NCBI GenBank assembly: GCA_964036045.1
Contig: OZ038378.1
Location: forward strand, 168,578,001 to 168,642,000
Origin: Eutreptiella sp. 'Long Island Sound 2002'
Taxonomy: Eukaryota > Protista > Euglenida
Reading direction: 5' to 3'
DNA length: 64,000 nt
Each line of letters starts with the position of its first letter. Position 1 is the stretch's first letter. Below are positions 1 to 64,000 of the stretch, one piece after another. Made by a program: the position numbers and the translations under genes. Under the pieces are notes generated by a model. That model had not been told where the DNA came from. It was given only the letters and a program-made list of their open reading frames with translations, and did no database searches.

Positions 1-2675
1 CACGCATCAGAATAATATCACGTGGTGCAGTTTGTTCTATTTTATGCTGTTTTACACCCTGTCCTGCTGCATGGAACCCAGCAGGGGCAAAGTACAGGTG
101 GTCAGAATAATACCACGAGCGTGATAATAGAATGGGAAGGGGTTTAGTACTATTGGACAGGGTTACTAGGGTTGCATTCAAAGGGGGCGGGTGTACTCAG
201 GCTGTGATCCAGCCGTTCTCTTTCTTTCCCAATTGCAACCCCCCCCCCTTCCCGCCAGAACCCCACCAACCCCCTGCAATTGCCCTCCTGACAAGGAGGG
301 GGTGAAAGCTTGTGGTGTGAATGCCAACTGGCCCACCAAATCCTTGAAAAGCGTCCTTTTTTGCTTTCAAGTGCAAAGGGGTCATATGGAACGTGGAGGA
401 TGACAACAGACATGCATCAGCAGGGGATGAGCGCAGGGCAGCGTGTCCGTGCTGCGTGAGGCTTGCCCAAAGATGTGGATGTCATTGGATCGCGGTTTTG
501 GGTGCGGCTGAGCCCTTCACCCATACGTTGACGAAGTGGATGTGTATTGTTGAGCCCTTGCCTGCGGTGCCCTCTTGCTGTTCTATTTGTCCCACGGCTC
601 GCTCAGCCATCAGAGGTCGACCCTGTGGCAGCACTGAGTCTTGTGGCTGTGAAGAATCCCTGGATTTTGTGTGGTAAATTTCGCGGACACCCAGAAATGT
701 TGTGGTGTGTGGGCTTTCCAGGCTTGGCGAATTGGTGAAGCCAAGCCACAGGTGCCACTCACAATGCAAGGGAGACCCATCTGCCACACTCTGCCAGTGA
801 TGAGGGTCAAGTGGGTCTCAGGTCCTGACATGTGTTTGAACTTTGACAGTGGGATTTGACTTACACCCCTGGCAAAAGCAACTGCAACTACTCCCTGCAA
901 AGGACCTGAACTGAATGTTATACCTCATTCTCCGGAGCACTTTTACGGACCAAAAACCGTTCCATGAGACAGGGGCTGAATGAACTGGGAGTGCAGACAA
1001 TCCTCATGGCGGTTTAGAGCTGAAACAGTGGTGCACAAGCAAAGAGTGCCCGATAGGGCCCCCCCTCGCGGGGTACCTGTAGCAAAGAGTGTATCAACCC
1101 CCACCGGAGTCCACAGTATCTGCCGCTAGTGTGCGGTAAATTTTGCAAAAGCCCCTGGATTTGCATGGGAAATTTTGCGGCTAATTTGAAACTTGAAGTT
1201 TCCCACACGAACTTGACTAACCTCGAAATCCCCCCCTTGTATGAACATTCCAGAGCGCTTTGAAGGGGGGGGTTGCTGGCAGACCCGGGCAGATGCGTTG
1301 CAGCGACACATGGCAAGGGAGGCAGACAACCAAGCGAGCCTTGGGGATGTAAACCTGACATCCGAACGTCCGGGCCCACACCCTTTTGCCAAAACCCATT
1401 ATGAGGCCCCGTCATAACATAGTTTCAGTGTCAACAGTGAAACCAATTCAGCAAAAGAATTTGTTGTACGGCATCGTGGTCTATGAAGACACCTCTGTCC
1501 ACCACTAGAGATTGTCATGCGTCACTTGTGCGGGGTGCTACATTTTGACACTGAGAGTTTGCAGCAAACACAGCAGACTTTCACTGTCAACATTGAAGCT
1601 CTTCGTACATGGAGGTTTGTGCAGGTGTGTGGCATATTGAGGGCCTGCCATGCGGCCAATAGGAGTTTAGGATGGCTAGTAGCACTGACTGGTCTTGTCT
1701 ACCCTATGCTCCAGGAAATTGGTGGAATCACCACATGGTCACTAGAAAGGCACCAAACGTGATCAAAAACTACTTCTTTGGTGACATTTTGTAACCACCT
1801 GGTGGCCTATTGCACCACCACATGGTCACCCACTTGAGAAGGTGACAACCCCTTCCGTCTTCAGCCGTCTTCAGGTGAGGGCACGTTGGGAATTGATCCA
1901 GCATCCCCCTAGCTAAAGATAGGAGTAGGAACCACTAGACCAAAGCATTCCTGTACTCCAATTGCGGTTCCAAATTTCAGTGTTTCACGTCCACTATCTC
2001 ACGCCAATTTATACCAAAGGGTTGCTGCACCTATATGTCTATGTATATCCTCGTATGTGGTGTGTGTTTGAGACGGAGCACTGTGTTTCAATGATGACAG
2101 TGCAACTCTTGGCCATTGAGTTCTCTTGTTGCCCGTTTTTGCACCTATTCCAACTACACAGAGGCAACAATGCCCCACGTTGATGCCCGACACTTAGTCT
2201 AAGGGACTAGTACTCAGGGTTCCACCACCTGCTTGACCGTGCCGAAGCATATCAGGATGGGGATGCATTGGTAGACTGTGCGTTGGGGGGGGGGGGGGGT
2301 ACAGCCTTGCCGTTGGTGGAGATGGTGTTGGTGCTGGAACTGTGCGTGAACCCACGATTAAAACAAACAATTGGAGAATTGAAGAAGGATTGGCACCCCT
2401 CGAATACGTTCCTTCGCAACTGGCACTCAATGCTACATGGATGGTGCCCACAAAAAGTACTAGGCCGCTTCCCCGCAACTCGCTCTGTTGCTCCTGCATG
2501 AGTGTTGTCATGACCCTAGTGCCGGACATGGTCTCAGAAACGCTGTTGTTGTGCAGCGAGGGGGGAAAGGTTGCCGAGGATAGCGAAGGCAAGATTGGAC
2601 ATGGTTGCGGTACAAAAAAAGCCATAGAAAAGTTGTGTGTTAGCGAACGCGGTGCCGAGTTTCAAAAATTGGGTG

Positions 2676-2676
<1 letters not shown>

Positions 2677-2772
<96 letters not shown>
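2677..2772. repeat. (CA)n microsatellite
   Basis: Uninterrupted CA run of ~96 nt. Confidence 0.99.
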
Positions 2773-2773
<1 letters not shown>

Positions 2774-5427
2774 CATGGACCATGGGTTTTGCCAATACGA
2801 ACATACAACGGAATAGCTTGAATAAGGCAGTAAAGCAGGTACAATCACGTGACGTTGGTAGACCAATTTTTGCACGAGTTGGTAAAGCAATAATCCAAAT
2901 GGACACTGAGACATCTCAAGATCCTGCGCCATTGTAGCCGTCCTCACAAAGTAATCGTGGCGACTGTTGTTTACTAGGTTGCTTTTTGTCGAGAAGCTAG
3001 CGTTCCGTGTGAAGGATGTGACGAACCACACGAAGGAAACCATGGATCCGGTGAAGGACCTGGGTTGGAATCGGCTACCGCTTGGGGTGCTTTGGCGTCC
3101 ATTGGATATCCGACTTGGGAACCCAAGGACTTCGTCATGGCAGCCCTATCATGGGGGTGCAAAGTTACCGCGGAAATGGTAACTTACTCACGGACCCAAA
3201 ATGCCGTTTTGGCGAAACAATCTCTCAAGAGTGTGCACAGAAAACAACTATTAAATACACTTAACAAAATGGGTTCCATAGCACCCATACCATCTTTTTC
3301 TACTGCTGGCAGTAGAACGTGGGGTGAGTCAACCACCCTGTCGGACTCCGTCAAAGATGTGTTCACAAGGGGGTTCAAGGTGGGGGTATTCTCCATATGG
3401 TTACCTACAGGCACAGGGGTACACGTACTTTAAAACGGTGTTGCACACCCATTGTAAGCCCATTACAGAAGGGAACCTTGCGCTCTGGGGGGTGAAAAAG
3501 CCGGTACCTATTCGGAGTACCTCTATCTTTCCATCCCTCCAGCTTGTGGTACACTGTACACCGGTTTGCTTGTTACCATCCAGGGCAAAACGGTGACGCC
3601 CATTTTCCAATTTGTGGCCCGGCAGGCCTTCTCGCCGTTTCAGTGTGCCTTTTTACCGCTAGCCTTAGAACTATTCCACTACGACACATCGTAGTCAATA
3701 CATGACCTAGGACCGTAGACTATGGGCCTACCCCTAGTGTGCCCCGTACCAATAGGGTGAGTGCCCCTTTAGTGGGGGACTATGTGGTGGTGCGGTATGA
3801 ATCCGAAGAGTCCAGCAGGATGTCTGCTGTTGTGAACAGTGATTGCTCAGATGGTGTTCACAATGGGATGGTAATTGACTAGGCCCCATGGTTTTGCTGC
3901 CAGCAGTAAAAGTCCATGGTTGTGCTCATCAACACCCATGGTAATTCATTGTATGCATACACGGTGTTGTTGTAATTTACTGTTATGTTTGTTGTGTGAT
4001 GCAAGGTGGATGCGTGATGCAATGTGAAGAAACACCGTCTGTACAGTGCCAAAATTGCCCATAACATAGGCCATTTGGGTCTATTTTTCCGATTTCCTGC
4101 ACAAGTATTCTCGGTACCATTCATTGCTAAAAAATGATTTCCTGATGATGGCTGTGCTCCCGGGGGTGCACATGATAATGGGCCACAGGCAGAAGTAACC
4201 CCCATCAGAGGCTGCCCCCGGTCCAACGGGTCCGTTGCCGGATTCTGTGGGGGACCTGACAACGGTGTTCTACTGTTGGCAGTAACCCCCCCCCCCCCCC
4301 GAGGATACCGATTGCTAGTTGTGACTACAATGGGGTTGTGCCCTAGGTGTGGGGTGAATTGCTGTTCTACTCCCGTTCATGATGAGTTTTGTATTCTGAG
4401 TCACATTCACACCTGTGTTCTACTGTTGGCAGTAAAAGAGCGTGTGTGTGTGTCCATACCATGTGTGTCACCCTGTTTGCAGCATCCGTGCACACACACT
4501 ATCCACCATGATCCACACCTGCTTGGCTCGCGTGACACTATGCACTTGTTGTGCTGATCACTTCTACTGTTGGCAGTAGTACTGTTCTTCTTGTTTGCTT
4601 CAGCATATGGGGTGCACTTATGAGGGTTGAATCGCTCTCACTATAGAGCAATCTTGCACACCGTTGCGAATACATTGTATTTTTTCTTGGGTTTCGGCTT
4701 TGATACATTCATTTTTTCAACCTAGTCAGGACCTCCACAGGTTTGTGTTGAACAGATTACAGGTCACAGCTTTCTCTTGCGCAAGTTCTACTGCTGACGG
4801 TAAAAAAACATTGCAATATGTTAACACAATACTATGAACCTTGCAGCGTTGTTCTATTTTTGGTGGGATACACGGTTTTTGCCTGTGTGTCTTCCACTGC
4901 TTCCGTTTATGTCAACATGCTGGGTTGTGTGCCTCTGCCTTGGAACAATACCTCTTTAGCCTACCATTTCATTCCACATTCCTATTTTCCACCGTCTATA
5001 GACGTGTTTTGCTGCTAGGAGTAAAACGAGTACACGGGGGTGTGTGGTTTTAGAAGGGATGTTGTGAAGCATAAAATCCAATTTTGGGTCTGTGCACACT
5101 CGTGAGATTTTGTTACAAAAAAAAGGGGGGTGTTCGTGGTGCCCCCAAACCACCTTTTAGTAAGTTACCCGAAAAAGGGTAAATTTGCACCCCCAAGCCT
5201 ATGGGTTGTGGGACAACAAAGTCACCAAGACGTTTGGGCTTGGCAACATACTGGTCCGACTATTACAAGATAATATTAGGAATTAGAACCCAGTTAAGGA
5301 ACTGTTGTGTGATATGAATATATGGTGGAGGATAGCAAAGGGTGCATACAATAGCATGCCGCAACCCCTGTAGGTGATTCACTTTGCGCCGTGCGCCCTG
5401 TGTATGGGATCATGCATGCGTACAAGG

Positions 5428-5593
5428 CGTGTGTTACAACATTGTACAAGGCTTACTCCTTCTTTTTGTGTGCCTTGAGTACGATTGCTTCCTCATGGAT
5501 CCTACTTGTACATGTACACGGGTGTATCAGTACCCCCATCTCATCGTGCTTGAGAGACTGATTCTCTCCTGCTACCTTGCATATCAAGCACTC
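5428..5593 (-). pseudogene. Degenerate RINGv (C4HC3)-like zinc-finger fragment
   Basis: Minus frame reads ECLICK...GVLIHPCTCTSRIHEEAIV, which resembles the CxxC...PCxC...H-x2-C RINGv pattern. The final Cys pair (QCCNT) is only in a shifted frame, and a stop codon is present. Confidence 0.3.
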
Positions 5594-7529
5594 CAGCAAC
5601 AATTGGGCTTCCAGAGTTTGACCGTTGATTGTAAATCCCCTAGTGGAAGGAATGGTGGGGGGCACTTAAGGAATTGTTGTAGCACCGTGTACCTATTGTT
5701 TTACAATTTGGTATCATGGCGCATGATTGCTCATCGAGGCATTGTTCATCGGGTACTGGTGTTGTTGCACGCAAGGTGTTAGAAAGCAGTTTATTTCCGT
5801 TGTGTAAAATCAAGCCAACCCGCATTGATGGACAGGGCACGGCCCTTGGGACACAGCTTTGGGTGATGTCCCCGGTTCCTCTTTCACTCATGTAGGGCAA
5901 CCTTGGGTAGCTAGAGGCACACAAATGAAAACATGAAATAACAATTGCAGTGAAGTGGCCATGCGCAATGTCGGCAAGAAATCTAGGATTTTTTCGGGGT
6001 TACCATGACCATGTGGGCGTTGTGTAAATTCAAGATGATGAATATATCGGAACCATTTGCCATTTCACGGCAGCGTGCAAAGGACGCCACCATCAAAAGC
6101 CATAGTTCAAAATGGCACAAAACGAATTGGAGTGCATACTAGTTGTCCATCTCCTCTCATCCACAGGCAAGTGCTATAATGTCAGCCGAACCCGCGATAG
6201 CCTCTAGCGTCCAGGTATAGCACCCAACACCAGGGACACATGCGGAATTACAAGAACCAGTCCCACATCCACTACCATAAGCGGAACACGAAGGAGAAAG
6301 AGACGAAGGAGTGGCTAGTCAAGCCGGATCGGGCACAAGCGGCCAGCCCGGAGGAGACAAGGAGGGTGATCGGGGGCTGGTTGCTTGTACCTAATTATTT
6401 TGTCAAAACAAAACGGTGGTCAAATTTGTCATACGCTGTTACAGATACGTAAAAAAGAGTGTGTAGACTTTAATGCAGGAGACTATATTTGGACTCATAA
6501 AGGCAAGAGCCATCCCCAAAGGCAGGGCCGAACCGAAACTTGTTTGGCCAAATGTTGGTCCCTGTTACACAAAATGCCCTTGGGTTGTCCTCTAGTTCGC
6601 TAGTCCGGATATCTATAAGGGGTGCAGTGCCGGATGTTAAACAGTGTATTAGATTTTGCAACCTACCTTCCACTATGTTGATGCAAGCCTACATTATATA
6701 CATGTGCCGCAAGGCAAAAGGATAGTTAGAAATAGCAACTAGTACCGCACTAATGTGGTGGCACTGAGAAAATGTTCACATGCTTGTGCAAGACGTGAAA
6801 GCATCGGCTCTCCTTTCTCCTCTACATGTGCAATGCCAAGCACTGCATTAGAAAGGAACTCCATATCTTGGACCCCCTCCATGCTAGTACCAGTGGCCGT
6901 CTCAAGGGTTGCTCCTTTGAATTGTTGTGTAGCACTTGCACTTCAATTGTTGTGGCACCAAACCCACGAAGCCCACGTCCCTCTCACCCATGGCTCACTC
7001 ATTCTCATGCTATAGTTGTAATTTGATCGTTGTGTCTCAACCCCCCCCCCCTTGTTCCCCAACATATTCTACTGCGTTGCTTCCTCCGCATGCCACATAT
7101 GTTCCAGGGTCATGACCAATCAAGAGACACGATTGCACAAACAGTGGACAATCAATGAGCCATCTCAATCCACACTTTTGCACAGTGTGCTCGTCGTATA
7201 GCTACTTGCAGCACTACAATTATGTTGAGATTGCAACTGTGATTCATTGTCAACAATGAAAAATTTCTCGTAACACACAGTGCTTTGCTTGTTGATCTCC
7301 TCTTATGTATATGAACGCCGGCTAATGTGTGTTCTTTCATTGGATTGAGTTCATGTTTCACTATCAACAGTGAAAGTCTATCTCTCTCTATCCTTGGCAA
7401 ATGCACATTGGCGCAGCCAAGCACTAGCCAATAATCCACAGCAGGCTGTAACTGTCGATTGTTGGGCAACACGTTCGTCAAACATATAATACAACCTATT
7501 CAAAAATAACAGGCAAGGGATGTGTCACT

Positions 7530-7760
7530 GGAGTATGATGGAGTCATGGTCACATTCAAAGTCAACATAGCACAATTCCGGGTCATCCTCCTCGTCTAGA
7601 GGGCCCTCGTCGTTGTCAACCCCACTATCAGACTAGGACCCATCCCCGTCACCCGCAGCACCTTCTCTCCTCCGTTTCCGTTCTACTTTTTCCCAATTGG
7701 GACACCCAATGCTATGGCGTTAGGTGGTAGCATGCTGCAGAGATGTGCAACCCGGATACT
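7530..7760 (-). pseudogene. Relic exon: Cys/His motif, basic patch and acidic tract
   Basis: Follows a pyrimidine tract + AG on the minus strand. Reads YPGCTSLQHATT*RHSIGCPNWEKVERKRRREG...DNDEGPLDEEDDPELCYVDFECDHD with in-frame stops. No family assigned. Confidence 0.25.
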
Positions 7761-9095
7761 GCTAAAAAAAGGGGGTGTAGTTGTAAAGAGGTGGAGGAGG
7801 AGGAGGAGGACAACAACGAACCTCCTCCCGCCAAGCAGATAGGTTGTGCGCGATGGAGGCTAGAGACGTGGAGGCTGAGAAGGTCCGCAAAGGTATCATC
7901 GCCAAAAAATACATGCACACCCCCAAGCTCATCTGGGACAAGAATCTGCAGCACGGCCAATCTTGCCTCCACATCAAAACCCCATTTGTGTACCTAAACA
8001 ATTTTGCAACCCTTCTTATGATTGGTGCGCAGTGTGTGTGTCTGCCCCAGTCATCGGTACCAGTAGAACTTTCAACGTTAACAGTGAAACCCCGCCCCAC
8101 TCCCCTTGTCTGTCAAGATTTGACAAATATTTGCTTCTCTGGAACAGTGCGGGGGTGTTCACCATCTTGGTGTATTGATGGTGCCCTTGTGTTGTGTTGC
8201 CTACTACCCATGCCTTTAGTTTTCTTCAAGGGTAAGCTGTGGTCTGCAGACCATGGGCACCAGTTGATGGTACGACTGGAGTGCTTAGGGTGGTAGAAAG
8301 TGTAAGAGTCCCATCAACCATGTTGGACATGACCGAGGTTGTGTTTCACTGTTGACAGTGAAACAATATGAAATGAGCATCTCAGAATGGGTTTTTCAGA
8401 AAGTCAAAACATACCTCGTTTTCACTGTTGGCCTCGGAGGCCAACAGTGAAAGTTTTTGCCTATTTTCTGTGGCCGCTTCGACCCGGGCTGTCAGGTTTA
8501 CATACCCAAGCGAGCAGGGAAGATGCCTGAGAGCGGTAGCTCGCCGAGTTGCACGCACCTGCAGCAAATGTACCTGGATGCCCGCAAGCTGGACTGCTGC
8601 AGGCTAGCAGCGTGAAGGGCATTGTACAGGCTTCTTTGATGAGGTCCATTGTTTAAACTCCTGAAACGAGAGAGCAGGGGCGTGCAACGGCCTTTTGCTG
8701 TTTGCATGAAACCAGATCATTGAGGAGCATCTGTGTATTCCGGTTTTGGTTTTCAGTACCCACCCGAATGCGACAGTTTTGGGCCCCAGCCTCCCATTTT
8801 CACCCTCGCCTCCCCACCTGCCCTTGGCGCCGGAGAATCGAAAAACACAGCGCGCTCCTGTTTGTTGGGTTGGGGATTCAGGCTTTCCTCATCAGTGGCC
8901 TCGCCACCAGGCCGTTACCCCCCCGCCCTTCCCCCCCTCCACCTTCTGCTCTTAGCCTTGGAGCCCAAAGGGGATTTGTGTTGTGGATATTGCGTGCAGT
9001 GAAGAGAGTTCTCCTGCGCAAACATGCCCTTTTGCTGGGGTCCATCCGCAGTGCGGCATCTCTGGGTTTTGTGTATGCTCCAACTCTTTCTGCAG

Positions 9096-9266
9096 GCGCT
9101 GCAACTCTTGGCGTTGCTGAAGGCCGCCTCTCTATCACTGTATCTGTGCCAACAGGCATGGGCTCCGGCACAACCGGGGCTTCCCGAGTCGTATGTCTCT
9201 GACTCCTCGTTTCTTATCAAAGGGGTTTTCAAGTCTATTCGTGGGTATCTGATGAGTTCAACGGAG
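9096..9266 (+). CDS. Bestrophin-like (UPF0187/YneE-type) channel, internal exon
   Basis: ttttctgcag acceptor, ALQLLALLKAASLSLYLCQQAW...IRGYLMSSTE, then GAG|gt donor. Joins in frame to 10180. Upstream exon not found. Confidence 0.65.
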
Positions 9267-10179
9267 GTGTTCCTGACCTCCCATCGCCTTATTTCAGCCC
9301 TGTCCATCGCTGTTGTCCAATGATTTTGTTGGTGGGCACAATTCTTCAGTTTTTGCTGGGTTTTCTTTAGTTTCTTCTTGCCTCGTCAAGGCGCCCAGAG
9401 CGTACTGAGGTCACGAAGGACTGGAGGACGTGTTTTTAAAGAAAGGATTGGCCAGGCTGCCAGTTGATTCCAAGGGATAGCTGGTTGGCTTGACAAACGG
9501 TCCGGCTAGTTTTTGTCATGACTGATGAGGCCCTTTGCGCACCTCCCGAACACCCCCCCCCCTCCTCGCCTCACTTCTTTGGGAGACCCCTGAACCAATG
9601 ACACATTGAACAGAGACTGCGGGTCTCCGCCAAAAGTGTACGGGAGGCCGGCCATCGACTGCCCAACCGATATCAAGTTCGGTTCTGGGGGGATTCCAAA
9701 AGGCCAGAAGGTGAGCTACACCATTTTCGTGCGGGGCCCGTTGCATCACGAAGCAACCAATGTCACCGCCGGTGGGTCCCAGGCCATTTGGTGTCGGTTG
9801 TAAAGATCTTTACCTTTGGCTTTGGCCGCAGCGGGACCGGCAAGGGGGTGGGTCGTAAGCCATTGCTGCCGCTGCAGTGCGGGTTCGGGCACTGCAAGCC
9901 TGCAAGCATCGTGGCATTCCGCCCCTTCCGCCCATTCCGCCAGCAGCCCCCTGACCGCCAAGTTGCATGAACCCCACCTGACCTCCTCCCGCCCGACATT
10001 CCAGGGGTGTTAGGGGGCCGGGGGGGGGGGGGGGGGGAAGGGGGGGCGGTGTGCCCCCCAAGGGGTCTGTGAGCGGGAAGCAAGGATTGGATGTCGTGCA
10101 GAGGGGCGGGGATTGCCCGCCACCGCCGAAGTCCAGGGGGCCCTGCCTCCAGACCACGCTCCCCCACGCACCCTCACAG

Positions 10180-10524
10180 AGCGACAAGCAGATGATCCTC
10201 ATCAATTGCTACCGGCAGTTTGCAGACATTGTCATGCAGGTGGACCTGCTCCGCATGTGTGATTTTCCAGCCCCGCTGCTCACGCGCCCATCCCAGTGCG
10301 TGAACGAGATGGTCAGCTGCTTCGAGCAGCTGCGCATGTTCAGCGACTACCGCACGCCCGCGAGCATTCGCAGTTTCTGCAGGCTGACCACAGTCATGGC
10401 AGCGCTGTTCACCGGCCCGTACTTCGCTCACATTATGGACAGCCCCGACATCGCCGCCGCGCAGTACGGAATGTTTTTGTTGATTTCGTTCTTCTGGTTG
10501 GTGGGATGTATGGCAAACATTCAG
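10180..10524 (+). CDS. Bestrophin-like channel, exon
   Basis: cacag acceptor, ...FEQLRMFSDYRTPASIRSFCRLTTVMAALFTGPYF...FLLISFFWLVGCMANIQ, then CAG|gt donor. YRTP motif followed by two hydrophobic helices. Confidence 0.8.
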
Positions 10525-11581
10525 GTCTGTTGCGTGCTGCCCGATGAGTCGGGGTCCGATGATGGACAAATTCTGGTCCGGTGAGTGTCACTATGCTGCC
10601 TCAAGGAGTGGCCTCTATGGGTGGAAGTCAGTGTGTTCTCCCTGCAAATCGCATTACTTCACGCGCTCCAACACGACCCTGGGGCGGGGTAATGGAGACG
10701 ATATAGTTTGGATGTAGATGTGAATGTAGATATAGATCTGCTTTAGATGCAGAGATGGAGACAATTGTTTTTGGACGTACACTTCGATATAAAGTGAGAA
10801 CGTATTCAAGTTTAGACATACTGTGCATTTGTTTCGGTCAGAGAGCCTTGTCCCATCGTCATCAAACGGCGCGGTCCACAGGCTTGTCCAACGACAACAT
10901 CCTGTAGGACCACGTTTTTGGGTTTCGGCCAAGCATTTTGCCCACCGCCAGACCCAGAGGGTTCCCGCTGTGTATCATGCCTCCAGATGAAGGGATGTGG
11001 CAAAGAACAGGGGCGCACCCAAGCTCCTCCCAATTATTTGCTGAAGGCCGGGGGTGTTCAGCATTGGCTTGAGCCAGTCCGGCGCGCCGCGGCGGCGCGG
11101 ATTGCGCCGGAATCCATGAGCGGCGGGTCGGGCTGCGCCGTGCGTGCGCGCGTGTGTGTGCTTGTATGGTGGGTGTGCTGAGTGCGGGCGCAGGTTAGAT
11201 CGGCGTTCAGCTGGTCTCCCTGCTGAACGTGAGCCCTTGTTTGTGGGGACATAAGGGCATTGCACCGCGCTGAGATGATAAGGGGTTGTACAAGAGATTT
11301 GGTGCACAGTAACAGACAAAAGAGCAATCACAACACTGCGTGATTCCGATGTGGAACGGACGGAGGCTGGGGACGCGTGTGTGGCAATGCTACGCACACG
11401 AGATACGGTTGAAGTACAGGAGGCGCATCTACCGGTTTTTGTACCTGGACGTGCCTTATACTTGAGGATTATTTTTTGTGCATGTCAGCTCTCATGTGCC
11501 AATTGAGCGTTAAGAGCGTTGTACCTGTTGAATCTGGCTTGTGTGCCAGCCCTGCTTTTGTCTGCGCCTCTGTTGCTGCAG

Positions 11582-11803
11582 GAGCTGTTGGAAAATCCCT
11601 ACGTCAGCTACGGTCGCCACAGCGCCGAGGATGACATCAACCTCGACGACTTGCGAGCCATATCAATTGTGAAGAACTCGAAAATGAGGGGGCAAAAGCG
11701 GGCGTCTCGGACCTCTTTTGCGTTTCCGGCCCCCTCATCCCCTGCAATTGATGCCTCAGCTGCTGCCTCAGCTACTGTTTCCACCTACCGCCTTCCGGCG
11801 TGA
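11582..11803 (+). CDS. Bestrophin-like channel, last exon
   Basis: ctgcag acceptor, ELLENPY...EDDINLDDL (the ENPF...DDL.LD motif of this family), stop TGA at 11801-11803. Confidence 0.8.
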   Translation, partial: ELLENPYVSYGRHSAEDDINLDDLRAISIVKNSKMRGQKRASRTSFAFPAPSSPAIDASAAASATVSTYRLPA

Positions 11804-12245
11804 TCGAACCATAACCAATTTCAAGGATAGCCTTCCCCCCCATGTGAAAACATACGTTAATTCCTGTCCAACTGACACCGGCTGACCGATGGAGGTCATC
11901 GGCCACCAGCTCGTTGGTCGCCGGCCTATCTTTGTCGCTTTCATTTGTGACGACCGGCATCTGGGTTAGAAGCTTCCACTCCCCCTCCGCTTGGAGCAAT
12001 TTGGCTTCCCCATTTCCCGTGTGCTCTGAGCCTTGCAGGTCTACCCCCTCTGCTCAGAGCCTTGTAACCTACCGCCCCCCTACTTGGAGCCAAAATGAGT
12101 GATCAAAGAAATGGATATTTGCATCTAGTGCCGAGGGAATTGACATCCAAATGAATGCAGCACAAACGCTTACTCAGCCTTCCACAAGACAAGGCACACG
12201 CCAATGGGACCTGCGCCTTCACTCAGGTTGCCATCGGCATCAGCA

Positions 12246-12246
<1 letters not shown>

Positions 12247-12290
<44 letters not shown>
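12247..12290. repeat. (CA)n microsatellite
   Basis: Direct reading. Confidence 0.98.
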
Positions 12291-12293
<3 letters not shown>

Positions 12294-12379
12294 GCAGAGG
12301 TATCAGGTACCCCATCACACAGAGGTATCAGCATCTTGAACCGAATGGGACAGCTCTCCTATCGCCGCACGTGGATCTC

Positions 12380-15300
12380 CCTCGTTAAGTACACATAGGG
12401 GGGCAGTCCCAAGTAACCCTAACCCTATTCCACGGGCCCTTCCCTAACCCAAGAGCGTCCAGGACAACAAAAGCCAGATGCCCTCATTAATACTATGCCA
12501 GCCCCTGACCCATAACCCCCTCGCTTAACCCGTCGCGCCGCGTCCAGGACTTTAATCGGCCTTTGCCCTCGTTAATAGTACACCCCTAACCCTCCCGTCG
12601 CAAAAGCAGCCACAATATCAAAAGTCGCCAGCCCTCGTTAATAGTACAGTGGTTTCTGGGCCAGGGGCACGTCACGTACTTTGAGCTAGCCCTAGACTTT
12701 GAGGCCCACGCAGGTAGGGCGCTCCCGGCGCCGGGTGACCAGCGGTGGTGGGGATCATGTTGCCCATGCGCACCAAGGGATAGGTGCTCAAGTAGGCATT
12801 GGACTGGCTCCAGCCCCACATGCAGACGGGCGATCTCCGCCAAGGGAAGGAGGTGTGGATGACGAAATCCCTCCCGCCCCCGGGGGTTTCGGTGGGTGGG
12901 GTGCACAGAGCGTCCGTGATTCACGCGCCATGCGGCGTTGTTCTTCCATGCAGCGGTGTTCTTCCAGATGCGGAAATTGGAGGAGCATTGCCGGCTGTTG
13001 TGGACCCAACGCCTAGCGCGCCCGGGTAGAGGCTGGCAAGATTACCTCTTGCTAAACTATTTCCCGCTAGCCGGCCCGGGCATGGCACCGCTGCACCCCT
13101 ATGAACGCTTGCCGTGTTGCCATGGATGCGGCGTAGGTGCATGCGTTCATGCGGGTCTTTCGGACGTGGCTGCAGCCCGCCCCACTAAGGACCGACGACC
13201 GACCGCCAGAGGCTTTGGCGAGTCTGTCACCAGACCGGGCGGAGGATGGTCTCTCACCCCCACCGCAGCAGCCATGGGGGTAGCCGTCTATGTGGGTGCA
13301 ATCGCCGGACGGTTGCGAAACAGCGGACAAGCCGCTGAGTACGTGGCCTCGTCACCAACGGCAAGCAATCACCAACGCTAGAGCGCGTGGTGAGCGGGGC
13401 GCCAGCAGTGCGCGAGTGCGTGCATCCACCCCCCCCCCCCCGACTGCCCACAACCTGAGCGGATCCGGGATGCTAGGGAGGGATCACCCGGTGCTTGACG
13501 CACCGCTGTATGGTCTGCCGAGATGCAGCTAAAGACTGCCGCCAGTGTGGAGTGTGGGGTGGCGGACCCCCCCCCCCCCCCGGGGGGTATCCCATGGGCT
13601 CCTTGCTCCCCATCCCAACCATGGTGATTCCACGTGGGGAGGGGGGCCAGGAGGGGCGGCCAGCAACTGCCCACCCTCCCCCCCCCCCACCTCCCACCCC
13701 CACCCCCATTCGGCGGAAAGGGCGGGGGAGGCTCTGTTGGGCACGGGCATGCCGGGGCAAACTGGCGGCAAGCCACAGGCGGCTGCTAGTAGTGATCCCC
13801 CCAACCCCACCCCTACCCCCCCAAGCGCAGCGGGCGGGTTCGAAGAGGGTGGGGCAACGTCGCCCCATGCAGACCCTGTTTGACGCTCACAAAGCCCCTG
13901 CATGCAAGTCATGCTGAGGACACACGGGTGTGTGGCATTGCTGCTCTTGGCACCACGAGGGACACACTTGGTTGGTGACCATGGGAGGGGGTGCGCGGCG
14001 GCGCAAGTTGTGTGGGACGGGTGCCATATGTGCCCCGGGGGGGGGGGAGGGGGGGGAGGAGATGGCCTCGCATGGGCTACGCGCCAATCCGGTGTCCGAA
14101 TGGCACACCAGGGACCCGCGCCGGGGCCATGGGACGGTGGAAGGGGGAGATCCCTGACCTCGGCACCCCTGTCCTACCGTCACGCCGCGCCGCCACGGGG
14201 GGGAGTCCTGGGGACGAGAGCTTAGGTGACACCTAACCCTAACCCACACGCCCTTCCGTGACCGAAGAGCATCTAGGACATGAAAAGCCAGATGCCCTTG
14301 TTAATGGGCCATGAGGGGTATGGGTACCCGACCGCCCCCACCCCTCATCGTCATGGCCGCAGGCAGCGGCATTGGTGGGAGTGGGGAGTAGTCCAAGGGG
14401 GTGGGTGGGTGGGGAGGGGTGGCTGTCCAAGGGGGTGGAGGGAAGAAGGCGCCGGCTCCGGCGCACCAAGGGGGTAGCCGGTCCGGGACACACGAGGGCC
14501 AGTGGCGAGGTGACTTGAACACAGAGCCCTAGTCTTTCTGTCGCGCTCGGTCACCGTGGGGGGGGGAGCGCAAGGGCTAGGGCTTAGATACCCCCTAACC
14601 GTGGCCCGCAGGCCCTTCCCTAACCCTAGAGCGTCCAGGACAATAAAAGCCACATGCCCTTGTTAATAGTACAAGCGGGCCCACGAAGGGCACCGCACAA
14701 ATGTAGCGCAAGCGCGGGCATCGGTGCGTGCCTTATGTAGCTAGCCCCGCCGAGGGGGGATGTGTGGCCGCCGGTGGCGCCAGGAGTGGCACCGGCTTGC
14801 AAGGAGGCCGAACCACTCCCCTTGGCGCAGCCACTGCCGCAGCGGCAACCTCACGTGCTCACTCGAGCGCGGCTAATGGACGGCAGCGACACGGCCGATG
14901 AGCCGCCGGGAGCGCGGCTCTGTCACTGGCGGCCGGGGCTGCTGGGCAAGTGGGTGTGCCAGTGGTTATCAACGCCGGAGCATGCGACGCGCCAGGCGCC
15001 AGTAGAGCGCGGATGCGCGCGCTCACCGTATGTGCCACGGGCCGCGCCCAACCCCCCCCCCCTTGGCTCCAAGAAGAGGGTGCACAGCTTGAGTGGCTCC
15101 GGGTTGCTGGCCCCCTCGGGCCCCCGACAAGGGTATGCTGCCGATGGGTCGGGGGCTAAGCTCCTACGAGAAGTCACATTTGGGGGGGGGGATCTCCCCC
15201 CCCCCCCGCCCCCAACCCCCTCCACAATGGCGGCTGTTTTTAGCCGCATTTCGGCGGACTTGGCAGTAGCGCAGCAAGCACCGGGGGGCTCGTCTAACTT

Positions 15301-16855
15301 CATCCAACCACCTCCCTCACTCCTACCCCCGCCCCTACAGGACGCAGCAATGGAGGAGACAACGCCGGATGCAGACATGCGCGTGATAGGGCAGGTCGAT
15401 GGCGAGTTGCAGAAGGCCACCAGCGACGACCCCCCCCCCCCCCTGGCACCCACAGGCGCAACAGGCGGGGTCTAGGAGGGTAGAGCAGCGACACCCCATG
15501 CAGACTCTGTGCAACGTGCATTGAGCTCCTGAATGCAAATCAAGCCGGGGGCACAAGGGTGTGTGGCATTGCTGCTCCCGGCACCACGAGGGACACCCTC
15601 GATTGGCACTTGAGCTTGTGCCCCCTGCCCCCTTGGGGGGGGGGGGGGGCGGTGCGGAGATGGCCTCACAGAGGTCAGGAGCTTATCTGGAGTCCGCAAG
15701 ATGCGTAGGGGATCCGTGTCGGGGCCATGAGAGGGCAGAAGGGGAAGATGCCTGACCTCGGCACCCCTGTCCTTCCGTCGCGCCGGGTCACCACCGGGGG
15801 GAGTCCTAGGGGCGAGGGCTTAGGCTATCCCCCTAACCCTAACCCACGCGCCCTTCCTTGATCCAACAGCATCCAAGACAAATAAAAGCCACACTCCCTC
15901 GTTGCTAGTACAACATCCAGGACAATAAAAGCTACATGCCCTTGTTAATAGTACATACCCATATCTCCCCCGCTTAACCCGTCGCACAGCGTCCAGGACT
16001 ATAGTGGGCCTTTACCCTCGTGGGGGATAGTTTCTGTTTGTTCTCAGGAGGGGGGGCTGCGCTTTTCTGCCCCCCCCCCCCTCCCCTTTGCCGGCATTCC
16101 TAATCCGTTTGAAAGGGGGGCTCGATAGCCCCTCCTAGTGGATCAGTTTGTGCCAAAGAGGGATGAGGTCACACACACACCCTCCTCCTATCCCCAACCC
16201 CCCACCCCTTGCCCCCCAGACCACAGCGACAAGGGGGGGGGGGGGGGCTGGCGGCACCACCGCCTTCATTGAGGGGGCCACTGGCCCAGCCCACCAGTGG
16301 TGGCAATGGAGGGGGCTTGCTGGTTGCCAGAGCGGCCGGCCTCTCTGCGCATTGTGGGGCTCAGCCGGCTTTCGCAGCCGCCAGCCCAATGGTTTTATGG
16401 GCAGGGGAACCCCCGTGCAGCCCGAGCCCACGCCCAGGGCACAAGGTGTTCTCATGGGGGGAGGGGGATCGCAATCACCCCATCCCACTGGCCCTATGGG
16501 GGATGCATGGAGGAAGGCTGTGCCCATAAGCCCCTTCCCCATCAAGCGGCCGCGGGCAGCGGCACCGGCGGGGGCCCTGGGCCGACCGCGGAGGGGGGAC
16601 ACGCCCCCCACAAGAGGGACGAGGGCGCTGGCTCCGGCGCACCAAGGGGCAACAAGGCGCCAGTCCCGGCACATGGGATGGCTAGCAGCAAGGTCATCTG
16701 ACCCCGGACACCTAGTCCTTCCGTCATGCCGCAGCGCCAAGGGGTGGGCGGGGGGGGGGGCGGTGTCGCCAGCCCCTAACCATAACCCTCTCGCTTAAAC
16801 TGTCGCACAGCGTCCGGGACTTTAATCGGCCTTTGCCTTCGTTAGTAGTACAGAT

Positions 16856-16856
<1 letters not shown>
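12380..16856. repeat. Composite GC-rich repeat built of degenerate direct-repeat modules
   Basis: 13925-14300 resembles 15555-15912. 12500-12584 resembles 16775-16851. The motif cgtccaggac(a)ataaaagcc..atgccc(t/c)tgttaatagtaca recurs at least 5 times. Several CCCTAACCCTAA(CCC) motifs. Confidence 0.85.
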
Positions 16857-16857
<1 letters not shown>

Positions 16858-16925
<68 letters not shown>

Positions 16926-16929
16926 CACA
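16858..16929. repeat. (CA)n microsatellite
   Basis: Direct reading. Confidence 0.98.
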
Positions 16930-17879
16930 AAGAACCCCCATCTGCGACACATTCTAAGGCCTGGACCATGCCATCACTGGTGCACAACACAACTCAACTC
17001 CTCTGATCCAATGCTGAACACCCTTTGCCTTTGGTAAACAAATGGGATGGGCTTGGGTGGGCTACTCTTCCTGGGCACTATCCTTGGCCACTGCCCACCA
17101 GGTGACCCTTCTAAGCATTGGGGACCACATGGGCAAACAGTTTTGTGCGCTCTGACTAAGGGCTTAGTGTGTGGGAGGAACGGGGGACAGGTAAGCCACA
17201 ATGCTGCGAGCAGAGGAGGGCAGTCATAAGGGCACCACACAGTCAGGGGCCTTGAGGAATGATGGGGCACATTGCAGTGGTTGCATTTCAGCCCATTTTG
17301 ACCCTGTGTGCACCGATTAAAACATTTTCATTCTTCCCCACTTGGGGACCCCGAGACAGCAAGGGTTATGTAGCCCATTTGATTCCTCCCTGCTCTGGGG
17401 ACACTGAGACGGCAGGGTTTATGTAGCCCATTTGATTTCTCCCAGCTCTTGTATTGTAGCGGCACAAGGCAACGAGGTGAATGTTCATTGGGAGGCATTG
17501 GTATGCGCGCATCAAAGTTGGCTACTTTGGGTCCTTGAAAAAAGTAGCAGCCAGTCCCGTGCAAGGAATGACCGCAACCTGCACTTCCTTGCCAAGGAGA
17601 TCCCAAAGAGCAATGACCCCGGTGTGGACTAGTGAGTGTGCATAGTTGGCCCCCATGTTTGTCCATGTTGGAAACAAGCAATTTGAGAATTCTGGAGAGT
17701 GATCAACAACAATGCCATTTTATTTTGGTATGTTGCTTAGATGCACACTGTTTGGGAGCTTTTAGATTGCTTGCACTCTACTACAGTGAATGCAACCACG
17801 CAAAAGTGCTCCAGGAGGGTCTCTTGGCACTAAATGGGGATTGCAAACACACGGAATATCCGGACCCCAACCACATCCC

Positions 17880-18330
17880 CCTCGTACCCCCATTCACCGC
17901 CACAGGACAGCCTTGGATTACTTCCACATGCTTGCTACTGCCCCCAATTCCTGCCATAACCCCTGTTCAGCCCCAAGGGACAGCCTTGGATTGCTTTTAC
18001 ATGCCTACACTCATCCCACAATGGTGCCATATCCTCATCTTACCCCAATTCAGCACTAGGGAACAACCTTGGATTACTTTTACATACCTCCACTCACCCC
18101 AGACCACCACCATATCCTCCTCTCAGGCCCCATTCAGCACCAAAGGACAGCCCTGGATTATTTTATGTGCCTGCGCCCACCTACCATACCCCGGTCTTGC
18201 CCCTATGCAGCTCCAAGGGAGAACCCTGGGTTACTTTTTCATGCCTACACCCACCCCTAACCCCTGCCACATCCCTCTCTTGTCCCCATTCAGCGCCAAG
18301 GGACAGCCATGGACCATTTTCAGCCCTCAC
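17880..18330. repeat. Degenerate tandem repeat, ~80-bp unit x6
   Basis: Core ggacagccttggattac(t) near 17905, 17977, 18059, 18145, 18217 and 18300. Confidence 0.85.
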
Positions 18331-19119
18331 CCCCATCCGCCATCTTGTGATCTGAGGTACAGTTGTGTTTTTGACCCTCTAGGTCCAAATATGTCTTTGT
18401 AGCGTACAGTCGGGATCCTTGATAACAAAGGCCTTGAGTCAGATTTTTTTGCTATTGTGTATATGTTTATCATATGCTGTTGCTATGCCAAGTGTCCCGC
18501 ACTGCAGCCTGTCTGTTTAGCTGGTCGATTGTAGCAACACTGCAGCCTTGTCTTTTACCTGTTCTGGGTGTTGTGCTTTTTGTTGTTCAATTTAGTGAGG
18601 GTTGGAGCGTTCTTTGGTGTGTGTTGGTGTGGCTGTCGACACACTTGGGAGGTCTGAGGTTCTTTGGTCATGGTTGAGGTTTTTTTTTGGTAGTAGAACA
18701 GGGTTTTTTTTTTGTGTATTTTGGATTTTTGTTAAGAATTGGGTTTTTTGCACAAAGGGGTGGGCACAGGTCGCTTTGTTCCCCTAGACTCTGGAGACTC
18801 AAACACATCGCCAGCCCAACCCACAGCATCCTTGGTGCATCACAGGACGCAAGGAATCTGCTGTTCTCGTAGTTCAAGGCCAGCTTCTCCATTCAGTAGG
18901 TGTTCTTACACCTGTTGCACGCAGCCCCCCACTTTTTACCAATAAATCCTTTACTCCTCAGTTGCCAAAAAAAACCCAATTGCCCACCCCCCCCATTTAT
19001 GTGCCAAGAAAAACTCAGTCCTTGCCCGAAATCCCCCAGAGTGTACCCAGCACCCCCCAATCAGACAGCAAACTGTACCCCCCCACGTGTGTCTGGGAAT
19101 CGCCTTGCGCAAGAACCGC

Positions 19120-19354
19120 CCCCTGGCTCCGCGGTCGAATTCTCGCACTACTTTTTTTTACCACAGAATTGGGTTTTTCGTGGTTCTGGTGGATGCAGGA
19201 CAGCTATTCAGGTGTGCAGGACAATATTTTATGTGTATTGCATGGTTTGCAGCATTTGGAAGGTCATATTTGCTTTTGTACCACCTCTTCCATTCCTTGT
19301 TATTGTAGTCTTACCTGTATGCTTTCCCCCCAAATTTGACCGCGGAACCAGGGG
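19120..19354. repeat. 22-bp inverted repeat pair (MITE-like)
   Basis: 19120-19141 cccctggctccgcggtcgaatt matches the reverse complement of 19333-19354 at 20/22. Confidence 0.6.
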
Positions 19355-20666
19355 TTGCCTCTTGCACACGACTGTGAGCAGCCCCGTACCGTGGAAAAAA
19401 AATTTTCCGGCGTGTTGCGCCAGGGTATGCGATGGTCGGTGCAGTGTCCTGTGCAGAACTACTACTTGCGGGGAGCGAAGCATTGGGCCCAAAAAAGTTG
19501 GTGATCTCCGTTTTCTTCTGGTCAGGCCTCGCAGAAAAGAAATTGGTAATCTCAGGTTATCTGGACAGGTTGCACACTGGGGGGTGCAGAATGCCGTGCG
19601 CGCCGTTCAGCAGATCGCTCCACGGGCCGTGTCCTTGGGGGTGCGGATGGGGACCGACTTGCTGCACTATCCCAGTCCGCAAAATCGGGTATCATGGGAA
19701 TGGGACGTGAGAGGTTGGCAATTAAAGCAGCTGGGTGCTTCACCAGACGCTCATTGCGTTTGTACTCAATACCCACTGTCTCAGACTGGGCACCAGGACC
19801 CCAAAAAGTGGCTGGAACAAGAGAGCCATCAGATTGCAGACAGAAGACAGACTCACTGGCAGTGTACATGGGAACGTCTATGGTAACCACACAATCTCTT
19901 GATGAGTAAACTCTACCAAAGGTTCAATGGCCCACAGACCCATGGGATGGGGAAAAGGAATCTCTGTGGGTGGAGCAGCAGCAACAGTAGCCAGCATAAA
20001 TTATGATGGCAACAACAGCAATGGATGATCATGACACTTGCACTGTCCCTGCTGGTTGTCCACATCTTGCAATCTTCAGCCCAATTCACCTAACCCAGCC
20101 CTCCGCCGCATGTCGGTTTTGGCCAATTGTATTGATCGCCTCTATGTTGTCTTTGATGACTATCACAATCATTCAGCTCTGTGTTGTCTTTGATGACCAT
20201 CACAATCATTCAGCAGCCCCTCTTGCCGACATGGACATGCATTTTTTACTGCTGACTAGCATGCCCAATTATGCTGATGGTTTCATGTCAAAAGCATCCA
20301 CTTATGCATTTACAATTAAAATCTGTGTGCAGGTTTGATTTGGACTCTGATGAAGGCTTTGGCCCAAAAGCCAGAGAGCAGACTGTTGAGGTCAGACCCA
20401 AATTTTGTTTCGGATTGTTTTTCCGTTGATAGCCTCTCCAGTTTTGTGAATACATGTGGCCACCAGCCGATTGTTTTTCTGTTGATCGCTGCAGCTTTGT
20501 GAATATGTGTGCTATCAATCGAAGTGCGGTTCCAGCAACCAGTGATGTATGCTGTTGCTGTTTCAAATTAAATGGGTACATTGTAATGTCTGGTGTTCGT
20601 CACAATTTTAATAGGCATCGTTTCACTTGCCGCTTCTCATTCTTGTGTTGCAATTGTGCTGCCATA

Positions 20667-21750
20667 GGGGGTGTATTGCGCGCTGTCCGCGCCAGGGGGT
20701 GCCATAAGGACGCTCACCCTTTTTTTTTTTACTATGGCATGCACTCTCTGATGTTGAGGTGACACCAGGTCCTGAGGTACCTTAGTTGGTAGTTGTACTA
20801 AACTTTAGTACCAAGGGTCCCAGGTTCCATTCCTGGAGTACATGCTCTTTTTGGCTTCGCTTTTTTGGTCTTTTTTATGTCTGCATGTTACCCCAGGACT
20901 GTGTTTGGCTTCTTTTTTTTTTTGGTGTGTTTTATGTCCGCATGTGACGTCCAGCGGTTACCCTCCAACTGCCATTGGTTACCCACCGACCGCCATCGGT
21001 TACCCACCAACCGCCATCGGTTACCCACCAACTGCTATCGGTTACCCACCAACCGCCATCGTAGGGTGTATTGGACACTCCGAGTTTTTTTTTTTCATTA
21101 CGGCACCCCCTGGTCCGCGCACCGTGCACACACTATGCACAAAGTTTGTACAGGACCATACCCAAGCTGCATAGTGGTGCCTCAGATAAATGCATAACAA
21201 GGCTCATTGTATAACAATGAGCCTTGTTATGCATTTATCTGAGCTGCTTGCATGCTTTGCCCTCATGTTTTGCATCCTTTCCTATAGTTTTGTGGTATCT
21301 ACCAAGAATTTGGAAACTATGGCTTGCGATGAGGAAGAAATGTAGAGGTTGCGACAAAATGAAGTGGAAGTGGAAGGAGGCTGAAAAGGTGGCATCACAA
21401 TCGGCAACAAAATCCCATGCTCCTAGTGTCTCAGAATTATTCTGGACACTGTGGTGAGGTTGTTTAGACAACTGTGAAAAAGGTTCGCAGATATCTCAAT
21501 ATGTTGGTGGATGATGTTTGATGGTCTAACCGCTTGAACCATTATAATCATAGCCCACGTGACCCACTTCACTGACTCTATACTCATTAGCTCGATGGGC
21601 GGTGGCCTTGGGTGGGTTGGGGGTTGGAGGTGGGGTGAAAGATGAGGCTATCCAACATTGTGGGGGTGTAGTATGGTGTGTACAGGCAAGAATATTGCCA
21701 ATGGTGCGCGTTGTGTCCGCGTTGTGCCCGTGCTGTGCACACACGCCCCC
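20667..21750 (+). mobile_element. Degenerate PIF/Harbinger-like element (diverged subfamily) with ATA TSD
   Basis: ATA|GGGGGTGT...ACGCCCCC|ATA. Internal 21460-21570 reads VKKVRRYLNMLVDDV*WSNRLNHYNHSP, homologous to VCKVRRYLNLAVDEVHWSDRLNRFNHNP in the ORF at 24721. Confidence 0.7.
20956..21060. repeat. 21-bp tandem repeat x5 (ggttacccaccaaccgccatc), part of a short interspersed repeat at ~20930-21115
   Basis: 105 nt = 5 x 21. Produces the spurious GYPPTAI peptide repeat. Confidence 0.92.
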
Positions 21751-22696
21751 ATAGTAGCAAAGCAAATTGGCAAACAGGAACAAGGCAAGAATCTACCGAG
21801 AAGGCCAATTTGATAACATGTATCCGAATGCCCACCCCCTCGTCCTGTGCACAGCCAAGTATGGAAGAATGGACACTGCCGTTACACCTGCACTGCCCTA
21901 CCCAAGTCTGCCCCTACAGTGCCTCGTCCCGCCCTGTCAAAGTATCTGTGTTTATGTAGTGCACAAAAGCCCCCCCGCTCCAAGCCCACTCATCTTTTGA
22001 AGTGAAGTGCAGTGTGTTGCCCCCCTGCCAGCACAAGGGTGTGGTATCTTCCACGGGATTCCCCGTTGTCAGACCACCCAACAATGCCCAGCCATGCCCT
22101 GCCCCCCCATTGCTATAAGAGGAGCCAGCCAGCTATAGCAGCCCCCTTGGCTAACGGGGCAGCAACCACCGCATCATGAACATGGTCAGGTGATTCCCCA
22201 ACCTACAGCTTCAAAGGACAAGAAGGGGTGAAAGTGGGTGGCAGGGTAGCAGGCAATATCCTTAAAATAGCATCACCAACCTCAAACGACGGAAAAGTTA
22301 TGATCTTCATAAACCACCAAAGAAAGTAACCGCGAAATTGCGTGGTTCTACAGGTTGCAGAAACAACACCTACTGTTGCTTTGACCCAGAGGGTGCTGAC
22401 GCCGGTGCGCGCAGTGCGGTGCGCGGTGTGACGTCAGCCCAATGCACACACAAATTAAGCTGCGGTTGGGAGACCCTGGCAAAGCACGCGGTGGCCATGG
22501 CCGCGGTTGGGGCCACTAAAGGTTGCTCAAACGTGGCCAGTGGGCACTGTACGCAATGGTTGGGTGATGCTATTGGTGTGTATGGGCAAAACACGCTTTG
22601 GGGGCATTCTTTGGGGGGCAGTGGCGATGATGCATGCATGTGTATGCACAAAAGTTTCCCATTTCAATGCATTGTCCCCCACCAGATCACATGTCC

Positions 22697-22812
22697 ATGA
22701 ATTCCGAACTGTTGACACTAGGCATTGGTGTCCTCTATCTTCGAGGCACTACGAACGAGCGTGTGCCCGCCACCATTGTGGGCTCATTGTCAAAGCCGGA
22801 TTGTGTGGAGTG
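22697..22812 (+). pseudogene. Diverged Tudor-like N-terminal module of the transposon family
   Basis: MNSELLTLGIGVLYLRGTTNERVPATIVG aligns by eye with MDFNVGDRVFYTRSNGVRVPATVVG at 23270. Confidence 0.5.
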
Positions 22813-23009
22813 GAGGAGACCGCTGTTGCATGCAGACCCTTTAGGCCACCGCGTCCCTGCTTACCTTCCAAAAGGGTGTGCATTGCACTAAAACATTGCA
22901 TCATGTGACACGCGCGCCTGCTTCGACCACTGCCGACATGGGCGTATTGATGGTATTTTCCTCAAACGGAAATAGTTTCTTCATGTTTTTCAAGAACTAG
23001 GATTCCCAA

Positions 23010-23717
23010 GGGGCGTACCGTGCGCTGTGCGCGCGCTGTGCACGCACTGTGCGAAAAGTAGGCCATTCTCCACCACCGGTAGGCAGTTTTTTGGGTAGGG
23101 TACTATTGCCATTGTGTATCCTTGTAGCATCAACCCTCCCCCTTCTTGCGTGTATGTACCTTTGCAAACGGGCACCCTGAGGCCGGTATATGGTGATACA
23201 TTCTTACGGTGTCTGCCGCGGGGCATCATCTTTTGCTCTCATTTCTCAGACCCTCTATTGCATTCACCATGGACTTTAATGTTGGAGATAGGGTGTTCTA
23301 CACTCGCTCTAATGGGGTGCGAGTTCCTGCCACAATGGTGGGGTTTGCGCCCGACGGATTAGTCCACTTGGAGTATTTCCGAGACGCGGTGAAGGTGGTG
23401 AATCGGCAGTGCAAAGTTAAGTCCATCTCCTTTGCCATCTCGAGTGCCGACTCACCGCCCCCTCATTTCCCTTATCTTGTGACCCATTTCACTGATGCCA
23501 TGCCAATCAGTTCTATTGGTGGTGCTCTTTCCAATATACTATTCAACCCCAAGTATGCGGGTTGTGTGTGGAAGATTACCGTGGCCGTGGACCACTTGGG
23601 TAACATTGTGTAGATATGCCTTGTCCTACCCGGCACTAGTGCCGATGTTAAGATATGGGACACCGTAATAATTGGCGCTGTGCGCGCGCTGTGCGCGCAC
23701 TGTGCGAAAACGCCCCC
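23010..23717 (+). mobile_element. Non-autonomous internal-deletion derivative of the element at 24119-25908
   Basis: Near-identical to both ends of 24119-25908, with two internal deletions (junction microhomologies CCCT and ACA). Termini GGGGCGT / ACGCCCCC. TSD ambiguous because of the C run. Confidence 0.9.
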
Positions 23718-24369
23718 CCCAAACAATCAAGTGGAATTTGGGGGTCATGAAGGGGGTGCACACCTTTGCGCACGCATGCCCTACCAAGTCGGCATCTTGT
23801 GGTGCTCTACCTCCTTCCTTGAACTACTTATGGGCATTTTTATTCATCTTGAACCCATCTCGTCCCTTGCCCCACTGTTGAGAATTCAAGTAGTGGTGCA
23901 GCTGCAAGATTGAGCACTTTATTATTATGGTGCCACTGCATCCAATTTGTTACTCCACCAGAGCAATGAGGGCATGTGTGCACTTGTTGTGTTGCAGCAC
24001 ACATGTGCTCCCGGTCAATGAATGGTACCAGCAAGAATTCCTTGGGAGCACAAAGAATCAATCTGAAATGAAGTGTTGCTTGGTAACGAGCGAAGACGAA
24101 CCAGGGATGGATATAATAGGGGGCGTACCGTGCGCTGTGCGAAAAGTAGGCCATTCTCCACCACCGGTAGGCAATTTTTTGGGTGTAGGATTGCCGCAGG
24201 GTACTATTGCCATTGTGTATCCTTGTAGCATCAACCCTCCCCCTTCTTGCGTGTATGTACCTTTGCAAACGGGCACCCTGAGGCCCGTATATGGTGATAC
24301 ATTCTTACGGTGTCTGCCGCGGGGCATCATCTTTTGCTCTCATTTCTCAGACCCTCTATTGCATTCACC

Positions 24370-24720
24370 ATGGACTTTAATGTTGGAGATAGGGTGTTCT
24401 ACACTCGCTCTAATGGGGTGCGAGTTCCTGCCACGGTGGTGGGGTTTGCGCCCGACGGATTAGTCCAGAGACGCGGTGAAGATGGTGAATCGGCAGTGCA
24501 AAGTTGAGTTCATCTCCTTTGCCATCTCGAGTGCCGACTCACCGCCCCCTTGCTCACACAGCCCTTCGCCGCCGCCTGACGATCGGGGAAGGGCTCCATC
24601 AAAATCAGCAACTCCACCACCCCGTGCAAAGCCGCCCACCCCCAAGACTACACAACGGTCTCGGGAGGCTAGCAAGTAGCTCGCTGCCGCCGTGAAGACC
24701 TTGAAGGGTGGGCTGAGGTC
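24370..24720 (+). pseudogene. Disrupted N-terminal part of the transposase (Tudor-like barrel + Pro-rich linker)
   Basis: MDFNVGDRVFYTRSNGVRVPATVVGFAPDGLV..., then a 14-nt deletion relative to the copy at 23270, TAG at 24677-24679 and a 1-nt frame offset before 24721. Confidence 0.7.
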
Positions 24721-25686
24721 ATGGGGTGTGATGCCGTCACACCGGAAGAGTGGTACCAGAAATATGGGCATGACACCTATTTAACTCGCGAAGAGATGTT
24801 CATATTTTTGGTAAAGTTGAAGACCAACCCCACCCATGACACAACCCCAAGAATGGTGGGTAAGCCAAAGGCAAGCCCCCAAGCAATTGATCGCATTGTA
24901 TGTAAGGTCCGGCGGTACCTGAACTTGGCGGTTGATGAGGTGCATTGGTCGGACCGTTTGAATAGGTTCAATCATAACCCTCATTTCCCGTATCTTGTGA
25001 CCCATTTCACTGATGCCATGCCAATCAGTTCTATTGGTGGTGCTCTTTCCAATATACTATTCAACCCCAAGTATGCGGGTTGTGTGTGGAAGATTACTGT
25101 GGCCGTGGACCACTTGGGTAACATTGTGTGGATATGCCCTATCCTACCCGGCACTAGTGCCGATGTTAAGATATGGGACAAGTATGGGCCGCAACGTACC
25201 AAGGGTTGTTTCATGGAGTTTGAGGTTGGTGTGCATGATGGAGCATACAAGGGGCGATTACATTCACATGTCCCTTTCATTGGTCGAAAGACTTTGACCA
25301 TGCGGCAGAAAACATATAATGATGTGCATGGGTATTATAAGGCACGGGTGGAACACTTGTTTGCCCACCTTTGGTCTTGGAGGGTAGTGCGTGACATTTG
25401 GCTGGGGTCCCATCAAGACTTGCATGCCAACACACGCATACTTCTGCACTTTTCACAATTCATGTTGCGAAGACAGAAAAGGTATCAGCCTTATGGCCCA
25501 TGGGAGCACATTCCTTCTTCCATTTGGACTGAGGAAGAGGCCCGTGCGGTTGATGAGGAAGAGGAGGATACTTTCCTTTGCCAAGTTTGTGGCAAAAGGG
25601 ACACATCGGAATGCTCCACGTGTGATCTTTACTTGTGTAGAGGTTGCATGGGTGAACATACTTGCGATATTGATGTTCCCGAGTAG
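24721..25686 (+). CDS. DDE transposase (DDE_Tnp_4-like) with HTH and C-terminal Cys-rich finger
   Basis: HTH-like LTREEMFIFLVKLKTNP...IDRIVCKVRRYL. Catalytic-type motifs HFTDAMP (D at 25012), FNPKY..VWK, GTSAD, VHDGAYKG (D at 25237) and YN..H...ARVEHLF (E at 25351). C-terminal CQVC...CSTCDLYLCRGCMGEHTC. Confidence 0.9.
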   Translation: MGCDAVTPEEWYQKYGHDTYLTREEMFIFLVKLKTNPTHDTTPRMVGKPKASPQAIDRIVCKVRRYLNLAVDEVHWSDRLNRFNHNPHFPYLVTHFTDAMPISSIGGALSNILFNPKYAGCVWKITVAVDHLGNIVWICPILPGTSADVKIWDKYGPQRTKGCFMEFEVGVHDGAYKGRLHSHVPFIGRKTLTMRQKTYNDVHGYYKARVEHLFAHLWSWRVVRDIWLGSHQDLHANTRILLHFSQFMLRRQKRYQPYGPWEHIPSSIWTEEEARAVDEEEEDTFLCQVCGKRDTSECSTCDLYLCRGCMGEHTCDIDVPE

Positions 25687-25965
25687 CCCCTAATATATTT
25701 TTAGGTGTTCTTTAACACCCGCAAGACAATTTTATTGTCTACATTGCATTGTTTTGGACATTGGATAATTCTGAGAACACGACACGTTTGAATTTCGGAG
25801 TTTTGAATTGCTCATGCATGCTTCTAGAGGTGGCAGGTTTTCAGGGCTGTTACTGGGGTAAACACCGTAATAATTGGCGCTGTGCGCACGCTGTGCGAAA
25901 ACGCCCCCATAGTGATCGAATTATTTTGGTGGGCTTGGGGTGCGAGGGGCTCTGAGGGGCCTGAG

Positions 25966-26220
25966 ATGACGAAATGATGATGCTAAAACTCCTTTGTCCC
26001 TCTTATGGTACATGGTAAATTTTGGTGCCGAAGCCACCGAAATTTTTTTCTGGGGAGCCAAAATGGTCCAAAACTCCAAAACATTTTCTTTCAAAAAAAA
26101 GGTCAAATTGATCAGCATAATGTGCCGAACGCAAAGAGGTATGTGTGGGGGCCAAAAAAAAACTTTGTTCTTCAAGGGCCAAAATTGGCCAGCGCAATTT
26201 CATCATCGTCATTTCGTCAT
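25966..26220. mobile_element. MITE-like element, 255 bp
   Basis: Left ATGACGAAATGATGATG is the reverse complement of right CATCGTCATTTCGTCAT at 16/17. AT-rich non-coding interior. No TSD seen. Confidence 0.6.
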
Positions 26221-26703
26221 TGCGGGGGGTGGGGGGGGGGGGCATCCTACTATGTCCCACTACATCCCACTATATCCATCCCTGGGATAAACTTCAACCC
26301 AGCACACATGAAGCACCATGTAATTTGGCAAGTTCCATATTCTGTTGTTGAGCCTTTGCTCGCTTGCGTCGCATGGTGTTGTGGAATGAATTGTCTCATC
26401 GTGATGTGGCATCCTCTTGAGTGATCATTTTGTGTCCGCATATGCATCCCAGACAAGGGAAGCCACATAATGTGGTCCTCCGACACCAATCCACAGATCC
26501 GCGCAACATTGCATCGGAGCATTTTTGTTTTCGATCATATCCGCTTTTTTTATGTTTTGCCGTAGGTCATTTGTCTCCTCTTTCGGATGAAATAGGGTAG
26601 GATGGCAAAGAAATTGATTCTCTAAACAGCAGCCCTAATGGGCATTTGATCGCACTTTGGGGACCCGTTTGCTGTCCAGTCTTCGCTGCGCAAACACCGT
26701 GCC

Positions 26704-27756
26704 ATGGATAATGCCGAAGACACCGGAAGCCCCACGATAATTGATGCTGAAGGCAGCCAAAGTCCTACAGTGATCAATCCCAACAGTGAAGGAGGCCCCA
26801 CGATTATTGAACCCGGTGGAGCGTCGGCAATTGGCAACCTTTCCATCGCTGACCCGCTCTCGCGTTTGGAGCAAGCTTGTAGAGGGTTGCCCTCGATGGA
26901 CCCCTCGGCTGCGGACTTGGGTACTACGTTGGCCTCCATTTGCCGAATGGTGCTGGAGATCCGCGATAGCCAAAAGGCGATGAGTGAGAAAGTGGACCTT
27001 GTGCTTGCGGGCTTGAAGCCGCCCCATTCCAAACCCAACATACATACCACCAAACCCATGCCCTTTTCGCCAACCTCCCGGGAGACCGGTGAATTGAACA
27101 CGAGTTTGGGAACGTTTTCCTCTCCTGACAGCCCTCATAGCCCCCCCATCGGCAGCCCTGACTCGGTCGAGGGCTGCAGCCCTACCTCGCTCGAGGGCTC
27201 GCATCCGCCACTCACCCAAACTGCCTTGGGCTCTACGTGGTTGGACTGCAAGAAGCCTCCCGCTCAAGCCGTACCCGAGCCCCCCGATGTGCCCACAAGC
27301 TCCACGGACAGCCAAAGTCCACAGGCCACAGCCTTGAAGGCCAGGCGGCCCCCGGAACCGATCACTGTGTCGCTGATCGTTGACCCACCAAAGCTCATCA
27401 GCCCTTCGGCTCTGGGCAACGGGGACGTGCGCAACATGAGCAACTCGCTCTTTGAGATGCCGCAAGTGCCACAGGTTTTGGCTGCTGCGGCAAGCGAGCA
27501 ATCGCGTCGTCGGAATAGCTCTGTGTGGATCGACCCGGACACTGAGCGAAGTTCGCCTCGACACAAGGGCTCCCCCGGACGCAGCACGAGCCAGGTTTCG
27601 TCTGGGAAGACCGAGGAAGACGTGGACGAGGAGGAGGGGGACGGTTTGGAGTGCGATCCCCTTGTTTTGGAGTCGTTTGCGGCCCTGAACCAGGAGGAGA
27701 GTGCACAGGCGCGATGCTACACGGGCGTGATCCTGCCGGACCACAATTTCAAGCAG
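26704..27756 (+). CDS. Cyclic-nucleotide-binding-domain K+ channel, exon 1 (Ser/Pro-rich N-terminus)
   Basis: Long open frame from gccATGG, ending VILPDHNFKQ at CAG|gtgcgt. In frame with MWNMVWLTL (the I.P.S.F...WD-like pre-S1 motif). Confidence 0.85.
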
Positions 27757-28103
27757 GTGCGTGCCTGAAGTGGACACACATCCGCGTGCCATTTCAACAG
27801 TGAGGAATGCGTTTCAGGGCGGGGCCGGAGGGGGGGGGGGCGGGCTGATAGGGCTTAGCAGGCCCAGGTGGTGAGTGCCAGATTTCGCTCGAGCGAGCCG
27901 GCGGTGTGATTGCCGCGACCGCCACTGGGGGCCTGCAGCACGGGTGCCACACCACGGTCGGGTGGCTGAGCGAAGGTTAATGCCATATAGATCCTGAATG
28001 TCTTGACCACCACAACCCGCCGCCATGGAGAAACAGAAATGGTGGGATCAAGACAGCCGCTTGGCGGACCTTCAGGAGAAGATCGACGCTGCATCATGCG
28101 GTG

Positions 28104-28172
28104 AAGAATAAACGGGTGACTGTCCAGGGCCCCGTAACGAAACCACAGATGGGCTATATGTCACACAGGGGG
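28104..28172 (+). repeat. 3' fragment of the interspersed repeat at 59963-60314
   Basis: aacgggtgactgtccagggccccgtaa...tgtcacacagggg matches 60245-60305. Confidence 0.8.
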
Positions 28173-29708
28173 TTGGCATGACAGCTGGTCGTGTTGGCTG
28201 CAGCTGGCGGCCCCTCTCGCCACTTACCGCTGCCCTTCCCTTGAACCCTTTCCCTCCATTTACGGCGGTGCGCGTCGGCCTCTCACCCCCTCGTGCCCTC
28301 CCTCTCCCTGCCTGGCCTATCCTTACCTCCCTACACACCCTTCCTTCCCCTTGGGAGGTTGTGCCAACGCAGGCGGGGGGTAGGGGTGGGGGTTGGGACG
28401 GAACCCAGCGGCAGACGGCCCAGAGTCGGTTCATAAGGGGCGAGCTGCAGCTGCAAGGGCATGGGCAACTTGTGGCAACAGTGGCGTCGTGACCTGCGGC
28501 AACTCCCGAGACCCCACGGGACTCAGAATGGTTTGTTTGGCCGCCGTGGAGTATTCAGAAAGCCACAGGACGTCGTATGAGTGGCCGGCATCGCACCAAA
28601 TCCCACGAAGATTGCCCAATCCCGCGAATCCCCCGCTTCTTTCCTTCCCCCGCTGTTGCACCCCCATTTTCTCTTCCGTGACGCCCGGTGTCTCAGCGTT
28701 CCGTTGGTCACTGTCCGCCAGCTGTTCGCATTCTCGCATTCAGTCCAGAGCTCTAAGTTGCCTGCCTATGCCAACTGGATGCCAACTGGACTTTGTTGAT
28801 TGCTGTGTTACGGTCGACACTTGTGCAAAAGCGTAGCTGAAAACTCTGTCGGAGTTTTTACACAGTCAAAAATGCACGGCGCCAGGTGCGTTCTTTCGGA
28901 GAGAGCGCCCGCACGGCGCGGGGGCCAACAGCACCGCCCGTTTGATGCTGCCATCCACAATTGTGACGCTGTGACTCGAAACCGTGGAGTTAAAATATCA
29001 AGTGGAAAGCGGTGGCAACTCCGTCGCCGGCAGCCAAAGTCCCGTGCAGCCATTCTTCCGCAGCCATTTCGTCACCAAACAGAGCGAAGAATCGTGGTTA
29101 GGGCTAGGTCTACAGGACGACACGTGGTTTTGTTGTGGGTGGGACTCAGTGGCTACAGTATGCCCAACATGTTCGACGCTGGGGGCCGAGGCGTTCGTTG
29201 CCTTCTGAGGAGTCGACGTCGTCGAAAACGGACGGCGGCTGGTGTTTCTTCGGAGCACGCTTGAGCCAGCCAAGCCCGACGTGGTGTGCCAGCGCGCCGC
29301 CATTTGCAGAGAGGCTCCCAGTAGTGAATCAGGGGTTGGGGTAACTGCCTGCGCGCTTCTAAGCGGGTTGTTCACACCGGTGAGTTTCTGGACCATCTGA
29401 GGTGAAGTGCCAACCCCAAGGCCTTCGGGTCGGCCGCACCAGCCTGCCCTCCCCCCCCCCCCCCCCAACCGAGGCAACAGCAAGGGCAAGAGCAAGAGCC
29501 CAGTGCGGTGCGACGAGGCAAGGTAAGGGGCGCGCAGACCACATGCGGAATGCGTGACGACGGCCGACGACACGGATCAGGTACAGAGTGCTCAGATCAG
29601 CCTTCTGCACTGCCCCTCATGCCCCATGGCTGCAACAACCAGATAGCCCTGCCCCACTTTATGTGTCCCACCCCAAAGCACCCGCATTTCCCATCCTCTC
29701 TCCTCCAG

Positions 29709-30218
29709 ATGTGGAACATGGTGTGGCTGACTCTGTGTCTTTTGGAGTCAGGGCTCATCATGCTCACCATTGCTGGGGGCGGGACCGCTACTCCTCCGAC
29801 GGGCTACGGTCTTGCCTTTTACCTGGTCACCACCTGCTTCTTTGCCGTGGACATGGCTGTGCAGTCCCACACTGCTTTTCGGACCCCCAGTGGCATTCTC
29901 TGCGATGACAATTTGCCGCTCATTCAGCGGCACTATGTCTGTACACTCCTCCCAGTGGACATCCTCTGCACTTTCCCTTTCGCCTTGTGCTTGTTGCCTG
30001 CCGGCCCTTACGGTTACTACGCTGCATGCAGCGTGCGGCTGCTGCGCCCTCTACGTGCGACCAAGCTCTTTGTCTGGTCCAATTCCCTGGTTTCGATGCC
30101 AAGCCACATGTTCCTGCAGCGGACCCTGTTCTACGTGTTGCTGTCCACGCATACCTTAGTTTGCGCCAGCATGATTGTGTACCGAGTCCTGGAGCCGGAA
30201 AACAGCCTCATCGGGCAG
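29709..30218 (+). CDS. K+ channel exon 2 (S1-S5)
   Basis: ctccag acceptor, hydrophobic helices, VDILCTFP, S4-like VRLLRPLRATKLF, then CAG|gtatgc donor. Confidence 0.9.
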
Positions 30219-33200
30219 GTATGCCTATCGATGACGCAGGGGTGTGCCACTGAGGGGCGGCTGGGCCCTGTCCTTGTATGCGAACCCCCCCCCCCCCCAG
30301 GCCCCTCCCCCCTGAGTTTTGAAAGATAGCGGTGCAGGGGCCATGGCGCCAATGGCGCCAAATTTTTGGCCCATGCTTAGTTGAAGGGGGTACTATGCCT
30401 TTGGTCCTTAAGACCCTTAAGACTTTCTTCCTGGCAAAGACTAGAAATCGCTATTATTGCATACATACCTCTATACCCCCATGCCCCCATGCCCCCAGAC
30501 GCAAACATGGGTTGCGCGCAGCCCCCCCCCCCCCCCCTTGGGACCCCCCCCCCGGCCGAGCTGCCAATACCCCCCCTCCAGTTTTGACAGATAACTGGAG
30601 GGTGGGTCGCATCAGGACCGATTGTAGTTGCCCCCCCGTGGGGTGTGCACAGGGCCTTGCAAACACGGATGGAGAATGAGTAGGGGAATGCGTCTCCATA
30701 TTTGCAAAGTCTACAATGAGGAGTGGAACGCCAGCTGGTGAAATCTGGAGAGCCTGGACATGGATAAGCGTGATACTAGTGCCAGGGATAAGAACCGTGA
30801 TGGGGTCAGACCGCGGCTTAGGCTTCGATGGGGCTGGAACAGGTTTTGGAAATTTAGGGTCTCGGACAACGCGTTGTTCAAACAATAGTTTGTAGGTGCT
30901 GTTTCCGCAACTGGGAGGGCTACGGTATTACTGTTGCCACCTTTGGTTGGAATGAAAATGAGCATGTTTGCTGGGGTTTGGCAGGTTCTGCTTGTTGGGA
31001 TTCGTTGGCTGTCGGAAGGGCTGTGGTGCGCTGCACAAATCCCCAAACGGCACATTTACAGGTACCATGTCCTGTGCATGTGTGCCATAAGGCCGTGCAT
31101 AAACAGCGGTCTTGTCCAACTAACACCGGGGGTTGTTGCGTAAGGTTAGGAGGGGCTACCAACGAATCACTGAACTCGAGGATGTGTCCACCCGTTGGCG
31201 TGGAACCTCGTGACCGCCTGATAGGGTCGGTGATAGACCGGGTATTCTTTTGAGCACGTTTTGACCCATTTCGAGTGTGGGGCAGCAGGGGCCCGGAGCG
31301 ACCGAGGCTAGAAGCCACAGCTTCCAGCCGGGTGGCGTTGGGGAAAGGGGCATTGTGCGGGCCTTTTGCAGAGTTGGAAGGTAAAACAGCTGCGTTGACA
31401 CGAGGACAGCATGCCGCTTCGGTACAGTCACAACTATTTCCTGCGATGTTTTGGGCCACTTTTGGGCCAGTCTAGGCCAAAAATGGCCAAAAAGCTACCA
31501 ATTTGCGGCTGGTGCCCCAAGCCAACACCATTGATACTTCAGCTCAAGCCCACGATGAGGCAAGGGCACCCATTCGAGTCAAAGGCCCTCGACTTGCGGC
31601 TGGTGCTGGACCCCTCTATTATGGTAATTAACAAAATGGATTGGTGAGGTATTGTTGCGTTAGGCATTCCAATTGGTCTGGGGACAATTTCCGGAAGAGC
31701 ATGTTTGACCCCCAGTCTTGATGCAAAGTTGGAGAACTTAGGTCTCAAGCGGGATGAGATAATGCGGGGGGTTAGCCCCATTTGAATCCGAAAAATCCAG
31801 AAGCCCTGAACTGCGCAGGTTTAGGAGGGCGCCGACCAACTTGGCGCCCCTGAGGCGCTGACGTTGTGGCTCGGACTCTAGATGTGGGAAGGCCACATAT
31901 CAAAGCAGAAAACAGGCGTAGTTGAGCGCAGTCCAAAGTGATGGAAAGGAGATATGGCCATAACAGCTCCCTGACATACTTGCTTGTTGTTGCTTGTTAG
32001 CTAGATGTTAGGGGAAAGGGGTGCAGTAATATACATTCATGCCCTCCTTCCCATCAATGCTGTGCAGACAGGCAACCAGCAATGTTTGAGCCCACTTTCA
32101 CCAGTTTGGGGGCACCACCAGTCCCAAACAACCTTGAGAATGGGCTGTTTTTTTTTTTTTGAAACAAAAATAGGCCAAAATTATGTCAAAACAATTTTGT
32201 CCCAAACATGAGTTCAAACCGTGTGGGATGCCAGATTAGGTGTTGTCAGCCCCCTTTTTGAGTTCATTTTAGCCTCAGTTGCACCCTGCCAAATCCGAGC
32301 ATGCCTTGAAAGTGGGCATTTTGGGACAAAAAAGGGTCAAAAAAAGGGTCAAAAGTGTCGTTTTTTCCTTTCCAACAGTAATCCTGCACAACCCCCCCCC
32401 CCCCCCCAAAAAAACCAAGATCAGGCCGTATCACGTCTTGCGCTTTTGGGCCTTCAGAATTGTCAGAATAAATGAATGGACCTCCGTACCAACCCCGGTG
32501 AGCAGGGCGCACCCAGCCCAGGCCAAAAGGTGCGACATGGCCCCAAGTATGTCTCAGCCCGATCTGTGACCTGTTTCTGTAAGATTGTAGGATCAAAAGG
32601 TTTGAAAATTGCGGCAACAAGGCACATGTGGGGTGTTGAGGGCCATTCAAGTTGAAACTGAATAAAATCGGTGTCCTGCAGTGCTGTTCTTGTGTCATAC
32701 CTTTTGTGTCATTTTGTGTCACACCTGGCTGTTTGAAAAAGCATGGGAAAATCTGGGTAACACCCCGAGTTTCTAGGGCACTAAGGTTCTCACCGCTGTT
32801 TGGGGCCTTTTGGGTGCTTTTCTTGGGCATATTGTGGAGTCAGTGGCCGAAGAAAGCTTCTTTGACATGAGCAAAGCAAGGTACTTATGGTTACTGACAT
32901 TTGTTTTCAATTGTTGAGCTTCGCATTTGGGCAGGGCCGTTTTTGGAAATTAGTCTTTTGTTTGGCCCAGAACGGCACACATCTGGGAGGGCACCTTGCG
33001 ATGTGGCACCCATGGCCTAGCCTCAAGCTGTGGCTTTGGGAAGGGCACGTGTCAAGGTAAACAATGGCTAGAGTGGAGTAGAGTGTTGGGAAGAGGTTTA
33101 ACAGAACAGCTTGGAGACATGCTGCTTGCTTGTTGCTTGCCAACTACATGTAAGGGGAGAGGGGTGCATTATATTACTGCACCCTCCTCCCCAGAAATGG

Positions 33201-33899
33201 TACATTTTGGCCAGAAGCATCCCCAGATCAAGATTTGTCTGTGTGTCAGGCTACACGGCTTCACATCCAATTCTGAGGGCATGTGATCCATGCGCATGTC
33301 CCCTCTTTTTTGTGCTTTCCACCCCTTGAATGGCTCACACCCCCTTGCTGCTGCATGCTCATCCCTGCTATCAGCCATTTGCTTCATTTTTGGAGCACTG
33401 TGTGGGAAGGTGAATCAACCTTCCTTAACACAACATACAAGCTGGCTTGCTATACATTAGGGGCGAGGGATGAAGTAAGAATGGGCTGCAGACAAACACA
33501 GCCTCATCCGTAGGCCGAGTTGTCCATTTAGGCAAATCTCAGGTGTGGAAGGCAAGTGAAGCCCATTGCTGCACCAGCTGGAGTGGAGTGCCGTGGCAAA
33601 ATGCAAGCTTGCCGGCGTAAACACGGCTTCGTCTAAGCCCTGGGCCCCCATACCACCATTTTGTTTCCGGAATCGGGCGTTGCTTGTGCAAGGCGGAGTG
33701 GGGTGGGGCGTCAGTTTTCCACTGCTCTTTTCACTATGTTCTGCTTCGGTTGCGACAATGGTGGGCTCAAATTATGCGTATCGAGGTTTCGTTATATTTA
33801 AGGCTTCGGCGAATGCAGTATGAAAAGTGCCGCGGGTCAGGTGATATCGGGGGTGGAAGGCCACCCCTGTCCACTTCACCCCTTGCTCTCATCGCCCAG

Positions 33900-34259
33900 G
33901 CGGACAGTGTGGCCCGATCCTACGAGATTGCGCTGTATTGGATGATGACGTGCCTTTCCACTGTCGGCTTTGGAGACATCCATCCCCAGCGGACTGAGAC
34001 GCGGCTGTTCTCACTTGTGGTGATGCTGTTTTCCATTGTCATGAATCTGTACATCCTCACGGCAGGACTTGCGCCGGCCCTTCAGGAGAGTTTCATGAAC
34101 CAGAGCATGAACCAGAAAAAGGGCAAATTGGCGGCCGTTTTAGATTTCTACAAAGTGCCATGGACACTGCGGAAGCAGGTCTACACTGTGTACCCTTTTG
34201 TGCTGGAGTCCGCAATGTACGACATGCAGGAGATTGCGGAACTGCCCAAATATTTGCAG
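33900..34259 (+). CDS. K+ channel exon 3 (pore, S6, C-linker)
   Basis: YEIALYWMMTCLSTVGFGDIHP selectivity filter, with cccag acceptor and CAG|gtctgc donor. Confidence 0.93.
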
Positions 34260-34803
34260 GTCTGCCCTGCACCAGTGCACCACCCCTCATACTGCGTATC
34301 CGCTGGTACTGCGTGTCCCTCAGGCTGTCCCACGCCTGCTGCCGCCCTAAGCCTCTGCTGTTGCTCCTATACACACCAGTGCGACCCTGGTACTGCCTCA
34401 CTAGTAATCCCCCCGCGTCCATTTCGTCCCCGAGAGGTAAGAGTCGTTGCTTGCCCATTTAGCATGATCGCTGCAGTGCAGGTGCGTCCATCTCACATTT
34501 TGTGCGCATTTTGGCGGATGCCCAGAAAATGTGATGCGGGCGCCTGCGGTGGCAGGGGACCGTCGGGCCCATGGGGGTGGGTGGGGGTGGGAGGTGGGGT
34601 CAGGACAATGGGACAGGAGGGTGATAGCTGGATTGTGATTCTGCTGCAGTTCCTCGGATGTGCCCCGTCCGCTGCATGGTGACCTGAGAACCCCACGTTT
34701 TGCCCTAGCTCTACACCCATAATCAGCTCGGTTGGGTTTTTTCTCGGATCTTGTCTACCTGCACACTTGGATCTTTTCCATTCGGATCTTGTCCATGTTT
34801 CAG

Positions 34804-34992
34804 GACCGCATCTACTACCACATCAAACTGCGACTGCTCACCACTGTTCCCCTGCTGAGGTGCGCTAGCCAGGCTTGTGCCAGCACCATCGCCACGCAGA
34901 TGAGCCGTGTCTTGTGCCCTCCGGGTAAATTTCTGGTTCGTGAAGGCGAGATGGGGGATTGCATGTTCTTCTTGGTACGAGGCATGGTCGAG
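34804..34992 (+). CDS. K+ channel exon 4 (start of cNMP-binding domain)
   Basis: VPLLR...PPGKFLVREGEMGDCMFFLVRGMVE, with tttcag acceptor and GAG|gt donor. Confidence 0.92.
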
Positions 34993-36403
34993 GTGCGCTC
35001 TGACCCTACCATCCCTGAATGTCCTTTCATATCTGTTCGTTCCCCCACCCACTACACTTAATCTCCCCTGGTCTATGCTGCGGAAACCAATATTGCTGTC
35101 AATTAGTCCCTTCGTTCGAGGGGCGCCATACAGCACAAACAGGAATTCAGGATGGTGTATCACGGAGGAGAGGGTATTGTTTAGAGACCGTTGAGCAATT
35201 GACCATTCTGTGCACATCTGCGAGCACAGTTCAGGCGCCTTGCTGGAACTCTGTGGTTTGATGATGTTTTGTGGATGGGCCTGTCAGCAAGCAGGGCGTT
35301 TGGTGGTCCATATGTTGAGTAGAAACTGTTTCTGGGCTGCCTGTCCATGGACTTGTCCACCCACCTTGCCCTCATCAAACAGCGCTTTGGGCCTTTAAAC
35401 ACTGTCTCATGCCCCTCATGTGGTCAGACGGTGCAACATTACTGGCCGTTGCGCCAGGGGAGGGTTGCATAGCGGCCAGGTCAGGCAAGGTGTCGTTGCG
35501 CATTACAGAACATTTAACAACGTGTCCGCAGGGCACATCCCTGAGGGCAATTAGGGCCATCCCGGCGGAGAAAAAACCACAACTTAAACTGATTACAACC
35601 ATCGTGGGAGCAGGGGTTGTGGGTTTTTGACTGATGCTCCTCAGTGGTGCCTCCCAGAGGGACACCAGTGCTGAACTTTTTTGGTGTGCGTCGCATACGG
35701 GACGTGGTTACAGTGGGGGGCTGTTTGTGAGTGGGGGCACCAACCTCGGATGACAGACACATCATACTACAGCAGGCACATGTGTCGTAAGTTGCCAAAC
35801 AGTCATGGGTTTGACGTTGCACTGCATTGAATGAATATTGGAGACGCAAGTGCAACAACACATGGCACGTATAGAAGGCAGTAAACCTCCGAGGTCCTCC
35901 AGCAGCATTTCGAATTATAATCTTCCTCTCCAACGTTGTTGCCATATGCAGCAGCATGTCGCAGCATGCCCCATCTCGTTCCGGACGTGGGCAGAATTTT
36001 GAAAAAGGATCCAGACAGAAAAGCCAGGCAATAGAAATTGCACAATGTGGGGAATGCAGAACTCTGGCACCTTCAGCACAGTTCACATTCAAACCAAACA
36101 AGCTGTTCTGTGAACCAAGTTTGCCATGGGATGAGTGGCGAGACTCTCTGCACTGGTTCTATCTAGGCGCTGTTGTGACGCAGGCCTATAAGTGTGAGGC
36201 CATGACGGATGTTATGCAGAAAAATTGTTACCCGCTGGCTGACTCATGCGTCTGCCATTCACTTGCAACCTGTCGCCGCTGCCCATCAAACCTGTCACGT
36301 ATCTTGCCAATTGGAGCCATGAGACGGAGTGAATATGTGTGCCACTCAATGATATGCATACCACTGAAATTGAATATGATTGCATGCTGTGGCATTCATG
36401 CAG

Positions 36404-36568
36404 GTTCTGTGCCGGGAGCTGGATGGCAGCGAACGCATCCACTCCACGCTGAAAGAAGGCTCGTGGTTTGGGGAGGTGTCTCTTATCAAGCACATCGAAC
36501 GCACGGCGTCTGTGCGCAGCATTACCCCGTGCCAGTTATTCAGACTTGACCAAGCAACATTCAACAAG
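36404..36568 (+). CDS. K+ channel exon 5 (phosphate-binding cassette)
   Basis: LKEGSWFGEVSLIKHIERTASVRSITPCQLFRLDQATFNK, with atgcag acceptor and AAG|gt donor. Confidence 0.92.
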
Positions 36569-38780
36569 GTGCCCCAGCATTGCTTTCACGCCACCCATCC
36601 ATTCAGCCAACCTCTGATGGAGTCTGCACAAGGGGCCGAGGTCCCTGGCACCCTTCAGTCCTACTATGGTCTTCTGGGGTGCCTGGGTCTCTCTGGAGCT
36701 CTGATCTGATTTTCGAGCGAGGGGGCATCTGCTTCCAAAACACCGTTCCACTCCCATTCGGTTCAAAGAGCAACCCAATTATTTTTTTTCTGCGAAAACA
36801 CTAATGGAAGTTTCGTTGGGCTCATGAATTGCCTCCATGTGTCGACATTTTATGTGGTGGGTGGTATTGGCTTTAAGTGTGGTGTGGGTTGCATGCTGTA
36901 GCTCAGTGCCCCCCCCCCCCACCACACACACATTTCCCTGAGATCCGGTACCTTCCTTTATGCTCCTCTTCTCGGTCGGCCCAAAGTTTAGCCACCCCCT
37001 CGTGGCTGACTGTGGGGTTTCAAGAGCTCTGGCTTAAGCTGATTCAAGTGCCACTGATGGACCCATGTGGTTGTGAAGGGTTGTACTGGCCATTGAGGAG
37101 GTACTTCACTTCCAATATGGACGCCACAATTTTTCTCTTACCACTTGGCGGTTTCACTGGGCACAATTATGGCGCACATGAGCTTAAGCCAGCGCAAGTG
37201 CCCATACCTGGTACCCACAAGACACTGGAAAAAAAACGTGATCCAAGCTGTTTCACACAACGGAGATCCAACCTACTAGTTGTTTGGATCGGCGTGGAAC
37301 AACTTTGTGGCAATCAGTTGGACCATTGTGTTACCCAGCTGGGATTGCATGATCATGTTGGAGATCCATTGCGTGAACCACCTTGGATCTGCATTGTGTG
37401 AATGGTCCCACATTTGTTGCAAACAGAAAAGGCCCTGGTGAGAAGTATCCGGTGCCCAAGCACAAGAAGTTTAAGACCCGCACTTCAGAAGAAGGCCAAG
37501 GCAGGGCCTTGGGGTGGCTCTCCAGTGTGTCACGGCATGTGTCATGGTTCACCATTGGAGTGTATTCAATGTATTGCGCAGCAACAATCTGTCCGTTTCC
37601 ATGGACCCAGAGCCAATTCACAAAATACCCGAAAGCAACTCTCTTGATGTGTACACTGCATCGAATTCCCGCATATTACCCCTGTTCATTGTTCTCTGCA
37701 AATCGCTACTGCCCACAGCCGATTGACCTTGCCTATGCGGCAAGACATCTCCTGCTGTGTGCCAACTGTGCCCCCACTGGCCCCCGCACACAGCACGGTG
37801 TGTTTACCGCATCAAGGACGTTGTGCAGCTTAAGCAGCTTGTGCACCCGCAGCACATTCTTGATACAGTGCTGTATGCAGACAACGCTCTGTAAAGCATA
37901 AATGCAGTAGATTCTCTCTCTGACAGTGTGTTTCGTTTCTCACACCAATTTGCATCGTCTTTCATTCCCGCTGCTTTTTGAATGTATGTGCCTTTGAGTA
38001 GTTGCAATCCAGTAGCTCTTGGTAGGTGGCTGCATTGAACAAAGGTTAGTGTTGCAACCGTTCCACTTGCACCTTTGCTGAGCTCAACTTGACTAGGTCT
38101 TACCCCACCTTGTACCCCTGCCCATACGGATGCTATGCACAATGAAAGAGATGTGTTTTGGGACCAGCAACTTTTCTTTGTACCCCCTTCCCCGCAAGGG
38201 AGTGACCCCTCCCCAAGACCGTCCTAACACTGTGCCCAACCAACCCCACCCAAGAAGGCCCAACTCTACCCCTCAACAAGGCTAGCCTGCCACTACAACT
38301 GCATCCCAAGGAATCCAGCCCGCCTCTACCGCTGCATATCCTTATCCGGTCCAATTTCCAGGCCCCTTTCAGGGCGGCGCGTCCCCATCAAAAGGCTCAC
38401 AGGCTCGTACAGCTCTGCCGGCCCTCTTTTGGTAAAGCACCTTGCTCCAACAAGTGGGATGTGCCTGATGCAAGACAACATCTTCGTGCCACCGGTGTGG
38501 ACTTAAGAAGTCCCTTGCGCTGGAGCGCAAATGCTGTTAGATGGGCAGGCGGGACAGCTTTTTTGAGGTTGGTCTTCTTCCAGAAAGGTGTCTCTCGCGC
38601 ACGCGCTTATTGTTCCGAATCAGTGGTTGGCAGGAGGTCACTGCAGAGTTTGGGTCGGGCCTCCTGCAACCCACTGCCATCTCGGCCACCCCTGCGGAGC
38701 AAGGCGCGATAGTGGGGCCCGGCACGGCCTGCCTTTTGTTTGGGCGGGGTTTATTCCGGCGCCATCGCTTTCATTTGCAG

Positions 38781-39050
38781 GTGCTGGAACGCTTCCCTGA
38801 GTTCGCGTCCTCCCTTCGCGAAGGCTTCGAGAGCAGGACCTTCAAGAGCAGCCGGAGCTCGGAAGAGCGCCGGTCACGTCGGTCCGTGGCTGGGCATCTG
38901 ATTCACGAGGGTCTCACCGATGACAACCCGTTCGTTCCCAGCTTCGGTAGTGCGCCGAGATTACCCGGGGTGGGGAAGTGGGCCGCGTACAGCAGACGTC
39001 CCGACACGCCCCCCTCTCCTATCTCACGGAAGTCATCTCAGCTTTCTTAG
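38781..39050 (+). CDS. K+ channel exon 6 (C-helix and tail)
   Basis: ttgcag acceptor, VLERFPEF C-helix motif, stop TAG at 39048-39050, AATAAA at ~39072. Confidence 0.85.
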   Translation: MLERFPEFASSLREGFESRTFKSSRSSEERRSRRSVAGHLIHEGLTDDNPFVPSFGSAPRLPGVGKWAAYSRRPDTPPSPISRKSSQLS

Positions 39051-42000
39051 CTGTCCTTTCCATAACCCATTAATAAAAGCTCTGGTCAGGCAGTGCCTGT
39101 GCCAATGCTGGGCCAGCACCTGAAGCTTGCACCAGTGCCGATGCAAGTGCTGGTTGCTCATGCGGATTACCCGGTTTCGCTCACTATCAGGGTTGGCCTG
39201 GTGCACCAGCTGCAGCATCGCACTTGCCACCGTAGCAGCGGCAGATTGTCTAGCCGCTTACTTTGCCAGATTGCAGATCTCTGCTTTCTGTTCAGGAAAA
39301 GCTGCGGATTGAACTTCATGTCCTGCGGAGTTCGCGATACTGCATGGGGGTGTACAACGCACACCTTACAGCCCATGCAATTGTAGAACAAAACTAAGTC
39401 TGGGCACATCATAAAACGTTGGATTTCGAGGCTTTAAACTTTTTTACTGAGGCCCAGGCTCAATTTGCTATTTGTTAAATTAGAAGGGTCGCATGAGGTT
39501 GAGGACAGTGAGGGGAATGTCCCTGTCTCGAAGGGTGGTCACCGCCCACAAGCGATGATATTGTGACAACAACCCGCAGAAGCTTCCACCGCAAGCGCAA
39601 AAGGTTTTGTGACGTGAGCTGAGTCGATGTGCAACCCAAATGTATTTTTGATGAGTCCGGTGGACCAGCTTTGAAAAGGTTGACGTCCAACGTGTAACAT
39701 GTCTCCATCGACATCAGCGACTGACTCCATAACCGAACGGTGAACACACGGCAAACATAACCGGAAAGGACTTGGAAGACCTTTGTGCCGCTGGGCGCAG
39801 GTATTTGGCGGACTGCACGTTGGCGTGGGTTGCGTGGTGCACATTTCCAATTGGGCACCGACCTGATGGTGCACGTGCGGACCTGTGCAGATCCGCACAG
39901 CTGCCACGCCGCCACACTGGCCTGCGCTCACCCACTGTGCGACGTCCTGGCAACAGCCAGCAGAAGGCGAGACGCTTCCGCCTGGGGCAAGTATGAAACC
40001 TGCGCGCTTCGTTCTCGACATAGAGCCAAAACGTGCAGCCACAGCATGACAACAAGCGAAGAGATGGAATTGGAGAGTAGGCTGTATGATACCGCTTTTA
40101 TGGCTGTCTGTCGGTTGTGGGTACAACAACCCACTTAACTTGGGCCGGGTTGTGCCTTTGCGCGTCGACATTGGAGAGTAGAGCGACACCGACGTCATGG
40201 TTGTCTGTCTGGTGCATTTCTCATAGACATAACAACACACTCGAGTTGTGCGGGGTCGTGTATTCCCACGCGTTTGTGGCATGTCAGACGGTCCTGGTTG
40301 GCTTGCAACCGCTGGCGGTTGGTGGTTGACAAACGATGGTTGGGGGACAATCATCGCCGGTTCGCGGCCGATGGACAGTGAAACCAGAGGGTTGCAGACG
40401 GCTGTGGGAGGTTTGCCACCAGCGCTCGGCTGCATAAGTGAAAGCGGTTGAGGCAACAGCAGTTCATACTTGACGATGCTTCCTAATCCACCCACCGCCG
40501 AACGCTCTCTAAAAGTTGCAGGGGATCATACGGGCTTACGGGTGTGACCCCTTTGGATGGCAATGGCGGCAGCTGAATAACACTAAGCTTTGATAACATT
40601 GTGCAATCGAGGGCTTGCAATTTGGTTCAGCGTTTGTTATTTAATATGGAAATCATTTCATCTGAGCAGACGGCGAAGATTTTATGTTTTTACTCTTGTG
40701 GGCATGCCTGAGCGGATGTGGGGCGCTACCTGCCAGCAGCAGCCTCAATGTGAAGGATGAGAGGCGGGTGGTTGACCAGCTCGACCAATGTTCATGCCTG
40801 AAAGCGCCATAGACAACCCACGCACTCAATCCCTGCACTTCTACAGCCCCAGCCTCCTCAAAATTGTTCCCATGACCGCCTGCCCCTCATCACCCGCTGA
40901 CTTGCACGCGTGATCGCATCTGTTCGTTCGCAGAACTTATGTTTTTGCTGCATGCACCTGACCCTTGCAGTTTGTATAGTGAGTACACGGATTCAGTGCC
41001 GGAAGTCATGATGTGCACGATGTGCGTGTGTGATGTCTGGGGGCATGCTTTCCAGAGATGTGAGGTCCTGGAATTAAAGGTCTGGTCAGCAGACATGACG
41101 TGATGACCACGGGTTTCCGGGGAACCAATAGAAGCTTGAATATCTTGGGCACACTACAACGTTGGGAGAGGACGGCCATATCCAGGGAATGGTATGGCAG
41201 GGGACGGGGTCAGCAGCAGCCTGGTGGACTACTCAGTATCCTGAACGGGGAAGATACACGGACAGCAACAAGCGATGACAGCCAGCCGTGACAGGGTCCA
41301 TCTGCCCTCGAAGCATCGGGTGTCGAGGCCGGGGAAGCGGAGCGAAGACGAAAACCCCGAATTCAGTGATGGGCTCAGCCCCTTGCAATAGGACGGAGGA
41401 CCATCGGGGATGGGGATGGTAGAGATAGTGTGAAGGTGAGACCCGATGTGGTGCAAGGGCGAGGGGGTGCCAAAGGAATCAGATGTGTTGTGGTATGCCC
41501 CACTCCAGAACGAAAATGGGGCGGGTGTCGTTTGTAGACGAACGTTCGGGCAGACGGACATTGCACTGCCATTCCCTCTGCTGGGGGGCCCGGAAATGTG
41601 TGGCCGAGTTCAATCACGCACCACGTGTCTTTTCGGCCTCTGAAGGGATGCGCTTGAGAGGCGAGGGGCGAAAAGAGGTCTCTGAATGAGTAGCAAAAGT
41701 GGTCGCAGGCGGTTGGAACAGCGACTGGAAGGCAATATGTTGCGGTACAAACCGGTCGGAGGGCCATTGGGGTCGGGCAGGAGCAGTTGGCAGGGCTGAT
41801 TGTCACCCCAAAGAGGGCGGGGGAGAGGTACCCCTCCCCTCTTTCAAGCGCAAACCGCCGCCCCACCCTGGGGAAGTTGAGGCGGTACATGCCTGCAAAT
41901 CAACCCCCCCCCCCTTTTTCATGCCCAACGAACAGTTGATGTTCGGACCTTATTTCTTTGATTGGGTCCTGAGTTTTGAGGTACAAGATTTAGTCTGAAG

Positions 42001-43017
42001 GATCGCATAAAGCAGACGGTGGTGTGAATTGTCTTGCGCTGATGAATGTAGAGATGGTGATCTTATGTGTGAGGCAACAACATTCCTCAACTATAACCTT
42101 GCGCACAAGGATTGATCCTCTACTTGCACCTGGCCAGAAGGCGTTGTACCAGCGGCACCATGCTGTTGACCTTGCTGACACACATAATGAACACTCTGTC
42201 CAATGGACACTTGATGTTCGGACCGTATGTTTTTTTAGGATTTTGGTGTTTGCTGGACATGGGGGCAGGGGATAAGAATGAAACACAGCCACCTGTCGTC
42301 ATGCATTATGACCCATAATCCAAGCGTCTGTGAGGTCAGATGAGATGGTTTCAGTCATCTCGAGCCTTCGTGGTAATTGTGAGCAGGCGGAAGTGCAATA
42401 ACCAGCGACATGTCTGCAGATCACCCATTCCATGCCATTACCAACTGGAGCGAACGAATAGCCCCTCTCGGTAGGTGTGGCTCAGAAGATTGGGGTGTTT
42501 TTGGGTTCGAAAGGTTGGGGCGGGAGCGGACCTCCATGCAGGTGTGGAGCCCCAGAGACGTGGTGCTTTGTGGACAGGTCGGCGGAGAGTTGGCGTGCCC
42601 CATTTTGAGGGTTCCCAATGGAATCGGAGCCGGAAATAAAGTCAGCGCCTCACAGGCGCTTGGGGTGTCAGAGGGCTACTGTTGTGCACGCGTGAGGGAC
42701 GGGTGAAGGAGTTCACTGGGAGCTTGTAGTGTACCGCACTGAGGCAGACATCCTTATGCAGGTGAACAACGACAACCAGATGATCGGGGTTGTGCACATG
42801 AGGCAGACCAGCGATTTAGCAGGAGACGCTTCTGTTGAATTAGTAGCCACCTCCCACATCCCACATCCGTGCGAAATGCCTTGATATCACAGATCGTCGA
42901 CTGTGAGACAAGAAGGTATCTGGCATCCTGGCCTGATGCGAAACATGTAATACCTCTCGGTCCCACCGCCGACCGCAAAACCAGATCAGGCGGCGCCAGC
43001 AGCTGGTTCTCAACCAC

Positions 43018-43716
43018 CCAATACATTTCCAGGTCAGAGAGCACCAGATAGTGGAACTTTGCACGCGGTTGTGTGTGCTGATTGTGGCCGGTCATCAAGA
43101 CCCGAAACCGATTGTAAACCGATTGCAATTCTCAATCGACCAGGTGTGTACACTTCCGCGGGCCGGCGGTAACATCTTGTCGTCCTCATGGCGTTTCAAG
43201 GAACATCGAATTGTTCTTGCACGGATAGCAGTGTGCTATTGGCAGAGCAGCTTGCCCTTGGTAGCTAGGAATGCCTCTTCTGCTATTATCATCCATGCAA
43301 TAGCAAAAGAGGTGTTCTTCCAGAGCCCCAGCAGAACTTGCCGTGCTGCCGCTATCTATGTCTGTCTATGGGGGTAGCAAGAGTGATGCGTGTATTCCAC
43401 TGGTGGTCCACGTCGTCTCGTCGTTACTGCCTTGAAACTGCCAATTCGCCAGTGCGTGGCAAGGGTTGATGACGCAGTTCTCAAGTGTGCACGGGGTGGG
43501 GCACACAACGTGACGTACCCTACGATAGACAGTGATCCAGGAATGCGGTGCTGACCGCGTCATGACCGTATTGTGCTTCCTGCTGATGTAATTGTTGGTC
43601 ACATCGTGGTTTGCCAGCCCATACTCACGACCGTATGCCACGACTGTAACGAGCCCCAGGTCCGCAGGGGTTTGGTAGATCTCTGTGCCGTAGTTGCACC
43701 CGATCCAATCCAACAG
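43018..43716 (-). pseudogene. Disrupted HECTD1-like galactose-binding (SUN/F5-8-type) domain
   Basis: LLDWIGCNYGTEIYQTPADLGLVTV...SWITV...HALANWQFQGSNDETTWTT, a ~202-nt insert, LKRHEDDKMLPPARGSVHTWSI, a frameshift, then YNRFRVLMTGHN...HYLVLSDLEMY. Colinear with recalled HECTD1 motifs (YWIGTN..NPA.GLV, ALRNW.FQ.S.DG..WT, HYLSLSGFELYG). Confidence 0.65.
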
Positions 43717-44038
43717 TGTGGCAGACAACATATTGGACAGTGTTGCTGAAAAAAAACCCCAAAACATTGATGGCCAAAAAGAAGGTAGCAAGCGCTTGCC
43801 GTCCAACATGCAAAGCTATCATGATGTTTGCTGCCTTTGAGTTGGTATCCGTGTTCTGCTGCTAGTGGTAGTTCTGGTCATCTCGCAAGCAGCAGTGCGG
43901 GTGCTGGTGGAGCATCATGGTGGGTGCCAGTGATTAGGGAGCTCCTGCTCCTACTCCTACTCCTGCTCCTACTCCTGCTCCTGTTGCCCTTTGTGATTCC
44001 TGCCCTTAACTAGACTTCCTGAATGAGCGATTCCCTTC

Positions 44039-45100
44039 ATGGTCGATAACACGTTGGTGGTGGCCCAACATGGCCTTGCAGATGACCTTCTTGTGGCCTG
44101 GTTCACGGAACACGTGTGTGAAGTTGCCGGCTGCCGCAGCCTGTTGAATGACGCGCAGTCTGCACGCAGCGCCGGTGACGCACGGCTCGTTGAACTGATG
44201 TTGGAGAATGAGCTTGAGATCGCAGTGGCTCGTTTTACACGGGCGTTTCCTGATGCAGCGGTCCGTCGTGCAGCCGCTGCCGATTTTGCGGCCGCCCCGG
44301 CGGGCGATGATGTGGTCATCCGGCTGCAGCTTGGTGCGGCGCCCGGGATGCCAGCAGCCGTGACCCTGCGCCCGGGCGTGGGTCGCGGTACCGGAGCCAA
44401 GCTGTGGACCGGAGGCATCCTGCTGGCGGAGTGGCTGGCGCGTGGGGCCGGGGGCTTGTGTGCAACCGCGGATGCGAGGCAGTGTGCGCCCGTCAAGCTC
44501 CAGGGGATGGATGTCCTGGAGCTGGGGGCTGGGTGCACGGCGCTCCCTGCGATCGTGGCTGCCAGGCGCGGGGCACGAAGTGTGGTCTCCACGGACTTGC
44601 ATGCGGATCTGGTGCGGGCCATGGAGGCCAACCTCGCGCGGAACGGGGTGCTTGCGACGCCGTGCAGCGCCCGGGCGCGGGGTGTCGCAGAGGCGCGGGT
44701 TCTGGACTGGCTGACGGTGGGCCGCGCCGCGCACACCCCCGACGGACAGTTCGATGTGATCCTTTTTGCCGATGGCATCTACACAGAGCGGGGGGCCTTT
44801 CTGCTCGCAGACGCGGTGAAGGCGTTGCTGCGGCCCGGGGGGTGTGTCGTGGGCGCGCTGCCGGACCTGCGCGTGGGCGTGAGGTCCTTTGAAGCGGACC
44901 TGCGCGCGTGCGGTTTCGCGGCTGCCGAGGCAGTGCTGGACCGCGCCCTACTCGATGCGACCACACGAGCGCACCGCGAGTACAAGTCTGCGGACGTCAT
45001 TGTCGGCGAGTCGGCAGAGGGCTATCGTATTGTTGTGTGGCGGCAAGATGCCTCTGAAGAGGGGTGCCCAGACCGCGCGCCAAAGGAGGCCACGAGATGA
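44039..45100 (+). CDS. Seven-beta-strand protein-lysine methyltransferase (Methyltransf_16 / METTL21-like), intronless, 353 aa
   Basis: GTGAKLWTGGILLAEWL, VLELGAGC..LPAIVAA, VVSTD, VLDW and FDVILFADGIY motifs. A (CTCCTR)n pyrimidine tract + TAG lies 25 nt upstream of the ATG. Confidence 0.92.
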   Translation: MVDNTLVVAQHGLADDLLVAWFTEHVCEVAGCRSLLNDAQSARSAGDARLVELMLENELEIAVARFTRAFPDAAVRRAAAADFAAAPAGDDVVIRLQLGAAPGMPAAVTLRPGVGRGTGAKLWTGGILLAEWLARGAGGLCATADARQCAPVKLQGMDVLELGAGCTALPAIVAARRGARSVVSTDLHADLVRAMEANLARNGVLATPCSARARGVAEARVLDWLTVGRAAHTPDGQFDVILFADGIYTERGAFLLADAVKALLRPGGCVVGALPDLRVGVRSFEADLRACGFAAAEAVLDRALLDATTRAHREYKSADVIVGESAEGYRIVVWRQDASEEGCPDRAPKEATR

Positions 45101-46311
45101 GGGATAAACGAAACCTGTTGCTCGGCGCTCAGATGCAGATGGGGTACAGTAAGGAGTAGCACAGATGTAGTCGGGGGATCCTACTGCATTTCCTGCCATC
45201 AGATTCGGCTTATCCTCACTTCGCTACCGCATCGCCTCGTGGGACAATGGTAGTATTGGATAGCTCTGATTCTTGATTCCGAGAGATATCGCGAGTGCCT
45301 TCTCATGAGCGGGCTTCGCCAGCTCGCCGTGCCTGGAACCCCCCGAAAAAAACAAGTTGTACAGATGTTGTTGGGGGGGGTAGTGCAGCTGAAGTGTAGA
45401 TGTAGTGCATGTGTTCTGGTGCGTGGTGTGGCGCAGTTCTAAGCAAGTGGGGGAAAAGACCAGCGGAACATTTCAATCCCGTCCCATTGTCCCAGGCCCC
45501 TTTTTGTCTTGTGCCCAAGACAAGTACTGTTCCTAAAATCACTTCATTGACAACCGACGCGGCGCAACTCATCGACGAAAAAAAGCTGCAAGGCACAGCG
45601 GTGGTGACAACACATGGGGAATTCCTACCCCTGCCTGTTGTGACATTCCTGTGGCCTCTGCCCCTAAACATTAACTGTGATGTGCAAAATTTAAGGCTCC
45701 CTAAAAACCCCCTACAAATGCACAACAAGACAACAAATCCCTTGGTGGCTACTTACTCATCTCCTTCATGGCTACCATGGCCAGTTTTCTGTCATTGCAA
45801 CAGGCCGTGGCACCAGTGGGCTGCCCGGCACTTTGTTGTGTGGGGTCAGTAGGGAGGTTGGTAGGGTTTGGGGCTAGCTTTGTTTTGCGGTCAGTCGGGG
45901 GATTAGTCTTGGGGTTAGTCGGGGGGTAGTCTTGGGGTTAGTCGGGGGGTTAGACTTGGGGTCAGCTTGGCCTTGAGCTTTGGTTTTGGGCTCCAGCCAT
46001 GCCATCGCACAGATTTGTAGTCAGGGTGTTTGAGGAGTTCTGCCATGAATCTTTCAGTGGTCTGGACCCTGGGCTTCGGACTGGGGCATGTCGACTCATG
46101 GCCATGGCGGGTCCCTGGTCTCACCAGAAGTTATTGGCATCGCCCCCTCCCCCTGAGTCCTCCCCCCCCTTCAGTCGACACCGCCGCACGGTGGAACAAC
46201 CCTGAGCGCCGGAGCCGCATGGTCTCCACACTGCGCTGCCCAGCCAAGCGGATGCAGCTGCTACATCTCAAGTGCCCCGGTCACACGACCCTTGGGTACC
46301 TTCCGTGTAGG

Positions 46312-46440
46312 GTGGCAGAGGGTTGGGAGATGGTGAAAGAGGGTTGGGAGATGGTGAGAGAGGGTTGGGAGATGGTGAGAGAGGGTTGGGAGAGGATGGG
46401 TGACAGTTGGGAGAGGGTTGGAGAGGGTTGGAAGATGGGG
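46312..46440. repeat. 21-bp tandem repeat (gagagggttgggagatggtga), ~6 degenerate copies
   Basis: Direct reading. Confidence 0.88.
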
Positions 46441-48164
46441 GCCAGTCCCAGAGTTCTGGAAACCCGTGGTAGGGGGGAGATGGCCGTCCGGACCGTAACG
46501 CCCCCGACCTGTCGAGAGGCCTACACCATCATGCTTCCCCACAATTCATTCCACGAACCCGACGCATTCTGCGGCACCTCGGTCGGTCGCCGAGGCAAGG
46601 CCCAGAGGACGCGGAGCTTCTCCTTCGCATCTAGGGCCCCTTGCACAGTGCTGTGATGCACCTGGGGCGGATTGTTGGACTCCGCCAGTGACTCTTTGAG
46701 CTTGAGGAGGCGATTCAAACGCTTCCTCAACTTCAAGGGGTCGAAAGCGACGTACCCTGGCAGGACCCGGCGGACCAGATCCCCGTCCCTGGGGTGCATT
46801 GTCGACCACAGGTACTCCACCCAAGGCCCCCGGGCCGCTACCCTGGGACATGTTGGGGCACAAAGGCCTTACAGTTGTAAGACCCTATGACCGTGGCAGT
46901 GAGGCACAATCCTTTGGGGGTAAGCACCAGCCCCATGGAGGTGACCGCGATGATCAGCCCGTGCTGCCTCTGGAACAAGTGCATTAATACGGCCAATGCC
47001 CATTGCACAACACCATTGGCAGACCACTTGATGCAAGCAGAGCAACTATGTAGGCTAATGGTTATTGGCTCTTCTTCGGTCCTCGTGTGTGGCCAAATTA
47101 CACTGGGCATGGGAATGCAAAGGGGTTTGTGCACCCGAAGCGAGACAACCCTTTGTTGTCACATATACACACTTGAGTCGGTGAGTTTCCTTCCTGTGTG
47201 AGCACCATACAGGACCTGTGTGAGCACCATGCACAGTTATAAGAACGTATCTGTCGCATCCGCTACTTACATCGCCTGAGAAAACAGGGGGCCTTGCCCT
47301 TCAACTCACAGGTACATGTCCCCTTTTCAGTCCCCACAGGTAGGTGTCCAACCGGAGGCTTCTTGGCAAGTTGTGCTATTGTGCTATCGTGGGCAACAAC
47401 ATTCAAGTGGGGATGCATAGATGACGGCCAATGGCGCAATAATGGTCATATGAGGAGCGTGACTGCTGCAGGAGAACTCGCACCAGTGGTGATGCCACAG
47501 TCCACAAGGAAAGTTTGAACATCCCCGCCGTAAGATGATGGCCACAAATAGCACCACATTCAAGAACACCTACATAGGCAACTGTGGTGGTCATAGGGGG
47601 TGGTCACGAACGTGAAGTTGAATGGCCACAAACAAGCGGGTCGCGGTCTTTGTAAATCGTTGTGATGGGGTAGTGTCGACTTTTCAGTGGGGCTTAATCG
47701 CCTAGAAAGTGAGCCACCCTTCTTTGGCGGCGCACAACTCCTTGCATGGCTTCCATCCTGACACGTTGGCTTTACCACACTTTTGGTTTGGGGGATTGCA
47801 TCAAGCGCTGGTGCACAAGGGGTGGGATGTCCACCCCGGGCTGCACGAGGGCCACAAGATGGCTCGCCACCTGAGGCAGGAACTTATCTTGCCAAATAAA
47901 CCGGTATAGATTCGCCCTTTGCACCCCAGTCCGTGAAAGGAGGTCGCAAAGACTCATGCTGTTGTTGTTTAATCGCCACGTGGTCTGTTTCCAGCACATG
48001 GAAGTCTGTTTCTTTCTGAGCACATGGAAGTCTCTACCTAAGGCCCCGCAGGCATTCAGGGATTGGCATCACGTCGATCAGCCCCATCCTCCCCCATTGC
48101 GCTCTCCGACCCCCTTCTGGCAGGGTCTTTCTGTCATGCTATGATGACGGGGCGTGGGGGTGTT

Positions 48165-48610
48165 TGGGATGTTGCCCCTATTTTGGCTACATGTTGCCCC
48201 CGTTTTGGCGAAATGTTGCCCTTGTTTTGGCTACATGTTGCACCCGGTTTGGCTACATGTTGCCCCCATTTTGGCTACACATTGCCCCCATTTTAGCAGC
48301 ATGTTGCCCCCGTTTTTGGCCACATGTTGCCTCCATAATGGCTACGCGTTGCCCCCGTTTTGGCTACACGTTGCCCCCATAGTGGCTACTTGTTGCCCCC
48401 GTTTTGGCTACATGTTGCCCCCGTTTCGGCTGCATGCTACCCCCGTTTTGGCTATATGTCGCCCCTGTTTTGGCAACATGTTGTCGTTGTTTTGGCTACT
48501 ACATGTTGCTTCCATTTTGGCAACAAGTTGCCCCGTCCCGGCTACATGTTGCCCCGTTTTGGCTACGGGTAGCCCCCGGTTCGGCTACATGTTGGCCCGG
48601 TTTTGGCTAG
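48165..48610. repeat. 22-bp minisatellite (ttttggctacatgttgcccccg), ~20 degenerate copies
   Basis: Direct reading. It explains the overlapping repetitive ORFs in the track. Confidence 0.93.
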
Positions 48611-50463
48611 CACCAGGGAAGGTAGGGAGCAACATTGCAAAATTGGGTTCTTCACGGGCTGGTTTGGAAGAGGGCTGTTTGGAGGCTGATGATTGGATGC
48701 ACAGCATTGCGAATTCTGCTTATTTGCATCAAGTGCCTCACACCATCAGCATCTATGCATATCAGAGTGTACCCAAGAGCCTTTGGCAACCAACCGCAAG
48801 CAAGCGACCCGCCATGTATTCTGCACAATATGGGCCGATAAGTTTTTGGTGTGCGGTGGTGTCCACCCCATGGGGCATCACTTGGTGACAATCACCCCAG
48901 GGTGGGCGGAAAGCGTCGTCCCTTGGCGGGGGGCTAGACAAGTCCGAGGGGGGGGGGGGGGACGTAGGTGTCGAATAGGTACGAAGTGGGAAGTGTGATG
49001 TGTGGGCAGCTCCACATGTGAGGTCTACCACTCGGAGGGCTTGCCAAATTGTGCAGCAATGGGGCGCACCTGACGTGGCGCATGCGCGGTGCGGCTATTT
49101 GGTGACATGTATGGGAAAGGTTTTGTGTTGTCATTTGGATTCTTTCTCTGGCGCTGGGCACCTCTTGAATGTACTTATTTGGGATTGCGAAGGGCCACAA
49201 CAGGCCACGGGTCATTTCAAAGATTATTGAACCCCCGAAATTGGGGCCCGACTTCCCCAATTCACCCCGATTTGTTAGCCCGATTCAGTGGGTTGTAGGA
49301 TTGAACACCAGAAAAAGACATTTTATTTGCTGAAATTGTTCAGCTGACAGATGGGATACCTCAGTGTCCCACATTCTCTCATTTTGAAAAAAAAAATTGC
49401 TCACCCTCCGGTTTGTACATCGCCCTTGATCCCTGTCAGGGACCGAAGCTCAATGACCTTGTGGTCACGACAATGGACTGTAAGCTGAAGCACGCTGGTT
49501 GAAATCCCACTGAGGGCATTCTTATCACCCGCCTTAATGTGTGCAGCCTGCTGAAACACAAACCAAGCCTGCCACAACAACAAACAAGCCCTCACAGTGT
49601 CCCAATGCTCCACCTCCAGCCCCCTGAATGAAGTGTGTTTTCCTCAAATAATGCCCCCCGATTCATTGGCCCAATTCAGTGAAAAATTTTCCGCGGTTGG
49701 GGGGGGGGGGGTATGAAGCGGGTACTAGTTGTATTGTGCTCTTGATTGTGCAATAGTTATGGGAAGGACGGGGGTTTATACATTTTTTGTGGCTTTCTGA
49801 GCCATTGTGAGCCATATATCGCCTCCTCATTCCAGGGCCCTGATACGGCATGGATTATGTACCCAGATGTCACCTCGATCTGGGGACCCAATATGGCAGG
49901 GACTGCACGCGGGCAAAACGGGTGCGCTCGCCATCTGGACAAAAAAAATACACTCTGTTGAAAGCAATGCGGTCCATTGCACTCATGGACACCAGATACA
50001 AAACAGAATCGGAGGGCTTGTTATGAATGTCAGGAGATGGAGCAGGTGGAACTCTCAAAACATTCACCGAACTGGCAAGACAGTCACAGGATTGTGCTTT
50101 GGATTGCAAGCAACTGCATCACAATTAATTTTGCTTGGTTTGGGAGCCCTGGCTAATGTTATTCTACGCAACAGCCCCCCTTCATGTCCGCGCACAAGCA
50201 CACCCTTGTCGAAGTACATTGCCCCCACAATGGACGGATTCCAGATTGTTGAGGGGTGAAGACCATCGTCAGATTATGGCAAAGTGCAGCGACCCTGTGT
50301 TACCCTCGTTCTTCTTTTTTCGTTCTTCTGGGATCTGGGCCCTGCTTGCACAAGGGGGAGGGAGAGTAAGATGGACTGTACGACAGGTGCAGTCCATCAA
50401 GACATTTAATCAGGACCCCTCTTCAGCAGCCATTCCTGCACATCCGTGTTTCTTGCGAAGGTG

Positions 50464-50742
50464 ATGGCTGCGCCGCAAGTACCCAATCGGTACTTATGCC
50501 CCATCACGCAAGAAGTCATGCAGGAGCCGATGATGGACCGCGAGGGGCACAATTTTGAGAGGACGGCCATTGAGAGCTGGCTCTCGCGAAGCCGCGAGTG
50601 CCCCATCGGGCGGGAACCGCTGACTGTGGACCAGCTGTTCAAGAACCGGGCCCTCCAAGAGGAGATTGAGGAATGGCGTCGTGGAGTGGCAGGGCCTATT
50701 TATCATGCCAATGATGGAATGGCGACCATGACTCCACCTCAG
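50464..50742 (+). CDS. U-box + 4 EF-hand protein, exon 1 (U-box)
   Basis: VPNRYLCPITQEVMQEPMMDREGHNFERTAIESWLSRSRECPIGREPLTVDQLFKNRALQEEIEEW, then CAG|gttctg donor. Confidence 0.92.
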
Positions 50743-51489
50743 GTTCTGTGCGGCCCTATGCTGTGGCCCCTGTTTGTGTGCCGCTCCGTGCGCCCCCCCC
50801 CCCCCCCCCTACGCAAGTCCCAGCCCCTGCTCGAATGGCACTTTTTCTGGCGCTGTTTGTGTTTCACAGAATTGCCCTCAGTTCTCATCATGTCCTCTGA
50901 TTTCACAGTACGCATGATGGAGAACGCATTGTGTTGGACTGGCTCACTGTTTGGTCGCTAAACGGTGCTTTGGGGGGGGGGGGGGGGCGCCGTTTGACTA
51001 AGGGACGGTCGTTGGACAGGGCCATGGACGGTTTTGCAGTTCTGCAACGCATAAAACTTTCTTTTGGCACATTGTGCCGGACGTGTGCTACCCTCCTCCT
51101 GACACAACAGCAATACAGAACTCCAACGAAGCCGCCGAAATGTTTCATCTGAGCACCGACAAAACACAACTTCACCGGCAGTGGGCAGTGGATTTACTGG
51201 GATACAAAAGGAGGGACCTACAGCGCAGGCGAGCCACAAGCAATGCCAGGCAGAACAGCTGTGACTTGTGAGTGATGAGAGATCGGCGCATGATGAGAGA
51301 CAAGGGCATGAAGGGGAATCACGGAAGTTCCCATTGAGTCTGCGTGCGTCGGTACGGACCCACTGTCCACCAGGCACAAAGGCAGACAGGCAGCACACAA
51401 AACCAAACAGGTCTTTGCACAAGGGGCGGGGGGGTTTACCGCGCTCTGCTCCTCTGCTCCTCTGCTCCTCTGCTCCTCTTCCTTCGCAG

Positions 51490-51900
51490 GCCGCCAGCGG
51501 CTCTATGGCAACGGCTGTCCATCCAGACAAGCCTTGGGTCCAGTACAAGATCTCCCAGGAAGAGTACGATCACGTGATGTGCACGTTCATGACCTTCGAT
51601 ACGGACATGAGCGGCGAACTGGACAAGAGTGAGTTGGCGCGGATGTGCAAGTGGCTGAACTACCCGCACTCACCCGCGGACATCGACGCCATGTTCCGTG
51701 CCATGGACTCCGACGGGTCGGGCACCCTCGATCTGCACGAGTTCGTCACGTACATGCAGGACCACCGCCCAACGCCGGAGCTGGAGTACGGGATTTCGCA
51801 CAGAAAGTACCAGGAAGTGCTGATGCAGTTCCACCACTACGACGCGGACGACAGCGGCGAGCTCGACCGCGAGGAGCTGGCGCAGTTGTGCCAGGCCCAG
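51490..51900 (+). CDS. U-box + 4 EF-hand protein, exon 2 (EF1-EF3)
   Basis: Pyrimidine tract + cgcag acceptor. Loops DTDMSGELDKSE, DSDGSGTLDLHE and DADDSGELDREE. CAG|gtgacc donor. Confidence 0.92.
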
Positions 51901-52865
51901 GTGACCCTCTGACCCTATGCCGGCGCTTCCGACACCGTCAGTCAGTGCCAGGGCTGGCGCGCATTGATTGGGGGTCCCCCTTCCCAATCCGTTGCACACT
52001 GCACCCACAGCACCACACGATGGTGTACAGCATGCAGCCCTCGTACAGGGCTCGGCACGGCAGGAATGGCTACGGCCAAGCTCCCTCTGAGCAAACATAA
52101 TCAGCGTCAGCACGGGTCGGCACAGAGTCGGCACGGGGGACGCCCAGCCAAAGTCCCCGTCAGGGATGCACAGGCAGGACCAAGCGTCTCCAAGCGGGGA
52201 CCGTCATGGGGGTTGGCGGATGCCATCTTCTCACGGAGCCGCGGGCTGTGTGGAAGCACCTCATGAGGCTACGGGCCTATGGCGAGGGACGCTGGGCGCA
52301 GAGGCAAAGGGCGAAGGGCCTCGAGGGGCGCCTGGTGGAACGGCGGGGCCTTGCGGGAACGGAATGGCTCCTTGACGTCTCCCTCAAAGAGGCTCTGGAC
52401 GTAGGCGAGGGGACAGCTGCTGGGGGGCACCTTTTTCAGTCACTTGACACGGCGGTGAAGACATGGGAGCCCTCCACCGTGCCAACTGGCCCTTAGAGCA
52501 ACGCAGGTCTTCCTCTGTAATATGCCCCCCCGCCCCCCCTCACGCACAGGATCCCCGGCTAACTCAACCGGGCTGCACTAATGGGGAGCGACCCGACCCG
52601 AGGACGCCAGTGTGGCCATACAGGCTCAACCGGGAAGACCTGGTAAAAATGGTAGTACCCCCCCCCCCCCACACACACACATCGGCGGAAGCACCGGGAC
52701 ACGGACTGTGTGTGAACACCGGCTGGAATTGTCTGTGGCGGGGACTTCCAGTTCAGCCGACGGACCATTGGATGCCCCACACCCACGACAACGCAGGCCG
52801 CAGGGGGCCCCTCCCGGAGTGCCCAAGACCAAAGCTCCTTCAAACGCTTTCCTTCCTTCCCCCAG

Positions 52866-53243
52866 GGGTACCCGAGCAGCCGGCACGACATTGAGCTGAT
52901 GTTCCGTGCCATGGACACAGACATGAACGGGGCCCTGGACCTGCACGAGTTCCTCATGTACATGAAACACTACAACGCGCGGTCCGGGACTGTGCAGGGC
53001 CCTCCCGAGCCCGTGGCCACCCTTCGGCCCACGTCGCCTTCGGCACCTCCGCGACGGACCTCTCCTCCGCGACGGAACTCTCCTCCCCCGGCCTATCACC
53101 ATCCGCCTCCCCCGAGTCACGCCCCCACCGGGAGTCGCACGCCTCCCCACAGGCGGTCGACGAGCCCCCCCGAGAGACAGTCGTCGCGGAGCTCTGGGTC
53201 CATGAAGAGACTTGGCTCAAGGCTGGGGTCCATGTTCAAGTGA
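52866..53243 (+). CDS. U-box + 4 EF-hand protein, exon 3 (EF4, Pro/Ser/Arg tail)
   Basis: ccccag acceptor, GYPSSRHDIELMFRAMDTDMNGALDLHEF, stop TGA at 53241-53243. Confidence 0.9.
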   Translation, partial: GYPSSRHDIELMFRAMDTDMNGALDLHEFLMYMKHYNARSGTVQGPPEPVATLRPTSPSAPPRRTSPPRRNSPPPAYHHPPPPSHAPTGSRTPPHRRSTSPPERQSSRSSGSMKRLGSRLGSMFK

Positions 53244-54109
53244 GCCCGCGGGCGCGTGCGCTGTGCGGACGGTCAGATCGTGATCCAGCCGCCGTTGATG
53301 GCCTGCGGTGAGCGCTGTGCTGTGTGGCTCTGGACAAGGGGTGTTTGGGGACAGGTTTGAGGGAGGCAGAGTGCAGACCCGTGTCTGCAGACTGACTGTC
53401 AGGAAGCCTCACGTACCACCCACCATTCACCCATTGGCTCGCTCACTCACCCCCGCACGCACCCACGCACGCACGCACGCACGCATTCCCCCGGCCCATC
53501 CACGAGGGAACGAATGGTACGGTCCCTGTGTGCCCCCTCCGCCTTGTCCAGGGCACCCGCCCCTTTCCCACTCGTTCGTTGCTCCCTTCCGAGCACCGGT
53601 ACGAAGCAACGGCGGATGGTGCGAAGCCCCTCGTGCATGTCGTCAGTCATTTTTGCGTCCGCAGTTCGGGGTGCTCTCCATGGCGCTGGTCGCCAGACAG
53701 AACTGCCGACGGCTCTGACCGAAAGCTGGCCCACGGTGCCTGCGAAGCTCCAGTACACACACAACACAATAGTTATGTGCATCGCTGGTGGCCCAAAGCA
53801 TGTTGTGCCAGTGGCCTGTTTGGTCCGTTCTCCACTCCGACAAAAGCTTCACACAGACAACGCCTTTCTCCCACCCCCTCGGGTCGACACATCTTTGGGA
53901 GGTTCCATGGTGCAGCGCACGGCGGGGGGGGCAGCCCGCACCACGAGGGAATGCGACCGAGGACAGCATTGAGTCTTTAGCCGTCGTCCCTCTAATCGTC
54001 GTACCCACGGCCTTTGCCTTGGCACAACAGGACCAGCGTGGACAGTCTCGTCCGTTTCTCTGGACCATAGTTTACTTGTGACATGCCCTTTTAAGCCTGA
54101 ACCTGCCTG

Positions 54110-54110
<1 letters not shown>

Positions 54111-54174
<64 letters not shown>
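54111..54174. repeat. (CT)n microsatellite
   Basis: Direct reading. Confidence 0.98.
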
Positions 54175-54176
<2 letters not shown>

Positions 54177-57100
54177 TCTGACCCCCCCCCCACACACACA
54201 CACTCTTCCCGCCTGGTCGAGGAGCGGTGGTCAACTGAAGGGCGATCCCCAGGCCGATACGTACTCCCAGAGTCTTTCAGTCATGATGTACTTTATATTT
54301 ATCCCATTCAAACCCATCCCATTGCAGCCCAGGCCTCAGTGCAAGCAGCATCTGCCACAGCGTGAGGCGGAGAACAGCAAGCAAGCCACAGCAAACACGT
54401 TGGCATCGAGCGCAGTCACGACCCCATGGTCAGCCACACACCGCAGTACATGGGGACTGTACGGGCCCCTTTTCAACAGTTTGGGTTAAACTGTGTTAAA
54501 CTGGTCCCGAGTAGCGTGCTGTGTACTGCATTTTTCAACGGGTTGCGATGTATTGGTGGTAGGGTTTGCAGTTTTCCCAAACTTGGCATGCAAATGGCCC
54601 CAAGTGGCGCCGTAGTATGCATTGCTGCTGGGCACAGTCTGCATGCTGCTCGGAATTGCGATTTTTAACAAATTTGGGCGTGAAGGGCCGAACTGCGCAC
54701 ACCATAGTGTGCGTTGGTGGTGGGGATTGCATCTTCATCAGCCTCGGTTGCGAATTGCCTGCAAGTTGCACATTGTGGTGTGCAGTCTGCAATGCACCGC
54801 AATTTTCTGTTTTTACGTGTTGTACTATGTCGCATTTCACTCTTCGTCCGTCGCCTCTGTGCTACACCTTGGGCCATTTGCATCCCACGGTTTTTGAACA
54901 CGGCAAAGTCCTCCAGCGCTGTATGGGCAACCGCCGACCTCTATTCTTGCCTTCGCACTGGCCGTACACGTCTAACCACATGGCACATTGAACCCGTATC
55001 CTCTCATGTCTACCCACACCCATGCCTGGGGATCCACTTCTAAGGTCCCTGTACCCAACCCAGGGGTATCCAAACCGATGCTCTACTTGTTGGGTCGCGA
55101 TGATTCAAATACCGGGCTGCTAACCTGAGGTCATCGTGTGTTGCTTTCTTGGTCCTTTTTGGATGGTTAGGGGGAACCCACATGAATTTTGTCGCAAGTG
55201 CAGTAGGTAGAAAGTGCAGCACGCTTAGTAAATGCAGCATATGTGTATATGTATGGCATAAGTGGTCAATCCCCCCCCGGCCAGGGTTCGGTCGGGGTCA
55301 GGGGCCCCTACCCCCTATTTTACGGTCGGGAATGTCAAAGTAAGTTTCGGATCCATCTGAGACGGTGGTGGGTCGCTATGACACTTCCAAGTAGCTAATA
55401 ATAGGGTGTTCTTACCGAGTGACATCATCACCCATCACCAAAAATAGCCTCAAAATCTAAAACTGGCACTCTCTGCCTCACAAAACCAACCAACGCCCCA
55501 ACCAATTGCCGTCAATGCCTTCCACCAGATCTATGCCTCACCTTTTTGCCCCACTAGGGGCAGGGGAGTGGTAGCCTACACCCCACCGTACCATTTTTGT
55601 GGCCAACCTTGCATATTTTGCTATTTTGGTGATGTCATGGGTGACCCCATTTTTGGTGATGGCATGCCCTATTTTCAGCCCTACCCACACCTTTGTGACC
55701 TCAAATGCTCCACCCCAAGCATCTGAGGCCCCTTGGGGATGAATTTGCACACATTATTGAAGGGGATAGGGTTAGGGCTGCGAGTTAATCACCTCCGAGC
55801 ATTGCGAGGGCGAGGGGCCACTGATAATATGACCTCTAAAGCCCATGGAGTGCCAGATTCAAAGAGGGTTGGCCGGGGCAATCAAAGTGATTTGACCACA
55901 GACTGAAATGTTGGAGGGCCAGCACCTCCCTTTTCGTATTCTTTCGCAGGCTGCGTTGTGTATGAGTTTCTGGTTTAAGGGCAGCGACCCTCGCCGACCC
56001 CGAAATGTGTTTGTTACGACTTTGACTCACTGCCTGTGGCCGGAGTACAGGGTACACAATATCAAACTCATTTGGAAGCAGACGCTTTTCTATGCACTGA
56101 CGGAGCCTGTCTGCTCTGTTTACCACTTTGGGGCGTACTCCCACCAAAACATATTGATTGCCCACCTTCGCATGCGAAGGTGGCTCCTGCATTCGCTGCT
56201 GCTGCCACCATCTTGGGCCGTCACTGCGGCAAAGGGACAAGAATCAAGTCACGCATGCACTGAACGGCCGCGAAGCAAACGCAATTTTCTTCTTCGGGTT
56301 GGGGGCCAGGCATTTGGCGATTCCAGCGAAGTAGAGACTGCACATGTGCACCGGAGGCAATACGAATCATGGTCCTCTGCCACATGCCACGCCATATTGA
56401 TTCGGCCTGGAGAACGTTCTGCACCGGCATCGTAGATGTCAGGAACACTCGGTGCATTGCTGATTGATAAGGTTTGAGAATTTACTATTTTTGCACGTGT
56501 TGCCAGCCCCGCCCCCTCTGTGTTTTGCAAGGGCAGGGGCAAGGGTCAGCGCCAGCGCCAACGGGTGAGGCAGGGGCCGGCAGCATCCCTCGGAGGGCTG
56601 ACGCTGGGCGGCAGTGGGCTTGTGTGGGCTGGAGGGCACATGTCAGCCAAGCCCACGAGCCCAGGCGGCAGGCACGGTGCGCTCAGGCAGTCCAGCCGGT
56701 AGGGCACCGTTCCGCAACGGGGATGCCTTCGCACGCAGTGCAAAGTTGTTGCACTACCAGAACTACTGGTTTTCCTGTTTCAAGCCACACTCTGCACTGG
56801 GCATACACCGGTATCATGGGTTGAGGGCAAAGGAGGATGCCTCCCCAGAAGATGACGACCACAATGAACTGTGTTGTGGTTTGTTTGTTTTTTGCTCCGA
56901 GGGCGTCGTGGTGTCCATGGGTACACGATGTGCGTTCCAGCGACAGTTGTCGCCAAAGCTCCCCAGGGGATGGGGGGGAGCAGGTATTGCCACGGCGCAG
57001 CACACGGGGGGATCACAGCTCAGGCCCTTTGGAGGGGCACAGGGCTCAGGACCTCTGCGAACCTCTAATACGAACCTTTCCCTCAGTACAACAGCGGTGT

Positions 57101-57674
57101 GCATAGTGATAGGCCGGTGTTCTGTGCCCAGCCCTAACCCCGGCATTTTGGTTGCAGTTTCGGTGGGGGAGGGGGGGGGCTAATGGGCGGCAGGGGCAGA
57201 GGGTGTTGCATTGCACACGGCATTTCTGACGCACGGCGTTTGTACATGTGTGCGCCCTTTGTCCAAGGTACGGAGCGCGGAATGACAAGCTTGACAGGCA
57301 CATTGCACTCGTCCCAGGGGGTGACGACCAGCATCCCTCGTATGGCCGAGATACAGTAGCCGTATGCACCGTGTGTATTCGGTTCCTAACGAGCCGCGAC
57401 AGCTGTGCCAACCCAAGAGGCGCGCGCGCTCTCTACTGCGCCACCACATCCCACGCAGCCCGTCGCTGGGTGTGTGCAGTGTGCCCGTTGCACAGCTCTG
57501 CCAGTGTCACATGCTCTTAGGCTACTCCATTTTTGTTTTTTGCGCGTTGACAATGGGCTTTGGTATGGCTGGCCCTGTGGGCATGTCCCGCGTTCCTTTT
57601 TCGCGCTGCTCCGTCTGTGGGACAGGGGCAGGGGATGCTGAGACTAAGGACCCAGAGGATACTGCTGATGCGCC

Positions 57675-57750
57675 AGAGAGAGCGAGAGTGAGAGAGAGTG
57701 AGAGAGAAAGAGGGAGAGCGAGCGCGCGCGCGCGCGAGAGAGAGAGAGGG
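57675..57750. repeat. Interrupted (GA)n/(GC)n microsatellite
   Basis: Direct reading. Confidence 0.9.
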
Positions 57751-58249
57751 AGGAACGGGGGGGGGGGGGGGCGGGAGAGAACGAGAGCAGCAAGAGGGAG
57801 GAGAGCTGCAGCTTCTGGTTTGACTGGGTTCAGCAATATGCGGCTGGGCCATTCGCTGCCGCCATTCGCATTGCAGCAGAGGGACATGAACAGCCGTCCA
57901 ACATGGCGCTTTGCCCACCACTTTGTGCGAGGGCAAAGCTCAGCACCAGAAGTTGGACATGAATATATGGTTTGCTGCTGCATGCAGTTGAACCCAATTG
58001 GACGCACGGCCCTTTACGCTCCAGTGGAACGAGGGCGACCCAACCATTATGGCTTGCACACAAACCGCCACCTTGTTCTAGCCCCACCTGACCGTCGCCG
58101 TGCAACGTGCGCGGGCACACCCATCTGCCCAGCAAGCTCGCCGTCCAGGCCATGGGGGGTTCGGTTCAATCTCTCAATTCCGCCCCCTGAACCTCTTACC
58201 CCCCCCCCCTTTGAGAACAAGGCCCTTCTCAGAACAACACGACGTGTTG

Positions 58250-59165
58250 CATCCGCAATTTTTGGATAGGCCGCACACGTGGCGTCAAGGGAGGGGTGGG
58301 CAGGACCACGGCCCCCAGGAGGGGGGCCAGACAGACCCCCCGCGGCAAGGGTGCTGCTCTCCATGGGCATCGCCAGGGGTGCTCTGTACGCCACCCCGTC
58401 GGCGGCACAGGGGAGGGAGAACCCCCCCCCCCCCCCCAATCGAGGGGCGACGCCATCGCCAGGCCCAGGGGATGGGCACCGAAGGGCATCCTGCGAGCAA
58501 ACCTGAGCCATTGGGGCGGGCCCTTCCCCCCTGCCGCGTGCACTAAGGGGAAGGCATGGGGAGGTGGCACGTGGGTACAGCCTGCTCCTGCCTGTACGCT
58601 GCCCTCTGTATTCTCAGCGCGCAGGACCTTAATGGTCTGACCTGCTTCCGCACCTTTTGGGACCCCCCCTGCGCCGACCCCTGGGGAACGGGGGGGGGGG
58701 GGGGGCGACCAGACCAGGCCTCAGGACAGGTCGACGCCTAGAACGGCGCCCGGCACGGGCACAGTGGCAGCCTCGAGTACTGCGGTGCCGCCGAGGCGAG
58801 GGGCGGCAAGGGGCCCATTTGCACTGGGCATCACCGGGGCGGGACACCAACCGGGGGGCCAGCCCAGGGCCAGACCTCACCGCACGAGGGAGGGCACACC
58901 GGCCCCGGCACGGGCCTCGGAAGGGCCAGCGGGGAGGAGACCTAAGCCTTTGGCGAGGGTCCTTCCCTTGCGGCGTGTACACAAGTAGGGGGGGGTAGGG
59001 AGGTGGCACGGCGGCCCGGCCCCGTCCTGCCCCTGAGCTAACCCTCGCATGCACAGCGTGCAGGACCTTTATCGGCTGCTTCCGCACCCTTTGCAGCGCT
59101 GACCCCTACACGCACAGCGTGCAGGACCTAAATACGCTGACCTGCTTCGGCACCCTTTGGAGCGA
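58250..59165. repeat. GC-rich repeat with 3 copies of gcacagcgtgcaggacct...ctgcttccgcaccctttg, related to 12380-16856
   Basis: Copies near 58615, 59052 and 59113. They resemble gcacagcgtccgggactttaatcggc at ~16805. Confidence 0.7.
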
Positions 59166-59962
59166 TGGGATTTGGTGGTGCCATTTCCTGGTTGTCCATG
59201 AAGACCAAGTGTTTTCTGTGGTTTGGGGCTGGGGATGGTACTTGCGGGCATGCGGATTGCTGTCTCGCTACTCGTTGTCACATGTGTGTGGCCCAGGCAT
59301 GCAGGTCCTCAAACATGCACCGGGCACTGAGGTGGTGCCACCTGGTATCTTCTCAGGGTGCACGTGAACGCCGCCCTTCAGCCATTGTTCTCCCAAGGTG
59401 GGGGGGTGCTAGGGCATACGCAGGGGTAGAGAAGGAATGCAGTTTGAGTTGAACTTTGAGTCCCTTTTCCACTTCAGGACTTTTTCCTTTGTCAGCCACA
59501 CCTTTAGGCTGTCATTTTAGCCAACGAGCCTCAAATCCACTTAATAAGTGTTGGTGGTTCTGACCTTAGTTCAGGTCCAAAAAGATGCTCTGTGGTTAGA
59601 ACATCCATGCCACACGGCCATGGCGAAATGGGAAGGCCTAGCCATTGGTATCCTGCGCTTAAAGCTGTGGTCCTGCAGAAAGAAGACGTGATGACACCAT
59701 GTCCAGGCTGTTGGCATTTCGGTACGCCTCCAACACCCTGTCTGTGTCACTTCCAAGGGCTGGAGATGGCATGCAATGCCTGCCAAGTTAAGGCATCAGC
59801 AACACATGGGACAATAAGCCCTCAAAAGTTGTTTCCTTGAGGTGGCAAATGAGGGGATGAAGGGAGTGTTGCAGCACCAGGGCAGTGCCTCCTCCACTAT
59901 AGGTTGAAGGATAGACTGGGAGCTTAACTTAAGTCGTTTAATCCTTTTTTTATTTCGGGAAG

Positions 59963-60314
59963 GGGGGGCCGCACAGAAACACAGCGAGGCAGGCTATGGA
60001 CGGCCTGTGGACAGAGGTGTGTGGACAGCAAAAACAGTCAAACGACCCCGGCAACAACCAGCACATCCTCAATACGCCAATTATTGGGCGCTGCTGACAC
60101 ACAAACGGCACACCATGCCACATTCAGCACAGTCCCAATACACCAACTACTGGGCTCCGCGAACGCGGAAACGACACCAGCAAGAGCACCGGCCGCAACG
60201 GCCGACAGAAAGCAGCGACCCGACGCAACATGCGAAGGGAAGAACGGGTGACCGTCCAGGGCCCCGTAAAGGAGCAACAACCAGACGGAATGTCACACAG
60301 GGGGGGGGGGGGGG
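59963..60314 (+). mobile_element. ~350-bp non-coding interspersed repeat flanked by G runs
   Basis: Begins after G7 and ends ...tgtcacaca + long G run. Has an internal duplicated 22-mer (caatacgccaattattgggcgc / caatacaccaactactgggctc). A second partial copy is at 28104. Confidence 0.7.
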
Positions 60315-61209
60315 GTGAAGACAGTCGCTTGTCTTGGATATCATGCGGGGGTTTGCGCAATTCCTTGCTTTTGAAAACTGCTTCACTGCGTGTATATCTG
60401 GGGGGGGGGGGGAGGTTGAAAACGTATGTTGTATTATTTGTGGCACAAACAGCCGTCGATTCCACGCATGATAGTGATTTGGGCCCATCTCCTTCGGGTT
60501 TCAAGGTTATGTTTCAAGGTCCTCATCCACAACGACTGCATCTCTCACCTGTCAGAGGGGGGGTTGACACATGCGATCCAAATTTGAAGACAGCAGCCGG
60601 TACTGGAGGAGATCATACGGGGCAGGTAGTGTTGTTGAATGTGCTCCACGTGTGATGATTTCAGTCTCTGTATCTAATCCAGCCCCACTGGGTCTTGGAA
60701 GACTAGCCGGGTGGATAATTTTGGTGTTTCTGCTTCAGTTTGGCTGTAGTCTGCTGCGTTGTTGTGTGTACACTGTTAGGGGCGTTGCAAGATTTGCAGA
60801 GGTTTGCTGGAGTGTCTGTGTGCCGGGGCTGTGGTACAAATTGATTGCACAGCATGCAGCACCATCCACTGTGTCAATCATTGCAAAAAGCCGGGGGCTG
60901 GGGGCGAGAGCCAAATTAGAACAACGTCGTTCAATTTCAGAAAATGCGCACACGTGTTCTGTACCATGAAAATAGTCAGGAGCCACGTGCTGAGTGTTAT
61001 AGCAGCAACCAATGGAATCTTGTTCATGCTCTGCAGAAAGTGCAAAGTTTTGTACCCTGCCCCTCCCTTGTCCAGCTCCCCACCCCCTTGTCCATCTCCC
61101 CCCCCCCGGGGGGGGGGGGGGTCAGCCGCTAGTCCCCCCCAAAAGAACATGTCAGTTTCATATTGCACTGGACTGCAACTGTGAGACGTCATCGTCAGAG
61201 CTCATGTGC

Positions 61210-61359
61210 ATGTTCCCTCAGGGCTCTGTTGTGCGCTACATCTGTTCTACAAAGGAGCCTGTGCTGGCTGTTGTGCAAGGCCCTTTGCCCAACGGTGAAC
61301 AGCACAGAAGCACTGTGTACAAACGTGGTGCCGCTGAAATTGTGCATGACCACGCTGCG
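61210..61359 (+). pseudogene. Third diverged Tudor-like module (MFPQGSVVRYICSTKEPVLAVVQGP...VYKRGAAEIVHDHAA)
   Basis: Same spacing of F..G..V.Y..S....V.A.V.G as the modules at 23270 and 22697. Confidence 0.4.
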
Positions 61360-62084
61360 GGAAATTGCTTGACAGCCGTGCGTGCCACCTTATCACCCCC
61401 ACGAAGCACGACGCGGAGCACAGCGTCTCTGCACGGAATTGCCTGGCATGGCCCGACAGGGCCAGGGGTGGGTTCGTGATCCCCATGCACGACACTCCAC
61501 CATGCTGTACAGCATGCAGGAGAGTACTCTGTCTCCCAACAGTGCGACAGGGCTCATGAAGCATGGACGGGCCTCACGTGAGGCAACCTAAAGGACGGAG
61601 GGAGGAGCCTCTTGTCATACAGGGCGGCAGCTCTCCAAAAACCCGCGCGACTTGCCCCTTGGGTGAGTTTGGGGGCTGGAATGGGTGGAAGCCCCATGGA
61701 CTATTGCTCCTTAATATGATTTCCTTCCTCATCACCCCCACGAAGTTTTACACTATCTCTGTTAATCAGTAGGGGCAGGCAGAACACTGATGAATGGATG
61801 CAGTGCATTCCAAAAATTCATTTTGCTTATTTCCATTATGTGCATGACACCATCAGCATCTACGCATGTCAGTATCACATGCATCATATGCATCGCATGG
61901 GTTCATACACTGCACATAATGAAATTGTTCAGGAAATGCGAGGCGATTTCGATTGTATGGTACAATGCTTCAGTTTCTCACCACTGGTGCTGCCCTATTT
62001 TTGTTGCGGGGCTTGTTGCTGCCGTCACTTGGCAATCAGACCGAGTTGTCTTGGCACCTGAATCGATTATGTCCGTACCCATTG

Positions 62085-62270
62085 TACACCATTCTACACC
62101 ATCCTAAACCATCCTACACCCATTGTAGACCTGCGTACACCCATCCCACCCCATCCCACACCCATCGTACACCCACCATCATACACCCATTGTGCACCAG
62201 CATACACTCCTCCTGCACCATCGTACACCCATTGTACGCCCATCATCACACACCCATTGTACACCATGGA
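62085..62270. repeat. Degenerate ~11-bp tandem repeat (ccat(c/t)gtacac)
   Basis: Direct reading. Confidence 0.8.
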
Positions 62271-63326
62271 ATACCCGTCGCGCACGCATTGTACTCCCAT
62301 CCAGACCATTGCTTACCGACGGGGGGGGGGGTGTCGTTTTGGGGCTTCCTGGGGACTAGCTGATCCGCCCACCCACGCGAGCTGACCCCCCTCCCTACCC
62401 CCCAGCAGGGGGGGGGGGGGGGATGCCTCATGTCTCATCCCGAAACGCAAACAAAGTGTGTATCTCAGCTGTACTCTCCAGATGGAAGAGACCTTGTGTT
62501 CTATTTTGCAGCCAACCTCTTTCCATAGTCACCATTTTTCAGATGCTCCACCAAAGCACCACAATCACAAAGCAGTTTGGCAAGCCTGATCTGAAAATTG
62601 ACACGACGTGCAGGAGACACTCCCTGCTATTGATTTTGAGGACAGGAGAGAGTTGTTGCAGTGGTGGTAGGAGAGGAACGCTGAAACGGACAAGATTAAG
62701 CAGAATAAGGCAACGGAACATTTCCTCCCAAAGTGGGGTCCGCCAACAATCCAGAGTGTGTTGTGACAAAAGTAGACGAGCTCCAATGGCACAGGATGGG
62801 GAACCACCTGAGGGTTTTCTTGCCATGAGCATTTTGGGGAGGACTGTGGGCTGAATTGTGAGGAGACCCCCCAGGAATGCCATGTGCATGCGCACCAACG
62901 CCATCCAGGGCCACACTGTCTATTGTGTGAAATTCACACAATAGTCCCCTACATAATGCAGCTGCATCCTGTGACCACACCTCCATTATCGTAGGGATTG
63001 GGACATTGAGGTCATTCTATTGGGATGGGGTGATGCCAGGGGCTCAGGCCATGTTGGAGGGTCGGCCCTGCACTCCTCGATTTTAGGCTCAGGCCATAGT
63101 AGAGGGTGGCCTTGCTCTTCTCGATCTTGGGGGCTCAGGCCGTATTGGAGGGTGGACCCAGGTTTCCCCAGAAACCCCAGTTTGGCTCCACTGACCTTCT
63201 CTTCACAGTGTGCAGTCCGTCCGTCAGATGGAAGTTGTCTTTTACTGTGCCGTGTCAGGAGGGAAGCGTAGCTAGGGAAACCAGCCAAACCTTGCACTTC
63301 TGCCTCACATACCTTATACCCCCCCT

Positions 63327-63470
63327 TGCAATCCCCCCCCCCTGGGGGCGAACGGTCACTTGGCCCAAAAGGCATAGAAAATACTCGGCGCCAAAGAAAA
63401 CTTTAACAAGGCGCCGAAGCTGATTCACACTGCGATACTATGGTACAGTTTTGTGGTGCAATCCCCCCCT
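63327..63470. repeat. Short element bracketed by direct repeats tgcaatccccccc
   Basis: tgcaatccccccc occurs at ~63328 and ~63458, each followed by a G run. Confidence 0.45.
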
Positions 63471-63619
63471 AGGGGGGGGGGGGGGGGCGTCACGACATTG
63501 GTGGGGAGATTACAAGGGGGGTGTAAGGTACATGCTGCGTGTCTGACACTGTCCCGCACGGATGCACAAACACAGTTGCATTACGTTACAGGCCCATATG
63601 CCTTGAGACATCTCATGCG

Positions 63620-63912
63620 ATGGCGGAAGCCATTACACCGTATCAGCAACAGCTTTTGGAGCGGCATCATTTAAGGCTGCAGTACAGCCAGGCCCAAGGT
63701 CGGTACTTGGTAACGACTAAGGCCCTCAAGGCGGGGGACGTGGCATTGCGCAGTCCGCCATACATCACCGTTGCGAAGCACGGCTACTGTGATCGCTGCT
63801 TTGCGAAGAAATCCGATGCGGGCGCGGATCTGCAGAGCTGTTCCCGTTGCAAGCGCGCAATGTACTGCAGCCCCGCGTGCCAGGCCGCAGCCTGGAAGAG
63901 CCATCATAAGCG
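63620..63912 (+). CDS. SET-MYND (SMYD-family) lysine methyltransferase, first exon (partial gene)
   Basis: GRYLVTTKALKAGDVALRSPPY (N-SET) followed by MYND CDRC...CSRCKRAMYCSPACQAAAWKSHHK. Probable donor CG|gtctct. The rest lies beyond the window. Confidence 0.88.
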
Positions 63913-64000
63913 GTCTCTTTCTGTGCTCGGCTTCCCTACCTCCCCCCGTACCTCCCTCCACCTTCTCTCGCTCTCTCTATCGCTCTGACGCCTGAGTGTG

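Follow-up and report, generated by a model that had tools for sequence, protein, structure and literature searches.

Classic Harbinger systems need two proteins, including a Myb-like ORF1 protein, and the target-site duplication (TSD) of the PIF/Harbinger elements is TWA in the classic type and ANT in Pangu. The ISL2EU elements make a 2-bp TSD, have THAP or YqaJ partners, and carry their accessory domains fused or adjacent to the transposase. The mobile elements known to carry reader domains are mainly retrotransposons. In the chromoviruses, a small Royal-family-type barrel sits on the integrating enzyme, and targeting by this chromodomain has been experimentally shown. The LTR retrotransposon Gypsy-10_Ec32, from Ectocarpus, carries a C-terminal Tudor domain; its authors presented it in 2025 as the first report of such a domain in any transposable element (PMC12477816). 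A survey of chromatin proteins described Chromo and PHD fusions with DNA transposons, such as the sponge hAT-Chromo, and contains no Harbinger-Tudor case (doi 10.1101/2021.11.30.470311). A preliminary description of the present locus was aware of no such architecture in this group; our literature search likewise found no description of a Harbinger element with a Tudor domain.

The window analysed here is a stretch of 64,000 nucleotides from Eutreptiella sp. 'Long Island Sound 2002', and sits on a chromosome of about 200 Mb in a 2.28-Gb assembly. The element at 24119-25908 is a real but defective copy of a DNA transposon family. The family is an undescribed, PIF/Harbinger-like one with an unusual accessory Tudor-like barrel. 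It resembles PIF/Harbinger in the DDE_Tnp_4 core with its D/D/E motifs, the sub-threshold HTH_Tnp_4-like stretch ahead of this core, the 3-bp TSD in a weakly palindromic target, and the many short non-autonomous derivatives. It differs in being single-gene, without a Myb/SANT helper ORF; in a TSD that is neither TWA nor ANT; in the 8-bp inverted tip with direct subterminal repeats; and in a gene whose product has a Tudor-like barrel at the N-terminus and a B-box-like finger at the C-terminus, and which contains at least one predicted intron. The ISL2EU elements share a distantly related DDE core and the habit of fusing or adjoining accessory domains; however, the TSD of the window family is 3 bp long, and neither THAP nor YqaJ was seen. 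Like Gypsy-10_Ec32, the family is a mobile element carrying a Tudor-type barrel. Gypsy-10_Ec32 is a retrotransposon with its domain at the integrase C-terminus, where it is recognised as a Tudor domain; whereas the window family is a DNA transposon with an N-terminal barrel, recognisable by fold only. The chromoviruses and other fusions of readers with transposable elements offer an analogy for chromatin tethering, although the barrel-less sisters of the window family share its large-scale distribution.

The window copy, its ends and its family

The features of the window copy and of a neighbouring copy are as follows (+, forward strand).

23009-23725, +: second copy of the family, internally deleted, with the barrel frame intact (23269-23463)
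24116-24118, no strand: left TSD copy, ATA (a 3-bp TSD is found in 35 of 40 family copies)
24119-24126, +: 5' terminal inverted repeat GGGGGCGT, read from the sequence
24132-24146, +: subterminal motif GCTGTGCGAAAA, a direct (not inverted) repeat of one near the 3' end
24370-24468, +: intact part of the Tudor-like barrel module, residues 1-33
24467-24538, +: remaining barrel, residues 38-61, put out of frame by a 14-bp deletion
24539-24679, +: Pro/Ser/Arg-rich linker, stopped by TAG at 24677-24679
24680-24720, +: remnant of the exon-1 tail and internal-deletion junction, by comparison with the copies L025, L057, and L002
24721-25686, +: open frame of 321 codons covering the C-terminal two thirds of the transposase of the family, with 95% identity to L002
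24787-24840, +: HTH_Tnp_4-like stretch, sub-threshold (Pfam E 0.079)
25012-25014, 25237-25239, and 25351-25353, +: catalytic D, D, and E codons
25090-25398, +: DDE_Tnp_4 match (Pfam)
25579-25665, +: B-box-like C-terminal finger with seven Cys and one His, retained in every subfamily
25877-25900, +: 3' subterminal copies of the GCTGTGCG motif, direct orientation
25901-25908, +: 3' terminal inverted repeat ACGCCCCC, read from the sequence
25909-25911, no strand: right TSD copy, ATA

The 8-bp inverted ends and the ATA duplication proposed earlier were both read directly. The inverted match of the tips stops after 8 bp, and ATA is found on both flanks. Three flanking bases, variable in sequence and A/T-rich, are duplicated in 35 of 40 paired ends of other copies; therefore, the ends and the TSD are not a chance match. 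The target logo of 35 rebuilt empty sites is a loose palindrome (C-WWW-G), with C at -1 in 18 sites and G after the TSD in 27. TAA and TTA together account for 5 of these 35 TSDs, and ANT for another 5/35. The GCTGTGCGAAAA motif has the same orientation at both ends of the element, inside the tips. 'Polar' ends were observed in both the window type and the L026-L030 subfamily, with a short G-rich inverted tip and with subterminal GC(T/A)GTGCG repeats that keep one orientation at the two ends. The transposase may bind at these direct subterminal repeats.

The window element is itself nested in a small inverted-repeat structure (24101-24118 with 25909-26285): CCAGGGATGGATATA lies left of the element, and its reverse complement at 26266-26285 matches at 90% over 20 nt. 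This host structure looks like a MITE-like element of about 390 bp, into which the transposon would have inserted.

The coding part of the window copy is decayed. Alignment with the neighbour at 23009-23725 showed that 14 bp are deleted after ...FAPDGLV, with loss of the HLEYF strand and a frame shift. The TAG that ends the linker is CAG in the copy L063. An internal deletion took what followed of exon 1 together with the putative intron and the first part of exon 2. Having lost these parts, including most of the exon-1 tail, the window copy is non-autonomous. The preliminary description had seen an intact 321-aa ORF with HTH, DDE, and Cys-finger parts. The frame is indeed open, with a DDE_Tnp_4 match above the cut-off; however, its HTH match is below threshold, and its start is an internal Met of the family protein. 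The match of this ORF to a B-box-type finger is also sub-threshold in Pfam, and HTH_Tnp_4 clusters were found among the language-model look-alikes of the HTH-like stretch. The other ORFs in the element are short (at most 106 aa) and overlap the transposase gene on either strand. The module said to precede the ORF is genuine across the family, but is not fused to it in the window copy; the Pro-rich linker is present, but lies in a different frame and ends at its TAG. The module peptide that was quoted is not encoded by the window element. It blends the window copy with its neighbour, and its 'HLEYF' part stems from the short copy (23269-23463).

The family is large. A transposase query of the genome gave 14,774 first-look candidates, and a 23-nt pattern of the 5' end, searched with at most one mismatch, had 2,686 genome matches versus 1 for the control. 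The 5' end of the L026 type, a subfamily that lacks the barrel, had 2,197 genome matches. Many short non-autonomous derivatives are present. Many barrel copies are 100% identical in protein, so the amplification is recent. The relatives outside the Eutreptiella genome come from ENA assemblies only. A 595-codon frame at L063:1876-3663 (minus strand) runs from the barrel and linker into retrotransposon Gag-like sequence with a CCHC knuckle, and is apparently a chimera made by insertion or capture.

Gene structure and transposase core

The layout of the gene was taken from the longest copies (L025 and L057), with the exons analysed separately by reference. Exon 1 has 188 codons, which comprise the barrel, a basic Pro/Ser/Arg linker, and a Trp-rich helical stretch, and ends in ...HKYRY. 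It is followed by a 90-nt segment that starts with GT and ends with T12AG; when this segment is removed, exon 1 is in frame with exon 2 (L057). Exon 2 contains, in order, a conserved region, the HTH-like stretch, the DDE core, and the finger. Exon 1 also ends in 'YRY/G' in the L026 subfamily, an argument for a genuine splice donor. The full gene probably has at least two exons, with the barrel joined to the DDE core through a predicted 90-nt intron. None of the 180 proteins examined spans the exon junction. The intron positions differ among the subfamilies. In a barrel-bearing subfamily with a DDE core about 55% identical to that of the window's subfamily, there is a frame switch inside the exon-1 tail (L069:4600-4760), where the window's subfamily (L025) is continuous; in L026, a further frame switch follows the linker.

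In the copy L002, a single frame of 469 codons runs without interruption from barrel to finger. L002 was rejected as the full gene, as comparison shows that it derives from an in-frame internal deletion. Such deletion derivatives were also set aside as evidence of selection: about 5 of 12 keep the barrel and the DDE core in frame, indistinguishable from the one third expected by chance. A fold of the 469-aa protein made without an alignment had a pLDDT of 32 and was discarded.

The enzyme was described earlier as of the DDE_Tnp_4 type, and this assignment holds. The Pfam scores are 29.3 bits for L002 and 28.2 bits for the window ORF, above the curated cut-off of 24.8 bits. The catalytic residues D246, D321, and E359 (L002 numbering) lie in the Harbinger-type motifs FTD, HDGAY, and RVEH, and the TSD is 3 bp long. 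No part of the gene had a Pfam match to Myb/SANT, and no second ORF encoding such a helper was found. The exon-1 tail (L025:929-1168) has regularly spaced Trp residues, which recall Myb/SANT spacing, with 35-48% identity to other subfamilies. A fused Myb/SANT domain in this tail was considered and rejected, as Pfam gave no match.

Exon 1 might also act unspliced, as a separate helper of 188 aa (barrel, linker, and Trp-rich part) that would be the counterpart of the Myb-like ORF1 protein. In the unspliced DNA, exon 1 is a complete ORF with a stop, and the same 212-codon stop-to-stop frame is kept in many copies. Some relatives (such as P0003) begin their ORF downstream of the exon-1 region, and the two-protein organization of the classic Harbinger systems would fit as well. 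However, the exon-2 frame has no ATG ahead of its conserved region in the window's subfamily, one frame is restored by removing the GT...T12AG segment, and the exon-1 tail has no Myb/SANT match in Pfam. A separate helper is thus a real but doubtful possibility, and the single spliced gene is preferred.

Fold, conservation and loss of the barrel

A phmmer search of 1.84 billion representatives found 145 relatives of the barrel, with identities reaching down to about 40%; nearly all are short ORF calls. Aligning 51 of them gave an AF2 model with a pLDDT of 77.8 (about 85-89 over residues 1-50). Its strands (8-12, 18-26, 32-38, 41-48, and, after a 3-10 turn, 53-55) form a five-stranded SH3-like barrel. 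The top Foldseek matches in the PDB are almost all Tudor domains, including PHF20, PHF20L1, TDRD2, SMN, PHF1/19, and TDRD3, with E-values of 0.009 to 0.1 and target-normalised TM scores up to 0.76. The matches of the Atlas search include Tudor-knot, Agenet, and SMN. In VIA-align, PWWP, Tudor, Agenet, and chromo-barrel domains had Z scores of 6-8; the same range was obtained for NusG KOW, L21e, NdhS, and other SH3-like barrels, and none of these stands out. The Tudor-type models of Pfam (TUDOR, SMN_Tudor, Agenet, PWWP, and Chromo) matched none of the 51 family members, and the sole Pfam match of the barrel was SH3_12, below threshold (E ~0.01). The Tudor/SH3-like barrel that had been proposed from the sequence pattern stands as a predicted fold, based on the AF2 model and the Foldseek matches.

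Searches of PDB-chain sequences with the barrel and with the family profile gave chance matches only (PCNA, proteasome alpha subunits, and TM0723). One match of the barrel search, P0166 (2,025 aa), is a bacterial S-layer/InlB-repeat protein and was rejected as spurious. P0178 (129 aa), with two tandem repeats that begin FNVGDRVNYT, gave sub-threshold matches to several SH3/Tudor-like models in Pfam, and could be related to the barrel without belonging to a transposon.

Positions F10, Y11, T12, V23, and N45 are near-invariant, and Y36, position 37, and F55 are mostly aromatic. Canonical Tudor cages draw two of their four residues from the beginning of strand 2 and from the turn between strands 3 and 4. 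The conserved aromatics of the barrel family lie at the end of strand 1 (F10/Y11), at the end of strand 3 (Y36/position 37), and at F55; residues R18, V19, and P20, where strand 2 begins, are not aromatic, and neither are Q38, D39, and G40 of the 3-4 turn. Conserved aromatics thus occupy two of the four usual cage regions, and any full aromatic cage is putative. The barrel is acidic (pI 5.6); the adjoining linker is very basic (pI 11.8).

The barrel is encoded in exon 1 in two subfamilies with DDE cores about 55% identical. In the more distant one, it lies upstream of the DDE core in L065 (Eutreptiella genome) and in L069 and L070 (ENA contigs). The dN/dS of the barrel is 0.19-0.28 between the two subfamilies, at a near-saturated dS of 1.4-1.7, and 0.77 between close copies. 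These values indicate purifying selection on the barrel in the active lineages.

Two subfamilies, the L026 and L020 types, have no barrel. Their exon 1 begins just before the SPPP linker, with differing deletion boundaries. Three copies of each type were compared, and the L020 copies are near-identical. In the DDE tree, which is a within-family tree rooted with a long-branch outgroup, the window's subfamily has the L020 type as its sister, with the 55% barrel-bearing subfamily in basal position. The L026 and L020 types are thereby placed between barrel-bearing lineages. Given this placement and the differing deletion boundaries, the simplest reading is that the barrel was ancestral and lost twice independently.

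Chromosomal distribution and the role of the barrel

The distribution was compared at the Mb scale on chromosome 1, using perfect-match 5' ends.

Barrel-bearing 5' ends, total 55: 0-30 Mb, 13; 30-120 Mb, 0; 120-157 Mb, 8; 157-200 Mb, 34
Barrel-less L026-type 5' ends, total 76: 0-30 Mb, 21; 30-120 Mb, 3; 120-157 Mb, 11; 157-200 Mb, 41

The two distributions do not differ from each other (KS p=0.81), and both are far from uniform (p ~1e-9). Because the barrel-less L026 type has the same distribution, the bias toward the distal arms is independent of the barrel at this scale. The barrel is an accessory, and it does not set the chromosome-scale distribution. The central 90 Mb (30-120 Mb) is nearly free of both subfamilies but does contain spliced-leader-like repeats. 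A 24-nt spliced-leader string of Euglena had 5,458 matches in the genome versus 0 for the reversed control, which marks the host as euglenid rather than human. Relative to the spliced-leader repeat, both subfamilies are more depleted in the chromosome centre (Fisher p ~1e-4), a hint of a large central compartment to which the two have no access or from which they were purged.

The best explanation is that the window element is a decayed, non-autonomous copy of a very abundant PIF/Harbinger-like family, in which the barrel is probably a dispensable accessory and not a chromosome-scale determinant. Exon 1 would encode the 60-aa Tudor-like SH3 barrel, the basic Pro/Ser-rich linker, and the Trp-rich helical stretch; exon 2 would encode the conserved helical/HTH region, the DDE core, and the B-box-like finger. 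The DDE core would cut and paste the element, and the helical and HTH parts would bind its ends. The barrel would tether the transposase to a host protein or chromatin ligand, and would tune the efficiency or the fine-scale choice of sites rather than the chromosomal region of landing.

The preliminary description had gone further, proposing that the barrel reads methyl marks and steers insertion. A reader of methyl-lysine or methyl-arginine would tether the transposase to marked nucleosomes, as in the chromoviral integrases. The best fold matches are Tudor domains that read histones or methyl-arginine (PHF20, PHF1/19, SMN, and TDRD2/3); the module is acidic and under selection, with near-invariant F10, Y11, and Y36 and a mostly aromatic position 37; and the insertions are strongly non-uniform along chromosome 1. 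However, the Pfam searches gave no Tudor, Agenet, PWWP, or chromo match, two of the usual cage regions have no conserved aromatic, and Tudor domains score in the same VIA-align range as KOW, NdhS, and other SH3-like barrels. Moreover, the L026 type is similarly numerous and has the same chromosome-scale bias without a barrel. A methyl reader of this kind is unlikely, and the existence of prolific barrel-less sisters gives no support to steering by the barrel.

The barrel might instead bind nucleic acid (the element ends, target DNA, or RNA), like KOW, some PWWP domains, and the SH3-like C-terminal domain of retroviral integrases. The top fold matches include NusG KOW, ribosomal L21e, and a PWWP that binds ssDNA, and the adjoining linker is very basic, but the barrel itself is acidic. 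The barrel-less subfamilies keep the same end style, a G-rich tip and direct GCAGTGCG-type repeats; thus, the ends can be recognised without the barrel, and this role is distinctly improbable. That the module is a captured or chance ORF fragment without function would agree with its double loss while amplification went on, but is very hard to reconcile with the low dN/dS at saturated synonymous divergence, the confident barrel model, and its retention in two subfamilies with DDE cores only about 55% identical.

The dispensable accessory thus is the preferred reading. It is a rather remote prospect that the barrel is a working methyl-mark reader that biases integration by a DNA transposase at the scale of nucleosomes or genes. 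If this were true, the family would be the first cut-and-paste element with Tudor-guided targeting, and the barrel-bearing and barrel-less sister families in one genome would form a natural experiment. Since both sister types coexist at thousands of copies in one genome, the contribution of the barrel to site choice is directly measurable; the first coarse comparison, at the Mb scale on chromosome 1, showed no difference between them. The range of architectures known in the superfamily is widened by a Harbinger-type transposase that is encoded by a single gene and combines a Tudor-like barrel with a B-box-like finger, and the family shows how a protist lineage did without a Myb helper gene.
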